64,000 nucleotides of DNA, taken from the NCBI GenBank assembly GCA_965203805.1, contig OZ241917.1, positions 1,792,001 through 1,856,000 on the forward strand, written 5' to 3'. Below, piece by piece: positions 1 to 64,000 of the stretch (position 1 is the stretch's first letter; each line of letters starts with the position of its first letter). Source of the DNA: Candidatus Latescibacterota bacterium (lineage in GTDB: Bacteria; Latescibacterota; UBA2968; GCA-2709665). Position numbers and translations under genes: made by a program. The notes beneath the pieces were generated by a model that had not been told where the DNA came from, made no database searches, and saw only the letters and a list, made by a program, of their open reading frames with translations.

Positions 1-233
1 AGGAATCCACCGGCGATTTCGGCGATTTTGAAACTGCGACCGGTGCGGCCGTACTGTTCGTTCAATCCCTCAACGTACGCGCGCACGTCTCCCGGCCGCG
101 CACCGTCAAGCAACGAAGCGATCTGGCTTGCGCCGAGCGGTCTGTCAGACGCCATCAACAGCGCCTCCACAACGCCCTGATTCCGTGCCTCTGCGTCCGA
201 AGCCGCCGGATCTATGCTGTACGACTCGCCCAT
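1..233 (-). CDS. scpB: Segregation/condensation protein ScpB, N-terminal part (runs off the window)
   Basis: Manual translation from ATG at 233 gives MGESYS...VVEALLMASDRPLGASQIA...LNEQYGRTGRSFKIAEIAGGF, the ScpB N-terminal pattern; directly downstream of scpA. Confidence 0.9.
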   Translation of the reverse strand, partial: MGESYSIDPAASDAEARNQGVVEALLMASDRPLGASQIASLLDGARPGDVRAYVEGLNEQYGRTGRSFKIAEIAGGF

Positions 234-312
234 TCAATCTCGATTCGATCGAAATAGGGACCGCCTGATTCCGCTCGGGTCCCGTCATGCGCCGCCGATG
301 ATCGATACGCGG

Positions 313-1116
313 TTAACGATTGGACGCCGTTCCTGACCCGGGCTCCGTTTCCTCTACATCCCGTCGGTAAACCCAGATTTCACCGTCCGAACCGCTTTGC
401 CTGGCAAGCGCCCGTCCGGTCTTGATCAGCTCGAGCAGGGCGATGAACGTGACGATGAGGACAATTCGCGGAAGACCGGCAACCAGATCCGAGAACGGTA
501 CCCGATGCCTCTTCTTCAGTATGTTCCCGACGACCTCCATCCGTTCCCCGGTCGTGACTTCCAGCTGATGCACCTCGTGGTAATCCGCTTTCGGCGCGGC
601 GATGAGCGCCGTTCGAAACGCCGACATCAGATCGAACAGACTCACGGATCCATAGGCGGCGAACGGGTCCTGTTCGGGCTCGTCGATTTCTCCGGTGTCC
701 AGCGCGGCCCCCCGATAAAAGCTGTCCCGATGCAGATCCTGTTTGTCTTCTAGCCAACTGGCCACTTCCTTGAACTGCTGGTATTCCAGCAGGCGCCGCA
801 CCAGTTCTTCTCTCGGGTCCTCTTCCTCTTCATCCGCGTCGGGGTCCGCCGGCAGCAACAAACGCGACTTGATCTTCATCAGCGTGGCCGCCATAACCAG
901 GAAATCACCGGCAGGTTCCAGATTGAGCGTCTGCATCATTTCCACAAATTCCAGAAACTGCCGTGTGACGTCGGCGATGGGAATGTCGTAGATGTCGACC
1001 TCGTCCTTGCGTATCAGAAACAGAAGCAGATCCAGCGGCCCTTCGAAGACATCCAGCTTCACGCCGTAGGCATTGTCGCCGACATTCGGCTGTACTGCCG
1101 CAGTTTCAGCATTCAT
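313..1116 (-). CDS. scpA: Segregation/condensation protein ScpA
   Basis: VKLDVFEGPLDLLLFLIRKDEVDIYDIPIA, AGDFLVMAATLMKIKSRLLLP, DPREELVRRLLEY, TFIALLEL motifs; start moved to ATG 1116 (inferred). Confidence 0.95.
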   Translation of the reverse strand: MNAETAAVQPNVGDNAYGVKLDVFEGPLDLLLFLIRKDEVDIYDIPIADVTRQFLEFVEMMQTLNLEPAGDFLVMAATLMKIKSRLLLPADPDADEEEEDPREELVRRLLEYQQFKEVASWLEDKQDLHRDSFYRGAALDTGEIDEPEQDPFAAYGSVSLFDLMSAFRTALIAAPKADYHEVHQLEVTTGERMEVVGNILKKRHRVPFSDLVAGLPRIVLIVTFIALLELIKTGRALARQSGSDGEIWVYRRDVEETEPGSGTASNR

Positions 1117-1235
1117 TACAGCAAACCTCTCCGGCATTTCGCCGGATCCAGGGCCCGGTCGGATAAGCGCTGTCAGGTCCGGCGGAGCGAAGAACATGTC
1201 CCGTCGGCGCCGGCTGCCGGGCATGACACCAGGCA

Positions 1236-1745
1236 TCAATCCATAAAGAGATAGGGCCGCCAGCGCCTATCGGGCACACCTATCAACTGGCTGATGGACG
1301 TAACCGTACTGGGCCGGCGAGGTCGGCGCAGTAGATTGATTCCTGCCTGTTCCGGCGTCTGATTGCCCTTGAGATTATTGCAGTGCAGACAGGCGCAAAC
1401 CAGATTCTCCCACGTGTCCCGTCCGTTCCCGGTACGCGGAACCACGTGGTCGACCGTCATCGGGCCCTTTCGGGTACCGCAATACTGGCACCGGTGCCCA
1501 TCCCGTTTCAGGACGTTTTTCTTGGACAACGCAAGTTGCTTGGGAGCAACGCGCACGTAGAGCCCGAGCCGCACCACACTGGGCACAGGAAACCGTTCGG
1601 AAACCGTCCGGACATACAGATCCAGCGCCTCGATGACCTCCGCCCGCCCTCGAAATACGAGAACGATAGCCCGCCGTACGCTGCACACCTGGATGGGTTC
1701 GTAACTCTGGTTTAAAACCAGAACCGGCCGGTTAAGCAAAGGCAC
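1236..1745 (-). CDS. HNH endonuclease (McrA-like, VLVLN..YEP family)
   Basis: RDGHRCQYCG...TVDHVVPR..GRDTWENLVCACLHCNNLKG. Confidence 0.9.
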   Translation of the reverse strand: MPLLNRPVLVLNQSYEPIQVCSVRRAIVLVFRGRAEVIEALDLYVRTVSERFPVPSVVRLGLYVRVAPKQLALSKKNVLKRDGHRCQYCGTRKGPMTVDHVVPRTGNGRDTWENLVCACLHCNNLKGNQTPEQAGINLLRRPRRPSTVTSISQLIGVPDRRWRPYLFMD

Positions 1746-2003
1746 ACACCCCCTTTGTCTACAACCCGGGGCAAGGAAGATCGCACGCCGCTGAAGTGGC
1801 CTTACCGCATTGCGGTTGACTCGGCCCGCATCGCGGCGTCAGCAGGCCGGCGCCCGGCGGACGTTATTGATGGCCCGGATCGCATGCGTCGTCGGGCCAG
1901 TTCGGCAAGCTTGCTTCGACAGGCCCGGCACCGGCAGCGCGAGCAACGCCGCGAGACGGGATAAATCGTCGGCCGAACGGTGAGGTACTATTGGAACAGG
2001 ACA

Positions 2004-2390
2004 CTAATACTCGTCAATAAGCTCGCCGTAAGCCTGAGGGCTAAGAAGCGTTTCGAGTTCGTTATCACGGGTCATCCGAACCACAATCATCCAGCCCTCG
2101 CCATATGGATCCGAATTGATCGGAGCCGCGTCTTCGCCGAGTTCCTCGTGGACCTCGAGCACGACGCCGGTCACCGGCGCGTAGAGGTCCTCCACGGTCT
2201 TCACCGCCTCGATCGTCCCGAATGGCTCGCCCTGCTCAATCTCATCGCCGGCTTCCGGCAATTCGGCAAAGACAATGTCTCCCAATTCACCCTGCGCATA
2301 GTCCGTGATGCCAATCGTACCCCGTTCACCCTCGATACGAATCCATTCGTGCTCCTGCGTGTACAGGAGGCCTTCCGGAATCTCCGACAT
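2004..2390 (-). CDS. gcvH: Glycine cleavage system H protein
   Basis: HEW, GITDYAQGELGDIVF, IEAVK lipoyl-lysine motif, INSDPYGEGW. Confidence 0.97.
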   Translation of the reverse strand: MSEIPEGLLYTQEHEWIRIEGERGTIGITDYAQGELGDIVFAELPEAGDEIEQGEPFGTIEAVKTVEDLYAPVTGVVLEVHEELGEDAAPINSDPYGEGWMIVVRMTRDNELETLLSPQAYGELIDEY

Positions 2391-2484
2391 GATTGATGAC
2401 TCCCGAAAGAGAGTATGGTATCCCGGTCGGGATGCAAGCCGACCGGACAGCTATTGTCTTATGGAAACGGGCGCCGGCCGAGAA

Positions 2485-3843
2485 TCAGACGCCATACCCC
2501 AACCTGGCCACGAATTCCGTGTCGATCCGACTCTGCCGAAAATCCGCGTGCCGCATCGCTTTGAGATGAAATGGAATGGTTGTCGGGATCCCCTCGATCA
2601 CGAACTCCTCCAGCGCGCGGTCCATGCGCGCCGTTGCTTCCTCCCGTGTGTCTCCATACGCCAGCAACTTGGCGAGGAGCGAATCGTAGTGGGAAGGCAC
2701 ACGATAGCCGGCATACGCATGTGAGTCGATTCGGATACCAGGCCCGCCGGGCGCATGGAACGTGCTGATTTCCCCCGCGGACGGTCGGAAGTTGTGATCG
2801 GGATCTTCCGCGTTGATCCGGCATTCGATGGCGTGCCCCGATGGCTGTATGTCTTCCTGGACAAACGGAAGCGGCTCTCCCGCGGCGACCCGGACCTGGG
2901 TCTTTACCAGATCGATACCCGTCACCAACTCGGTAACGGGGTGCTCGACCTGAATGCGGGTGTTCATTTCAAGGAAATAAAACGTCCCGGACGCATCCAG
3001 CAGAAATTCCACGGTTCCCGCGCCCGTATAACCCACCGCCATTGCCCCCGCAACGGCTTCTTTGCCCATCCGCCGGCGCAGTTCCTCGTCGACCACGGGT
3101 GACGGTGACTCCTCGATCAGCTTCTGATGGCGCCTCTGGATGGAACACTCACGTTCACCGAGATGCACGATATTCCCGGCCTGATCGCCCATCACCTGGA
3201 TTTCCACGTGTCTGGGCGCCACAACTTCCTTTTCCAGATAAAGGGTGCCCGAGGTGAACGCCGCGGACGCTTCGGCCTGTGCCGCATTCCATGCCCGTTC
3301 GAGGCCGTCCTCCGAATCCACGGTGCGCATGCCCCTGCCGCCGCCGCCGGCAACCGCTTTCAAGCGAATCGGGTAACCAATCTCTTCGGCGGCACGCTCA
3401 GCCTCGTCAAGGGTGTGCAATACCCCTGTGCCCGGCGCTACCGGCACGGCCGCGGCCAGCATCGTTTCCCGCGCGACGGCTTTGTCACCCATCCGGCGAA
3501 TGGCCTCCGGAGACGGTCCTATGAACACGATGCCGCATGATGCGCACATCTCGGCGAAATCCGCGTTCTCCGCCAATGGACCGTACCCCGGATGGATCGC
3601 ATCGGCATTGGTCACCTCGGCGGCGCTCAGTATACGGGGGATGTTCCGGTAGCTCTGGTCTCCCGGTGGCGGCCCGATGCAGACGTCCTCGTCGGCAACC
3701 CCGATATGCAGCGAATTGGCATCGGCTTCCGAATGGATTGCAACTGTCCGGATGCCGAGTTCCTTGCATGCCCGGATGACACGCACGGCGATTTCGCCCC
3801 GGTCGGCAATCAGGATCTTATTGAATAAGGGAGTGGATGACAC
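2485..3843 (-). CDS. accC: Acetyl-CoA carboxylase biotin carboxylase subunit
   Basis: [62 protein letters not shown]. Confidence 0.97.
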
Positions 3844-3902
3844 GACTGATTCGGTGGGACGGTGGCCGGAGCCGCCGCAGAAGTGAAAGAAGCGCCTTGG
3901 AA

Positions 3903-4376
3903 TTACAGCGGTTCGATGAGGAAAAGAGGCGTATTGTATTCCACCGGATTGCCATTCTCGACGAGGACGCGGACCACCCGACCCGCTGCATCCGCTTCGA
4001 TTTCATTCATAATCTTCATGGCTTCGATGATGCAAATGGTCTGCCCGACCGACACGACGTCGCCCTCCTCCACAAATGGCGGCGAATCCGGATTGGGCGC
4101 ACGATAAAACATGCCTACCATCGGCGAACTTATGCTGTGCAACCCTGCTGTCTCGTCCGCCTCGCGGGCAGCAGAGCTTTCGCCGGCATCGGCGGGTTGC
4201 GAAGCAGCGGGTGCCTGGGCAACCGGCTGGACCGCGGCTGTACTGATTCCCGCAGCGACACGTATTTTTCGAAGCCCCAGCACGCCACGCTCGATTTCAA
4301 TCTCCCGGACCTGGTCTTCTCCAACCAGTTCGATCAGCTGCTTCAGGGTGTCCATCGACGCTTTCGAGAGTTTCAC
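3903..4376 (-). CDS. accB: Biotin carboxyl carrier protein
   Basis: [24 protein letters not shown] biotinylation motif, Ala/Pro linker. Confidence 0.97.
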
Positions 4377-4524
4377 GCGCGCTCCTTCAAAAAAACGACG
4401 GCAGGCAACGAACGTCCGTTTTCAGAAACGTGCTGCCACACGGCAATCCGTTTCCGGTTCAGTACACCATGCATCAGGGCGCGCCGGCCGCGATGCGCCG
4501 ATACCGGGTTCCGACGTTTCAGGT

Positions 4525-5082
4525 TCAAACTCGCTCGACGTACGTCTCTGTTCGGGTATCGATTTTCAATACGTCGCCCCTCTCCACAAACAGGGGCACC
4601 TGGACCGAAGCTCCTGTTTCCAGCACGGCCGGTTTGCTTCCACCGCTGGCGGTATCTCCCCGCAGCCCGGGGTCCGTTTCCGTTACTTCAAGCTCGACAA
4701 AAATCGGCAGTGCGACGCTCACGGCGTTCTGCTCGGCGACCAGAACTTCGAGAATCTCGTTCTCTTTCAGATACTTGACCGCGTTTCCCATCACCTCGGG
4801 AGACAGTTCATACTGATCGTAGGTCTCGCTATCCATAAAACAGTAGAGATCTCCGGACTGGTAGAGGAACTGCATCTTTCGCCGTTCCAGTCGAACATCG
4901 TCCACCTTGTCTCCTGAACGGAACGTCCTGTCTATCATTGCGCCCGTTTTCACACGCTTGAGCCGTGTTCGCACGACGGCTGCGCCCTTGCCTGGTTTGA
5001 AATGTTCGAATTCGACCATATAATAGAGATCGCCGTCCAGACGCAAGACCATGCCATTTCTGAATTCAGAGGTTGAAACCAT
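4525..5082 (-). CDS. efp: Elongation factor P
   Basis: KPGKGAA, PGLRGDTASGGSKPAVLETG, IDTRT..YVER. Confidence 0.98.
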   Translation of the reverse strand: MVSTSEFRNGMVLRLDGDLYYMVEFEHFKPGKGAAVVRTRLKRVKTGAMIDRTFRSGDKVDDVRLERRKMQFLYQSGDLYCFMDSETYDQYELSPEVMGNAVKYLKENEILEVLVAEQNAVSVALPIFVELEVTETDPGLRGDTASGGSKPAVLETGASVQVPLFVERGDVLKIDTRTETYVERV

Positions 5083-5091
5083 CGTTCGGAA

Positions 5092-5838
5092 TTATCCTCC
5101 CGCCCGCGTTCCTTCCAATTTCTGAAGTTCCTTCAGCCGCTTCTTTATCGTCTTATCGTCCGGCTCACGCTCACGAACCTGCTTCAGAACAGCCACCGCT
5201 TCTTCAATCAAACCCTGGGCCACGTACAGTTCAGCAAGAGTCGGGGTTGCGATCGGTGCGATTCCGTTGCCGGCTTCGGATATCGCGGCCCGGTCTCCGG
5301 CAGAGCCACGCTGGCCCGGAAGGTCCTGCGACAGATGGGGAAAATCCTCACGTTGGCCCGAAACCCGGTCTGCTTTGCCGCTGTCTTCGGACGCCTCGCT
5401 CGCGGGCCCCATACCGGATCCGGAGGCCGGTTCGTCTCCCGGCCGCCCGCCGGCGTCCATCTCGGCAATCAGCAGCCGACTCATCGGATCGACCGCGAGG
5501 GCGCACCTGAAATACTGCAGTGCGCGTTCCTCGAAGCCCAGTCTTCTTTCGACCAGGCCGAGCAGCCAGCAGGCTGCAGGATTGTCCTGATCCAGCGCGA
5601 GCGTGTCGTGAAATTCCCGGCGGGCCTCATCAAAACGTCCCGCCGCCATGTGACACCTGCCCATAACGAGATGGCCGGTAGGGTAAAACGGGCGGTATCT
5701 GAGGCCCTCCCGGCAGATCTCCGTTGCACGTTCCGTGTTGCCCGATCGCAGCATCCCGTCGGCGAGGCGGGCAAACAGAATCGACGCGGGATTCTTGCTG
5801 CATATTCGTTCAAGCTGTGCAATAGATGTGGCCGTCAT
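5092..5838 (-). CDS. Tetratricopeptide-repeat protein
   Basis: NPASILFARLAD N-terminus, several TPR-like helix pairs, low-complexity linker, C-terminal ATPTLAELYVAQG motif; start inferred. Confidence 0.8.
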   Translation of the reverse strand: MTATSIAQLERICSKNPASILFARLADGMLRSGNTERATEICREGLRYRPFYPTGHLVMGRCHMAAGRFDEARREFHDTLALDQDNPAACWLLGLVERRLGFEERALQYFRCALAVDPMSRLLIAEMDAGGRPGDEPASGSGMGPASEASEDSGKADRVSGQREDFPHLSQDLPGQRGSAGDRAAISEAGNGIAPIATPTLAELYVAQGLIEEAVAVLKQVREREPDDKTIKKRLKELQKLEGTRAGG

Positions 5839-6133
5839 CGTGTCACTACCCCGTCTGAACCGGAGGGAATTATAGGAAAAAGCCCGATGCTTGTCAAGGC
5901 CGCGACAATGCGACCGTCCCTCGACTTCCGCGCCGTGCAAGCCGGCACGTATCAAACCGGCGGCACGTGGGCCCGAGAAGACTGAACGATGCTGCAATTC
6001 TATTCCTCCCGGCGCCAGGCCGCCGGGCCGGTTTTGTCCTTGAATTGGCTTGTGTGAATTTGGGCGATGTGCTATATTCAAAGCCGTTTAAGGCGCTTTT
6101 TCGTACCTGCTCTGTCCGCTCCGGGAGGCGGCT

Positions 6134-6655
6134 ATGGAACTCATCAAGCTGTTTGTTTCATTCACGAAAGTCGGTATTTTTGCGTACGGGGGCGGACCGT
6201 CGATGATTCCGCTGGTCCAGGAGGAAGTCGTCGACGTGCACGGCTGGATGACCATCGAAGAGTTCACCGACGCGCTCGCGATGGGCTACGCGCTTCCAGG
6301 CCCGATCGCGACGAAAATGGCCGCGTACATCGGTTACCAGGTCGCACAGACACCAGGCCTGATCGTCGCGCTTTTCGGTACGGTCTTTCCCTCCCTCATC
6401 CTGATGATGATTCTGGGGCTGTTCTTCATGGCCTATAAGGGCGCGCCCGCAGTCCAGGCCATGCTCAAGGCCGTCCGGCCGGCGGTCGTCGGCCTCCTTC
6501 TCGTCGTGGTCTGGCAGATGGCGCCCAAGTCCGTAAATTCATGGCACACAGGCCTGATCGCCATAGCGGCTTTTGTCGCAATCCATTTCCTGAACCTGCA
6601 TCCGGCGGTCGCGATTGTCAGCACCGCGGTTCTGGGCCTGGCTGTATACCGGTAA
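6134..6655 (+). CDS. Short-chain chromate transporter (CHR family)
   Basis: KVGIFAYGGG, ALPGPIA motifs, hydrophobic helices, GGAGG RBS upstream. Confidence 0.9.
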   Translation: MELIKLFVSFTKVGIFAYGGGPSMIPLVQEEVVDVHGWMTIEEFTDALAMGYALPGPIATKMAAYIGYQVAQTPGLIVALFGTVFPSLILMMILGLFFMAYKGAPAVQAMLKAVRPAVVGLLLVVVWQMAPKSVNSWHTGLIAIAAFVAIHFLNLHPAVAIVSTAVLGLAVYR

Positions 6656-6697
6656 TAATAGGACACCCGTACCGCCTTCGAAGGAGCTCGTCGTCGA

Positions 6698-7726
6698 ATG
6701 AAGGACTACTCGAGTATTGAACACAAAGCGCTGAAAAACAAATGTTTATCCAATCAGGAGATGCTGGCGGTGCTCGATACGCCAAACGAAGACCTGCTCC
6801 TCCTGATCCACGCGGCCTACCGCGTTCGCCACCGGTATTTCGGAAACGGTGTCCGGCTTCATGTGCTGCAGAACGCCAAGAGCGGACTGTGTCCGGAAGA
6901 TTGCGCCTACTGTTCCCAATCTGCGGTATCCACGGCGGACATCAGCAAATATCCGCTGTTGCCGCGAGAACAGATCCTTGACGGCGCCAGAAGGGCCAAG
7001 GCGGGCAGGGCATTGCGCTATTGCATCGTCACCAGCGGAAGAGGCCCGACCAACAGGGAAGTTGAAACCATTGCAGATATCGTGCGCGAAGTCAAACAAA
7101 CCGTCGACATCGACATCTGCTGCTGTATGGGGCTGCTGGATGAAGCGCAGGCCAGAACGTTGAAAGCCGCCGGTGTGGACCGGATCAATCACAACCTCAA
7201 CACCAGCGCCGAACACCACGGCAATATCGTGACCACCCACACCTACTCGGACCGTTTGAATACCCTTAAGGCCGTCAGGGCCGCCGGCCTCGAGACCTGC
7301 TGCGGCGGAATCATCGGGATGGGAGAGTCCAGGCAGGACATCGTAGACCTGGCCGTGGCCTTACGGGAACTCGACATCGATTCGATCCCCGTCAATTTTC
7401 TACATCCTATCGAAGGCACCCCACTGGCCGGGCGGAAACCGACGTCGCCGCAGGATGGCCTGAAGGCCCTGTGCCTGTTCCGTTTTGTCAATCCGAACAA
7501 GGAAATCCGCATCGCAGGCGGGCGCGAACTCACGCTCCGCTCCCTCCAGGCCCTTGCTCTGTACCCCGCGAACTCCGTCTTTATGGAAGGTTATCTGACG
7601 ACGGGAGGACAATCCACGTCGGAGACCCATCGTCTCATCGAGGATATGGGATTCGAAGTCGAAGAAAAGTGGCAATCTGAAGACGGATCGGACGCGCCCT
7701 TATCAGCCCATGTGGACCTACGATAA
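6698..7726 (+). CDS. bioB: Biotin synthase
   Basis: [17 protein letters not shown] radical-SAM motif, [29 protein letters not shown]. Confidence 0.96.
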
Positions 7727-9590
7727 ACACTACGACGTCATCGTTGTCGGCGCGGGACACGCCGGGGCCGAGGCCGCGCTGGCAGGCGCGCGCATGGGGT
7801 GCAGCACGCTGCTTCTGACGATGAATCTGGATACGGTCGCCCAGATGTCCTGCAATCCGGCGGTTGGAGGTATCGCGAAGGGCCACATGGTGCGCGAGAT
7901 CGATGCTTTGGGCGGTGAAATGGCGCAGAACATCGACGCAACGGGTCTGCAATTCCGTCTGCTGAACCGGAGCAAGGGGCCGGCGGTGCAGGCACCCCGC
8001 GCGCAGGCCGACAAGAAAGCGTATCAGTACCGCATGAAATACGTCGTGGAAAGTCAGCCGAACCTGGACCTCAAGCAGGGCCTCATCGAAGACCTGCTGG
8101 TCGACGACGGGCGCATAAGGGGCATCCTCACCAGGTCCCGCACGATATTCCTGGGGCGGACGGTCATACTCACCACAGGCACGTTTCTGCGGGGACTGAT
8201 CCACGTCGGAGACCGGTCGCACAGCGCGGGACGCGCCGGGGAGCAATCCGCGGAACGGGCATCGGGCGGCCTACGGCGCCTGGGATTCGAGCTGGGCAGA
8301 TTGAAGACAGGGACGCCGCCCAGGATCAATTCCCGCAGCGTCGATTACAGCGCTATGGACATCCAGCCCGGAGACGAGCATCCGTGCCCCTTCTCCTACC
8401 GGACCAGGGCGATCACGCAGGAACAGCTCAATTGCCACATAACCTGCACCACGCCGGCTACGCACGAGATCATCCGCCGGAACCTGGATCGCTCGGCAAT
8501 GTACAGCGGACGTATTCAGTCCGTGGGGCCGCGGTACTGTCCTTCGATCGAAGACAAAGTCGTCAGATTCGCCGACAGGCGGAAACACCAGCTCTTTGTG
8601 GAGCCGGAAGGTTACGACACTCTGGAAGTCTACCTCAACGGGCTGTCGATGAGCCTGCCCGAAGACGTTCAGGTCGAGGTTGTCCGCAGCGTTCCCGGCC
8701 TGGAAAAAGCGGAAATCATGCGGCCGGGCTATGCCGTCGAATACGACTATGTCCCGCCTACGCAGATCCTTCCCACCCTGGAAACCAAACCGGTCCGGGG
8801 TCTGTATTTCGCGGGGCAGATCAACGGCACCACGGGCTACGAGGAAGCGGCCGGACAGGGTCTGATGGCGGGCGTCAATGCCGCATTGCGCGTCCGGAAC
8901 GAAGACGCGCTCGTTCTGGACCGGGCCCAGGCCTATATAGGCGTACTGATCGACGATCTCACGACCAAAGGTACCGATGAGCCGTACCGGATGTTCACGT
9001 CACTCGCGGAATACCGACTGCTGCTGAGGCACGACAACGCCGACCTTCGTCTGACCGAAATCGGCCGCAAGATCGGGCTGGTTTCCGACAGTGCGTACAA
9101 CTCCTTCAGGCATCGCGCAGGAGCGATCGCCGCCGAACAGCGCCGCCTGAAAAGTGTAAGCGTCAAGCCATCGAGCCGGGTTCAGCAGTACCTTCGGGAA
9201 GCGGGTACAACCCCTCTCGCTCAGGCCGCGCCGCTGGTCGACCTGTTGCGCCGACCCCAGATCGACTATCGGTTTGTGCAAGAAGTGGCGCCTCCTCCCG
9301 CGCCGCTGCCTCCCGACGTATGCCAATCCGTTGAGGTGGAACTCAAGTACGAAGGTTACATCAGACGCCAGGAGACGCAGGTGGCCAGGTTTCAGGATCT
9401 GGAGGCAAGGCGTCTTCCCGAAAACATCAACTATCTGGACCTTCCCGCCATCTCCCGTGAGGCCGCGGAAAAACTCTCGCGGGTGCGCCCCCGCTCCCTG
9501 GGTCAGGCGTCCCGGATTCCGGGCGTCTCACCCGCGGACATATCCGCCCTGCTGGTCATCCTGAGAGCCCGTGCCCGAGGCGCGGCATGA
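7710..9590 (+). CDS. mnmG: tRNA U34 carboxymethylaminomethyl modification enzyme MnmG/GidA
   Basis: [57 protein letters not shown]. Confidence 0.98.
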
Positions 9591-10447
9591 CTGTCGGCGC
9601 GACGCAGGTACAGGCCATTCTCTCGCTGCTGGCCGACCGTGACGCCGAGATCGTTGACATCGTCCGGAACAAACTGTTCACGATGGGCGAGCCGGTTGTT
9701 CGAATGATTCTGGATGCGGCGCCGAAAGGGTCGCCTGCACAACGGGAAGCGGGCAGGATTCTGTTGTGCCTTAAGGATCCTCCACTGGAAGCACAAATCC
9801 GGAATCTGCAGGAGAACCCAGCCGGCGACATCGACCTGGAAACGGCGTCTTTTACCCTGGCCAGGCTCGCATATCCCGCCCTCGACATCCAGCATTACCG
9901 AAGTCGGCTCAACAAGATGGCGGACGACCTGGCGCTATCGGTCGCCCCCGACGACCATCCGCTCCGGGTCATTCAGACCCTGAACCAATATATCTTCGAG
10001 TCACAGGGATTCCGAGGCCGGAAAAATGAACCCGTCGGTCCCGACGCCAGTTACATGAACCGGGTTCTGGATCGTAAGACGGGCCTTCCCATCTCAATAT
10101 CGGCGCTGTACATTTTCCTGGCCCGCCGGCTTGATCTTCCAATCTTCGGTGTCGGAATGCCCATACACTTTATCGCAAAGTACAAGTCGACCGACGGCAC
10201 CGAGTACCTGTTCGATCCCTGCAACAAGGGGCAGCTCTTGACGGCGAATGAATGCGCGGAATTCCTCTGGCGTTTCGACGTGGCATTCGAGCCAGCCATG
10301 CTGCGCCCGTCATCCGACCGGCTGATTCTCACGCGCATGATGCTCAACCTGTGCGCTGCCTACAGAAATCAAAACGATACGCGAAAGATCGACGCGCTCC
10401 AGCGTCTGGTCCGGATCGTCCTCAAGCATTCTCCGTTACAGGAATAA
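9587..10447 (+). CDS. SirB1 / transglutaminase-like core protein
   Basis: GFRG...[48 protein letters not shown]. Confidence 0.85.
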
Positions 10448-10526
10448 CCGATTCCTTCAATTCCGAATTACCCGGCCGGACGTTCCCTAATTGAGGGGAA
10501 CCCGCGTCCGTCGCAGTGCCCGACTC

Positions 10527-10994
10527 ATGCCCGAGAATACCAAAATTGTCGCGAAGAACCGCAAAGCCGGACGAGACTACTTTTTCGTTGACGGCTACGA
10601 AGCCGGTATCGAGCTCAAAGGTACGGAGGTGAAGTCGCTGCGCCTCGGCAACGCAAATATGGCCGACAGCTATGCTCGCGTGGAAAACGGGGAGGTCTAC
10701 CTGCACAACCTTCACATCGGCGAATACACCCAGGCCAACCGCTTGAATCACGATCCTGTCCGCAAACGCCGTCTGTTGCTCCACAGATACGAAATCGACC
10801 GGCTAAGGGTCCGTACCGAAGAAAAGGGGCTGACACTGGTCGCCGTGAGGCTTTACTTCAAACGCGGCAGAGTCAAGGTCGAACTTGCCCTCGCCAGGGG
10901 CAAACGCGAATACGACCGGCGCCGGGAGATTGCCAAACGCGACGCACAACGTGAGATGCGGCGAGAACTCAAGGCACGCGCAACGCGGTCTTGA
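10527..10994 (+). CDS. smpB: SsrA-binding protein
   Basis: NRKA, EAGIELKGTEVKSLR, NHDPVRKRRLLLH, ARGKREYDRR. Confidence 0.97.
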   Translation: MPENTKIVAKNRKAGRDYFFVDGYEAGIELKGTEVKSLRLGNANMADSYARVENGEVYLHNLHIGEYTQANRLNHDPVRKRRLLLHRYEIDRLRVRTEEKGLTLVAVRLYFKRGRVKVELALARGKREYDRRREIAKRDAQREMRRELKARATRS

Positions 10995-11899
10995 ATCAAG
11001 ACCTTATTAACGAAAACTCACCCGGAACTGATCCATCGATGCGAATCGAGCTTCCCCGCAGCGACCCGGGATACTTCTATGATCCCAGGGTCACGGCCGG
11101 TCTTCACGGAGAAATCAGACTCTCTCCCAGGGTCGAGAGGCATTGCCGGTGCGGCGGCAAGCCCCCGTATCAGACATTTCAGCGGCCGGACGCCAGGCCG
11201 GCCTGGTGTCCCTGCCGGCGGTACCGGATGAAAACACACGATATCAACCGGCTGATCGGAAACTCCGGCATTCCCGGGCCGTTTCGATATAAATTCCTGG
11301 ACGATTTTTACGAGAGTTACGATGGAAAACCGATTGGCGGTGCGAAGCAACTCAAACGTCAGTTACGCAGCCTGATCGAAAAAGCCCGCGATTCGAACGC
11401 ATCTCCGGATAAGGACGCACAGGCCGTAGCCGTCCAACCGATGAGGGGGTACTTTCTCACAGGCAAACCGGGTGTCGGAAAGACCTACTTCTCATATGTC
11501 GCGCTCAACGAGCTCATCTTTCACTCGGGGCGCCCGGGGAGATTCATCAGCCTGTCTAAAGCATTTTTCCAGACGCTGCGATTCGCGTTTGACGAAAACA
11601 GTCCAATGCATGGCAAGTCCGAGACTTTTCTGCGTACCCTCGGCAACGTTCCATTCCTGGTCATCGACGACTTTGGCGTTCAGCGGAATACGGAGTGGGA
11701 GCTGGAAATGCTCTACAATCTGGTGGATACACGATATGCCAACCGGCGATTCACGATTGTAACCACCAACCAGGACATCGAGAATGTGAAAGACCTGGCT
11801 GAAGGCAGGCTCTATTCGAGATTTATCGAAATGTGTTACGTCATCCGGATCAAGGCGTCGGACTTCCGGGAACACGCCCGAAAGGAATACGAAATATGA
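10991..11899 (+). CDS. DnaC/IstB-like AAA+ ATPase with N-terminal Cys cluster
   Basis: CxC...CPC, Walker A GKPGVGKT, Walker B LVIDDFG, LYNLVDTRY, TTN, RLYSRF. Confidence 0.88.
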   Translation: MNQDLINENSPGTDPSMRIELPRSDPGYFYDPRVTAGLHGEIRLSPRVERHCRCGGKPPYQTFQRPDARPAWCPCRRYRMKTHDINRLIGNSGIPGPFRYKFLDDFYESYDGKPIGGAKQLKRQLRSLIEKARDSNASPDKDAQAVAVQPMRGYFLTGKPGVGKTYFSYVALNELIFHSGRPGRFISLSKAFFQTLRFAFDENSPMHGKSETFLRTLGNVPFLVIDDFGVQRNTEWELEMLYNLVDTRYANRRFTIVTTNQDIENVKDLAEGRLYSRFIEMCYVIRIKASDFREHARKEYEI

Positions 11900-11972
11900 G
11901 ATCGGGTCCGGGTGTGGTCGGGTCGTCAGACCACAGAACCGTTCCGCAGGATTCAACGTCAAAAACAGGAAT

Positions 11973-12566
11973 GTGATGTCGCACGTGGTGGTCGCTACGA
12001 AAAACCCCGGCAAGTTCAGAGAGATCCGGGAAATACTGGGTTCGGAAATCCGGCTTCTTTCTCTGGCCGACTTCCCTGACGTCGGGGATATTGTGGAGGA
12101 CGGCAGGACTTTCGAGGCCAACGCCATCAAGAAAGCACTTTCAGTCGCCCTGCATACAGGCCGCGTCTCTCTCGCCGACGATTCGGGCCTGGAGGTGGAT
12201 GCGCTCGATGGGGCTCCGGGTGTTTACTCCGCGCGATTCGCGGGTGAAGAAGCCACCGACAGGCAGAACAACGAAAAGCTCCTCAGGCTTCTCGAAGACA
12301 CCCCGGACGCGGAACGTACCGCCCGTTTCCGTTGCGTAATCGCCGTCGGTGCGCCGGACGGCGCCGTCCGGACGGCCGAGGGCGCGGCCGAAGGGAGGAT
12401 TCTCCGAAGCTCGCGGGGAACAGGCGGATTCGGATACGATCCCCTGTTCCTGGCTTCCTCCGTCGGACGGACGTTTGCCGAATTGCCGCCGGAAGAAAAA
12501 AACAGGCTCAGTCATCGGGGAAGCGCATTGAAGTCGGCGATTCCTCTCTTGCGGAAGGTCCTCTGA
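11973..12566 (+). CDS. rdgB: XTP/dITP pyrophosphatase
   Basis: ATKNPGK, ADDSGLEVDALDGAPGVYSAR, GFGYDPLF, KNRLSHRG. Confidence 0.96.
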   Translation: MMSHVVVATKNPGKFREIREILGSEIRLLSLADFPDVGDIVEDGRTFEANAIKKALSVALHTGRVSLADDSGLEVDALDGAPGVYSARFAGEEATDRQNNEKLLRLLEDTPDAERTARFRCVIAVGAPDGAVRTAEGAAEGRILRSSRGTGGFGYDPLFLASSVGRTFAELPPEEKNRLSHRGSALKSAIPLLRKVL

Positions 12567-12611
12567 ATCGGAAGGAACCGAGGCCGGGCAGCGCGGCGCC
12601 CGTCCCGCCGC

Positions 12612-12836
12612 TTAACAGTCCGTTTCAGATTCGGAGTCGTCGACGTTGGAGCGACGTTGATACCGCCGCACCCGCCGAGCGAAAATCCAGACCAGTCCCG
12701 CCACCGCCAGGTATTTCAACACCTCCCAAACCCACCCCTCCCATCCAAGAATCACCGGCCAAAGCGCAAATATCGACAGCAGGATGAACAAGTCCTCCAG
12801 CGCCACCCAGATGCGGCGTTCGTTGCCGTTCGACAA
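12612..12836 (-). CDS. Small two-helix membrane protein
   Basis: 74 aa, two hydrophobic segments; GGAGG at the end of the upstream gene precedes its start. Confidence 0.7.
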   Translation of the reverse strand: MSNGNERRIWVALEDLFILLSIFALWPVILGWEGWVWEVLKYLAVAGLVWIFARRVRRYQRRSNVDDSESETDC

Positions 12837-12840
12837 AAGT

Positions 12841-15021
12841 CTATCCTCCCGCGTCGGTTTCCTGTTGCAGATAGGAGTACACCTGATAATTGCGATACAC
12901 CAGCTTTACGTAATTGCGTGTCTCCCGGTACGGAATGCTCTCAACGAACTCATCCACGTCGTGCTCCGGGAACCGGGCCGACCATTTCCGCGCCACTTTC
13001 AATCCGGCGTTATATGCCGATAGGGCCAGGCCCAACTGTCTGTCTTTACTGCGCCTGAAAGACCGGAAGTGATCGGCCAGATGTCTGGCGCCCAGCCGAA
13101 TGGACGTGTGGGGATCCCACAGATCGTCCGTAGTGAAACCTTTGAGACGCAGCTTGCGCGCCACCCGGCGTCCCGTGGCCGGCATGACCTGCATCAACCC
13201 GCGGGCGCCCGCCCGCGACAATGCCATTTCATCAAACGCGCTTTCCTGTCGCATAATTGCAATGACCAGATTCGGGTCCAGCCCGAGATCCTGAGCCGCC
13301 CGGGTGATCTCGCCCCAGTAGTAGGTCGGATACATTCTGCGAAATGACGTCAAAGATATCGGCACCCCCTGTTCGCGTTCCAGATTAAGGATCCGGCCGG
13401 ATACCCGAAACGCCTGGTTCATCGCACCGATGCGTTCATATCGCCGCTGCAATTCACTCAGGGCGAAAATCTCCCGTCTGTGCGCCCATCCCGCGTGTCT
13501 GTACTCCTGTTCTGCTTCATCGTAGAGGCCCAGGTCGGCCAACCTGTCTCCCTTGAGCAGGTACGGTGACGGTTCGTAGGTTTGCTGCAACCCGTCGTCC
13601 CCCGGCGACGCCGGCGCCCGAGGGTGTGCTCTATCTTTCAGAGCCAGCAACGCCCGCGCACGAGATCCGTAGTACGAGGTTGGGAAGCCGGCTGCGGCCC
13701 GCCGGATCCAGTCCGCGCCCAACGCTTTCCGTCCTGCCCGTTGATAGGACTTGCCGGCCCAGTAATAGGCCTGGTCCCGCATGTAATGTTCCGTTGTCTG
13801 CTCCGCCAGCTTCAGAAAGACGCGGGCTGCATTCTTGAATCGTCCCAGACCGTAGAGTGCATAGCCCGCGCGCCATCTGGCGCGATCTGCAAGATGGCTG
13901 CGAGGATACCTGCCGGCCAGATTCAGAAATACTTCACGCGCCTTTGTTCGCCTGCCCCTCCGCTCATAAGCCATTGCGGCCTGCCAGAGCGCCTCGGCAG
14001 CCCCGGGCGTTTCGGGATACCGGCGTGCGAACGACTGAAACCGGCCGGCCGCTTTCAAATCGAGCCCGAGCTTCACGTAACAGCGCCCGAGATGAAACAG
14101 CGCCTTCGGCGTCCGGTATCGGCGATGCGCTATCTGAAATGCCTGCTCCGCTGTCCGGTAATCCTTTTGTTTATATAGGGTCAGCCCCAGTTCCAGCTGC
14201 GCGCGACCCTGCCATGCGGCATCACGCGACTTCCTGACGATCTGCCGAAGCATCCGGACGGCCTCGCGAAACCGTGCGTGGCGTGAAGATGCGACAGCCG
14301 CGTAATATTGTTCCTGTACCGATCGCAATTGCCCGATCCCATCCAGCGCGTCAGCCGCCTCGCGCGACCCGGGGTGATCCCGCACGAGGCGCAGCCGGAT
14401 TCGCCTGGCATCCGCCGAATCTCCCGCGGCCTCCAACGCGCCCGCAAGACCCGCGAGCGCCCTCACCGCGTGACGGCTCGCGTCCGGCAGTCGCCGGTAC
14501 ATCCCGGCCGCTTCCGGCGCCTGTCGCGCCTGCAAATAGAGTTCAGCCGCCTGGATGGCCGCGTCTTCAAACAGCGGACCCGACGGCCGCCTTTCTACGG
14601 CCCGCGCGAGATACACCCGTGCGCTGTCGGGCCGCCCGATCCCCCGGTGGCATTCGGCCTGCCAGAAATCCAAATAATCGAGTATCCCCTCAGACGCGTT
14701 CTTTGCAGCGCGGAATCCGGCAAGCGCATCATCAAATCGTCCAAGCTCCTTCAAACACAGGGCACGCTGAAGTCCCGCCCTGCGAATCGCCCAATCGTCC
14801 ATTCCGGCCTGATCCATCCGGGACAGCACATGCAGCGCGTTCCGGAACGCTCCACGTGAGATCAGGGTCTCGGCAAGCGCCAGCCGGTCCAGGCGTTCCC
14901 CTCTTGCCAGACGCCCGGGAACCGCCAGGACAGCCGACACCACAAGCGCCATGGTCATTCCGGCAAGGCATACTTCGCTCAGCTTGAACCGGACCAGGGC
15001 ATTCTTGTACTTGGAATTCAT
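12841..15021 (-). CDS. Soluble lytic transglycosylase with TPR repeats
   Basis: N-terminal signal/TM segment, TPRs, C-terminal SLT domain MRQES, SRAGARGLMQVMPATG, AYNAG, IPYRETRNYV. Confidence 0.93.
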   Translation of the reverse strand: MNSKYKNALVRFKLSEVCLAGMTMALVVSAVLAVPGRLARGERLDRLALAETLISRGAFRNALHVLSRMDQAGMDDWAIRRAGLQRALCLKELGRFDDALAGFRAAKNASEGILDYLDFWQAECHRGIGRPDSARVYLARAVERRPSGPLFEDAAIQAAELYLQARQAPEAAGMYRRLPDASRHAVRALAGLAGALEAAGDSADARRIRLRLVRDHPGSREAADALDGIGQLRSVQEQYYAAVASSRHARFREAVRMLRQIVRKSRDAAWQGRAQLELGLTLYKQKDYRTAEQAFQIAHRRYRTPKALFHLGRCYVKLGLDLKAAGRFQSFARRYPETPGAAEALWQAAMAYERRGRRTKAREVFLNLAGRYPRSHLADRARWRAGYALYGLGRFKNAARVFLKLAEQTTEHYMRDQAYYWAGKSYQRAGRKALGADWIRRAAAGFPTSYYGSRARALLALKDRAHPRAPASPGDDGLQQTYEPSPYLLKGDRLADLGLYDEAEQEYRHAGWAHRREIFALSELQRRYERIGAMNQAFRVSGRILNLEREQGVPISLTSFRRMYPTYYWGEITRAAQDLGLDPNLVIAIMRQESAFDEMALSRAGARGLMQVMPATGRRVARKLRLKGFTTDDLWDPHTSIRLGARHLADHFRSFRRSKDRQLGLALSAYNAGLKVARKWSARFPEHDVDEFVESIPYRETRNYVKLVYRNYQVYSYLQQETDAGG

Positions 15022-15109
15022 GGCGGGTGGACAACGGATGCCATCTCAGGCGCGTACGTGGCAATCGTCGAACCGGGTGCTTTAACGCCCGTGTTTCCTG
15101 ATGACGTCG

Positions 15110-16612
15110 TTATTGGAATAAACTGCGGAAATCCTCAATGACGGCCAGAATGCCGAAGTACGTGAACACGAGGCCGCAAAGGATGTTCAGCGTGACGAGA
15201 AACGAACCCATTCTGAGCGGTCGGGGAAGGTATTTGCGGTCGACCCATACCATCGCGAAGCACCATGGTCCGGCCAACAGCACTCCTGTAATGTGGAGCG
15301 GAATCGTCATCATCGAAATCGGGTTCCAACCCACGCCACGGGGATCCTGTGACGCCGTCCACCAGGCGTAGACCACGAGTCCGATCGCCGCAACGCCGGA
15401 GTAGAGGAGCGTCCACAGGCGCATCCTGTCCAGGGGGAGACTCCGCCATTTCACGGACACGGAACGGACACATTCGTGCGCCGTACGCACGTAGAGTTCG
15501 AACGCACCGTAGACCGTGCCGAAGATTGCGAAGAATACACCGGCCTTGTAGAGCGCCGACAGGAGGATCTGCGCCGTTTTTCCGGGATGCAGCTGTGTGA
15601 GAAAGACGACCTGGTAATTGTAGAGGTCCATTCCCGACGGGACGATCCGGTTGGGTTGCAACAGCGTTGCCCCGAGTATGAGAAACGTCGCGGTGAACAC
15701 GAGCACGCTGCCGAACGACACCGTACAGTCGATAAGGGGCGCCTTCAGCCACCTCAGGCCAAGCCGGACATTCGCTTCATCTTCCGCAAGGGCCGGTCTC
15801 CGGCTTCCGCCCGTCACCCGGCCGATCAGCCCCCAGGCCTTCTCTCTCATCATGCCCACGTACCCCACGTAGTCCTGAACGCCGCCACCCATAACGCCCA
15901 TATACGCCACCATCTCCACGATCAGCGTTCGATCGGCGAACGCCGGGTTCGCCTTGACCCACTGCGGGTAGTCCGGCAACGCCGGCGTTACCGCGCCGGC
16001 GAATACCGACGGCCAGTCCGGATTCACGGCAAACGTCGCAATGATCATCAACAGCAGCATCGCCCCGACGAGCATCAGCTGTATACGCTCCAGAAACCCG
16101 TAGCTCTGTATCAGGGTCAGCGCGGCCAGCAGAAGGATGAACAGAATTGCAATGGCATGCGGGTACAGCCCGGGATTTCCGAACAGCACCCAGGAGGTGA
16201 TCGTACCCAGCATGATAGGCAGGCTCGAAAGGTAGAACGGAAATGCCACGATGACCACGCCCCCGATCAGGCCCGGAAACAGCCCGCGCGGACCGGGCAG
16301 AGCCGCCCACCGTTCCATCGGATGTTCGCCCGTCAGCGTCATGTAACGCGCTGCGGTATAGACCTGCACCCCCTTCGTGAGGCAGAAGAGGCTGAAGGCC
16401 CAGAACATCGCATATCCGAAGATCGCCCCGCTGCGCGAAGCCCACACCGTTTCTCCGCTGCCTATGGTCACCGACGCGATGACGGCGCCGGGTCCGAAGA
16501 ATTTCAGGAAATCCGTCACCCGCCGCGAGCGCAGTTCAGCCGCCAATTCAGGAAAACGCTGTTCCTGTACCTCAGGGTTCACGAAAGCCCTCCCACGGTC
16601 CGGCGGATCCAT
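15110..16612 (-). CDS. Nramp/APC-like membrane transporter
   Basis: FGPGAVIASVTIGSGE..GAIFGY..LW, RY..LTGE; about 11 hydrophobic helices. Confidence 0.85.
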   Translation of the reverse strand: MDPPDRGRAFVNPEVQEQRFPELAAELRSRRVTDFLKFFGPGAVIASVTIGSGETVWASRSGAIFGYAMFWAFSLFCLTKGVQVYTAARYMTLTGEHPMERWAALPGPRGLFPGLIGGVVIVAFPFYLSSLPIMLGTITSWVLFGNPGLYPHAIAILFILLLAALTLIQSYGFLERIQLMLVGAMLLLMIIATFAVNPDWPSVFAGAVTPALPDYPQWVKANPAFADRTLIVEMVAYMGVMGGGVQDYVGYVGMMREKAWGLIGRVTGGSRRPALAEDEANVRLGLRWLKAPLIDCTVSFGSVLVFTATFLILGATLLQPNRIVPSGMDLYNYQVVFLTQLHPGKTAQILLSALYKAGVFFAIFGTVYGAFELYVRTAHECVRSVSVKWRSLPLDRMRLWTLLYSGVAAIGLVVYAWWTASQDPRGVGWNPISMMTIPLHITGVLLAGPWCFAMVWVDRKYLPRPLRMGSFLVTLNILCGLVFTYFGILAVIEDFRSLFQ

Positions 16613-16631
16613 CGGACGCGGCGGAAGAAGA

Positions 16632-17597
16632 TCACCTGACCGCGAACGGATTTCCCGGCGATCCGGTGGCGCCCTTCAGCCGAAGCGGTGCAAAAACGAA
16701 CGCGAATTCGTAAACCCCGTCTGCCGCCAGCCCGTCGAGGTCGAGATTCTCCAGGATATAGACACCGCTGCGCTGGATCAGCAATTCATGGACTCTGAAC
16801 GCTCCGAACGTGTCTTCCCCGGGCACGGCCTCGACCGCCCACGTATCCGCGCCGACCATGACGATCTTCTTTTCAAGCAGCCACCGCGCGGCTTCCAGCC
16901 CGATTCCCGGCTGGCCCGAATTGTAGGTCTCATTGTCGACCATCCATAATTTCCCGTGGCCTGTACGGATCAGTACGACGTCCCCTTCCGTGACCGCCAC
17001 GGCCTGCTTCTTCAGGGCCCCTTCGATGTCCGCCGCGGTAATCACATATCCCACTTCCAACCGCTCCACGCCCTTGTAGCCCACCACGTCCACCAGGACA
17101 CCGCGTGTAAAGAACACCCCTACGTTCTCAACGCCCAGTTTCTCCAGTCCGTAAGCCGACCCGACCTCCGACCGCGTAAACCCATTGTAGAAGATATCCT
17201 GATTGCCCTTGCGCGTGCCGATGTGGCCCAACCCATCGAACTGGGTTCCCACCTGTCCGATCTCCCCGCTGAACATTTCGTCGTACCAGACCAGCTGGTT
17301 TTCTCCGACCGGCCCTCCCGTCGGCGATCCGGGAATGGTCAGACTGTAGTGCCGGTTCCCGAAAAGCGGAATGCCGGGCTCGTACACCCGGCCGAGCTGA
17401 TAGGTCTTGCCGGCCCGGATCAAACCCGCCGCAGACAGGACCTTCTGCGGTGTCAGCCGGTTCATCGCGCCTCTCTGATCGCCTTCACCCCATTCCGAGG
17501 GCCACCATTTGTCTTCTTCCGCGCCTTGCTGCGCCATGGCCGGAGTCATCGCGATCAGGCAACCGACGAACAATACACACAGATATCGATTTTGCAT
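16632..17597 (-). CDS. Exported cyclase-family (kynurenine formamidase-like) metal hydrolase
   Basis: Signal peptide, WGxxDQRGAMN, GTQFDGLGH, RGVLVD, GDVVLIRTG, ENLDL, GATGSP. Confidence 0.88.
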   Translation of the reverse strand: MQNRYLCVLFVGCLIAMTPAMAQQGAEEDKWWPSEWGEGDQRGAMNRLTPQKVLSAAGLIRAGKTYQLGRVYEPGIPLFGNRHYSLTIPGSPTGGPVGENQLVWYDEMFSGEIGQVGTQFDGLGHIGTRKGNQDIFYNGFTRSEVGSAYGLEKLGVENVGVFFTRGVLVDVVGYKGVERLEVGYVITAADIEGALKKQAVAVTEGDVVLIRTGHGKLWMVDNETYNSGQPGIGLEAARWLLEKKIVMVGADTWAVEAVPGEDTFGAFRVHELLIQRSGVYILENLDLDGLAADGVYEFAFVFAPLRLKGATGSPGNPFAVR

Positions 17598-17982
17598 ACC
17601 CGCCTCCTTGAGGGCGTAACAGTCCGTTGAAAAAATCGCTCTGCAGGCGAGGCCGAGGCATTGTGGCCGAAGACCAGGCGCGCGACCGACACGAATCCCT
17701 TGATTCGGGAAGGGAGCGCAACGCCGTACTTCGGTCACAAGGGCCGGACGCAGACCGGATGGACTTTATCAACGGGCTGGCAGGGTTGACACGGTATCGG
17801 CGCACACCGGGATTATGATAATACCCCCAATGTCCAAAGGCAAGGACGGAATGCGAATATTGAGCCGACAGACAGAACCCTGTTGCGCCCGGAACATGCG
17901 CATGCTATCTTGGACGCTGTCCTCGACACCGCCTCCGAGGCACAGCGCCCACCCCGCCATCTTCGTTTCTCAAGGTGTGCCA

Positions 17983-19002
17983 ATGAAGACCGAAATTCTC
18001 GGCCGAACCGGCCTGGAGATCCCGATTGTGGGTCTCGGTACCGGCTTTATTGGCATCGCGGATCCCAACCGCGCGGCAGTGGAATACGATTTCATGGATG
18101 CTTGGACCGCTGACGGCCCGAAACCTTCCGGCGACGTCGCCGGTCGGTCCAGCCATATGGACGTCGAACTGGGAATCGCAACGGTGCACGCGGCGATCGA
18201 AGCCGGCTCCACGCTGATCGATACCGCCCCGCTGTACGGTTCCGGCAACAGCGAGTCCATCATCGGCGAGGCCCTCGATCAGCGACCCGACCTGGCGAAG
18301 CGGTGCACCGTCACCACAAAGGTGGGTCAGACGGCCGAAGGGCGGGACTATTCCTACGACGCCGTCATGCGGCAGGTAGAGGAGAGCCGGCGCCGGCTCG
18401 GAATCGACGGTTTCGATGTTCTCTACATCCACGATGCCATGGAAATTCCCGTTGAGGAGGTCATGGGCAGGAGCCGTGCCCTTGGCGCCCTGCGAAGGCT
18501 TCAGGATACGGGCGTCACGCGCTTTGTCGGCACCGCCGCCAACGACCCCTGCACCAACGCCTGGTACATCGAGACGGGGGAATTCGATGCCGCAGTCGTT
18601 CCCGATGCGCTGAGCCTGATCAATCAGCTTGCCGGCGAGCGCATCCTGCCTGCGGCGGTCAGACACAACGTGGGTCTCGTGGTTGCCACGCCGGTTGAAC
18701 GGGGACTGCTCGCCACCGGTCCCGTGAAGGGCGTCAATTACCTGGCCCGGAATTTCAGCCGGTCCTGCGTGGATCACGTCTCCAAAATCCAGACCCTTTG
18801 CGACGGACACGGGGTACCCATGGTTGCGGCAGCCCTTCAGTGGTGCACGCGCCATCCCCAGGTGGCCGCCACCATACCCGGCGCCCGTGTCCCGGCCGAG
18901 GCCCGTGCGAACGCCGATGCCGGAGCCGCTGAAATACCCGAAGCATTCTGGATGGAACTCGCCCCGCTCGTCCGCCACTTCGAAGTGGTCGTAGACCGCT
19001 AG
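17983..19002 (+). CDS. Aldo/keto reductase
   Basis: LGRTGLEIPIVGLGT, DTAPLYG, TTKV, YIHD (D-Y-K-H tetrad), TIPG. Confidence 0.92.
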   Translation: MKTEILGRTGLEIPIVGLGTGFIGIADPNRAAVEYDFMDAWTADGPKPSGDVAGRSSHMDVELGIATVHAAIEAGSTLIDTAPLYGSGNSESIIGEALDQRPDLAKRCTVTTKVGQTAEGRDYSYDAVMRQVEESRRRLGIDGFDVLYIHDAMEIPVEEVMGRSRALGALRRLQDTGVTRFVGTAANDPCTNAWYIETGEFDAAVVPDALSLINQLAGERILPAAVRHNVGLVVATPVERGLLATGPVKGVNYLARNFSRSCVDHVSKIQTLCDGHGVPMVAAALQWCTRHPQVAATIPGARVPAEARANADAGAAEIPEAFWMELAPLVRHFEVVVDR

Positions 19003-19039
19003 TTTACAGACAACCGAAAAAGCCGCGGATGTTCAGTAT

Positions 19040-19930
19040 ATGGCCTTAAAGCTGACCCTTCTGGGCACCGGGACCCCCACCCCCCTCGACCACCGCGCGG
19101 GCTCCGGATACCTCGTCAGGTTCGACGAGGAAGTCCTGCTGTTCGACTGCGGTCCGGGTGTCGCCCGGCGCCTCCTCGAAGCGGCCGTCCCGCCCGAGTC
19201 GCTGACGCGTCTCTTTCTGACCCATCTCCACTACGACCACTGTGTGGACTACGCGTGTATCGTACTCACCCGCTGGGACCAGGGCGCGGGCAAGATCCCC
19301 GACCTCGACGTGTACGGTCCTGCGCCGTTGATTCGCATGACGGAGAGACTCTTCGGGACAGACGGCGCCTTCGGGCCGGACCTCGATGCAAGAACAAGAC
19401 ACCCCGGCAGCGAGTTCGTTTACGAACGGAGGGGCGGAATTCTGCCCCGGAAACGGCCCCGCCCCGTCGTCACCGAAGTGGCGCACGGCTCGTGCATTCA
19501 TGTTGGAAACTGGCGAGTCGAAACCGCCGAAGTCATCCATGTTCAACCGCAGCTCACGTGCCTGGCCTACCGACTGAACACCCCCTGTGGGTCCGTCGTC
19601 TTCGGCGGCGACACCGCGCCGACCCCCCGGCTTACGGAACTGGCAAGAGGCGCGGACGTACTCATACACATGTGCCACCTGATGAACGATGTCGAACGGG
19701 ACCCGCGCATTACAGGCTGCTGCTCCGGCCACCTCGATGCCGCCCGGACCGCGTCGGAAGCGGGTGTCGGCACGGTGATTCTGACCCATGTGACGGAACA
19801 GCTGGAGCCACCCGGCGTCCGGGAGCGCCTCGTGGCGGAAGCCGCGCGCATTTTCAGCGGCCACATCGTCTTCGCGGAAGATCTCACGGAAGTGCCCGTC
19901 GGTCCCATCGATCCGGAACCCATCCGATAG
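19040..19930 (+). CDS. Metallo-beta-lactamase-fold hydrolase (RNase Z/arylsulfatase-like)
   Basis: LLGTGTP, FDCGPG, THLHYDH (HxHxDH), GDT, DVLIH, LTH. Confidence 0.9.
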   Translation: MALKLTLLGTGTPTPLDHRAGSGYLVRFDEEVLLFDCGPGVARRLLEAAVPPESLTRLFLTHLHYDHCVDYACIVLTRWDQGAGKIPDLDVYGPAPLIRMTERLFGTDGAFGPDLDARTRHPGSEFVYERRGGILPRKRPRPVVTEVAHGSCIHVGNWRVETAEVIHVQPQLTCLAYRLNTPCGSVVFGGDTAPTPRLTELARGADVLIHMCHLMNDVERDPRITGCCSGHLDAARTASEAGVGTVILTHVTEQLEPPGVRERLVAEAARIFSGHIVFAEDLTEVPVGPIDPEPIR

Positions 19931-20006
19931 GCGGCGCCGGACGCGACCGGGGCGCGTCGCGATTGTCCGTTATCAGACTTCCGATCCACACTCCAGGAGC
20001 TTCAAA

Positions 20007-21371
20007 TTGAGAGCCATCATCCTGGCCGCCGGAAAAGGCGAACGATTCTACCCTTTCAACCACTACCGGCCCAAACCCATGTTTCCCATCTGCAACCGGC
20101 CGCTGCTCGAGTGGACCGTTGAACGCATCGTGGACGCGGGCATCACGGAAGTGGGCATCGTCGTCGGCCACCGACAAGGTCGGATACGCAACCATTTTTC
20201 GGACGGCGGCCGATTCAGATGCGTAATTACGTACATCGAACAGTCTGAGCAACTCGGTACGGCCAACGCCGTTTGCGCAGCGGCAGAGTATATCGGCAAC
20301 AGCGACTTTCTGGTTGTCTACGGCGACCTCTTCTTCGAGCCGACGGTTCTTTCGCAACTCCTGGATGCCTTCTCCGAACGCTCGGTCGCCGCGGTACACC
20401 AGAGCGATCAGCTCAGCCGGCGCACTCGAGTGGAAACCGATGGCCGCGAGAACATCGTCGGCTACACCTGGAAGCCCCGGTCGGCCGCCGGCACGGCGCT
20501 GTCAGGCCTGTTCGCGTTCAGGAACGACGCGCTTCAGGACATTGCGAATACATCGGACTTTGTAACCAGCGTGCAAAACGGCGTAACGCCGCCGGAGGGC
20601 CACGAAATCGCCGATGCCCTGCCAGTTATGCACCGGGAAGGCCGATCCGCCGCCGCCGTTCGAACCGGCGGCGCCTGCTTCGATATGGACATGCCCTGGG
20701 AGCCCCTCGCGGTCTGTCGACTGGCCGTGCGGGAAATGGCGCGGAAACTGCCGGACACCCGGATCGCCGAGACGGCGCGGGTGGATCCGAACGCGCACAT
20801 CGACGGCCCGGTATCTGTGGACGAAGGCGCAACCATCTCATCCGGGGCCCAAATCAGCGGGCCCGTCTGGATCGGCAGAAACGCGCACGTCTTCGAGGGC
20901 TCCCGGATTGCATCGGGTACGGTCATTGGCGACGACTGCCGGATCGGACCGTTCGCGAAGGTCTCCGGTTTTGTGGACCGCAACAACCACATCACGTATC
21001 TCGGTGAGTTCAGCGGCGTCATCCTGGCGGGCGGGCGGATCACCCACCAGATGCAGATTGCCGGCATCTACGGCGAAGGCGCAGAGTTCGGCGCCGGCAC
21101 CCAGGTGGGAACGCTCAGATTCGACGATGGGCCCACGCAGGTGGAAGTGAAGGGCATCCGCCGGCCGGCCCCCGGTTTCTCCGGCGCGCTCTTCGGCGAT
21201 TACGCACGCACGGGCGTGGGGACCATCCTCATGCCGGGCCGCATCGTCGGCCCGGGCGCTATGGTCGGTCCCGGCGTGGTTCTGATGAAAAACGTGCCGG
21301 CCCACAAGGCCGTGATCCTGAAACAGGAGCACGAGGAAGTCGACTGGGGGCCGGACATTTACGACCATTGA
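20007..21371 (+). CDS. GlmU-like sugar-phosphate nucleotidyltransferase with left-handed beta-helix domain
   Basis: ILAAGKGER..P, PKPMFPI, QxEQLGTANA, YGD; C-terminal hexapeptide repeats. Confidence 0.88.
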   Translation: MRAIILAAGKGERFYPFNHYRPKPMFPICNRPLLEWTVERIVDAGITEVGIVVGHRQGRIRNHFSDGGRFRCVITYIEQSEQLGTANAVCAAAEYIGNSDFLVVYGDLFFEPTVLSQLLDAFSERSVAAVHQSDQLSRRTRVETDGRENIVGYTWKPRSAAGTALSGLFAFRNDALQDIANTSDFVTSVQNGVTPPEGHEIADALPVMHREGRSAAAVRTGGACFDMDMPWEPLAVCRLAVREMARKLPDTRIAETARVDPNAHIDGPVSVDEGATISSGAQISGPVWIGRNAHVFEGSRIASGTVIGDDCRIGPFAKVSGFVDRNNHITYLGEFSGVILAGGRITHQMQIAGIYGEGAEFGAGTQVGTLRFDDGPTQVEVKGIRRPAPGFSGALFGDYARTGVGTILMPGRIVGPGAMVGPGVVLMKNVPAHKAVILKQEHEEVDWGPDIYDH

Positions 21372-21377
21372 TCAGGA

Positions 21378-23132
21378 GTGGCCATGCTGCGGGACCGAAT
21401 CGAGGCCGAGATTCGACGGCGTGCCGATGGTTACAGACCCCAGACCCATCTGATTGCCGACTATTACAGGGTCCGCCGAAAAATCGCCTATCCCCTGCCG
21501 ATTCGTGAGATATACCTGCCGGGACTGCCCATCCCCGGCATCCCGGCGTATCCGTGGTCCATCTGGATGGCCTGGCGCCTGGAAGAGCGGATCCTCAGCC
21601 TGGGGTGGGCGGGGTCGTGGTTCCGCGACGAAGAGGCGCGCCGGCTGGCCGTTGCCGACCTGGACGCCCTGTCCGATTGGCCGTGCTACCGCCAACTGCC
21701 GATGCCCGACCTGTGTTCCGGTCACGCGCTGCGCATTCTCTGGCTGGCCTACACACGGTGGGACTGGCTTCCCGGAAACCTGCTGGAAAAGATCGAACGG
21801 GCGTTTCACCGCCACATCGAAGACACGCTCCGGCTGTCCGATGCCAGGCACGGCGCCTTCAACAGCAAGGAAGACATCCTCGCACTCGACGACCCCCACA
21901 CCGTGCTGCACAACATCCCGTTCATCGGCACGGTAGGCGTTGCACTGGCCGCAGACGGGATTTCCCATCCCGCCGCCGAAGCACTGAACCGGAGGCTGGA
22001 GGCGCTCCTGGGAGCGATCCTGGACCTGCGCAAGAACGGCCACTCGGAAGGGATCGGATACGACGGGTACATTCTGGATTTCGCCGCCGACTGGCTCGGG
22101 ACACTCTCCGCGCCAGGAAGGATGGCCCTGATGGACCATCCGCGCTTCGACGACGTGTTGGATGAATCCATTGCGCTCGGGGCGCCCGGGAATATTGCAA
22201 ACATCGCCAGGTTGAGCGACGCGGAACCCCGGGAGATGCCGTTCCACGTATCCTGTCACGCCAAGCACTACCGCTTCCGGCCCGCGCCCCGTACCGGATG
22301 GTACCTGAAACGCTGTCCACTGCGGTGGCTGCGCGCCGACGCGCTCGCAGCGCTGCACGAGGTTGCGGATGAACTGAAATGCGAGCCGCCCGGAGCCGGG
22401 GCCATCGATGCCCACTACGCGGTCGTGCTAAGGAGCGGATGGGAGGCGGACGACCTGGCGGTGGCCATGGCGGCGAGCAACTCGAAGATGAGTCATATCC
22501 AGAACGACAACGGAACCATCGTCATCGGCGCCTCGGGCCGCTGGCCGGTATCGGACCCCGGCTACCAGCAGTACATGAAGAAGAGAGAACGTGAATTCAC
22601 ACTGGGACGGACGGCGCACAATGCGCCCGTCGTCAATGGTGCGGCGCAGACCGGGAAGCCGGCAGACCGCAGGGTCGCGCTGCGGCAGTGTGACGGGAAA
22701 ACGCTCATGGCCGAATTGGACCTGACCGCCGGTTATCCGGCCGCGCTGGCATTGAAACGGGTCGTTCGAACACTGTGGCTTTCGGAGAAGAACCTGGTCG
22801 TCCTCGCCGACCGCGTGCGAGGCGCCGCAGTCGAGTCGATCGCCTATCACTGGCACGGGCACCCGGACGCCGCCTGGTGGGTGGAGGGTGACATGGCCCG
22901 GCTCTACGCGCCCGACCTTACGCTCTGGATCGGCTCGCCCCAGGCCCGGATCACAGACCGAAACGTCGACCGTCTCCCCGGATCCAGGGGCCATCTCACG
23001 CTTGGCGTGAGCGCAGACCCGTCCGCGCCATACGTCTGGTGGGTTTTCGCGACAGGCGATACGCGGCCGTCCGTGTCACTGCACGGACAGGGACGTGAGA
23101 TCCGAGTAAACGGCCGCAGCTTTCAGCTATGA
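21378..23132 (+). CDS. Heparinase II/III-family protein
   Basis: EGIGYDGY, VLRSGW, HIQNDNGT, DPGYQQY, TAHNAPVVNG typical of Hepar_II_III C-terminal domain. Confidence 0.75.
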   Translation: MAMLRDRIEAEIRRRADGYRPQTHLIADYYRVRRKIAYPLPIREIYLPGLPIPGIPAYPWSIWMAWRLEERILSLGWAGSWFRDEEARRLAVADLDALSDWPCYRQLPMPDLCSGHALRILWLAYTRWDWLPGNLLEKIERAFHRHIEDTLRLSDARHGAFNSKEDILALDDPHTVLHNIPFIGTVGVALAADGISHPAAEALNRRLEALLGAILDLRKNGHSEGIGYDGYILDFAADWLGTLSAPGRMALMDHPRFDDVLDESIALGAPGNIANIARLSDAEPREMPFHVSCHAKHYRFRPAPRTGWYLKRCPLRWLRADALAALHEVADELKCEPPGAGAIDAHYAVVLRSGWEADDLAVAMAASNSKMSHIQNDNGTIVIGASGRWPVSDPGYQQYMKKREREFTLGRTAHNAPVVNGAAQTGKPADRRVALRQCDGKTLMAELDLTAGYPAALALKRVVRTLWLSEKNLVVLADRVRGAAVESIAYHWHGHPDAAWWVEGDMARLYAPDLTLWIGSPQARITDRNVDRLPGSRGHLTLGVSADPSAPYVWWVFATGDTRPSVSLHGQGREIRVNGRSFQL

Positions 23133-23254
23133 TGAACGTTCGCACCCGATACAGATCGAGAACCGCCGTTTCGCTGGAGGATGCAACCCGACGGACGCGT
23201 GAGATTTCAGGCCTGCCCCGGTTCCGTCGGCGATCCGAGAGAAGGAACTCTTGA

Positions 23255-25186
23255 ATGTACGCTTCAAAGATTTGTGACGTACCTTTCCTGGCGCCTTCCA
23301 ATTCAACCGGGGAGCTCAACTTCGATCCCAAACTCGGCCGCCGTGTGATTTACCAGTCCATGTTCTCCGCGGTCCCTGGCCGCCCTCCGGCGCTGGTACG
23401 CACCGACTTCGAGCGCCACGAATATGCGTCATTCGCCCAGCCCCAAGGCCGGGGGACGTGGAAGGTCCGTCTGCTTTCCGACAACAAGCTCTGGTTCGGC
23501 ATGAACGGTCCGGGGCAACTCGCATGCTTCAACCCGGTGACCGAGTCCTGGGAAGACGTCCCGCCCCACCGTCCGTCCATGAAAAACTCCCATTTCACGG
23601 ACGTGGTCGAAGGACCGGACGGACGGCTGTACATGCCCGGCTACCCCTCCGGCAATTGCGTGAGTTTCGACCCGGGTACCGGCGAATACAGGGAAATCGC
23701 CGTCGCGGAAAGCAACCATCAGCTCTTCGCCGCCTGTGTCACTGACGGCGGACACATCGGCATTCTGAACGGCCTCCAGCACGGCGTCTATTCCCTGGAC
23801 CCCGGCACGAAGGAAGTCCGTTTAAAGTCGCCGCCCCACCTGACGGGGCGACCGGATGCCTACAGTAGCTTCCTGCGTTTCGGCGATCAGTTCCTCGTCA
23901 CCGTCGGCCATCCTGAAGGCGGCATCGAAATCTGTCGGTTTTGCGCGCTCGACCTCAGCTTTCTCGGTTCCTTCGTTGTCAGAACAGCGGTAACCTCCGG
24001 ACGAAACCTGATGGCCTCGCCGGAAGGCCGCCTATACATGAGCGTGGACGACGGTTACCTCTACGCCATCGACCTGGAAAGGGAGTGCGCAGAACTCGCC
24101 TGCCGCATCTCTCGTGTTCCCAGCCGCGGCAACTACTATCTCCTTGACGAGCATCGGATCCTTTTCGCCGGCCATTCCCAGTATTACGGCCTCAGTGACA
24201 TTCGAACCGGCGAACTCGATCTCCACCGGACGGAGATCGAGAATCCCCCCATCGGCGTCTTTTCCATTCTGCCGACCTCAACCGGCGATATCTACTGCTC
24301 GGCCCATCTGGGCCTTTCCCTCTCGCGCGTAAACCCGACGTCTGAACGGGCGGAGGTATTGGGGTTGACGTACAACGGGTCGGGCGAAATCTACGGCAGC
24401 GCCGAAGCCGGCGGCAACATCTACAGCATCGCCTATACACACAACGTGCTTACCGTTTACGATCCGGATCGACCCTGGCGCCCCGGCCCCGCCGAGAGCG
24501 ACAATCCGCGGAATCTCGGCCCGATGGGAGACGAACAGTACCGACCTGTCACCGGCATTCTCAAGGGGCCGCGAAACAGACTGTACATCGGATCCATGCC
24601 GGACTACGGGGCGCGGGGCGGCGCGCTCACCGTTGTGAATCCTTCCGACAACAGCCACAAGTCCTACCGCCACCTGGTTCCCGATCATTCCATTCTGGGC
24701 CTGGCCGCAGGCCAGGAGCACGTCTATCTCGGCACCAGCATTATCGCGGACGGATACATCCGGCCGTCCGAAGGCAACGCGTGTTTCCTGATTTTCGATC
24801 CCGGCAGCGAAACCGTTCTTTACAAGGAGGAAATCGAGGGGGCTCGCAGCCTCATTACCATGGGCTGTGTCTCGGACCGCGTCTTTTTCTGGACCGACGA
24901 CCACGCGGGCGGCAATCGATTTTTTGCCTGCCGTCTTTCCGACCGCGCTTTCAGTGCCGTCAGCACTCCGTTCACCGGCGGCAGGCCCCACAACCGGCCG
25001 ATGATTACGGGCCCGGACGGCGACCTCTTTTTCACCCACGGAAACCGGATCGTTCGCCTCGATCCCAAGACCGAATCGCTCGCCATCGCCCACACCACGG
25101 ACACTGGCGATACGCCGATTCTCGCCGCCACCGGCAACGGGATCCTGTTCTCGCAACGGCACGAACTCTGGCTGCTGACGACATAA
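23255..25186 (+). CDS. Hypothetical beta-propeller protein
   Basis: Repeated GPDGRLY/ASPEGRLY/FDP motifs; NPRNLG, PDYGxxGGAL. Confidence 0.7.
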   Translation: MYASKICDVPFLAPSNSTGELNFDPKLGRRVIYQSMFSAVPGRPPALVRTDFERHEYASFAQPQGRGTWKVRLLSDNKLWFGMNGPGQLACFNPVTESWEDVPPHRPSMKNSHFTDVVEGPDGRLYMPGYPSGNCVSFDPGTGEYREIAVAESNHQLFAACVTDGGHIGILNGLQHGVYSLDPGTKEVRLKSPPHLTGRPDAYSSFLRFGDQFLVTVGHPEGGIEICRFCALDLSFLGSFVVRTAVTSGRNLMASPEGRLYMSVDDGYLYAIDLERECAELACRISRVPSRGNYYLLDEHRILFAGHSQYYGLSDIRTGELDLHRTEIENPPIGVFSILPTSTGDIYCSAHLGLSLSRVNPTSERAEVLGLTYNGSGEIYGSAEAGGNIYSIAYTHNVLTVYDPDRPWRPGPAESDNPRNLGPMGDEQYRPVTGILKGPRNRLYIGSMPDYGARGGALTVVNPSDNSHKSYRHLVPDHSILGLAAGQEHVYLGTSIIADGYIRPSEGNACFLIFDPGSETVLYKEEIEGARSLITMGCVSDRVFFWTDDHAGGNRFFACRLSDRAFSAVSTPFTGGRPHNRPMITGPDGDLFFTHGNRIVRLDPKTESLAIAHTTDTGDTPILAATGNGILFSQRHELWLLTT

Positions 25187-25216
25187 CCGGTTTTATCGCC
25201 AAAGCAGGAACCCACT

Positions 25217-27334
25217 GTGAAATCCGGCACCGACTGGAAATCCCGCATACGTCCCGACCACCCCCGGATCTTCATCAACGGCGACACGCTGCCGGCGATC
25301 CGCGCGCGCGCCGCGGGCGGCTGCAACGACCACTACCTCAAGGTCAGGTCGTTCGCCGAGTCGACGCCTGAGATGGAATGGGCCGCGATCGACAGGCCGC
25401 CGCCCCTGCCCGACGGCACGGAAGTGCGCGATTGGGGCCATCGGATGATGTGCTCCGCCATCGTCCATCTCGTGGAACCTTCGGCCGACCGACTTACACG
25501 GCTCATTTCCGAACTGCGCGCGAGCGCGGAATACTACCACGCCTGTTACGCGGAGGACGAATCCGTCAACTGGTATGCCGCGAGCCGCGCCGCATGCCTG
25601 GTTACCCTGGACTGGATCTGGAATGAACTCGCCCCGGAGGACCGGCGCGAGACCGGCCTGCGTCTGCTGGACCACGTGGACGAAGCGCTTCACAAGCCCG
25701 GCATCCGTCGCCGCAACGGTTCCGACCACCGCAGCGGATTCTACGGCGCGCCCAGCCTGGCCTGGTTCGCGGGCCTCCTGCTTTACGGGGAAGGCATCGA
25801 CGACGATCGGGCGGCCCGTTTTCTCGATCGGGGCCACGACGACCACATCAAGCTGCTGGATCACCGCGCCGCCGCGTGCGGCGACGACGGCGGCGAAGCC
25901 TCGCCCACGCTCGGATACGCGTTCGGCGAATACCCCCTGGCGCAATGGAACTTCATCCATACCCTCGAATCGTCGACCGGTGAAGACATTTCCGAAATCT
26001 GGCCGCACATCCGCATGTTTCCCAACTATGTCATCTGGAACTGGCTTCCCGGCGACCTCGAGTTCGGGTACGGCGACAATGCACACACCGATAACCGCAT
26101 GCGGACAAACTGGATGTACACCCATATGTCCCACATCATGCACTTTTTCGGCGGGACCCATCCGGAGTGGGCCGGACTGGCGCGGTACATCCGGGACATG
26201 GCCGGCGGCGGATTCGCGGCGGACAAGTGGCCGATCTACCCGTTTCTGCTTGACGGTCTGGATATTGCGCCTCCGGCTCGAGGGCCGGGCATCCTTCCGC
26301 CCGCCCGTCATTTCGAGAACCTGGGTCATATTTTCATGCGTTCAGGTTCCAGTGACGACGACACGTATGCCCTGTTTTGCGGCGGGGGAAACCTTAGAAG
26401 CCACCGCCATTACGACGCCACCCACTTTACGATCTTCAAGAACGGATTCCTTGCGCTTGACAGCGGCACACGCCAGGGAAACACCGACAACCTGCAGAAC
26501 TACTACGCGCAGACCGTCGCCCACAACTGCGTCCTTATCAAGATGCCCGGCGAGGCGCCATCGCCGTACTGGAACGGCGAGGTCTACGGGCAGGCCGGTG
26601 GACAGAACAATACAATCGGCTCGGTGATTACCGCTTTCGAAACCAACCCCGAATTCACATACGTCGCCGCCGACGCCACTGCGGTCTACAATGCCGAGAA
26701 ATGCGCCCTCATGGTCCGGCAGTTCATCTTTCTGCCGCCCGACCATTTCGTCGTATTCGACCGGGTCACGTCCACCTGCGCCGGGTACGCCAAGACCTGG
26801 CTTCTGCACCATGCCAACGAACCCGTGGTCGACGGCGCCTCATGGCGGTCGGACCAGCATCAGGGACGCATTATTGCGCGGACACTATTACCGGAAGACG
26901 CCGTGCTGGAAAAGGTCGGCGGGCCGGGCAGGGAATTCCTCGCCGACGGCGTCAACTATGCGATCGACGAGGGCCCGTCGCGGCTCATCGTTGAGAACAA
27001 ATATCCGATCGGCAGGATGCAGTACGACGAAATTCCCGAGCTTATGGGCCGCTGGCGGATGGAAGTCAGACCGGGCACGGCCCGCAAAGAAGACCTGTTC
27101 CTGCATCTCATACAGGTGGGAGATCGGAATCTGCAAAGGATGGACGAAGCGGATGTCAGCGTCTCCCGGACCGGCGTCGAACTCGACTTCATCGCGTGCG
27201 GCAGTCGCGTCGTGATCTCATTCGCGGCCTCCGGAAAGACTGCCGGCCATATCACGTGTGTGCGGAACGGGGAGCGGCTTGCAGACAAGGACCTTGCCGT
27301 GGTTGTACAGGCCCAGGCCGGTCTCGCCGCATAA
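25217..27334 (+). CDS. Heparinase II/III-family polysaccharide lyase
   Basis: HPRIF N-terminus, FMRSG, HRHYDATHFTIFKNGFLALDSG, TVAHN, FVVFDRV, FLHLIQV. Confidence 0.85.
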   Translation: MKSGTDWKSRIRPDHPRIFINGDTLPAIRARAAGGCNDHYLKVRSFAESTPEMEWAAIDRPPPLPDGTEVRDWGHRMMCSAIVHLVEPSADRLTRLISELRASAEYYHACYAEDESVNWYAASRAACLVTLDWIWNELAPEDRRETGLRLLDHVDEALHKPGIRRRNGSDHRSGFYGAPSLAWFAGLLLYGEGIDDDRAARFLDRGHDDHIKLLDHRAAACGDDGGEASPTLGYAFGEYPLAQWNFIHTLESSTGEDISEIWPHIRMFPNYVIWNWLPGDLEFGYGDNAHTDNRMRTNWMYTHMSHIMHFFGGTHPEWAGLARYIRDMAGGGFAADKWPIYPFLLDGLDIAPPARGPGILPPARHFENLGHIFMRSGSSDDDTYALFCGGGNLRSHRHYDATHFTIFKNGFLALDSGTRQGNTDNLQNYYAQTVAHNCVLIKMPGEAPSPYWNGEVYGQAGGQNNTIGSVITAFETNPEFTYVAADATAVYNAEKCALMVRQFIFLPPDHFVVFDRVTSTCAGYAKTWLLHHANEPVVDGASWRSDQHQGRIIARTLLPEDAVLEKVGGPGREFLADGVNYAIDEGPSRLIVENKYPIGRMQYDEIPELMGRWRMEVRPGTARKEDLFLHLIQVGDRNLQRMDEADVSVSRTGVELDFIACGSRVVISFAASGKTAGHITCVRNGERLADKDLAVVVQAQAGLAA

Positions 27335-27398
27335 GGGCAGGTTCTGGCGGGCAGATGAAGGGTTTCAAGTTTCTCACCTTTTGACGAAGAGAGGCCAG

Positions 27399-28301
27399 AT
27401 GACCGAATTTCGGGGCATCTACCCCGCGCTGATCACACCGATGACGCATGAAGGCGAATTCAGCGAAGCGGCCTTCCGACGACTCATGGAATACAACATA
27501 AGTGCCGGGGCGCACGGCTTCTGGGTAGCGGGCGGGGCCGGCGAGAGCGTATTGCTGGAAGACGAGGAGAATTCACGCATTGCCGGAATCGCCGCCGACC
27601 AGGCGGCCGGCCGCGCGGGAATCATCATGCACGTGGGGGCGCCTACCACCGCGCGCGCCGCCAGGATGGCAGAAAACGCAGCAAAGGCCGGCGTTGACGC
27701 CATCTGCGCCGTACCTCCTTTCTTCTACCGGCCCGGGCCCGACGAGGTCGCAGAACACTACCGGGCGGTCGGCGCGGCCGTGGACCTTCCGCTCTTCATC
27801 TACAACATTCCCGGCGCGACCGGCGTCGAGATCACACTTGAACTGGCGGAAAGGATTCAGCAGCACGTGCCGCAACTCGCCGGACTGAAGCATTCTGCGC
27901 CCGCGTTTGCAAACACCCGTCATTTCGCCAGTATGGGCCTTTCGTGCCTCATCGGCAGCGCGGCGCTTCTCCTTCCCGCGCTCACCATCGGCGCTTCGGG
28001 CTGCGTGGATGGCCCCCTTTCGCTTTCTCCGGACGTCTGGGTCAATATCTGGACGGCGTATCACCGCGGCGACATGAAATCCGCCGAGGCCGACCAGCAA
28101 CGGGCGGCTGAACTTTATACGATCTTCAACCGAGCCGGATATATCGCGTCCATGAAGGCCCTGCTATCCGAGAAACTCGGGATCGACTGCGGGGACCCGC
28201 GTCCCCCGCAGCGTCCGCTCACCAGCGAAGAGAAGGCCTTTGTCATCCGGACGGCGAAAGGGCTGGGGATGATGGATACCGAAAGTCCGTCCCGCCACTG
28301 A
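27399..28301 (+). CDS. DHDPS/N-acetylneuraminate lyase-family aldolase
   Basis: GIYPALITP, GGAGE, VPPFF, YNIP, GLKHS Schiff-base Lys. Confidence 0.9.
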   Translation: MTEFRGIYPALITPMTHEGEFSEAAFRRLMEYNISAGAHGFWVAGGAGESVLLEDEENSRIAGIAADQAAGRAGIIMHVGAPTTARAARMAENAAKAGVDAICAVPPFFYRPGPDEVAEHYRAVGAAVDLPLFIYNIPGATGVEITLELAERIQQHVPQLAGLKHSAPAFANTRHFASMGLSCLIGSAALLLPALTIGASGCVDGPLSLSPDVWVNIWTAYHRGDMKSAEADQQRAAELYTIFNRAGYIASMKALLSEKLGIDCGDPRPPQRPLTSEEKAFVIRTAKGLGMMDTESPSRH

Positions 28302-28377
28302 CCGATCAGGACCATGTCGATGAACCGGTCCGTCGCTTCGTGCGACACGTTGAACCCCGTTAACGGAGATTATACAT

Positions 28378-29289
28378 ATGATCCCCCTGCTCAGCAGCCT
28401 GTGCTACGGACCGCTTGAAGTCTGCCAGCTTCCAAGGACGTGGTGGAAAGTCCTGCTCCGGAACGCGGGCATTCTCGACGAAGAGTATCCCGACGTCAGC
28501 GAAGGCCTGGACAAGTCCGTCCTTGAAGTGCTGAATCTGGACAAAGAGACGACCCTGGCGTATCTGAAGGAGCACATGCCCGACTACCTCCGGTTCGAAG
28601 CCTGGGTCCTCGAACAGAACGACGGAACGCTCGATCGAGAGGCAATCGACAACTGGAACGATTCCGTGCGCGCCCGCGTTCATACCAGGCCGGACAAGCT
28701 CGAAGAAACCACGGGCGACATCGGTATTCCCAACGACGGCGCGATCACATCGGCCGTGATCCTCAACAGCCTCCAGGACTGGATGCTCTTCTACAGACGG
28801 GATCTGGCGGGGGGATTCCCATCCCTGGGCGGCCGCGTGGTTCCCCTCGTCTCCAGCCTGGACTACGGTCCTCTTAACGTCTGCCAGCTCCCTCGAACGT
28901 GGCTGAAGATTCTGCTCAGGTCCAGGAATCTGCTTCACCCGGACTATCCCGACATGACCGAAGACGGACTGGACCCCCGCGTTCTGCGCACTGTCAACAT
29001 CCGGCCGGACGACGCCGTCTGTTTCATCAGAGACAATGCGCCTGCCTATCTCGACTTCGAAGCGTGGGTTCTGCAGCGAAACGACGACAGTGTCGACCCA
29101 CGCGCCGTGGACGAGTGGAACAGCTTTGTGCGAACCCGCATCCATACCGATGAGAAAATCGTTGATATTCATAGTACGCTGGGCCTGGAAAACGACGGAA
29201 GCCCGACCTCCGCCGTCGTCCTGAACCACGTTGAAGACTGGCACTTCGCGCACGCCGACCTGACGGGCAACACCGCCGGCTCGACCTGA
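28378..29289 (+). CDS. Protein with two tandem DUF5069-like domains
   Basis: Two ~145-aa internal repeats (PLxSSLxYGPLxVCQLPRTW.K...FEAWV...WN...SAVxLNxxxDW); GGAG RBS; family name from memory. Confidence 0.75.
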   Translation: MIPLLSSLCYGPLEVCQLPRTWWKVLLRNAGILDEEYPDVSEGLDKSVLEVLNLDKETTLAYLKEHMPDYLRFEAWVLEQNDGTLDREAIDNWNDSVRARVHTRPDKLEETTGDIGIPNDGAITSAVILNSLQDWMLFYRRDLAGGFPSLGGRVVPLVSSLDYGPLNVCQLPRTWLKILLRSRNLLHPDYPDMTEDGLDPRVLRTVNIRPDDAVCFIRDNAPAYLDFEAWVLQRNDDSVDPRAVDEWNSFVRTRIHTDEKIVDIHSTLGLENDGSPTSAVVLNHVEDWHFAHADLTGNTAGST

Positions 29290-29413
29290 CCGGCTACGGC
29301 GTCGGCTGAAGACCGCCGCGGTTCTCTGCATGACGATGATGACCAGAGACGCTCGTCCGTTTCGACATTCGATCAGCGATCAATTCTCGCCGTTTGGTCA
29401 ACGCAAGGCTCAA

Positions 29414-29473
29414 GTCAATCAAAGTCTCTTCATGGGGTTTAGTCACAGTTGACCAAGGTAATTACTTGAATCA
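29414..29473 (+). repeat. AATCA-rich conserved element, copy 1 of 4
   Basis: gtcaatcaaagtctcttcatggggtttagtca...ggtaattacttgaatca aligns with copies at 30028, 32726, 34421. Confidence 0.85.
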
Positions 29474-29508
29474 CAGTCAGGTGAGGATCCGGCGAGTTCA
29501 TTTAGTTG

Positions 29509-29537
29509 TTGACATCGCCCTACCGATGAATTAAAAT
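29509..29537 (+). promoter_or_regulatory. Near-consensus sigma70 promoter
   Basis: TTGACA-17 nt-TAAAAT in an AT-rich patch. Confidence 0.75.
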
Positions 29538-29699
29538 ACGATTAAATTTACGTATTAGTAGAATTTACACGTCACGTAAACAGCGCGGCCGATCTTTCGT
29601 GTGCAGCCCCTGTTCCCAGCACGACACCGGGCGGCAGGAAGGCACAAAGCCCTGAACAGGGGTCGCAGGTCGTGATCGGCTGAACATCTGTTCAATTGC

Positions 29700-29990
29700 A
29701 TTCCCGGACCTGACCGCAGGGAATGAAGGAGGTGATAATCGAACCAACATCATCAGGCCTATTGCTGCTCTCCGTCTTATTGCAGTCGATGATCGGCTGT
29801 ACAATTGGTCGATGCCGTTCGCCGAACGGTTCGGATGAAAAAGGGAGGTGATAGTCGAAACCACGTCGCCAAACGTTTTGCCGATGTACATCTACGTGAG
29901 AAACTGTGGCTCGGGGCAACTCCCGAAATGACCCGTTGCGCTGTGTGTGATCAATCGATTCCGATTAAATCGTACACCGCGTCTCTTCAG
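29700..29990 (+). repeat. Leader module A: 116-nt tandem units with AAGGAGGTGAT motifs and coupled micro-ORFs (29732-29851, 29848-29931)
   Basis: Ungapped similarity to 32400-32680; motifs at 29726 and 29842. Confidence 0.75.
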
Positions 29991-30027
29991 ATTACAGGCA
30001 TACCTTCCAGGTCGATCCCAGAATCCC

Positions 30028-30087
30028 ATCAGGCACAGTCTCTTCATACGGTTTCATCTCAGTAAATCCCTCGTATTCACTTGAATC
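30028..30087 (+). repeat. AATCA-rich conserved element, copy 2 of 4
   Basis: atcaggcacagtctcttcatacggtttcatctc...cgtattcacttgaatc. Confidence 0.85.
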
Positions 30088-30119
30088 GGTGTCCGTGGGG
30101 CGGTTGGGCTGTACGCCTG

Positions 30120-30895
30120 TCGCATGAATCACGGGGCTCGCCGGATTCTTGTGATTCACTGTCCGGGGTGGGATTGGGTGGCGCGCCCTGCGCCTTCCGT
30201 CAAGGTTGATCTCCCTGTAATCGCGTGATTCACAGTCCGAATTGCGTCTGGGTAGCATGCCGTGCATCCTCATGACGGCAAAAACGCGAATCATATGATT
30301 CGCGTTTCGAGGGGCGGCTGGCCTGAGCGCCTTCCGCTTTAATCACGGCAATCATTCGAGTCATATGTATCGCAGTCCGGGTTGTGGATGAGCGGCGCGC
30401 CCTGCGTCCTCATTGCGGTTGATCTTCCTGCGTTCACGTGAGTCACTGCCCCTGGTGGCCGATGGATGGCGGGTCCTGCGCTCGAATCACGATTTTTCAC
30501 CCCGTTTTCTTGCATCGCTGCCCCGCGTGTGGCCGAGCGGCGCGTCCTGCGCATCTATTGCGCTTGCTCTTCCTGTATTCACGTGGGTCACTGTCCCTGG
30601 TGGCCGCTGGGTGGCAGGTCCTGTGCTCTCATCACAGGGTTTCACCGCCGGCGTATGATTCGCATTCCGTGGCGCGGCCGGGCTGCAAGCCTTCCGCCTT
30701 GATCACGGAAATCATTCGAATCACACGAATCACAGGCGGGGTGCGGTTCGGCGACGTGTCTACCGCTTCAATTTCCCAGTAAATCAACATGAACACGGGC
30801 ATCACGGTCCTGGTGCGGCCGAGCGGCGTGGCATCCGCTCGATTCTGCCGGCTGTTGCCGGTACCCGCCAGACCTTGTGTATTCACGTGGCAGTG
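30120..30895. repeat. Degenerate non-coding repeat tract
   Basis: Direct repeats 30390-30501/30535-30647 and 30294-30363/30654-30723; partial copies at 30181 and ~30820. Confidence 0.8.
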
Positions 30896-30966
30896 CGGCA
30901 GGACGTGCGGTTTGAACAATGTCAATACGTCTAGTCAAAGTCATTCGTGTCAGGGAGGGCGTTCAG

Positions 30967-32268
30967 ATGAACAGGACATCAATATTGAGCACTGTTCTTC
31001 TAGTGGCGGCTGCCTTGTTCGCACAGGCCGCCCGTGCTCAGGACTACAATCGCTGGAGCCTGCCCGATGGCGCCCGCATGCGTCTGGGCAAAGGAACCGT
31101 GCGCGACGTGGCATGGTCGCCGGACGGAAACCGTCTGGCAGTGGGAGGCAGCATCGGCATCTGGCTCTACGATGCCCGCACCGGGGCGCAGACTCGCCTG
31201 ATCACAGGCCATTCGTTCCGAGTCAATGCGGTGGCGTTTTCGCCGGATGGATCAACGCTGGCCAGCGGTGGCACCGACCTCAGAGTGCAGTTGTGGGACA
31301 CGGCCACAGGGCAAGATATACGCACCCTCACGGGACATACCGCGTCGGTCAGGTCGGTGGCGTTTTCGCCGGATGGCGCGACGCTGGCAAGCGGCAGTTT
31401 CGACGGGACGGTGCGGGTGTGGGAGGTGGCCACAGGAAAGGAAAAACACGCCCTGTCGGGACATTCGCGGTTTGTCTGGTCGGTGGCGTTTTCGCCGGAC
31501 GGGAAAACGCTTGCAAGCGCGGGCGGCACCGACCTTACGGCGCGGGTGTGGGACGTGGCCGCAGGGCAGGAAAAACACGTCCTGACGGGACACGCGGCCA
31601 TCGTCTATTCGGTGGCGTTTTCGCCGGATGGCAGAACGCTGGCAAGTTCCAGTCAGGACAGGACGATTCGGTTGTGGGACGTGGTCACAGGGAACGAGAA
31701 AAATACGCTCCCAGGACATTCCCGCTGGATCTATTCGGTGGCGTTTTCACCCGATGGGACGACGCTTGCAGGCCCCGATGGCGATGGTACGGTGAGGGTG
31801 TGGGACGCGGCCACAGGACAGCTTATTCGCACCCACACCGCATATAAAGAGAGTTTCTTGTCGGTGGCGTTTTCGCCCGACGGGGCAACGCTCGCAACCG
31901 GCAGTCTGCGCAATCCGGTGTGGTTGTGGGACATGGCCACAGGGCAGGATATACGCACCTTCACGGGACATACCTTTCCGGTCAGTTCGGTGGTGTTTTC
32001 TCCCGATGGGAAAACGCTGGCAAGCGGCAGTTACGACGGTACGATATTGCTGTGGGATGTCTCGTCACGCGCCGCACTGCAACCCCTTGTCGCAGACTTC
32101 GACGGCGACGGGGCCGTGGGTTTTTCCGACTACCTGCAATTCGTCGCGAAGTACGGGCTGAGCTGGGGAGACGCGGGATATGACGCGCGCTTCGATCTCA
32201 ACGGCGACGGTACCGTCTCGTACGGCGACTGGACGATCTTCAGACGCAGCTTCGGCCGGGGTGGATGA
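30967..32268 (+). CDS. Exported WD40-repeat protein (8 repeats) with C-terminal dockerin/EF-hand-like domain
   Basis: Signal peptide ending ARA-QDY, 8 xSPDG.TLA...WD repeats, ADFDGDGAVGFSDY...FDLNGDG; GGAGG RBS before ATG 30967. Confidence 0.93.
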   Translation: MNRTSILSTVLLVAAALFAQAARAQDYNRWSLPDGARMRLGKGTVRDVAWSPDGNRLAVGGSIGIWLYDARTGAQTRLITGHSFRVNAVAFSPDGSTLASGGTDLRVQLWDTATGQDIRTLTGHTASVRSVAFSPDGATLASGSFDGTVRVWEVATGKEKHALSGHSRFVWSVAFSPDGKTLASAGGTDLTARVWDVAAGQEKHVLTGHAAIVYSVAFSPDGRTLASSSQDRTIRLWDVVTGNEKNTLPGHSRWIYSVAFSPDGTTLAGPDGDGTVRVWDAATGQLIRTHTAYKESFLSVAFSPDGATLATGSLRNPVWLWDMATGQDIRTFTGHTFPVSSVVFSPDGKTLASGSYDGTILLWDVSSRAALQPLVADFDGDGAVGFSDYLQFVAKYGLSWGDAGYDARFDLNGDGTVSYGDWTIFRRSFGRGG

Positions 32269-32399
32269 GGCGCGGGCGCTGTGTTAGACACAGGTCGCGA
32301 CAGATCTGCATTATTGAAAGGAATCCAACCCCTTCTGGCGGGATTCCGGCACGGGTGCTGAAGCCTTGACGGACATCTGTCTTAATAATCCATCGATCA

Positions 32400-32680
32400 C
32401 CCGATCCGACCGCGTCCGGGAAGGAGGTGATTTTTGAATCAACGTCATTAAACGTCCAACCGCTGCACGTCATTCCAGTTGAGGTGATCGGCTGTGCATG
32501 TGGCCTACGCCGCTCATCGACCTCGCCGAATTCTGAAAGGAGGTGATATCTGAATCCACGTCCTTAGACGTCTTACCGATTCACGTTTTGGCGAAATTGC
32601 AGGGCTCGGAGCAGGTGATGAACTGAGACTTTGCGCAATGAGAGATGTCGATCAATGTGGCCGATCATTGAACACCGGGG
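32400..32680 (+). repeat. Leader module B: paralog of module A (micro-ORFs 32427-32546, 32543-32626)
   Basis: AAGGAGGTGAT at 32421 and 32537, same 116-nt spacing as module A. Confidence 0.75.
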
Positions 32681-32725
32681 CGCCGCTTGTCGCCATCACT
32701 CGCTCAATGTCATAACAAGAGCCAT

Positions 32726-32785
32726 ATCAATCACGGTCTCTTCATGGGTTTAATCAGCCTTTAATCACCGTAATCACTTGAATCA
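32726..32785 (+). repeat. AATCA-rich conserved element, copy 3 of 4
   Basis: atcaatcacggtctcttcatgggtttaatca...cgtaatcacttgaatca, ending ~20 nt before the ATG at 32806. Confidence 0.85.
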
Positions 32786-32805
32786 CCTTCAGGGAGAGTA
32801 TTTAG

Positions 32806-34377
32806 ATGAAAAAGCTAACGATTTTGGGCCTCATTTTTCTCTCGACGTCCGCCTTGTTCACACAGTTCACCCACGCGCAGGACTACAATCGCTGGCGCCT
32901 GCCAGAAGGCGCCATTATGCGTCTGGGCAAAGGGTACGTGTGGGACGTGGCATGGTCGCCGGACCGCACGCGCCTGGCCGTCGGGGGTACCGCCGGCATC
33001 TGGGTCTACGATGCGAGCACCGGAGAGGAAGTTTCCCTGATCACTGGACATTCCTTCAGAGTCAATGCCGTTGCGTTTTCACCCGATGGTCTGACGCTGG
33101 CAAGCGGCAGTCGCGACGATACGGTGCGGTTGTGGGACGTGGCCACAGGACAGGAAAGAAGCATCCTCACGGGACACAGGTACGACGTCGAGGCGGTGGC
33201 ATTCTCGCCGGATGGGACGACGCTGGCAAGCGGCAGTCGCGACGGCACGGTGCGGGTGTGGGATGTGGCCACGGGGCAGGAAAAGAGCACCCTCGTAGAT
33301 GAAAAGTACCGGGGCAACTTGAATAGCCCCTGGGTCGTGTCCGTGGTGTTTTCACCCGATGGTCAGACGCTTGCAAGCGCCAATCGGGACACGACGGTGC
33401 GGGTATGGGACGTGAACACGGGGCAACAAAAACACACGCTCACGAGACATACCGGGAGGGTATGGTCGGTGGCGTTCTCGCCCGATGGCAAGACACTTGC
33501 CAGTGCAAGTCTCGACAGTACGGTGCGGTTGTGGGACGCGGTCACAGGGCAGGAGAAAGACACCCTCGAAGGACATACGGGCACCGTAAGGACTGTGGCG
33601 TTCTCGCCGGATGGGAAGACACTGGCGAGTGGTGGCGGCTATCGCGATGAAACGATGAAGCTGTGGGACGTGAACACAGGACAGGAGAAATATACCCTCA
33701 CAGCACATACCGATGATGTCTCTTCGGTGGCGTTTTCCCCCGATGGTCAGACCCTGGCAAGCGCAAGTCACGACCAAACGGTGCGATTGTGGGATCCGGC
33801 AACCGGGCAAGAAAAAATCACCCTCACAGATCACACTCAGGCGATCCAGGGGGTGGCGTTTTCGCCCGATGGGGCAACGCTGGCAAGCGCCGATATCAGG
33901 GGTACGGTGCGGTTGTGGGACACGGCCACCGGGCAGCATTTGCGCACCCTCACTGGCGATAATTTCCGTTCGTTGGCGTATTCGCCGGATGGGATGACGC
34001 TGGCAACCGGCAGTGCGCATAAGGCGGTATGGCTGTGGGACGTGGCCACAGGGCAGAATATACGCGGCCTTACGGGACATACCGATCCGATCAATTCAGT
34101 TGTGTTTTCGCCCGATGGCAGAACGCTTGCAAGCGCGAGTTACGACGGTACGATTCTGCTGTGGGATGTCTCGTCACGTGCCACGCTGCAGCCCCTTGCC
34201 GCCGACTTCGACGGCGACGGCACCGTGGGCTTTACCGACTTTCTGCAATTCGTCGCGAAGTACGGGCTGCGCTGGGGAGATGCGGGATATGACGCGCGTT
34301 TCGACCTTGACGGCGATGGAGAGGTCGGGTCCTGGGATTGGCGGATCTTCGGCCAAAGCTTCGGCAGGGGTGGATGA
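32806..34377 (+). CDS. Exported WD40-repeat protein (10 repeats) with C-terminal dockerin/EF-hand-like domain
   Basis: Signal peptide ending THA-QDY, 10 SPD repeats, ADFDGDGTVGFTDF...FDLDGDG; paralog of 30967-32268. Confidence 0.95.
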   Translation: MKKLTILGLIFLSTSALFTQFTHAQDYNRWRLPEGAIMRLGKGYVWDVAWSPDRTRLAVGGTAGIWVYDASTGEEVSLITGHSFRVNAVAFSPDGLTLASGSRDDTVRLWDVATGQERSILTGHRYDVEAVAFSPDGTTLASGSRDGTVRVWDVATGQEKSTLVDEKYRGNLNSPWVVSVVFSPDGQTLASANRDTTVRVWDVNTGQQKHTLTRHTGRVWSVAFSPDGKTLASASLDSTVRLWDAVTGQEKDTLEGHTGTVRTVAFSPDGKTLASGGGYRDETMKLWDVNTGQEKYTLTAHTDDVSSVAFSPDGQTLASASHDQTVRLWDPATGQEKITLTDHTQAIQGVAFSPDGATLASADIRGTVRLWDTATGQHLRTLTGDNFRSLAYSPDGMTLATGSAHKAVWLWDVATGQNIRGLTGHTDPINSVVFSPDGRTLASASYDGTILLWDVSSRATLQPLAADFDGDGTVGFTDFLQFVAKYGLRWGDAGYDARFDLDGDGEVGSWDWRIFGQSFGRGG

Positions 34378-34420
34378 GACACGGGCGCCCTCACTCGCTC
34401 CAGGTCGTCACAGGAATCAC

Positions 34421-34483
34421 ATCAATCACAGTCTCTACATCGTGGGTTAAATCATAGTCCACCATCGTATTCACCGTGAATCA
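34421..34483 (+). repeat. AATCA-rich conserved element, copy 4 of 4
   Basis: atcaatcacagtctctacatcgtgggttaaatca...cgtattcaccgtgaatca, just before the AAGGAGG RBS of 34505. Confidence 0.85.
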
Positions 34484-34504
34484 GCAGGTCAAAGGAGGCA
34501 GAAA

Positions 34505-35683
34505 ATGGATCGTGAAGACATCAGGGAAAGATTGGAAACGCTGGAAGCGAGGCTGCGCTGGCAGAAACGGGCAATCGCAGGTCTGGTCGTTGTTTTCCTA
34601 TTCAGCGCGTCGCCGGCATTGACGCAGGCATCGAAGTGGTTTGGTAGTATACTGCCGTCTAAGCTGGCTTCACTAAACTTTCGAGACGGAACGCCTACAG
34701 CCGACGTGCGATTCGACGAACTTTCGCCAAACGAGCCGGAAATCCCACTACCGGAGACCGGTTACGGCGGACTGAGCAAGATCGCTCCTGAGACAATCGC
34801 CGATGCCGGAGACACATTGCGGGTGGGTGAACTTCAGATCGTAAATGCAAGTGGCGCGGTTGTCGCAGCAATCGGGGCGGGTCAGTCCGGAAATGGCGCG
34901 CTGGTGATCAGGAACAGTAATGGCGACGTGGTGTCCGTTGTGGGCGTCGATTCCAGGGGGAACGGTACCGTGGGGCTCCTCAACGCGGCAGGTCGGATCA
35001 CGGCCGCCATGGGCGCGGATCGGACGGGTGACGCCAATGGCGTCGTCGACGTCAAGAGCGCAACGGGTTCCGCGGCGGCACTCGCCTTTGATGGGGTCGG
35101 CGACGCTGCCATCACGGTGTTCAACAAAGACAAAAAGGTGGTTTCCGGATTCGGCATCGACAACATTGGTAATGGAGCCCTTCGTATTGCGAACGCGGCG
35201 GGAAGATTCATTGCCGCAATTGGCGCCGATGACACGGAGGAGGCCAATGGATGGATGGATGTCAGAAATGCGTCAGGACCGGCGGCGGGCTTGTCCGTCG
35301 ACCGGGACGGAGACGGCCTTGTTATCGCGGGAAACCGGAACAACGATGAGGTTTCGATCATGGGCGCGAATGAGAATGGACACGGCATCATCGGATTCAA
35401 GCACGCGTCAGGGCGGGTTGTCGTTGGCATGGGGGCCGATTCGACCGGCGCAGGCGTGCTGAATATCGAGGGCGGCAGATTCCGGGCCTTTCTCGATGCC
35501 GACGGCAACGGAGTCGCGAAAACCCTGGGGCAGAACGGGAACCTTCGCTGGACCTCTGAAGTGTCTCCAGACCGTGACAGCGGCACATCCACGGGGCTGA
35601 TCGGGGATTTTGATGGTAATGGCAAGGTTGATTTCGCGGACTTTGTGACATTCGCCAGAAATTTCGGCAACTCCAGTGGATAG
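34505..35683 (+). CDS. Membrane-anchored/exported Gly-rich beta-repeat protein with C-terminal dockerin/EF-hand-like motif
   Basis: Short coiled coil plus hydrophobic segment, ~23-aa GxG-(h)x(h)-N..G repeats, GDFDGNGKVDFADFVTFARNFG. Confidence 0.8.
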   Translation: MDREDIRERLETLEARLRWQKRAIAGLVVVFLFSASPALTQASKWFGSILPSKLASLNFRDGTPTADVRFDELSPNEPEIPLPETGYGGLSKIAPETIADAGDTLRVGELQIVNASGAVVAAIGAGQSGNGALVIRNSNGDVVSVVGVDSRGNGTVGLLNAAGRITAAMGADRTGDANGVVDVKSATGSAAALAFDGVGDAAITVFNKDKKVVSGFGIDNIGNGALRIANAAGRFIAAIGADDTEEANGWMDVRNASGPAAGLSVDRDGDGLVIAGNRNNDEVSIMGANENGHGIIGFKHASGRVVVGMGADSTGAGVLNIEGGRFRAFLDADGNGVAKTLGQNGNLRWTSEVSPDRDSGTSTGLIGDFDGNGKVDFADFVTFARNFGNSSG

Positions 35684-36113
35684 TGAAAGCGGAGTCGACT
35701 CGCTGATCGGTGCATATGCCAGCAGTCCCGAACTCGCTACCGAATCATGACAGCCAGAACCGAAGAATCCTCATGCCGTCCTTCGTCATCCGCTCTCAGC
35801 TTTCAGACGCGGAACCCTCCCGTGAGGCCGTCTATAAGTGTGCCAGGCATGGAAGGGTGCGTTGCTTCGGACGCGACGACGGACGCGGGGTCTCTCAATA
35901 ATCAGCATTGGCCGCGGCTCGCCGGAATCGGCGCCAACCGCTCGCTCCGGAACACCGGCGCCGTCCGGCTCCCGCGGCCTGACCGTGGCAAGACCACCCT
36001 CAGCGCCAAGAAGGTCGACCCTCGATCTCAACTGCAATGCAACGCAATACAGGAGGGGCAACTGAACGGTAAGATTAAACCGGAGCAAGTGTTCGGATCG
36101 GTATCCTATCGTC

Positions 36114-36149
36114 GAAGCCCTGCTTGAGCGAGCAGGGCTTCTGTCTTTT
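36114..36149 (+). terminator. Intrinsic terminator-like hairpin
   Basis: gaagccctgct-tgagcg-agcagggcttc followed by tgtctttt; lies between convergent units. Confidence 0.7.
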
Positions 36150-36171
36150 CGGGGGATGAATTCCGGCAGGA

Positions 36172-36945
36172 TCAAACGGACTGTACGCTCCGATGGAACG
36201 CAACGAAGAAGTCGGACACCCCGCTTACGATGATATCCAGCATGGCACGCCCGTCTTCGACGGTGGCCTCCGCCGGATTGTCGGTGTAACCCACGCCCGA
36301 CTGCCATTCGCCGTGGACCTGGACAACAGCGCCCGAGAGGCCAACATCCAGGCCGGCGTCGTCGTGCACGTCGCCGCTCATTGCGTCCAGCGCCTCCCGG
36401 TTCACCAGATCGGGCCGTATTGCCATCATCATCGCCGCTTCGAATCGCCCCGCATGGCCCGGGATAACCCGGGACGGCATCACTTCGGTAAGCGCCTCAC
36501 GTGCGATGTTCCAGTAATCGCCGGTTGCCACGGCAGCCGGATTGCCCAGACGGTTCACGAAGTCCTGCCCCACGAGTCCGTTCGGGTTGGAATTTCCGCC
36601 GTGGCCGTTCAACACCACGAGCCGTTTGAATCCGCTCCGTACAAGGCCGTCGAGAACGTCGGTGACGGCCCGGACGAACGTGGTGGCCCTGAAAGACAAC
36701 ACCCCCGGAAACGGATGGTGATGGTGGGAGTTGCCGAATTGCAGCGTTGGCGCCACCACGACAGGCACGTGTTCGTTTGCGCGGACGGCGGCCTGGCGCG
36801 CAACCGTCCCGCATAGAACGGTGTCCGTACACACAGGCAGGTGAGGTCCGTGCTGCTCGATCGCCGCCGTGGGCAGCACGGCCGTGGCCGCAGGCGCAAC
36901 CTCTCGAATCTCCTCCCGGGTCATCTCTGCAAAAAGGTAAGACAC
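36172..36945 (-). CDS. Creatininase-family amidohydrolase
   Basis: EQHGPHLPVCTD, GNSHHH..FPG, LNGHGGN, GHAGRFE; AGGAGG RBS. Confidence 0.92.
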   Translation of the reverse strand: MSYLFAEMTREEIREVAPAATAVLPTAAIEQHGPHLPVCTDTVLCGTVARQAAVRANEHVPVVVAPTLQFGNSHHHHPFPGVLSFRATTFVRAVTDVLDGLVRSGFKRLVVLNGHGGNSNPNGLVGQDFVNRLGNPAAVATGDYWNIAREALTEVMPSRVIPGHAGRFEAAMMMAIRPDLVNREALDAMSGDVHDDAGLDVGLSGAVVQVHGEWQSGVGYTDNPAEATVEDGRAMLDIIVSGVSDFFVAFHRSVQSV

Positions 36946-36996
36946 ACACAATCCTCCTGTCGCGGTAGAAATGTGACGAATTCGGGAGATGCGAAA

Positions 36997-38469
36997 CTAA
37001 ATCTCCTCGAACGGATACAACGGCCGGCGGCGATGGCGGAACTCGAACTTGCGCATATCCGCCGCCGTTGCGCCGGGTGTGTCCACGCGAATCAGGCGCG
37101 TGCATACGGGCGCGTACGCCGCCACGGGCGAATGCACCCCCTTGGCGACGATGACGTCGAACGCTTCCGGTCGCAGATCGCAACTGGTCATCACGCCCAG
37201 GCTTACCGGTACGACGCGACGGGACGTCAGACTGATCGTCAGGCCCGTGTCGGTGTCCACCACCGCCGTCTGTCCCATGTCGAACGCCGTCCGCCCGCCA
37301 TGGCGGATCTCGGACTCCCGAAACCGGCCGCTGTAGACGCCCCGTACCGTGACCGGCGCCTCCAGAGGCGGGCCGTGCATTTCATCCGTCTTGCCGCCCA
37401 TCCTGAGCGTCACCCGGCTGCCCACCCCCGCCTCAGCGGCCTTCGATACGGATTCCCTGTCGTACAGACATACGAATCCCCGAGAATCCCCGCGCCTGTG
37501 CAATTCGTGCGCCAGCAGGGTCCCGTCCGCGGCCGACCCGCCACCCGTATTGTCACCCATATCCAGCAGGCAGACCGGGCCGTCCGTCCCCAGCGCCATA
37601 TCCACCGCCTCCGGGATGCCGATAAACTCACCTCTAAAGTCGCTCCGGAAGGTGTGGAGATGGTCTGCGATTTCTCCGGCAACGGCTTGCGCCAGTTCCG
37701 GATCACCATCCGTCACGGAGATCATCGCGGCGCCCATTTCCGGCACGTCGGCGTAGGGGAATCCAAGTACGATGCTATTCGACAGCACACCCGGCCGGTT
37801 CAGGAGGTCATCCGCCAGTTCGTACATCGGCCTGCAGGGAGCGGCGCCCGTCAATTGCCGTTCGATATTGATGGCAATCGGCGGAAACGCAGCGGCCTGG
37901 GTGGGTTTGATCTCGCCTCGAAGCGTCCGCGCCATCAGGCGCGACGCCTGCACACCCACCTTCTTCTGGTCGAGATGGGGATTGCTGCGATAGGCGATCG
38001 TCGCGTCGCAGGCCGCGATCATTCTCTCGGACAGATTCGCGTGCGGATCGATCGTGCAGATGATGGGCGTCTCGTCTCCAACCGTGCGCCGCAAACGGGA
38101 CAGCCAGTGTCCGTCCAGGTCCCAGTAGTCCTCTCCCTCACCCACGTTCGCCCCGTGGGGCGCCACCAGCCAGCCATCCGGTTTCCCCGCGCGTTCGACC
38201 TGCTCGAACATTATCTGCATCAGCGCGTCGCAGGTGTCTTTCGTAATCCGGCCGGAAGGCTCGGTGCCGGCGTAAAACAGCGGTACCGGTTCGATACCCG
38301 ACTCCGCCAGCCCGGCGAAGAATCCACTGATTTCGTTCAAGCCATCCTTGTACGCGACTGCCACCTCTTCACCCGTGAGAATGCTGCCAGACCGGAAATT
38401 CTCCAGTGTGGTGGGCGTTCCAATGAATGTATTCGACTCGTGCATCAATGACAGGATGCCAACGCGCAT
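36997..38469 (-). CDS. M81-family metallopeptidase (MlrC-like)
   Basis: MHESNTF, PHGA, DPHANLS, YRSNPHLD, DMGDNTGGG, VAKG; start inferred. Confidence 0.92.
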   Translation of the reverse strand: MRVGILSLMHESNTFIGTPTTLENFRSGSILTGEEVAVAYKDGLNEISGFFAGLAESGIEPVPLFYAGTEPSGRITKDTCDALMQIMFEQVERAGKPDGWLVAPHGANVGEGEDYWDLDGHWLSRLRRTVGDETPIICTIDPHANLSERMIAACDATIAYRSNPHLDQKKVGVQASRLMARTLRGEIKPTQAAAFPPIAINIERQLTGAAPCRPMYELADDLLNRPGVLSNSIVLGFPYADVPEMGAAMISVTDGDPELAQAVAGEIADHLHTFRSDFRGEFIGIPEAVDMALGTDGPVCLLDMGDNTGGGSAADGTLLAHELHRRGDSRGFVCLYDRESVSKAAEAGVGSRVTLRMGGKTDEMHGPPLEAPVTVRGVYSGRFRESEIRHGGRTAFDMGQTAVVDTDTGLTISLTSRRVVPVSLGVMTSCDLRPEAFDVIVAKGVHSPVAAYAPVCTRLIRVDTPGATAADMRKFEFRHRRRPLYPFEEI

Positions 38470-38796
38470 CTTCAGTTTTCCCCTTGGAGTACCTGCGACG
38501 TCCGTTCCGGACCGGGGGGACGGCCGTTGCAGATCCTTGTTAAGATTCCGGAACGGATCTTCGACAGGTCTGTCTGTTCCGCGTTTCCGCTCTCTGGAAA
38601 TCCAAATCGCAATATAGACGTTGCGGCATTTGAAATCAAACGGTTCCATTTGCCGGCCCCGGCGCGGGTCCCGTGCCGCATCAATGTGCCCTTACCAACT
38701 AAATAAACAATCCTTATGTCCTTCTGTCCTAAGTGGCATTATAAACAAAAATATAGTTTTTGTGTCCTGTAGACAAAAATATCTAATGGATTCACC

Positions 38797-38825
38797 TTGC
38801 CAATACAGGCCGAGTACTTTATATT
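38797..38825 (+). promoter_or_regulatory. Putative sigma70 promoter of the CBS-korAB operon
   Basis: TTGCCA-17 nt-TATATT in an AT-rich divergent intergenic region. Confidence 0.55.
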
Positions 38826-38928
38826 AAAACCAGATTAGATAAGTCCGGCTTATTGTTGGGTGTGGCATGCATCGGCGATGCCGGCGCCGCAGCGCCCGTT
38901 TGGCGCGCATTGAATCCGGAGGAACCAG

Positions 38929-39396
38929 ATGGACCTTAAAGAGAGTATTCAAACCGCTCCGGTTACCAAGGTCGACCTTTCGTATTACGTCGAGACGGAA
39001 CAGGGCACACGAGCCGACGATGTACTGCAGAAGATGAAAGCCAGTCATCGGAAGTGCGCACTTGTGATGGAGCACGGCCGCCTGGTCGGTATCTTCACCG
39101 AGCGCGACATCATGAAAAAGGTGGCGGGTAACCCGCAAAGCAGCGATGCGCCGATCGACGACCTGATGACACCCGATCCCGAAACAATCGACGCGGACAT
39201 GAACATCCTGGACGCGACGAGGGTGATCGCCTCCAACCGCTACAGGTACATGCCCGTGACGAACAAAGAGGGCCGGGTCCTGGGGACATTGACCTATTAT
39301 GCCATAATCAAATACATTTGCGATTATTTCCCACAGGAAATCTACAACCAGCCGCCCGTGCCGGACGTGTTTGCCAAGGCCCGTGCCGGCGCCTAG
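38929..39396 (+). CDS. Stand-alone CBS-pair protein
   Basis: LVGIFTERD, MTPDPETI, YMPV...VLG; GGAGG RBS. Confidence 0.9.
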   Translation: MDLKESIQTAPVTKVDLSYYVETEQGTRADDVLQKMKASHRKCALVMEHGRLVGIFTERDIMKKVAGNPQSSDAPIDDLMTPDPETIDADMNILDATRVIASNRYRYMPVTNKEGRVLGTLTYYAIIKYICDYFPQEIYNQPPVPDVFAKARAGA

Positions 39397-39446
39397 CCGA
39401 GTGATTTTTTTCCAGATCCGCGTCCCAAATGTACCGGGAGGTCCAG

Positions 39447-41321
39447 ATGGCCGATACAGCCGTCGAGGAAATTGACGAAGAAGCCGAATTGCTGGACGAA
39501 TTGAGCGAGGTAGAATCCATTGCGGTCCGATTTGCGGGCGACTCCGGCGATGGAAGCCAGTTTATTGGCGGAGAGTTCGCCAACACGTCCGCCATTGTGG
39601 GCAATGACATCAGCACGATGCCGGACTTCCCCGCGGAAATCCGCGCTCCCGCGGGCACATTGCCGGGAATCAGCGGATTTCAGGTCCGCATATCCAGCGA
39701 AGACATCTACACGCCTGGAGACGAGCCCCAGGTGCTCGTTGCCATGAACCCGGCCGCGCTGAGGGCCAACCTGCAGGACCTGCCGCCGGGTGGCGTGGTC
39801 ATCACCAATTCCAACAACTTCACACGAAACAACCTTCGCAAGGCCGGCTACGAGGCCGACCCTCTCGAAGACGGATCGCTGGAGGGTTATCGCGTTTGCA
39901 AGGTACCGTTGACAACACTGCACAAGCGGGCAGTGGCCGGTGTTGAGGGTCTGTCCAACCGGCAGGTCGATATGATGAAAAACTGCTTCGCCCTCGGACT
40001 TGCATACTGGATCTTCGACCGTCCGCTGGAACCGACCATCCGGATGCTGGAAGAGAAATTCGCCAGCCGCCCGAATGTCGTTGAAGGCAACGTAACGACA
40101 TTGAAGGCCGGATACAACTACGGTGAAACGACCGAACAGTTCCAGTTCAGGTACAAGATTCCTAAAGCCGTGGTCGCACCCGGCACGTATCGTGCCGTAA
40201 CCGGCGCCCAGGCCACCGCAATGGGCTTCGTCACCGCGGCGCACAAGGCCGGCAAGACTCTCTTTTACGGCAGCTACCCAATCACCCCCGCCAGCGTCCT
40301 GCTTGAAGCGCTGGCCGCCCTGAAGAACTTCGACGTGCGCACATTCCAGGCCGAAGACGAAATTGCAGCCATCGGCTCCGCCATCGGCGCTGCATTCGGC
40401 GGCGCCTTTGCCGCAACCGGCACCAGCGGCCCCGGCATTGCGCTGAAGAGCGAAGCCATCAACCTGGCTCTTGTGCTGGAATTGCCACTGGTTGTCGCCA
40501 ACTTTCAACGAGGCGGTCCCAGCACGGGGCTACCCACGAAGACGGAACAGTCCGACCTGCTCCAATGCATGTTCGGCCGCAATGGCGAGAGTCCGGTTCC
40601 CATTGTCGCGCCGGCCACGGCCTCGGATTGCTTCAACCTCGGAATCGAGGCCTTTCGAATCGCCGTTGAAAGCATGTCGCCGGTTTTCTTCCTGTCCGAC
40701 GGCTATCTGAACAACAGTTCAGAACCATGGAAGATACCCGATCCCGAAGACATTGAGACCATCGTTGTCGAACATCAAACTGACCCTGAGAGTTTCCAGC
40801 CGTACACGAGAAACGTGCAGACCCTTTCGCGCCCGTGGGCGCTCCCGGGCACACCCGGACTGGAACATCGAATCGGCGGGTTGGGTAAGCAGGACGGCAC
40901 GGGAAACGTCTCGTACGATCCGAAAGATCACGAACACATGGTCAGGGTCCGGGCAGAAAAGGTGGCGCGAATCGCAAATCGGATACCCAGGCAGGATGTA
41001 TTCGGGCCGACGACCGGCGATCTGCTTGTTGTCGGTTGGGGCAGCACGTTTGGCGCCGTCAGGTCCGCGGTACGCCGCGCGGTATCCAACGGCATGTCGG
41101 TTGCGCATGCCCATATCCGATATCTGAACCCGTTTCCGGCGAACCTGGAGAGTCTGCTTCTGCGCTATCGAAAAATCCTGGTTCCCGAGATCAATGGCGG
41201 GCAGCTCTCGCTCCTGCTCAACGCCAGGTATCCTTTGCGTGTCATCAGCTATCCCAAAGTCCAGGGGCAGCCGTTCAAGATTTCCGAGATTGTGGATAAA
41301 ATCGACGAGTTGCTGGACTAG
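39447..41321 (+). CDS. korA: 2-oxoacid:ferredoxin oxidoreductase alpha subunit (gamma-alpha fusion)
   Basis: RFAGDSGDG, PAEIRAPAGT, YPITPAS, QAEDEIAA, TSGPG, QRGGPSTGLPTK, GWGST. Confidence 0.93.
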   Translation: MADTAVEEIDEEAELLDELSEVESIAVRFAGDSGDGSQFIGGEFANTSAIVGNDISTMPDFPAEIRAPAGTLPGISGFQVRISSEDIYTPGDEPQVLVAMNPAALRANLQDLPPGGVVITNSNNFTRNNLRKAGYEADPLEDGSLEGYRVCKVPLTTLHKRAVAGVEGLSNRQVDMMKNCFALGLAYWIFDRPLEPTIRMLEEKFASRPNVVEGNVTTLKAGYNYGETTEQFQFRYKIPKAVVAPGTYRAVTGAQATAMGFVTAAHKAGKTLFYGSYPITPASVLLEALAALKNFDVRTFQAEDEIAAIGSAIGAAFGGAFAATGTSGPGIALKSEAINLALVLELPLVVANFQRGGPSTGLPTKTEQSDLLQCMFGRNGESPVPIVAPATASDCFNLGIEAFRIAVESMSPVFFLSDGYLNNSSEPWKIPDPEDIETIVVEHQTDPESFQPYTRNVQTLSRPWALPGTPGLEHRIGGLGKQDGTGNVSYDPKDHEHMVRVRAEKVARIANRIPRQDVFGPTTGDLLVVGWGSTFGAVRSAVRRAVSNGMSVAHAHIRYLNPFPANLESLLLRYRKILVPEINGGQLSLLLNARYPLRVISYPKVQGQPFKISEIVDKIDELLD

Positions 41322-41350
41322 ACCGTACCCCCGAATCTGGAGAACGATCC

Positions 41351-42907
41351 ATGGCCGAAGCCACACCGGAACTTTTACAGCTGACCCGCAAAGACTTCGT
41401 TTCCGACCAGGAAGTCCGCTGGTGTCCGGGATGCGGGGACTACGCCATACTGGCGCAGATGCAGAGGGTGCTTCCCGAACTCGGTATTCCCCGGGAACAG
41501 ATCGTCTTCGTCTCCGGAATCGGTTGTTCCAGCCGCTTTCCGTATTATATGAACACCTATGGCGTGCACTCCATTCACGGACGCGCGCCGACCCTTGCCT
41601 CGGGCCTGAAGGTGGCCAATCCCGACCTGCACGTGTGGGTGATCACCGGGGACGGCGACGGCTTATCCATCGGCGGCAACCATCTGCTGCATATTCTGCG
41701 CAGGAACGTGGATGTGAACATCATTCTCTTCAACAACCGCATCTACGGCCTTACCAAGGGGCAATACTCGCCCACGTCGCTGCCGGGTCACAAGACCTAT
41801 TCTTCGCCGATGGGCTCCATCGAACAGTCGTTCAACCCCATCTCCGTTGCCATAGGCGCCGAGGCCACCTTCGTCGCGCGTTCCGTCGACCGGAATACCA
41901 AACACCTTGCGGAAATGCTCCGCCGGGCGGCCGCACACAAGGGCACGTCGTTTGTCGAGGTCTACCAGAACTGTAACATCTACAACGATGGCGCGTGGTT
42001 CCACATTACCGAAGCCGACGTCAAGGACGACAATACGTTAATTCTCGAACACGGTCAGCCGATGGTTTTCGGCAAGGCGCGGGACAAGGGCGTCCGGATG
42101 GATGATTTGCGTCCGGAAGTCGTGGCGCTGGGCAACGGCACTTCCGAAGACGACCTGCTGATGCACGACGAGTCCGCGGATCCGCCGGCGCTGGCTTACA
42201 TGCTGAGCCGCATGGAATATCCGGATTATCCAGTGCCCCTGGGGGTTCTCCGCTGCGTGGAACGACCTGTTTACGAGGAGGAAATCCTCGCACAGGGTCG
42301 CGCCGCCGTCACACAGCACGGGAAAGCAGATCTCTCCACACTCTATAATGCCGCCGATACCTGGATCGTATCGGAAGAGGACAGCGTGCCGGTCGAGCGG
42401 GACGTCGCGGAGGAAATCGAGACGGATATCCCGGATATCATTCCGGGAATCGGCGAAGAGGACCCAATAGACCCGAAGGGCGAATTCGAACGCCTCGTCA
42501 TCGATCCGATCTCCACGGTGAAACTCCACACGCCGGAATTCATCGCGCCGGGGGCCTCCATGCTCGAAGCCATGCTGCTGATGGAGGAAAAGGAAGCCGG
42601 CTGCCTTCTGGTTTCAGACGACGGCGTCACCCTTCAAGGCATCCTGGCCGAAGGGGACTTCTTCGTAAAGGTCGTGGGTAACGACATCGATCTGGCAACC
42701 ACGCGTGTTGAAGAGGTGATGACGTCCAATCCCATAACGATGAGATTGTCGGATCCCATCGGGTACGCGTTGCATCTGATGGACCTTCACGGCTACCGGC
42801 ATATCCCGGTCGTCGACCACGGCGGACGGGTCGTCAAGGTGGTGTCGTTCAGGGCGGCCCTCGAGTTCTTCACGCAACTCTACGACAACGGAGCAAACGG
42901 CAGCTGA
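41351..42907 (+). CDS. korB: 2-oxoacid:ferredoxin oxidoreductase beta subunit fused to a C-terminal CBS pair
   Basis: WCPGCGD, SGIGCSSR, HGRA, GDGD..SIGGNH, NNRIYGLTKGQYSPT; acidic linker then GILAEGD/MTSNP/RHIPVVD. Confidence 0.92.
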   Translation: MAEATPELLQLTRKDFVSDQEVRWCPGCGDYAILAQMQRVLPELGIPREQIVFVSGIGCSSRFPYYMNTYGVHSIHGRAPTLASGLKVANPDLHVWVITGDGDGLSIGGNHLLHILRRNVDVNIILFNNRIYGLTKGQYSPTSLPGHKTYSSPMGSIEQSFNPISVAIGAEATFVARSVDRNTKHLAEMLRRAAAHKGTSFVEVYQNCNIYNDGAWFHITEADVKDDNTLILEHGQPMVFGKARDKGVRMDDLRPEVVALGNGTSEDDLLMHDESADPPALAYMLSRMEYPDYPVPLGVLRCVERPVYEEEILAQGRAAVTQHGKADLSTLYNAADTWIVSEEDSVPVERDVAEEIETDIPDIIPGIGEEDPIDPKGEFERLVIDPISTVKLHTPEFIAPGASMLEAMLLMEEKEAGCLLVSDDGVTLQGILAEGDFFVKVVGNDIDLATTRVEEVMTSNPITMRLSDPIGYALHLMDLHGYRHIPVVDHGGRVVKVVSFRAALEFFTQLYDNGANGS

Positions 42908-43049
42908 TCGTCGTACCCGTTGAAGCTCAACGGAAAGGCCCCGGACATGCAGATCCGGGGCCTGTTTCTCATGGCATGTTCGGGTTCCAGTGGGACGACG
43001 ACGATTGTGAACCCGCCCCACACGGCGCACGGCGCCCGCCCCGCCAGCT

Positions 43050-43514
43050 TCAATCGCTTCGCGGACGCATGTACACCACCTCCGCCACCAGGTCCTTCGG
43101 GAACTCATCCATCCTTTCCGGTCCCAGCCGCTCCACCTCCGCCAGCCCGTGTCTGATCATGCGTTTGAGCGCGCCGACGTCGACACCCAGAAACCCCGCG
43201 GGAAACTGCTTCAGCTTGAAGAATGAATTGTTGTAGTGCTTCACCGCTCCGTGATAGATTCCTCGTTGAATCTGATGATATGCCGCTGCGAGTTGGATCA
43301 GGCCCTGAAAGAAAATGCGGCTCGGCTCGGTATGCCGCCGCCACACCTGCTCCCAGGCCTCGTGGCTCTCCCAGTGCTCCCTTTTGTTGAAGAGGCGCAC
43401 GCCGTTCTCGAAGTCGGTCCAATCCTCCCGGGACATTACGGGCTCTACCACGTCCTCGGGGTTGATCCGATACGCCGGCTTCATCCGTGCTGTTTTCAGG
43501 TCAGACCTTGACAC
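43050..43514 (-). CDS. DUF309-family protein
   Basis: GVRLFN...WESHEAWEQVW, FFQGLIQLAAAYH. Confidence 0.85.
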   Translation of the reverse strand: MSRSDLKTARMKPAYRINPEDVVEPVMSREDWTDFENGVRLFNKREHWESHEAWEQVWRRHTEPSRIFFQGLIQLAAAYHQIQRGIYHGAVKHYNNSFFKLKQFPAGFLGVDVGALKRMIRHGLAEVERLGPERMDEFPKDLVAEVVYMRPRSD

Positions 43515-43517
43515 GAT

Positions 43518-44255
43518 TCAATCTCCAGCCTGGACATCAAGCATCGTCTCCAATGCGACAAGATGCGCCCGGACGCGCACCTCCATCGCCAGCGCGGACG
43601 GCGTCTCGGACGTAATCAGACGATCGGTATACTTCTGATTGAACAGGACAATGGGCACACCTCCGCCCAGGCGCCGCTTCTCTACCTCTGGATTCGGAAA
43701 TATCACGCCGTTCAACGCAGTTTCGCCCTCAATTTCCGATTGTGTATTCAGCGGACAGACCCCGGACACCTGTTTCGTAATCGGGGGTCCTGCGGGCGCC
43801 AGTCCGCGCACCTGCTCGTAAAGATAATACCCCGGACTCTCCCAGTCTTCGTGCAGGTCCATTACCGCCGCAAACGTCCTCCCGCGAATAAACCGCTTTA
43901 AAAGGCCGATTTCCGGAACGTCGTCACGGAGAAATGCCCAGTTGATGTCCACGTCCTGCCCATTCAATCGGGTACTGTGAACATATCCGTAGGGATTCAA
44001 GCAGGGTATTACGAAAAACCGGAATTTATCCAGCCATTGCTCGCAGCCCGTCTCCATAAAAGCCAGAGCCCCCTCGGTTCCGGCGGGTTCGTCACCGTGG
44101 GTTCCGCCGTTGACGTAAACCGCGGGCAGCGACGGGTCCGAATCAGCGGATACACAATGGACAGGATTTCCGTCTATCCGGCCCAGTTCCTCGACACGGA
44201 GACCCTTGCACGAAAGCGCTTCGATGCGCTTAACGACTTCATTGTAGTCACGCAT
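43518..44255 (-). CDS. M14-like zinc carboxypeptidase / succinylglutamate desuccinylase family
   Basis: GTHGDEPAG, PCLNPYG, R.N..DIN, DLHED, SETP. Confidence 0.88.
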   Translation of the reverse strand: MRDYNEVVKRIEALSCKGLRVEELGRIDGNPVHCVSADSDPSLPAVYVNGGTHGDEPAGTEGALAFMETGCEQWLDKFRFFVIPCLNPYGYVHSTRLNGQDVDINWAFLRDDVPEIGLLKRFIRGRTFAAVMDLHEDWESPGYYLYEQVRGLAPAGPPITKQVSGVCPLNTQSEIEGETALNGVIFPNPEVEKRRLGGGVPIVLFNQKYTDRLITSETPSALAMEVRVRAHLVALETMLDVQAGD

Positions 44256-44309
44256 CTGATCTTACCCTATCCCTGACTGCGGACACCAGCTTTCCGTTTG
44301 TTGCGCGTC

Positions 44310-45629
44310 TCAGGCAAACATCTCCCTGCCGAGCGTAATGCCGTGCGCCGTTACCGGGTCTTCTGTCCTCCCGACCCGCGCCAGCCGTCGCGATAGTTCC
44401 GAGGCCAGCAATTCACCCATATCCCGCGTCTTTTCCGGCAGCTCACTCGCCAGATTGCACTGTTCCGCCGGGTCGTTGTTCAGATCATACAGCTCCCGCA
44501 TTGGATTACCGTAAAAGTCCGGCTCCCGTGCGGCGATCAGTTTCCATCCGCCTTCGCACACAGCCCACTTGGCCATCCAGGTGCATTCCTGTGTGAGCAG
44601 CAGTTCTCCGTCTCTGTCTTCCGCGCCGCCCCGGATGAGCGGGAGCACGGACCGTCCGTCCATCCCGTGCGGAACCGGCAGACCGGCGCCGTCCAGGATC
44701 GTCGGCGCCAGATCCGTGTGTTGAACCAGTGACCGGATGCGGGTTCCATTGACTTCAGCACCAGGCCAGCGCACAATCAGCGGTACGCGGATATCGCTCT
44801 CGTACAATCCATGGTGATCGAAGTAGATGCCGTGTTCACCCAGTTCTTCGCCGTGGTCGCTGAAAATGAACACCGCGGTGTCTTCGGCGAAACCCAACTC
44901 GTCAAGCGCTCCCAGCAACTCCCGGATTCCATCGTCCACGCACCTCACCTCGGCATCGTACTGGCTGCGCACGAATTCGATATCGGTGATCTGGTCCCCC
45001 GCCGCGTAAGGCCACTCGGACGCCATCCGCCCGAGCCAGCCGGACGTCCACCAGGTCCTCAGGGGTCGCCGGTAGAAGCCGTCGAGGCTGCCTCTGTTTT
45101 CAACCGTCGGGTCGCCGGAATAAAAGAGGTCCCTATACCGTCCGGGCGGCATATACGGCGTGTGCGGATCCCAATAGTGGACGAAAAGAAAAAATGGCTC
45201 GTGGCCGCGGGCTCGCAGCCACTCGATGGCAAGCTCATTGAACCGAAAGCACTCTGGATAACTTCCCGCCTCCCTCGGATTCAGACAGACGTCGAACCCC
45301 CGCGAAAACCAGGGTTTGTGATGCTCTGCCAGATTGTCTATCGCAGCCGTGGCGTACCCGGCCCGTTGCAGGTATTCCGGCAGGAACGGCGAACCTTCGT
45401 CCAGAGACCAGCGGCCCCGGTGCGCCACGATCCCGTGCGTGGTCGGCCACTGTCCGGTGAACATGGTCGTAAATGAAGGCTGCGTCGGAATCGAGGGCGC
45501 ATAGCAGTTGTCAAATACCGCAGATTGACCTGCAACGGTGTCGATGAACGGCGTGGTGGGCCGGTCATATCCGTAGCATCCGAGTCGATCGGCTCGCAGG
45601 CTGTCGACCGCGACAATCAGGAAATTCAT
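44310..45629 (-). CDS. Sulfatase-like hydrolase (alkaline phosphatase superfamily)
   Basis: VDSLRAD, TQPSFTTMFTG, HYWDPHTPY, SDHGE, HHGLYE, ELYDL..DP.E. Confidence 0.9.
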   Translation of the reverse strand: MNFLIVAVDSLRADRLGCYGYDRPTTPFIDTVAGQSAVFDNCYAPSIPTQPSFTTMFTGQWPTTHGIVAHRGRWSLDEGSPFLPEYLQRAGYATAAIDNLAEHHKPWFSRGFDVCLNPREAGSYPECFRFNELAIEWLRARGHEPFFLFVHYWDPHTPYMPPGRYRDLFYSGDPTVENRGSLDGFYRRPLRTWWTSGWLGRMASEWPYAAGDQITDIEFVRSQYDAEVRCVDDGIRELLGALDELGFAEDTAVFIFSDHGEELGEHGIYFDHHGLYESDIRVPLIVRWPGAEVNGTRIRSLVQHTDLAPTILDGAGLPVPHGMDGRSVLPLIRGGAEDRDGELLLTQECTWMAKWAVCEGGWKLIAAREPDFYGNPMRELYDLNNDPAEQCNLASELPEKTRDMGELLASELSRRLARVGRTEDPVTAHGITLGREMFA

Positions 45630-45699
45630 CCGCACACCTTCACGATAGACCAAAACGAACGTAGCAACCCGGGGGACGATTTTTTCACTTCGCCTCCCG

Positions 45700-45864
45700 T
45701 CAGTCCGCCCGAACCACCCAATCCTCGAATTCCAAGCCTTCGGACAGTTGCCAGGCCGTAAGGTAAAGCGACGCGGTAAACTTCACCGCCTCCCGCGCAC
45801 GTTCCAGTCCGAAGGCCACCACATCGGGAACCGGCGTCCACTCGCCCTCTCCCGCGGGCGGCAT
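45700..45864 (-). pseudogene. 54-aa ORF resembling the C-terminal remnant of a larger protein
   Basis: MPPAGEGEWTPVPDVVAFGLERAREAVKFTASLYLTAWQLSEGLEFEDWVVRAD; the frame is open upstream only to a stop at ~45905. Confidence 0.5.
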
Positions 45865-45900
45865 TCGGTCCGCCAGGCCATACTCGGACTTGTGAATTCG

Positions 45901-45929
45901 AAGTTACATCGCCGCGTCGTTTTTGTCAA
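45901..45929 (-). promoter_or_regulatory. Putative sigma70 promoter
   Basis: TTGACA-17 nt-TAACTT on the minus strand. Confidence 0.55.
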
Positions 45930-45936
45930 CGTCAGG

Positions 45937-45973
45937 AAAAGAAGCGGAGGCCCCGTGCGAGACCTCCGCTTCC
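45937..45973 (-). terminator. Intrinsic terminator after selC
   Basis: gaagcggagg...cctccgcttc hairpin followed by TTTT on the minus strand. Confidence 0.8.
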
Positions 45974-45978
45974 GATTG

Positions 45979-46076
45979 TGGCGGGAATGTGTGGGAATCG
46001 AACCCACCCAGCGTGTGATTAGCACGCCGCAACGGGTTTGAAGCCCGCGAGGGCCACCAGTGCCCCATCCACTCCC
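45979..46076 (-). tRNA. selC: tRNA-Sec (anticodon UCA)
   Basis: 98 nt; anticodon arm gcggg-cTTCAAa-cccgt; long variable arm gcgtg..cacgc; T arm gtggg-TTCGATT-cccac; ends GCCA; follows selA-selB. Confidence 0.96.
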
Positions 46077-46208
46077 GCACGAAAAGCAGGCTGCCGGCAG
46101 TCGCGGCATCCTGATGTGTTGTTCGTCAAAACCGGTACCAACAATCGAAATGCTGTCAAAGACTCCGGGGGCGCCGGGCGACTCGATCCCGGATTCGGAC
46201 GTCAGCGT

Positions 46209-48107
46209 TTACCCGGCGACCACCCTGACGTCGCCCTTCCTCACAGTGACGCCTTTATTGTCGAAATAGTTCAACAGTGGAACGGCATATTTTCGCGTGG
46301 TGCCCACCAGATCCCGAAACGCCGAAACACTCAATTCCCGGTTCCGGTGAAGGTATCCCAGGAGCCTCTGTTCGATCTCCTCCAGCGTGCGCGGAGGAAA
46401 CATCAGATTCTCGTCGAGCCTGATAATCTCCCCCATCGCCTGCATCGCGGCCGCAACAGCGTAAATTTCCGCGGCATCCTCTGTCAGATGCGCGCCGATC
46501 TCGGTCAGATCGGGCGGGGCCGCCTGCCCCGCCCGGAGAAGCTCCAGTATCTCCTGTCTGATCCGGCGCTGTTCCCCCGAAAAGCGGATCCGGTGATCGT
46601 CCCTGCGCAGGAGGGGGCCCGCGGCGACCAACACTTTCTGAGAGAGCAGATGTTCGACGGCATGCTCAAACGACCCTGCCGGAGGCACGGGCGCCACCCG
46701 CTGCCGAAGTTCGCTGCGGGAAACCCCCGCTTTCAGTGGATTGGACCGGTGGAAGCCAGACAACGCGTCCCCGATTAACCGCAGCAGCGAGTGCCACGAG
46801 TCCGTATGCACATAGACGTCCTCTCCCGCTCGGCGAAAGCCCAATGCTTCACCTTCTCCCAGCAAAACCCTCAGGCGATCGCCTGTCTCGGAAAGAGAGA
46901 GACCCATCGCCGCCGCCAGGTCGCTTGCGGAAACGGCCCGGAATCCCGCCGTCTTGAGCCGCATGCTCATCACCCGGGTCGGATCCTCCACTTCAAATTC
47001 GCGCAGTCTCTCCAGCGTGTCTGCACGCAAGCGGCGATGCTTCACCGGTTGCGTATCCAGCACGACCCCGCCCCCGAGCGTCTGAACGGGCGAGTAACGC
47101 CTGATCACGAATCGGTCTCCCCTGGCGGCCACACCGCGGCCTTCAAGGCGGAACTGTACCAGCTGGGATTCGCCGGGTTGCAGTTCGTCTGCTTCCAGAA
47201 GAATCACTCGCGCCAGCACGTCGCGAGGTCCGAGGTGAAGATGCACACGTGCGCGGTTTTTCAGTGTCACAGGCGCATCCTTCAGCAGCCGCAGTCGTGC
47301 GTCGAGCATAAAAGTGGAACTGAAATAGCCCTGCTGCGCCAGCAGATCGCCCCGCGTCACCTGGTCCACTTCCACGTCGGCCAGATTGACCGCCGCGCGA
47401 TGGCCGACGCGGGCGGTATCCACGTCTCTGCCATGCACCTGCATGCCGCGCACCCGTACGGGCCGGTCGGCCGGCTGAAGCATCACCAGGTCTTTCACCC
47501 CTACCTGGCCGGACAGTACGGTACCGGTCACGACCGTGCCGAATCCCCGGACCGAGAAGACCCGGTCCACGGGCAGCCGGAACACCCCGCCATCCGGGCG
47601 TTCCCGGACCTTCCCGATTTCCTCCTCCAGCATTGTCCGAAGCGTATCTATCCCCTCCCCGGTCACCGCGGACACCGGCACGATCGGCGCGCCATCCAGA
47701 AACGTGCCTTCAAAGAGGTCGCGCAGGTCCTCCTCCACCAGGTCCGCCCAATCCTGTTCCACCAGATCGACTTTGTTGAGCGCGACGACACCCTGCCGCA
47801 CGCCCAGGAGGTTCAGGATGCCCAGATGTTCGCGTGTCTGGGGCATGGCCCCGTCGTCCGCCGCGACCACAAACAGCGCGAGATCCACCGTACATACGCC
47901 TGTCACCATATTCTTCACAAATCGTTCGTGACCGGGCACGTCTATTATTGTGACATGGTCCTTCCAGTATGCGAATCCGATATCGATCGTCACCCCGCGG
48001 TCCTTCTCTTGCGGGAGCGTATCGGTATCGATGCCCGTAAGCGCCTTGATCAGCGCGGTTTTGCCATGGTCGATATGACCTGCCGTGCCGATGATCACGT
48101 GTGACAT
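46209..48107 (-). CDS. selB: Selenocysteine-specific elongation factor
   Basis: [33 protein letters not shown]-terminal winged helix [13 protein letters not shown]. Confidence 0.97.
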
Positions 48108-49522
48108 GATACTGGCTCCGCACCATCCCCCACCGCGCGGCGAAGCGCGGCCTCAACGTGACGCAATTCGTCTGCGGCCACCGTCCGCAAATCAAGAAAC
48201 AGACAATCGTCCCGCACATATCCGATGACCGGCGGGTCGTTCGCGCGCAAACGCGCGGCCAGGCCGGTTACGGAACCACCGATGCGCGTGACGCGCAGCG
48301 CCGCGCTGGGGATCTCCTCAAGCGGCATGGCGCCGCTTCCGGTCTGGGCGACTGAATCCACCAGTTCAATTCGCAAGTCCCGCAGCTGGCTCAGCCGGGA
48401 CAGGCTCCGCCGGCCCCGACGCTTCAGCGACGCCACAGGCGCGGTCAGCATCGCAAGCGTGGGATGCGCCCGCAATAAATCCTTCGGGTTCAGGAAGAGT
48501 CTCAACGTGGCGGCCAGCGCGGCGTACGTCATCTTCCCGCACCGCAGCGCCCGCATCAGCGGGTTCCTGCGGATCTTCTCAATAGCGTCTCGCCTGCCCA
48601 CCAGAATTCCCGCCTGGGGGCCGCCCAACACCTTGTCCGCGCTGAAGGTTACCACGTCGGCGCCCGCCGCGACGCTGTCCGATACCAGGGGCTCGTGGGG
48701 CAGACCGAACGCTCCCATGTCCACCAGAGCCCCACCGCCCAGGTCGTGGACCACGGCCACGCCGCGCCGGTTGCCCAGCGCAACCAGGTCCGCCAGTGAA
48801 ACCGCGGCCGTAAAGCCCATGACCCTGTAATTGCTCGGGTGCACCGCCAGCATCAGACCGGCGCGATCGGTCAGGGCCGCCTCGAAGTCCCGCAGATGGG
48901 TCCGGTTTGTCGTGCCGACCTCGACCATCGCCGCGCCGCTGCGCGCCATGATTTCCGGGATGCGAAAGGACCCTCCGATTTCGATCAGTTCGCCACGCGA
49001 GACGAGCGCTTCTTTTCCCAGGCATAGCGTATTCAGGGTCAACAATACGGCGGCGGCGTTGTTGTTGACCACGGCTGCCGCATCGGCGCCCGTCAGCGTG
49101 CACAACAATTCCTCAACCAGCGCCGTCCGGGACCCGCGTCTTCCGCTCTCAAGGTCCACTTCCAGATTGCTGTACCCCGCGGCAACGCCGGCCACCGCAC
49201 GGACCGCCGCATTCGCCAGCGGTGCGCGTCCGAGATTCGTATGCAGCACGATTCCCGTGGCATTGACGACCCGCTTGAGACCGGGGACGGTGATGCGCGC
49301 AACACGCAGGCCGACCTGGCGAACCACCCGAGCCACGAGCGCATCCCGGGACTCGCCGATCGCTTCGCCGCCACGCATCGCCTCCCGGACGGCGTCGACT
49401 CCCTCGCGCACGAAACGTGCGACCATCGGCCGCTCGCAATGTTCGCAAAGCGCCCGTACGTCGGGCTCTTCCAGCACCGCGTCGACCGAAGGTATCAGTG
49501 AAAAGTCGGCGTGTTCCGCCAT
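48095..49522 (-). CDS. selA: L-seryl-tRNA(Sec) selenium transferase
   Basis: VNATGIVLHTNLGRAP, SRGELIEIGGSFRIP, EVGTTNRT, FSADKVLGGPQAG. Confidence 0.97.
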   Translation of the reverse strand: MAEHADFSLIPSVDAVLEEPDVRALCEHCERPMVARFVREGVDAVREAMRGGEAIGESRDALVARVVRQVGLRVARITVPGLKRVVNATGIVLHTNLGRAPLANAAVRAVAGVAAGYSNLEVDLESGRRGSRTALVEELLCTLTGADAAAVVNNNAAAVLLTLNTLCLGKEALVSRGELIEIGGSFRIPEIMARSGAAMVEVGTTNRTHLRDFEAALTDRAGLMLAVHPSNYRVMGFTAAVSLADLVALGNRRGVAVVHDLGGGALVDMGAFGLPHEPLVSDSVAAGADVVTFSADKVLGGPQAGILVGRRDAIEKIRRNPLMRALRCGKMTYAALAATLRLFLNPKDLLRAHPTLAMLTAPVASLKRRGRRSLSRLSQLRDLRIELVDSVAQTGSGAMPLEEIPSAALRVTRIGGSVTGLAARLRANDPPVIGYVRDDCLFLDLRTVAADELRHVEAALRRAVGDGAEPVSCHT

Positions 49523-49611
49523 GTTGCTCCCGACTACGGACGCGACACACAATGCCCGTCGCGGAATTTCGCGCGGGCGGTAACGATCACAATACGCCGG
49601 GCCCTTCGATG

Positions 49612-51834
49612 TCAGGGAACGATGCTGAACGAAATGTCCTTCGATGTCCGTTCATCCGCCAACAGGTCCGTAACGGTCACCCTGACCAGCTGCCCGCCCT
49701 CCTGAGTTTCGGTAAGGTCCAGTTCGACGTAGGCCACTTCGTCAGGCCGGCTGCCTGTCTGATCGTAGGCGATGACGACTTCCTGGTCTTTTTCAGACAG
49801 CCGGAAGACCCTGCCCAGTCCGTGCAGCATTTTCGCCGGGAGCGCCCGTTTCCGTTGCGACCTAAGCGTATATTCCACCCGGTAGTGCGTCTGACCGAAA
49901 GCATCCTGCTTCAAGTTGTAGATTTCGAAGTAGACAAACGCGTTCTGGTGGCTCCGAAATGCCAGGGAAGACATGGGAACGACCTTAAGACCGTTTTTCA
50001 CATAATCTCCCGATGGCTCGTCGGTGGGCTCCGTTGCGAACGCCAGTTCGATATCGCTGATCAGCAGTCCGGATGGCCCGTGATAGTCCTCAAGGTTGAC
50101 CGCCTGCTGGTAAACCTGCGACTTTCCGGAAACGACGTCTCTTACCTGCAGCGCCATATGGTACGTCCCAGGCGGAAGATCCACCGGCATCACGCCAGGT
50201 ATGAACGCACCGTCCTCGACCTGCTGGTCTGTGGGGGCCTTGAAGGCCATCTGATCCACGTCCCGGTGGACTTCGTTCCACAAACTGTCGAAGACGGCCA
50301 CGCCCCGGTCGAGCAGAATCAGATCGGTTTTTTCGTCCACGTTCAATCGAACCACCTCGGATGCGGGCAACCCGTAATAGATCTCCAGCCGCGTCCTGGA
50401 CTCCGGTCCCTTGAAATCCGCCGGATAGTAGTAGAAATCGATCGGCAGATCGGCAAAGTCGGGCGCGTAGCGCGAGGGTCGCCCGGCCACCACATTCTGC
50501 ATGATCACCCCGCCCTGATAATCGGCCAGGTGGATCCCGATATGGGGCGCAATCTGGAGCGGCAACGGGGCGAAGTCGTATCGTCGGCCCTTGAATTCCT
50601 CCGCGAACGTGATTTCAATGCCGTCGTCTACCTGTGTATATATCCAATATTCCCATTTGGCGTTCGCTGAAACCGGAAAGATCGGCAGGCCGGGTGAAAT
50701 GGCCAGGGCAATACGGGACCGGTTTACGAAGTCCACGCGCGCTTCCTGTACCTCCCGGTTCCGTTCGGCCTGAATATCGTCCCATCTGCTGACATGGTCC
50801 GGATCTCCCAGACGGATGAACACCTCGCCCCGTTTGTCCCAGCCGCCATTCGGCTTCGCATAGTGTTCCAGCGCGTAGGCCACCCGCCGATAGTGCTCCA
50901 GCAGGCGCTCGTTTTCGGGGGTGAGGGGCGTGGGGTCTCGCCGCTTCCAGAATCGCGCCGCGAGCGCGTCCTTTTCTTCGTGAGACGCCGCCTCGTAACG
51001 CGCGAGATCATCGTCGGCCGCCACCAGGGAGATGTCCTGAAACCTGCGCCGGTCGGCTTCGGGAAGAAATGAGAAATAGGCATCGAACAGGGCGCTCGCC
51101 CGTTCGAAGTCCCGGTTCAACAGGCAGATGACGGCAAGATCGCGATTGGCCGGAATTCGGGCCTCGCCGCCGGTTTTCAACACCCTGCTAAGGGCGTTGA
51201 CTGCGGCCTTGGTATCACCCAGCGAGAGCCACAGACGGGCAAGCCGGATGACCGCCCGGGGATGTGCCGGATTTACCTCCATCTCCCTCTGGTAGGCCGA
51301 GATCGCCTCGTGTCTCTTCCCGTCGTCCTCCAGAAGCAGTCCCACCTGAAAATGCGCGTCCGGATATCCGGCGTCGATTTCAATCACTTTCTCAAACGCT
51401 TCCCTCGCCCGGCGCCGCCGGGTTTCCAGGTAGACACTCGCCAGGTTGTACTGCGCCTCGGCCATTTCCGGATCGGCATTCAGGGCCCTCCTGAAATACG
51501 TCTCAGCACGCCTGAATCCCTGCTTCGAAGCCATGTACGCCAATCCCAGCCCGTTGTACCCGGCTGCCTTCGCGCCCTTCTCTACCGCCTTTCTGAACGC
51601 CTTTTTGGCAGCCTTCGGATTGCCGGCATCCAGGTAGGCCTGACCGAGCAGGAGATGATCCCCGGCCGTCGCCGCTCCCGCGTCGATCACCCGCTTCAGG
51701 GCGGCAATGTCCCGTTCCGGCCGGCCCCGGTCAACGCCTTCAGCCGGCGCGGACCGATTCGAATCCACCGGCGTCGCTGTCGCCGCCCATGCGGACGCGA
51801 CAATCGAAACATACAGGACGATCATCCATGCCAT
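49612..51834 (-). CDS. Exported TPR + GWxTD-type domain protein
   Basis: Signal peptide, multiple TPRs, FWKRRDPTPLTPENERLLEHYRRVAYA...GWDKRGEVFIRLGDPD; C-terminal Ig-like region; start inferred. Confidence 0.85.
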   Translation of the reverse strand: MAWMIVLYVSIVASAWAATATPVDSNRSAPAEGVDRGRPERDIAALKRVIDAGAATAGDHLLLGQAYLDAGNPKAAKKAFRKAVEKGAKAAGYNGLGLAYMASKQGFRRAETYFRRALNADPEMAEAQYNLASVYLETRRRRAREAFEKVIEIDAGYPDAHFQVGLLLEDDGKRHEAISAYQREMEVNPAHPRAVIRLARLWLSLGDTKAAVNALSRVLKTGGEARIPANRDLAVICLLNRDFERASALFDAYFSFLPEADRRRFQDISLVAADDDLARYEAASHEEKDALAARFWKRRDPTPLTPENERLLEHYRRVAYALEHYAKPNGGWDKRGEVFIRLGDPDHVSRWDDIQAERNREVQEARVDFVNRSRIALAISPGLPIFPVSANAKWEYWIYTQVDDGIEITFAEEFKGRRYDFAPLPLQIAPHIGIHLADYQGGVIMQNVVAGRPSRYAPDFADLPIDFYYYPADFKGPESRTRLEIYYGLPASEVVRLNVDEKTDLILLDRGVAVFDSLWNEVHRDVDQMAFKAPTDQQVEDGAFIPGVMPVDLPPGTYHMALQVRDVVSGKSQVYQQAVNLEDYHGPSGLLISDIELAFATEPTDEPSGDYVKNGLKVVPMSSLAFRSHQNAFVYFEIYNLKQDAFGQTHYRVEYTLRSQRKRALPAKMLHGLGRVFRLSEKDQEVVIAYDQTGSRPDEVAYVELDLTETQEGGQLVRVTVTDLLADERTSKDISFSIVP

Positions 51835-52029
51835 GGTCAATCTTTCCGGGAAGGTTCGCACTACCGGGTCACTCAGAAAATCTATCGAATATACTCCCTG
51901 CGCGCAAAGGATTTCTAGGCTTGCCGCACGAGCCGGGTCCCCGAGACCGGTAATCGGGACGCTTCGGCATTGACAACGCACGGGGGCAGGTTTATCTTTC
52001 CGACGGGTCATTCCTGAGAAGGATCCACT

Positions 52030-52944
52030 ATGCCCATCCGAAAAGTCGTCATCCCGGTCGCCGGTCTCGGTACCCGTCTATTGCCCACGACGAGAGCCCT
52101 GCCGAAAGAGATGCTGCCCGTTGGCAAATACCCGGCCATACAGCATGTCGTCGAGGAGATGGCGGCCGCCAATCTGACGAAGTGTCTCTTCATTACCTCT
52201 CACAGCAAGACGATTATCGAAAACCAGTTCGACAACAACATCGACATCTCCTCGCAGCCGGAACAGAACCACAATTCGATCGACCCTGGGCAATTCGACT
52301 ACAGCCGGCGGGGTATCGAGTTTTTCTATACCCGGCAGCAGACGCTCCCTCCCACGGTCAGACCTCGCGGCACCGGCGCGGCGATACTCGCTGCCGAGAG
52401 TTTCGTTGAAAGCGAGCATTTCGCGGTCGCCTACGGCGATACGATCATCAATACGAGACATACGCCGAATTTTCTGGCACGGATGATCGAATCTCATCTC
52501 AGACACGGTTCCGCGTGTACCGTGGGCGTCCGTCCCGTTTCGTCCGATATGGTCGGGCATTACGGTATTGTCAAGCCCGACCCGGCAGACGATCTGAACG
52601 CCGACAGCTTTTCCATCCGAGACCTCGTGGAAAAACCCGACGTGGACGAAGCGCCAAGCCTTATGGCCGTAAGCGCCCGATATGTCTTCAGCCCCGACAT
52701 TTTCGATGAAATCCGCGGACTAACCGGGGCCTCCGGCGGCGAACTCGGTGTTACGGATGCCATTCGCGGCCTGATCAGGCGGGGCAGGTCGGTCAGATGC
52801 GTGCGTCTGTTGCCGGACGAAACGAGGTACGACATCGGAAGCCACGAAAGTTACTACCGGGCGTTCATCGACTTCGCCCTTCAGGACCCCCAATGCGGAG
52901 ACAAGATTCGGCAGTATCTCGAAACCTGCATGAAGCACACGTGA
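52030..52944 (+). CDS. galU: UTP-glucose-1-phosphate uridylyltransferase-like nucleotidyltransferase
   Basis: VIPVAGLGTRLLP.T...PKEMLP, YGD, LVEKP, RYDIG. Confidence 0.85.
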   Translation: MPIRKVVIPVAGLGTRLLPTTRALPKEMLPVGKYPAIQHVVEEMAAANLTKCLFITSHSKTIIENQFDNNIDISSQPEQNHNSIDPGQFDYSRRGIEFFYTRQQTLPPTVRPRGTGAAILAAESFVESEHFAVAYGDTIINTRHTPNFLARMIESHLRHGSACTVGVRPVSSDMVGHYGIVKPDPADDLNADSFSIRDLVEKPDVDEAPSLMAVSARYVFSPDIFDEIRGLTGASGGELGVTDAIRGLIRRGRSVRCVRLLPDETRYDIGSHESYYRAFIDFALQDPQCGDKIRQYLETCMKHT

Positions 52945-52993
52945 AAAACGCACTGATCCGGCACCGAGCGTGCAATGAATGGTACCGGCCCGT

Positions 52994-53034
52994 AAAAAAG
53001 AAGCCCTTCGGAGCTCAGAGATCCAAAGGGTTTT
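52994..53034. terminator. Bidirectional terminator-like hairpin
   Basis: aaaaaag-aagcccttcgga...tccaaagggtttt; U-tract strongest on the minus strand. Confidence 0.65.
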
Positions 53035-53323
53035 GTCAAACGCAATAATGGATGGATTCGTCGAATGGAAACGGGTGTCACGCCTGCCGAGTTGTCAGCC
53101 AACCAACCCTTAGACCACTCCGAAAAGCCAACATCCGCACTGACGAGATCCAGAGTCGTGTTACGCTATTGTAAATCCTCGTTGATCAGGCAGTTGGGAA
53201 TTACCTATGCCGGCCCCACGACCCGAACACCGCTCACCGACAGATCGAGGGTACCCCTGCATCGACGAAGGCACGGGTTCCCACTTCTCTCTCCGCGCGT
53301 CCTCCTCTCCCCGTAATGCCCGT

Positions 53324-53779
53324 TCAACCCCTGTCGTTATCGTCGGTTACGAGTTTCTCGCCGTCGAATATCAACTTGCCCTTTTCGTAGATGCAGCCGG
53401 TCTCCTCCACCAGTTCGTACTTCATCAACTGTCCGTGCGACATGTGGTTGAACACCTCTTTCGGGTCGTTGTATTTCTCGATCAGCTTTTCGATTGGACC
53501 CTCGAACTGGATCGCCCTTCGTACCGGTCGTTCTCTTTCTCGACGTTCCCGCTCTTCCCTGGTGAGGATGGGCAGGCGCTCGGCCGCCGGGCCGAGCCGG
53601 CTGGTATACTCCTGCCGTTGGCGAAACCGGTCGTGCCGCTTCTCGAGTTCCGACTTATCCCCCGCGTTGTCGTAATATTCCGAAACCTCGTCGGCCTTCT
53701 CCCTGAACCGCTTCTGTTCCTGATCTTTCAGTTCGTCGTTTCCCATTTTCCGCATAATATCCTTAACCGACTTGCTCAT
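53324..53779 (-). CDS. Hypothetical highly charged protein
   Basis: 151-aa ORF, GGAGG RBS, own promoter upstream; no recognised family. Confidence 0.75.
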   Translation of the reverse strand: MSKSVKDIMRKMGNDELKDQEQKRFREKADEVSEYYDNAGDKSELEKRHDRFRQRQEYTSRLGPAAERLPILTREERERRERERPVRRAIQFEGPIEKLIEKYNDPKEVFNHMSHGQLMKYELVEETGCIYEKGKLIFDGEKLVTDDNDRG

Positions 53780-53869
53780 TCAGACGCCTCCAGATCGTTG
53801 GGATGCCCGATCCCGCAAACGCGTTAGTTGCGGCGCGACAGGTCGTTGCAATGCAAATCCACAACAAAA

Positions 53870-53898
53870 AACATACATCGCCACCAGGTTTTTGTCAA
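53870..53898 (-). promoter_or_regulatory. Putative sigma70 promoter
   Basis: TTGACA-17 nt-TATGTT on the minus strand. Confidence 0.6.
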
Positions 53899-54076
53899 CG
53901 GCAAAATTGGCGATGCGACCCGTCCGCAACCCCGAAAGACGTTGACTCCCGCCTGCTCCCGGCGTAGTTTGTCGTTGTGAGCCGACCCATCCCGACGCCG
54001 CGGGCCGATTTGACCGGATTCGCGAACTCCGGCTTCCCGCGCGCCGCCCCTCCTCCGCCTCTTCGAGGACGCCAGG

Positions 54077-54883
54077 ATGTCCGAAATCGATCGCCTCGTC
54101 GATATTATGGCCCGGCTACGCGGCCCGGACGGATGCCCCTGGGACCGTGAGCAGACGCACCAGAGCCTGAAGCCCTACTTGATCGAAGAGGCCTACGAAG
54201 CCCTGGACGCCATCGACCGGGAAGACGACGAAAGCCTGCGGGACGAACTTGGCGACGTCCTCCTACAAATCGTCTTCCACGCGCAACTGGCGCGGGAGAA
54301 CGCCAGGTTCACGCTGGACGACGTGGCGGCGGCCACGAATGAAAAGCTCATTCGCAGACACCCGCACGTATTCGGGAACGCCACGGCGAACACACCGGGA
54401 CAGGTCGTTGAAAACTGGGAAGCCATCAAATCGAGGGAAAAGCGTGGAAAGGGGCTGAATCCTTCCATCCTGGGCGGCATACCCCGGCAACTTCCTGCAC
54501 TGCTCAGAGCACGGCGCGTCCAGGAGCGGGCGGCCCGCTCCGGCTTCGACTGGACAGATACCGAGGAGGTCGTCGACAAAGTGCGCGAGGAAGTGGACGA
54601 ATTCCTCGAAGCGTGGCGCGGCGCCGACCGGCAGGGCGTGGAAGAAGAGATCGGCGACCTGCTTTTCTCTCTGGTCAACCTCGCCAGGTTTCTGAAGGTC
54701 TGTCCCGAAGACGCGCTTCGGAAGACGATCGGAAAATTCGAAAGTCGTTTTCGTTATATAGAACGAGAACTCGGAAAACAGGGCAAGGACCCGCAGAACG
54801 CCAGTCTGGAAGAAATGGACGGGCTTTGGGAAGCATCCAAGAAGACTGCGTCGAACCAAACCGCGGCCAATCCGGATTCCTGA
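54077..54883 (+). CDS. mazG: Nucleoside triphosphate pyrophosphohydrolase MazG
   Basis: LRGPDGCPWDREQT, EEAYE, ELGDVLLQ, KLIRRHPHVF, EEIGDLLF. Confidence 0.96.
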   Translation: MSEIDRLVDIMARLRGPDGCPWDREQTHQSLKPYLIEEAYEALDAIDREDDESLRDELGDVLLQIVFHAQLARENARFTLDDVAAATNEKLIRRHPHVFGNATANTPGQVVENWEAIKSREKRGKGLNPSILGGIPRQLPALLRARRVQERAARSGFDWTDTEEVVDKVREEVDEFLEAWRGADRQGVEEEIGDLLFSLVNLARFLKVCPEDALRKTIGKFESRFRYIERELGKQGKDPQNASLEEMDGLWEASKKTASNQTAANPDS

Positions 54884-54909
54884 ACCATACTTACGGATTC
54901 CGACCGATC

Positions 54910-55881
54910 TCAACCCGCAGCCACGCGTTCATACACCTGCACCGCGGCCATCAGATCCTGAATCGCCATTCCCGTGAAATAGGCAATCGCACCCCGGCCG
55001 CGCCGGTGTTCCAGGCGGCCCAGCGCCGCGTCTCCAATCGTCCGGGGGCGGCCCGCACCGTCCGCGGCGAACCGGTCCCCACCCAATCCGGCCAGCAGGA
55101 AGTCTCCCGATTTCAGAACCTGCTCCGGGTGATCCGCAACCACCTCCCGGCTGCGCAACAGCCCGGCGTCCAGTTGAGCCGTCCTCGGATCGCCCGCAAT
55201 GACGGACAGATGTACCCTGTCTGCAACGTCGTTCCGTCCCAGAATCGGCCGGGGCGTCGGAACCGCCGTGAGAATGGCGTCCGCGCCGCTCAGGCAGTCG
55301 CTGATCCCGTTCGCGGCCCGCACCGTTGCATTCACCCCGGGTTGCAGGGAGGCGACAAACGCCTCGACGTTGGCGGGACTTCTGCTGGTCGCCCTGATCT
55401 CCCGCGGCCCAAGGGCGGCGTCGGCGCACAGGGCAAGCGCCCGGGCAATGCGTCCGGTGCCTACAATCGCCAGCACCTCCGCGCTGGCGGCAAGATAGCG
55501 GACGCCCAGCGCGCCCGCGGCGCCCGTCCGCATATTGGTCAGATATTCCGCATCCAGTACGGCGCCCCGGCCCGTCGCGGCTTCTTCCAGTTCGATCACG
55601 GCGGTGCGCCCCGCAAGCCTCCCTGAAGACACGTCCGACCGCTCCACAATCACCTTCCTCGCGCGGTACCGACCCGGCCACTCCGCGGGCATCTCCAGGC
55701 GAAACAGATCCGCGCCTTCCGTCCTTCGCACGTCTTCCTGGCGCGGCGGATTCAGCACCTCCCCCGACCCGTAGAGACGAAACGCCCGGTCACAGCTCTC
55801 GACAACCTCCTCAACGGACAGAATACCTGCTATTTCGGCATCTGAAATCTTCAATTTTTCTTCCAAGGGTCCGCCCTCCAT
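54910..55881 (-). CDS. Ornithine cyclodeaminase/mu-crystallin family protein
   Basis: LTNMRTGAAGA, IVGTG, TGMAIQD. Confidence 0.85.
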   Translation of the reverse strand: MEGGPLEEKLKISDAEIAGILSVEEVVESCDRAFRLYGSGEVLNPPRQEDVRRTEGADLFRLEMPAEWPGRYRARKVIVERSDVSSGRLAGRTAVIELEEAATGRGAVLDAEYLTNMRTGAAGALGVRYLAASAEVLAIVGTGRIARALALCADAALGPREIRATSRSPANVEAFVASLQPGVNATVRAANGISDCLSGADAILTAVPTPRPILGRNDVADRVHLSVIAGDPRTAQLDAGLLRSREVVADHPEQVLKSGDFLLAGLGGDRFAADGAGRPRTIGDAALGRLEHRRGRGAIAYFTGMAIQDLMAAVQVYERVAAG

Positions 55882-56083
55882 TGTGTGTGCCGGTATAGAG
55901 AACCCGTGCCCATTAACCTACGAGACCGGCGGCCCTTATTGAAGCGAAAAAGCGGCGCGACTCCGCGAGAACCCAATCCGCTGCGGGCGCGGAAATTCGA
56001 CTTGACGGGCTCTGGCTCACGTACAATATTGAAGGCCCGTTTCCAGGACATTCGACCCTAAAGGACCCGAAGCGAGGCATCTC

Positions 56084-57250
56084 ATGAAAATCACGGACGT
56101 CGAAACCTTCATTGCCGGCAACCCCTGGAAGAACTGGCTCTTTACCCGAGTACACACGGACGAGGGTGTTTACGGCGTCGGCGAGGGCACCGTCAACTTC
56201 ATGGCCCGGACCGTCGAATCCGCCATTCACGAACTCAGACCGCAGTGGGAGGGTCAGGATCCGTTCCAGCCCGAACGCATTCTCCAGCGGATGTTCCGGG
56301 ACGTGTACACCGACGGCGGCCAGATCCATAAACACGCGGCCGCGGCCATCGAAGTCGCATGCTGGGACATTATGGGCAAGTGCATGGACAAACCCGTCTA
56401 TCAGCTGCTGGGGGGTCAGATGCGCGACAGGATCCGGGCGTACGCGAACGGCTGGTATCGCGGCCCACGGACGCCGGAGAACTTTCACGAGAAGGCGCTG
56501 GACGTGGTTCGCCGAGGGTATACGGCCCTTAAGTTCGACCCGTTCGGGTCCGCCTACCAGATTACCGATCTGGATGACGAGGCGCTGGCCGTCGACATCA
56601 TCGCGGCGGTGCGCGACGCCGTGGGACCCGGCGTGGACGTTCTCGTGGAAGGGCATTGCCGTTTCAGCACGTCCACCGCCCTCAAATTCGCCCGCAAGAT
56701 GGAGCCGTACAATCCCACCTGGTTTGAGGAACCGACGCCTCACCACAAGATCGACGCCCTGACGCAGGTTGCGAGAGAATCGCCGGTACCCATCGCCACG
56801 GGAGAAAGCCTGCATACGAAATACCAGTTCGCCGAACTGCTGAAACACGACGTCATACACATCCTGCAGCCGGAGCCCCTGGCCTGCGGCGGTCTGTGGT
56901 CAACCCGCATGATATGCGATATGGTCGACGCGCATTACGGCGTGGTTGCGCCGCACGACGCGCAGGGCCCGGTCTGTACCGCCATCTGCCTCCAACTGGC
57001 GGCCTGTACCCCCAATCACTTCATACAGGAAACGTTCGACGAATTCAACGTGGCGTGGGAACGCGACCTGGTCACGGGCGAAAGCTATGACGTCGTCGAC
57101 GGCTGGTTCAGCGTGCCAACCGCACCCGGCCTGGGCATCGATCTCAACGTCGACGAGATTCGCAAACATCCCTATTCCGTGAACAACCACCTGCCGCTCT
57201 TCAGGGACGGCTGGGAACGCCGTGTTTCCCAGGAGGAAGTGACGTCATGA
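56084..57250 (+). CDS. Mandelate racemase/muconate lactonizing (galactonate dehydratase-like) enzyme
   Basis: TDEGVYGVGE, WDIMGK, LLGG..RDRI.AYANGW, KFDPF, EGH, EEP, ATGE, APH. Confidence 0.92.
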   Translation: MKITDVETFIAGNPWKNWLFTRVHTDEGVYGVGEGTVNFMARTVESAIHELRPQWEGQDPFQPERILQRMFRDVYTDGGQIHKHAAAAIEVACWDIMGKCMDKPVYQLLGGQMRDRIRAYANGWYRGPRTPENFHEKALDVVRRGYTALKFDPFGSAYQITDLDDEALAVDIIAAVRDAVGPGVDVLVEGHCRFSTSTALKFARKMEPYNPTWFEEPTPHHKIDALTQVARESPVPIATGESLHTKYQFAELLKHDVIHILQPEPLACGGLWSTRMICDMVDAHYGVVAPHDAQGPVCTAICLQLAACTPNHFIQETFDEFNVAWERDLVTGESYDVVDGWFSVPTAPGLGIDLNVDEIRKHPYSVNNHLPLFRDGWERRVSQEEVTS

Positions 57251-58617
57251 ACGTCGTCTTCATCGTACTCGACAGCTTCCGTCAGGATCATGTAAGCCTG
57301 TACCATCGCGGCGTTGCGCCTTTTTCGGGCGTCGACGCCTGCAAGACGCCCAATATAGACGAATTCGCGCGGGAATCGGTGGTGTTCGATAACGCGTATC
57401 CGGAAGCCCTGCCCACCATTCCGATCCGCTGCCAGTTGATGACGGGGCAGCGCACGCTGCACAACCGCGGCTGGCAACCACTCACCGCGGAAGACGTGCA
57501 CGTCGCCCAGATACTCTCCGGGGAGGACTACGTCTGCGGCCTCGTCACGGATACGTACCACTATCGCGCGCCCGGTATGAATTACCACCGGAACTTCGCC
57601 TCGTACGACTGGATCCGGGGCCAGGAATACGATCCCTGGATCTCGGCGCCGACCCGGCGCGATATCGAGGACTACGTCAACGCAAACTACCCCGATACCT
57701 GGCGCCGGCGCATCTCACAGTTCCTGGCCAATACCGACGGCTTCCACTCGGCCGAAGACGAATTTGCCTGGAAAGTGGTTGACAGCGCCGTCGACTGGCT
57801 CGACGCCAACCGATCGCACGGGAACGTGATGCTCTGGGTGGATTCCTTCGACCCCCACGAACCCTGGAATCCGGTGCCGGAATTCGACACCTACACAGAT
57901 CCCGCCTATCGGGGGCCCCGGCTCATTATGCCGATGGGCGGACCATCCGAAGACTGGGCATCATCCGACGAGATCTCCCAGATACAGGGTCTCTACGCGG
58001 GGGAATGCGCCTTTGTGGACCACTGCCTCGGGCGGCTCTTCGAGGCCCTGAGAAACCTGGGATATTACGACGACAGCGTCATTTTCCTGCTGGCCGACCA
58101 CGGACATCCCCTGAACGACCACGGGAAATTCCTGAAGGGCGCGGACCGGATGTACAACGAATTGCTCAAGGTCCCGTTCATGGTAAGATTGCCGGGAGGG
58201 AGACACGGAGGTCGGCGGACGTCCGCGATCGTACAGTACCAGGACGTGCTGCCCACCCTCCTCGACGCGCTCGGCCTGCCCGGCAACACCGACGCGATGG
58301 CGGGCCGCAGCTTCATGCCCGTGCTCACCGGAGATGCGGATGAACACCGGCGGGCGATGATCACCGGCTATCACAGCGGCATCGACCGTTGCACCCGCGA
58401 CGACACCTGGAGCTATATCCAGCGCCCTGCGGGCGAACCCGACGAACTGTACCATCTTCCGGACGACCCGAAGGAAGAAGACAACCTTATCGACGATCAT
58501 CCCAACGAGGCTCTGCGCCTGGCGGGCGCGTTCGGAAAGGCGTTCAAGCGCACGTCCTCGAACGTGGTCAAAGGGGTACAGGGGGAATATGAAATGGCCT
58601 CGTCGAGCATCGAATGA
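57247..58617 (+). CDS. Sulfatase-like hydrolase
   Basis: LDSFRQD, TIPIRCQLMTG, FDPHEPW, ADHG, ELY...DP.E. Confidence 0.9.
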   Translation: MNVVFIVLDSFRQDHVSLYHRGVAPFSGVDACKTPNIDEFARESVVFDNAYPEALPTIPIRCQLMTGQRTLHNRGWQPLTAEDVHVAQILSGEDYVCGLVTDTYHYRAPGMNYHRNFASYDWIRGQEYDPWISAPTRRDIEDYVNANYPDTWRRRISQFLANTDGFHSAEDEFAWKVVDSAVDWLDANRSHGNVMLWVDSFDPHEPWNPVPEFDTYTDPAYRGPRLIMPMGGPSEDWASSDEISQIQGLYAGECAFVDHCLGRLFEALRNLGYYDDSVIFLLADHGHPLNDHGKFLKGADRMYNELLKVPFMVRLPGGRHGGRRTSAIVQYQDVLPTLLDALGLPGNTDAMAGRSFMPVLTGDADEHRRAMITGYHSGIDRCTRDDTWSYIQRPAGEPDELYHLPDDPKEEDNLIDDHPNEALRLAGAFGKAFKRTSSNVVKGVQGEYEMASSSIE

Positions 58618-58732
58618 AGCGACATCACGGCGTCCATGCCCGAGCCGGTGACCTGAAGTCGCCACAGTGTCTGCAAAGTTACCGCGCCCGTGGTCACCGG
58701 TCGAATTTATCACGCCATAAAAAGGAGACCCT

Positions 58733-59473
58733 GTGGAAAATCCCGTGAAAGCGAAACTCATGAGGGGCGAGTTGTCCCTCGGCGGTTGGCTGAACCTGGG
58801 TTCCCCGCTGGCCGCGGAACTCATGGCCGCCGCCGGTTACGAGTGGCTGGCCATAGACGCGGAACACTCGCCGTTTGACATCCCCCTGATCGCGGATACG
58901 TTCCGGGCCGTCGAAGCCCGGGGCGCCGTGCCCTTCGTCCGCGCCTGGGACCACGATCCCGTATCCCTTGCCCGCATCCTGGACGCCGGCGCCTACGGCA
59001 TCATCGTGCCCCACGTCAGCACGCCCCGCCAGGCGGAAGCACTGGTGCAGGCCATGCGCTATCCGCCGGAGGGCGCCCGCTCCGCCGGTACGGGCAGGGT
59101 GGCCGTCTATGGCGACGAATATCGACGGAACGCCAACGATGCGGTGATGGTCGTACCCCAGATTGAAGATATGGAGGGCATCAACAACACGGAAGCAATT
59201 ATGTCCGTCGAGGGCATCGACGTGGGTTTCCTGGGTCCCGGCGACCTTGCCCTTTCCATGGGTGTGAACCGGGGCCACCCGGACCACGAGAAGGCCATCC
59301 AGACGTTCGTATCGGGATGCAGGGACGCCGGCAAACCCTACGGGATGCCCGAGCGCGACCTGGATATCGTCAGGAAACGCATACGGGAGGGGTTCACGTT
59401 CATGGACGTCGCCAGCGATCTGCGAACCCTCGAAGCCGGCGTGCACCAGGCGCTGGCCGAAATCAGGAGATGA
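58733..59473 (+). CDS. HpcH/HpaI-family aldolase
   Basis: IDAEH, FVR, LDAGA.GIIVPHV, YPPEG.RS, QIE, GPGDL. Confidence 0.92.
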   Translation: MENPVKAKLMRGELSLGGWLNLGSPLAAELMAAAGYEWLAIDAEHSPFDIPLIADTFRAVEARGAVPFVRAWDHDPVSLARILDAGAYGIIVPHVSTPRQAEALVQAMRYPPEGARSAGTGRVAVYGDEYRRNANDAVMVVPQIEDMEGINNTEAIMSVEGIDVGFLGPGDLALSMGVNRGHPDHEKAIQTFVSGCRDAGKPYGMPERDLDIVRKRIREGFTFMDVASDLRTLEAGVHQALAEIRR

Positions 59474-59617
59474 CAGCTCCGGGGGCGGCGACCGATGGCG
59501 ATACTCCTGTCGGCCATATAAGGCTCGCCGTTCCAGTAACCCGGAACGGCGAGCCATCGCGCGTGACTATGAACACGCAGGATGGCCCTGTCAGCCTGCC
59601 ATCCAATACCCTGTACG

Positions 59618-60829
59618 TCAGACCATATTCCCTTCCGCACGACTGTAAATGCCACTTATCACAACAGATTCCCGCATCCCCACGCACATGTTCCCGATCG
59701 CCAGATTGTAATCGCTGGCTCCACTTTCCACGATGCCGCCGGTCTGCGTGGGATCCGCCTGATCGTCTGCACAACGATTGCCCTGCACAATCGTCCGCTC
59801 CAGGTCGTGAAGCCGGATCCCGGGCCAGCGACCGGCCGCCTCCTGCGAATTGCTCAGAAGCAGGTTTCCGGAAACCACCTGCTCCTCGCCCCGGTTGGCG
59901 TCGATTCCGCAACGCCCGTTGTACGCGCAGACGTTGTCGCTGATCACGTTATGGTGGTCGCCGCCGTTCGCCACCCCGCCGATCCCGTTCTGAAGGTTCT
60001 TTGAAAACACGCTGTCACTGCATACCGTATGGTGCACGCGGGCGCAGAAGAAAAAGCCGTCGCCGCCGTTGCCTTCCGCGATGTTGTGCGACCAGACGCT
60101 CGCGCGGAGCGCCGTACCGGGGTGAAATCCGTGTCCGCGGCAGCCGTGGGCCTGGCATTGCATCACCTGGACGTCGCTGCCGCGCTGAACACCGATCCCG
60201 TCGCTCGGCCAGCCCGAAACCGTGCAGTTCACCACCCGCACCCGCCGGCATGCCACCAGATGGACCGCGGCATAGGTGAAATCCCACCACGGCCCCCGGT
60301 AATTCTCCGGACCCCGTATGGTGAGGTCCCGAATCTCGATATCCCGCTCATCCAGCGCGTGGACCGCCGGGAACAGCCGGACGGCCCGCGCGTTGTCCGC
60401 CGTCTTCAACGCCCGTTCCAGCGGCACGTTCAGCCGCACGCGGGTCCCGTTTCGCGCCTGAACGACGCCGTGCGTACCGTGCCAGCCGTACTGCCGATCG
60501 TCGCATATTCCAACGGCGTCGCCCACCTCGAACGGCGGAAGCGTGCGGCATTCGACCTCGTGTTCACCGTCGCGCGCGTCTTTGTTCAGGGCAACGGATT
60601 CCGGCGGACGGATCGCCAGAACGGTCGCCGGACCGTCGCCGACCAGGCTTACGCATCGGGGCAGATAAACGGATTGCCGCAGGAAATAGGCGCCCGCCGG
60701 CACGCGGACCCGTCCTCCGGCCGGCGAAAGCGAAGCGATCGCTTCGCCTATCCCCCCCGTCGGGGATTCCGGATCGTAGAAATCCGCGGCATTGACTTCG
60801 GACTGCCGTGCCGGCGACCCCGACATCAC
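59618..60829 (-). CDS. Right-handed parallel beta-helix protein (pectate lyase-like)
   Basis: GG.V.VPAG.Y, LVGDG; repeated N...N...GI beta-helix turns. Confidence 0.85.
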   Translation of the reverse strand: MMSGSPARQSEVNAADFYDPESPTGGIGEAIASLSPAGGRVRVPAGAYFLRQSVYLPRCVSLVGDGPATVLAIRPPESVALNKDARDGEHEVECRTLPPFEVGDAVGICDDRQYGWHGTHGVVQARNGTRVRLNVPLERALKTADNARAVRLFPAVHALDERDIEIRDLTIRGPENYRGPWWDFTYAAVHLVACRRVRVVNCTVSGWPSDGIGVQRGSDVQVMQCQAHGCRGHGFHPGTALRASVWSHNIAEGNGGDGFFFCARVHHTVCSDSVFSKNLQNGIGGVANGGDHHNVISDNVCAYNGRCGIDANRGEEQVVSGNLLLSNSQEAAGRWPGIRLHDLERTIVQGNRCADDQADPTQTGGIVESGASDYNLAIGNMCVGMRESVVISGIYSRAEGNMV

Positions 60830-60883
60830 TGTTCTCCCCTGCGATACATAAACGCCAGCCAGTCACGCCCCCACCCGCGCCGA

Positions 60884-61612
60884 TCAAACCGACGGCGGCT
60901 CCAGAAATACCGTCACACCCATATCGGCGAATTTCGACCGCTCTTCCGCCGATCCGATCCGGTGGCACACGGCAGCGCCGGAACCCTGGAGGGACTTCGC
61001 CACGTAGGCCACGGCGTCATCCACCGACTTCAGGGCGTGATTGGGATGCGCCCTCAGGTTGAACGTCAGGTCGGTCGGTCCGAACGAAAGACAATCCACC
61101 CCGGGCCGGGCCAGAAAATGTGCCCGGGTCGCGGCCTCTACCGACTCGATCTGCAGCCACAATACGCCGTATGCGTTCCACCAGTCCGCATATTCGAAGG
61201 GATCGGCAAACGCCGACGCCCCGCGCCGGGAACGGCCGCCGATACTCCGGATCCCCGCCTGCGGAAAATAGAACGCGTTGACCGCCTCGAGCGCGGTCTC
61301 ATCCGTCTCTGTCTGAGGCACCTCCACGCCGCACGGACCGAGATCCAGGTAATTCCCGATCAGGTACGCGTTCCTGGTGTGTTTGATGCGAAACTGGACG
61401 AACACGTCCAGTTCCTCCGCGAGGCCGCAGAATTCCTCCAGCCGCTCCTCGTTGAGCGCCGAATGCTGGCTGTCGGCGGATACGAAATCGTACGGACCGC
61501 TTTCCATCACCTGCAGGAATCGCTCCCGCGTCGCGTCCAGAGGCAGCATCGTGCCCACAATCTGCTCTCCATCGCGTATCCGTTTCTTCAGGCCAATGGC
61601 ATTTTCGAACAT
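60884..61612 (-). CDS. Divergent HpcH/HpaI-family aldolase
   Basis: DSQH, LDLG..GVEVP, FPQAG.RS, QIES, GPTDL. Confidence 0.8.
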   Translation of the reverse strand: MFENAIGLKKRIRDGEQIVGTMLPLDATRERFLQVMESGPYDFVSADSQHSALNEERLEEFCGLAEELDVFVQFRIKHTRNAYLIGNYLDLGPCGVEVPQTETDETALEAVNAFYFPQAGIRSIGGRSRRGASAFADPFEYADWWNAYGVLWLQIESVEAATRAHFLARPGVDCLSFGPTDLTFNLRAHPNHALKSVDDAVAYVAKSLQGSGAAVCHRIGSAEERSKFADMGVTVFLEPPSV

Positions 61613-61678
61613 AACACCCTCCGCGTGCGCCAGGAATCGCGCATCAAAATCCGATATCAGGAAACCGTGTATGGTTTC

Positions 61679-62932
61679 TCATTTAGCATTTCCGGCTGTC
61701 AATTCGCCGGCATGCGCTCTCACCTTTTCGAATGCATGGCAAATCTCCTTCATCCTTTCCTCCGGCGCCAGCAATACCCGCTGGGACAGCCAGATCCGGT
61801 CTGAGCAAGCCTTCTCCGCTTGTGGCAGATGCATGCTCCGGTAATCCGGCGCGTGACCCGTCGTTGTCCAGGCGAAGGGCCTGTACGAACCGGCCATCCA
61901 GTCGGTCTGAAATACGGGGTTCCGGTATACCGGCTCGGCATAGCCACCGCTCGCGGGCACCCCTTCGGCCCGCAGCGCCTGCAGCAACCGCTCCCTGGAT
62001 ACGCCTGCGAACTCGTCCGGCGCGTACCGGGCGCTGTAGATGTGCCAGCTCGCCCGGGTCGCTTCATGCAGCCGCCTTACTGGCTCGATGCCCTCGACCC
62101 GCGACAGCGTTCGACTCAGCATGGCCGCGTTCTGTTCGCGAATGTCCGTCTGTTCTCGAACCCGCTTCAGTTGGCACAGCAGAATCGCAGCCGTGAAGTC
62201 GGTCATGCGGTGGTTGCCTCCCCAGCGATCCTGCTCCGGCGCCCGATCGAACCGGGAGCGGCCGGAATTGATCGCGCACCCCATCCGGTCGGCGACCTCT
62301 TCGTCGTTCGTCAGCGCGATACCACCCTCTCCGGACGTCATATTCTTGCTCTGTTGAAAACTGAATCCCGACGCCAGACCCCAACTGCCCAGGCCCTTCT
62401 CCATATACGCCGCCCCCCAGCCGTGGCAGGCGTCTTCCAGCACGACCAGATCGTGCCGGTCCGCGATGGTCCGGATGCGCGTCATATCGCATGCCAACCC
62501 GCCGAAGTGCACGACCATGATCGCCTTTGTCCGGGGCGTGACGGCGGCCTCGATCGCATCCGGGTCGATATTGTCGGTGTCCGGCGCGATGTCCGCGAAG
62601 GTCACGGTCGCACCGGCCGCCAGAATGCCCATACAGGTGCCGTGAAACGTGAACGGGCTGGTGATCACCTCGTCGCCCACACCGATCTGCGCACCCCGGC
62701 ATGCGGCCTCCAGCGCATTTGTGCCCCCGTTGCATACCAGTCCGTACTTTGCATCCTGAAAACGCGCGAACGCATCTTCCAGTTCGCGGCACTTCGGACC
62801 GTAGTTCCAGTTCCGGCCGTGCAATACGTCAAGCAGCAGGGCCTCTTCGGTCCCGTCGAATTGCGGCCAGGGATCTGCGGCTTCACCAGTGACTGCGGTC
62901 TCTCCACCCAACAATGCGAGCCGGCCGGACAT
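61679..62932 (-). CDS. DegT/DnrJ/EryC1/StrS PLP-dependent aminotransferase
   Basis: GDEVI, VHFGG, EDACH, FSFQQSKNMTSGEGG, NHRMT; start inferred. Confidence 0.92.
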   Translation of the reverse strand: MSGRLALLGGETAVTGEAADPWPQFDGTEEALLLDVLHGRNWNYGPKCRELEDAFARFQDAKYGLVCNGGTNALEAACRGAQIGVGDEVITSPFTFHGTCMGILAAGATVTFADIAPDTDNIDPDAIEAAVTPRTKAIMVVHFGGLACDMTRIRTIADRHDLVVLEDACHGWGAAYMEKGLGSWGLASGFSFQQSKNMTSGEGGIALTNDEEVADRMGCAINSGRSRFDRAPEQDRWGGNHRMTDFTAAILLCQLKRVREQTDIREQNAAMLSRTLSRVEGIEPVRRLHEATRASWHIYSARYAPDEFAGVSRERLLQALRAEGVPASGGYAEPVYRNPVFQTDWMAGSYRPFAWTTTGHAPDYRSMHLPQAEKACSDRIWLSQRVLLAPEERMKEICHAFEKVRAHAGELTAGNAK

Positions 62933-63036
62933 CACTCCCCTTTCGGATGGAAAAATTCGACATTGCATGCCGGACGAAGCGGAAGTACATTTCCGAATCC
63001 GGGAATTGCGATTCACCTTGCGAACGGAGTCGCGTG

Positions 63037-63660
63037 ATGAGAGTCGAAGTCAGCTGCCGGTCCACGCCGTACGAATATCAGCCGCTTCAGGGCCCTGTGC
63101 GCTTCAGCATGGAGGAAGCCGTGCTCTCATACGAGCGCTTCGACGGCCGGATGAGCCCCACGGTCAAACGCGTGAATTTCAACCGGAGCGACAGCGTTTC
63201 GGTCCTTCTCTATGCGTGGGAGACCGACGAAATCGTCCTCGTAGAACAATTCCGCTACCCCGCGTACGCAAGCCATCCTGAATCGGAACGGGATGGCAAA
63301 GGCTGGATCCTGGAAACCGTCGCTGGCATCAAGGATGCCCGCGGGCCCGACGTGGCCAGACGCGAACTGCTTGAAGAAACAGGATTCACGCTCGTTGGCG
63401 ACCTGGAGCTCCTCACCACTGCTTACGTCAGCCCGGGCGGCACCTCCGAACGCGTCGAACTCTATCTTGCCCGTGTACGTACACCGGAAGGCATCCGGAA
63501 GCACGCGGGGCTGGAAACCGAAACAGAAGACATCCGCCCGCATACCATCCCCTTTGAAGAGGCCCTTCGCATGGTCGCGGACGGACGCATCGTGGACTTG
63601 AAGACGATTGTCTCGCTCTACATGCTCAAGGAGCGGTTGGACGGAAAACGGGAAACTTAA
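63037..63660 (+). CDS. NUDIX hydrolase (ADP-ribose/GDP-mannose pyrophosphatase-like)
   Basis: VEQFRYP, AG...ARRELLEETG Nudix box, SPGG..E, EDI, DLKT. Confidence 0.9.
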   Translation: MRVEVSCRSTPYEYQPLQGPVRFSMEEAVLSYERFDGRMSPTVKRVNFNRSDSVSVLLYAWETDEIVLVEQFRYPAYASHPESERDGKGWILETVAGIKDARGPDVARRELLEETGFTLVGDLELLTTAYVSPGGTSERVELYLARVRTPEGIRKHAGLETETEDIRPHTIPFEEALRMVADGRIVDLKTIVSLYMLKERLDGKRET

Positions 63661-63670
63661 GCACCGCGCG

Positions 63671-64000
63671 TCAAAGCAGCCGCCCCTTCCGCACCCGGTC
63701 CGCCTCGGGGTACCGTTCGGCCAATGCCGCCACGGCGCCCACGAATTCTGCGGCCTGTTCCTCCGCCTGCCCCACGAAGCGACCGCTCTCACCCAGAATT
63801 TCCTCGATCTCCCGGGACGAAAGCGGGATCCGGTTGTCATCTCCGAGCCGCTGCGTCAGGTCGTTTTTCTCCCGACCCTCTTCGCGCATTTCCAGCGCGA
63901 CGGCCACCGCGTGTTCCTTCAACGCGTCGTGGACCTGTTCGCGTCCGGCGCCCCGCTGGACGGAAGCCATCAACAACGTGGTCGTGGCCAGAAACGGCAT
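63671..64000 (-). CDS. purB: Adenylosuccinate lyase, C-terminal part (gene starts beyond the window)
   Basis: PFLATT..LM..V..G.GRE..H..LKEHA...NDL..RL..D, FVG.A..Q. Confidence 0.85.
   Translation of the reverse strand: MPFLATTTLLMASVQRGAGREQVHDALKEHAVAVALEMREEGREKNDLTQRLGDDNRIPLSSREIEEILGESGRFVGQAEEQAAEFVGAVAALAERYPEADRVRKGRLL

Follow-up and report, generated by a model that had tools for sequence, protein, structure and literature searches.

A conserved, non-coding repeat module in the WD40-gene leaders of a genus of sponge-associated bacteria

The STAB-SD of Bacillus thuringiensis cry3Aa, a Shine-Dalgarno (SD)-like element with the core GAAAGGAGG, is the closest known analogue of the repeat described here. 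Transcription of cry3Aa starts at -558, and the transcript is processed to a stable mRNA that is protected by this element (PMC12970973); the source given for STAB-SD is Agaisse & Lereclus 1996, as cited in PMC12970973, PMC7509114 and PMC3997798. Other Bacillus leaders, namely those of ermC, atpE, gsiB, hbs and aprE, carry 5' stabilisers that depend on ribosome binding (PMC3997798, PMC5737220), and the proposed likeness is that a ribosome or 30S subunit held at a strong SD near the 5' end protects the RNA independently of translation of its body. Most of these stabilisers use the gene's own ribosome-binding site or a ribosome stalled on a leader peptide, and PMC3997798 places the SD-stabiliser effect under organisms that lack RNase E. 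A first-pass annotation of the DNA considered here had called its leader undescribed, which is only partly right, since stabilising SD sequences in untranslated leaders are already known (STAB-SD; PMC12970973, PMC3997798).

The repeat of about 110 bases that we find in WD40-gene leaders of a sponge-associated bacterial genus is a conserved, non-coding module specific to that genus and to one locus. The window (the whole 64-kb stretch of DNA that was analysed) holds four copies of a unit of about 116 nt, at 29715-29946 and 32410-32641 (Table 1), each of which begins with A(A/G)GGAGGTGAT. The stretches 29700-29990 and 32400-32680 had been reported to align without gaps, and their homology is real but spans about 240 nt rather than the whole 290: compared without gaps at an offset of 2695 nt, the two are 54% identical over 29700-29819, 61% over 29820-29939 and 33% over 29940-29990, against a mean of 25% and a maximum of 34% at the other offsets that served as the null. 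The direct-repeat families D6, D8 and D13 show the same duplication. The motif ARGGAGGTGAT occurs without mismatch exactly four times in the window (29726, 29842, 32421 and 32537), and six times with at most one mismatch, where 1.67 occurrences are expected. As annotated, the paired motifs stand 116 nt apart at both loci with a shared sequence midway, TGATCGGCTG, which begins 64 nt past the first motif (29790 and 32485) and has a third copy at 29673. The AATCA element placed 184-187 nt past the second motif corresponds to a shared region that opens ATCA..GTCTCTTCAT (family D12), although the measured distances are 186 nt at locus 1 and 189 nt at locus 2. Within each locus, the first half is in turn homologous to the second (44-49% identity gapless, 53-61% gapped), so that each locus is a tandem pair of one unit.

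Table 1. Positions of the repeat units and associated features within the window.
Feature	Position	Strand	Evidence
Sigma-70-type promoter TTGACA-17-TAAAAT, heading the whole leader	29509-29537	+	11/12 consensus positions
Cover by metatranscriptome contigs of a relative (~92% identical)	29557-30680	+	runs X22 and X23, one study
Partial unit, 3' half of type A, with third GTGATCGGCTG	29672-29714	+	family D13, extended-unit alignment
Unit 1a (type A); AAGGAGGTGAT 29726-29736, TGATCGGCTG 29790-29799	29715-29830	+	nhmmer E = 5e-26
Unit 1b (type B); AGGGAGGTGAT 29842-29852	29831-29946	+	nhmmer E = 8.9e-24
Decayed copy of gene-proximal AATCAC module	30006-30100	+	nhmmer E = 2.8e-10, proximal-module profile
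Repeat-rich rest of the ~1.4-kb leader before the first WD40 gene	30040-30900	+	direct-repeat families D3, D4, D5, D9, D10
WD40-repeat gene 1, 433 aa	30967-32268	+	Pfam WD40, E = 4e-88
Unit 2a (type A); AAGGAGGTGAT 32421-32431, TGATCGGCTG 32485-32494	32410-32525	+	nhmmer E = 1.5e-26
Unit 2b (type B); AAGGAGGTGAT 32537-32547	32526-32641	+	nhmmer E = 3.8e-25
Gene-proximal module: CACTCGCTC, AATCAC repeats ~10 nt apart, real SD (GGGAGAG), ATG	32688-32806	+	nhmmer E = 7e-25
WD40-repeat gene 2, 523 aa	32806-34377	+	Pfam WD40, E = 2e-110
Proximal AATCAC module alone, without unit, before 392-aa gene (34505-35683)	34386-34486	+	nhmmer E = 3e-19

Units were present in all 15 genomes of the genus, each of a different species, and our comparisons use 64 copies from 13 of the genus's genomes (the window's own and 12 relatives). 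The host genome has only the four copies at this locus, and in the relatives every strong match clusters at a single array locus; dispersed copies of the REP or MITE type were found neither in the host nor in the relatives. All 64 units are intergenic and co-oriented with the genes, an orientation that is equally expected from co-duplication with them and is not independent evidence. The tie to WD40 genes made by the first-pass annotation holds, in that the units sit in the spacers of tandem WD40 arrays, with zero, one or two copies per spacer, some array genes having no unit at all and some units occupying short intergenic spacers that have no promoter of their own. The C-terminus of WD40 gene 1 looks dockerin-like by eye. 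What did not survive is the 116-nt spacing as an exact geometry: only nine of 18 tandem pairs have it, the others falling within 110-119 nt, and 28 of 46 spacers hold a single unit. The spacing reflects tandem duplication rather than a required geometry.

The motif A(A/G)GGAGGTGAT is, as had been proposed, the exact complement of the 3' end of 16S rRNA, here the host genome's own (...GGATCACCTCCTTTCT). Across the 64 units the consensus GAAAGGAGGTGAT is a perfect 13-nt complement of this tail, and 49 units have an uninterrupted complementary run of 9 nt or more, 37 one of 11 nt or more and 20 one of 13 nt or more; in unit 2b, the motif together with the preceding GA provides all 13. Ten A(A/G)GGAGGTGAT sites lie outside rRNA in the 5.87-Mb genome, four of them being the units. 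No other 30-nt block anywhere in the spacer is as well conserved as the SD-like core, whose mean column entropy is 0.39 (flanking spacer, 0.8-1.1; adjacent coding sequence, 0.40-0.84), and about 60 nt outside it are also conserved. True gene starts in these arrays have GGGAGG or GGGGGG 7-8 nt upstream of the ATG, so the organism uses SD-dependent initiation and its ribosomes should recognise the unit motif. No start codon is conserved behind the core, in agreement with what had been seen in the window, and the three positions following GATA are among the most variable of the unit. The predicted accessibility of the core is unexceptional (mean unpaired probability of GGAGG 0.23; 43rd percentile).

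Given the confinement of the unit to one array in one genus, its irregular copy number, the unit-free genes and the loose spacing, it seems appropriate to ask whether it does anything at all. It might be a functionless by-product, a duplicated pseudo-ribosome-binding site with its spacer that unequal crossing-over amplified along with the WD40 genes and gene conversion kept similar. Indeed, in L019 and L023 the true ribosome-binding site of the 391-aa gene can be aligned with the pre-core segment and core, and the SD-likeness of the unit may in part be inherited from such a site. However, gene conversion alone would homogenise all parts of the spacer equally, whereas the 5' 60 nt of the unit are far better conserved than the flanking spacer and on a par with coding sequence. 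The SD complement, moreover, measures 9-13 nt in the units but 5-8 nt in real ribosome-binding sites, which suggests strengthening rather than decay, and the unit occurs in all 15 genomes of the genus, each from a different species. We therefore consider a by-product improbable.

A second question is whether the motif initiates translation of something small. The first-pass annotation offered, as an alternative to 30S standby or decoy sites, micropeptides of 39 and 27 aa read from the GTG within each motif and coupled through a GTGA overlap; the four peptides do translate exactly as it gave them, and stop codons are rather rare in the frame concerned (1.6 per 100 codons over the 64 copies). 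Its own caveat, that no clear third-position bias was visible, is borne out by the homologs: no frame of the 64 copies has a codon-position bias. The proposed frame has a synonymous fraction of 0.27 and 27% of its single differences at position 3, where the coding control has 0.49 and 47%; column entropy lacks a 3-nt periodicity. A codon signal is absent from all six frames of the unit, whereas the neighbouring WD40 coding control is clear. Reading frames opened at the GTG run from 8 to 80 codons among the copies, and a 39-codon frame ending in the TGA of the next motif occurs in only four of the 18 tandem pairs; the GTGA overlap itself follows automatically from a 116-nt period and an open frame. 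Because window unit 1b differs by a 2-nt indel from the model consensus columns (GTGAGAAACTG versus GTGAAACTG), the frame is not aligned across the unit, and the GTG, lying inside the SD itself, has no SD at working distance. Attenuation-type leader peptides and coupled small ORFs share with the window copies an SD-like leader sequence followed by short open frames, but the units conserve neither those frames nor their lengths nor a codon-position pattern. Sequence comparison refutes the micro-ORF reading, and we give it hardly any credence. It is important to note that short ORFs which resemble each other and follow a perfect SD in two paralogous copies are no evidence for micropeptides, and that 64 homologs allow the coding reading to be rejected cleanly.

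The reading that we prefer, with a probability of roughly 45%, is that the unit is an untranslated, SD-like 30S docking element in an mRNA leader. Thus, of the ribosome-engaging leader originally suggested, the ribosome engagement stays the best reading, given an extended anti-16S core and no usable start, and the coupled micropeptides fall away. We envisage that 30S subunits dock on the core without initiating translation. Bound close to the 5' terminus of a primary or processed transcript, a subunit would protect both the long leader and the cistron behind it from decay that depends on the 5' end; local ribosome loading is a secondary possibility. Tandem duplication multiplied the units, type A then type B about 116 nt apart, and unequal crossing-over spread them through the array. 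The data show that the unit is conserved, non-coding, complementary to 16S rRNA, situated at locus 1 behind a conserved promoter and confined to one locus of one genus. The binding of 30S subunits, any stabilisation of RNA by that binding, and the positions of RNA 5' ends are what we infer.

Like STAB-SD, the unit presents an SD that is complementary to the 16S 3' end, lies in a long 5' UTR (a predicted one in the case of the unit) far from the start and is not used for initiation, and in both cases there is a long distance to the promoter, which is at -558 for cry3Aa and at about -1430 for window gene 1. The STAB-SD core would be contained in the unit consensus. Unlike STAB-SD, the window core is embedded in a conserved module of about 100 nt, is often tandem and repeated before many genes of an array, has a longer complementarity (up to 13 nt), and resides in a Latescibacterota MAG lineage in which RNase E/G and RNase Y, but no RNase J, were detected. 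Most of the other Bacillus stabilisers differ in another respect, in that the unit is an orphan site without an ORF, hundreds of nucleotides from its gene.

The promoter that heads the first leader is well conserved. A GTTGACA-N17-TTAAAAT/TTAAACT element lies downstream of a 303-aa gene in 13 of 13 readable same-genus loci, a count that leaves out a fourteenth (L038), which is without downstream sequence. The locus 1 units lie downstream of this near-consensus sigma-70 promoter, and in two homologous loci the first SD-like core is about 50-55 nt past the -10 box. At locus 1 itself, the predicted transcription start lies about 180 and 300 nt ahead of the two cores, which are separated from the ATG by more than 1.1 kb; this is far from STAB-SD geometry and counts against the docking model. 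The promoter scan yielded no convincing promoter for locus 2, and no RNA contig was found over it.

Metatranscriptome contigs cover much of the first leader (29574-30276, 30297-30550, 29583-30073, 30075-30363 and 30477-30680 from runs X22 and X23), with strand and ends not readable and DNA carry-over possible. The start of this cover near 29557 is a weak hint of a 5' end, and a contig from a DNA run extends upstream of that position. The stretch 30040-30900 is 70-93% identical to the corresponding region in related genomes, and the 1.4-kb leader stretch contains no credible ORF. These contigs, the near-consensus, conserved promoter and the lack of an ORF would also suit a stand-alone, abundant non-coding RNA running from about 29545 to about 30700, carrying several SD-like sites and acting in trans, for example as a 30S decoy. 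However, the contigs can neither rank abundance nor show ends, and uncovered stretches are uninformative. Moreover, the units in short, promoterless spacers between genes fit a role in cis, with two to four sites per cell genome only extreme expression would allow ribosomes to be titrated, and the region matches no Rfam family. We rate this alternative as quite unlikely, and less likely than a by-product.

Riboswitches and other leader RNAs of Rfam resemble the unit in being conserved intergenic elements that are co-oriented with genes and sometimes tandem, but the unit has no Rfam match, consensus structure or covariation. Within the window only a tRNA-Sec, located elsewhere, exceeds its gathering score, and an E-value scan of 29300-33000 listed three matches, all chance-level snoRNA or sRNA models far below gathering score. 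For subsets of 25, 33 and 58 of the 64 units, from which rows with at least 15 gaps in the first 105 columns were dropped, RNAalifold gave consensus energies of 0 to -0.4 kcal/mol; it gave 0 kcal/mol on all 64 extended units, while a promoter-proximal subset of 16 gave -6.5 kcal/mol and a small helix. No conserved secondary structure with compensatory changes was found among the units.

This lack of RNA structure, and the linear nature of the conservation, would be expected if the unit acted as DNA, as a platform for a transcription factor or as part of a promoter. The GGTGAT half of the motif forms with GGAATCCAC an imperfect inverted repeat related to the AATCAC repeats near gene starts; such an imperfect repeat is seen in GTGATA...AATCCAC, and every gene-proximal module contains AATCAC repeats at intervals of about 10 nt. 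Moreover, sigma-70-like promoters are immediately preceded by AATCAC modules at 29396-29485 and at genome position 3307436, long spacers carry TTGAC(G/C)-16/17-(T/A)TC(C/T)AT about 35 nt ahead of unit A, and the promoter scan flags CTGACC-18-GATAAT within unit 1a. However, type-B units do not conserve the promoter-like hexamers, most of which have no A at the second position of the -10 box. Nothing in the AATCAC motif corresponds to the purine part GAAAGGAGG, which is nevertheless as well conserved as GGTGAT, and the 13-nt match to the 16S tail would become a coincidence. The locus 1 units, furthermore, lie downstream of a strong, conserved promoter and inside the stretch with RNA contigs. A DNA-level role is thus unlikely in our view, if somewhat less so than a by-product.

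The docking model leaves the conserved 60 nt or so beyond the SD-like core unexplained, and the unexceptional accessibility of the core also counts against it. A bolder version, which is doubtful, is that the unit is a modular, stackable 30S 'landing pad', in which about 100 nt of unstructured RNA combine the 13-nt anti-16S core with further contacts and hold non-initiating subunits on long leaders. The genome yielded no RNase J, the enzyme that is blocked in the Bacillus case (best TIGR00649 match 42.7 bits, against a cut-off of 400), but encodes RNase E/G once and RNase Y twice, a set of nucleases that counts against the docking model. In a phylum without RNase J, such a landing pad would act by a route other than that of the Bacillus STAB-SD. 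Candidate routes are shielding from RNase E/G or RNase Y, blocking of Rho-dependent termination on the 1.4-kb untranslated leader, or the feeding of ribosomes to the eukaryote-like WD40 genes of a sponge symbiont.

If the docking reading is true, orphan SD elements that dock ribosomes in leaders exist outside the Firmicutes, in a sponge-associated phylum that is uncultured and differs in its decay nucleases. There they would be modular, duplicating and spreading together with a gene array, and the element would mark the WD40 'eukaryote-like' arrays of sponge symbionts as specially buffered in their expression.

The repeated element of this leader is a conserved non-coding module, restricted to one genus and one locus, that carries an orphan extended Shine-Dalgarno (SD) sequence. 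The motif ARGGAGGTGAT occurs without mismatch at four sites in the 64-kb window (29726, 29842, 32421 and 32537), and the two motifs of each locus are separated by exactly 116 nt, as the first-pass annotation had stated. The duplication that it described is also real. With locus 1 laid over locus 2 without gaps at an offset of 2695 nt, identity is 54% for 29700-29819 and 61% for 29820-29939, compared with 25% on average and 34% at most for other offsets, and the likeness weakens past 29940. Both loci are tandem pairs of a single unit of approximately 116 nt (units 1a, 1b, 2a and 2b; pairwise identity 47-62%), and TGATCGGCTG is positioned 64 nt past the first motif at both, with a third copy at 29673. 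Because the 16S gene of this genome (one 5.87-Mb contig, G+C content 59%) has the 3' end ...GGATCACCTCCTTTCT, the motif and the 3' tail of the cell's own 16S rRNA, GAUCACCUCCUUUCU, are perfectly complementary. Sites with such long complementarity are rare: outside the rRNA gene, A(A/G)GGAGGTGAT is found 10 times in the genome, four of these being the units, and only two of the other six have a start codon 5-8 nt downstream together with an ORF of at least 49 aa.

An nhmmer search with the four units as profile recovered no other copy from the window's own genome. BLAST against 40 related genomes located homologous leaders in same-genus genomes, and a homologue collection of the kind proposed in the first-pass annotation could be assembled: nhmmer identified 60 further units in 16 stretches taken from 12 of these genomes, so that the 64 aligned units represent 13 genomes. 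When a sequence-only covariance model of the unit was run against 53 genomes of the order, it matched all 15 genomes of the genus (the window's own included, with 1-13 copies each), none of the seven genomes that represent the family's four other genera, and, in the sister family, one genome of 31 through a single weak match (E = 9e-4). Strong matches gather at one locus per genome. The related public genome records are labelled as Candidatus Latescibacterota MAGs and, in a few cases, Gemmatimonadota, and the DNA runs containing the stretch are mostly labelled as sponge metagenome.

A gene for a 303-aa protein lies, in this genus, always just upstream of the promoter and unit leader. Its product matches no Pfam family, has an evident internal duplication, and shows 43-91% identity over 54 Latescibacterota-type loci. 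At 39 of 40 more distant loci of this gene, no complement of the 16S tail of at least 9 nt was found on the + strand downstream; the sole exception, locus L074, has a single cluster approximately 2.7 kb downstream of the gene.

The consensus of the units is (C)CGCGTTCGGAAAGGAGGTGATATTGGAATCCACGTCG.TAAACGT....CCG..GTAC.T.TAC.TGA..., and GAAAGGAGGTGAT represents 13 nt of perfect complementarity to the 16S tail. Of the 64 units, 49 have an uninterrupted complement of 9 nt or more, 37 reach 11 nt or more and 20 reach 13 nt or more. In an alignment of 17 complete spacers that also takes in 150 nt of coding sequence, mean entropy is 0.39 in the 30-column core block and 0.40-0.84 in the coding part. 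Since the flanking spacer has values of 0.8-1.1, the core is, judging from this alignment, constrained beyond the effect of whole-spacer gene conversion. The starts of the array genes carry GGGAGG or GGGGGG 7-8 nt ahead of ATGAAAA, and SD-dependent initiation is therefore the norm here. At two homologous loci, L019 and L023, a type-A unit (the first of a tandem pair) immediately precedes the true ribosome-binding site of a 391-aa gene, which reads ...GCCGATCACC..CACGTT(T/C)GGAA(G/A)GG(A/G)G..A(G/A)(G/A)AAATGG. Because this site aligns with the junction preceding the core of a following unit, ...GCCGGTCACGG..CGCGTTCGGAAAGGAGGTGATATTGG, the SD-like core probably descends from a genuine ribosome-binding site whose start codon was lost and whose 16S complementarity was probably lengthened. 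Some type-A units in the arrays of loci L009-L016 also contain the segment CTACTTTAACGCG (CTTTAAC), which by eye resembles the antitermination motif boxA; the copies in the window lack it.

The units of relatives are intergenic and co-oriented with the genes in every case. In the loci up to L019 they occupy the spacers of tandem arrays of approximately 690-aa genes, where several other spacers of 118-165 nt carry no unit; the two genes downstream in the window encode WD40-repeat proteins. A single unit is present in 28 of the 46 unit-bearing spacers; the other 18 hold two in tandem, type A ahead of type B. Within these pairs the cores are 116 nt apart in nine of the 18 cases and 110-119 nt apart overall, and the 116-nt spacing emphasized in the first-pass annotation is thus not a fixed property of the homologues. 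The spacer elements, in order from the stop codon of one gene to the start codon of the next, are listed in the table with the coordinates of other features.

Features of the leader loci, their surroundings and the unit-bearing spacers
Feature	Coordinates	Strand	Remarks
303-aa gene	28378-29289	+
Sigma-70 promoter	29509-29537		between 303-aa gene and unit 1a
Palindrome after -10 box	29538-29562		AATACG-ATTAAATTTA-CGTATT
Units 1a and 1b (locus 1)	29715-29946
Degenerate tandem repeats	30040-30900
WD40-repeat gene 1	30967-32268	+
Units 2a and 2b (locus 2)	32410-32641
WD40-repeat gene 2	32806-34377	+
392-aa gene	34505-35683	+	also L019, 7512-8687
tRNA-Sec gene	45983-46076	-	Rfam RF01852, 73.4 bits
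Gene-proximal AATCAC module, window copies	29396-29485, 30006-30100, 32688-32806, 34386-34486
Gene-proximal AATCAC module, genome copies	3310884-3310945, 3320301-3320385, 3307361-3307436	-	genome positions; all on this strand
RNase Y genes (586 and 636 bits)	27065-28597 and 5809483-5811009	+ and -	genome positions
Spacer element 1			stop codon of upstream gene
Spacer element 2			short palindrome
Spacer element 3			G+C-rich inverted repeat and TTGAC(G/C)-16/17-(T/A)TC(C/T)AT-CGATCACC; long spacers only
Spacer element 4			unit A; long spacers only
Spacer element 5			unit B
Spacer element 6			CACTCGCTC
Spacer element 7			AATCAC repeats at approximately 10-nt intervals
Spacer element 8			real SD and ATG

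The gene-proximal module is approximately 100 nt long, with (T)TAATCA(C) repeats every 10-11 nt or so, and it stands directly ahead of the SD and start codon used by the WD40 genes and by a 392-aa gene. Its first window copy and the genome copy at 3307361-3307436 instead lie directly upstream of sigma-70-like promoters. The phasing of the repeats suggests binding sites for a DNA-binding regulator. Upstream of gene 1, approximately 850 nt of tandem repeats, degenerate and with periods near 145 and 214 nt, hold GATTCAC/AATCAC and GTCCGGG(G/T) elements that resemble decayed proximal modules; this region has no credible ORF, is 70-93% conserved in related genomes, and is covered in part by RNA-library contigs. 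The 392-aa protein, whose gene closes the WD40 array, matches no Pfam family and has an N-terminal coiled-coil-like segment and a hydrophobic stretch; at its C-terminus the motif DFDGNGKVDFADF appears dockerin-like by eye.

It had been proposed that the GTG within each motif starts micropeptides of 39 and 27 aa joined by GTGA stop/start overlaps. Our translation of the four peptides is identical to the one first given, and we nevertheless reject the micro-ORFs on their codon pattern, lengths and coupling. Column entropy by codon phase across the 64 units is 0.77, 0.80 and 0.83, revealing no 3-nt periodicity. Among codon pairs with one difference, the synonymous fraction is 0.27 in the GTG frame and 0.25-0.31 over all six frames, with codon position 3 taking only 27% of single differences in the GTG frame, compared with a synonymous fraction of 0.49, 47% at position 3 and zero stops in the true frame of the adjacent WD40 genes over their first 150 nt (0.18-0.35 synonymous in their off frames). 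ORFs read from the GTG span 8 to 80 codons, and the 39-codon frame closing in the TGA of the next motif is present in only four of 18 tandem pairs, two of them the window's own. The apparent coupling arises because a 116-nt period (3 x 38 + 2) yields the overlap whenever the frame stays open, and a GTG inside the SD-like sequence consequently has no SD of its own. Descent of the leaders from a decayed gene is rejected as well. In a blastx search of all the genome's 34,241 stop-to-stop ORFs (80 aa or longer), both leaders match only their own frames and each other (next best E = 0.13), and the three longest overlapping ORFs have no Pfam match above cut-off, the sole match, to Ntox27, being at chance level (E = 0.057; 13.8 bits versus a cut-off of 24).

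A structured RNA element is likewise not indicated. The leader region has no Rfam match at the gathering score or at E values up to 5, the tRNA-Sec gene elsewhere being the only match in the window above gathering score. The covariation for which the first-pass annotation proposed a check did not emerge: RNAalifold returned no consensus structure for the units, for units with 60-nt flanks, or for the A and B subsets, and a small helix (-6.5 kcal/mol) appeared only in the 16 promoter-proximal copies. Sequestration of the core by an upstream, anti-SD-like GATCACC or ATCTCC is appealing in single folds but not general, given that duplex energies relative to mononucleotide shuffles average z = -0.27 over 64 units (z = -0.29 for the window's own hairpin). 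Long-range pairing between the core and the AATCAC(C) repeats by the real ribosome-binding site was rejected on similar grounds (mean z = -0.41, 17 spacers). The predicted accessibility of the core is average, with no special openness, and the post-stop and leader hairpins show no significant gain in stability over shuffled sequences (z = -1.8 and -1.5).

The sigma-70 promoter ahead of unit 1a, TTGACA-17-TAAAAT, agrees with the consensus at 11 of 12 positions, and GTTGACA-N17-TTAAA(A/C)T is kept at each of the 13 loci of the genus whose sequence could be read. The first core lies only 50-55 nt or so past the -10 box at loci L027 and L028, and the window has an additional 120 nt or so, including a partial unit, between promoter and first core. 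An AT-rich short palindrome or hairpin directly follows the conserved -10 box; at loci L027-L037, L065 and L066 its arms change compensatorily (ACG/CGT, ACC/GGT, ACCG/CGGGT). The palindrome may serve as an operator overlying the start of transcription or as a stem-loop at the RNA 5' end; folded as a single sequence, it is no more stable than shuffled versions (z = 0.2).

Metatranscriptome contigs from two runs of one study, approximately 92% identical to the window, cover 29574-30276, 30297-30550, 29583-30073, 30075-30363 and 30477-30680. The contig sets of both runs begin no more than about 30 nt from the predicted start, and a DNA-run contig extends further upstream. These starts are a weak hint of a 5' end, as strand and true ends are not readable from such contigs and the library may contain DNA. 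Contig matches within the WD40 repeats come from many source organisms, and the gaps at 29300-29553, at 30697-31204 and over locus 2 are not evidence of absence. A promoter scan of locus 2 returned no convincing promoter, and this locus may be co-transcribed with gene 1.

The proposal of a ribosome-engaging leader remains plausible once its micropeptide part is set aside, given that the extended SD is orphan, non-coding and conserved. The nearest precedent is STAB-SD of cry3Aa, an SD-like sequence that protects mRNA; one account places the cry3Aa transcription start at -558 and describes processing to a stable, STAB-SD-protected mRNA (PMC12970973). There are, however, reasons not to carry this mechanism over unchanged: the best RNase J match in the window's genome scores 42.7 bits against a cut-off of 400. 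The genome encodes one RNase E/G and two full-length RNase Y enzymes, and an excerpt of a further source places the SD stabiliser effect under organisms without RNase E (PMC3997798). In the literature on Latescibacteria, sponges and WD40, passages of one paper that lists WD40 among eukaryotic-like proteins contain nothing on leaders (PMC12993501). Searches on STAB-SD, Shine-Dalgarno and stabilisers returned nothing for this lineage. A STAB-SD-type model also leaves approximately 60 further conserved nucleotides of the unit unaccounted for.

Initiating ribosomes are reported to be released more slowly from very long SD:anti-SD duplexes, and such a duplex would suit a site that holds ribosomes better than one that starts translation. 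The function that we infer with the best support is that the orphan SD would dock 30S subunits on the leader.
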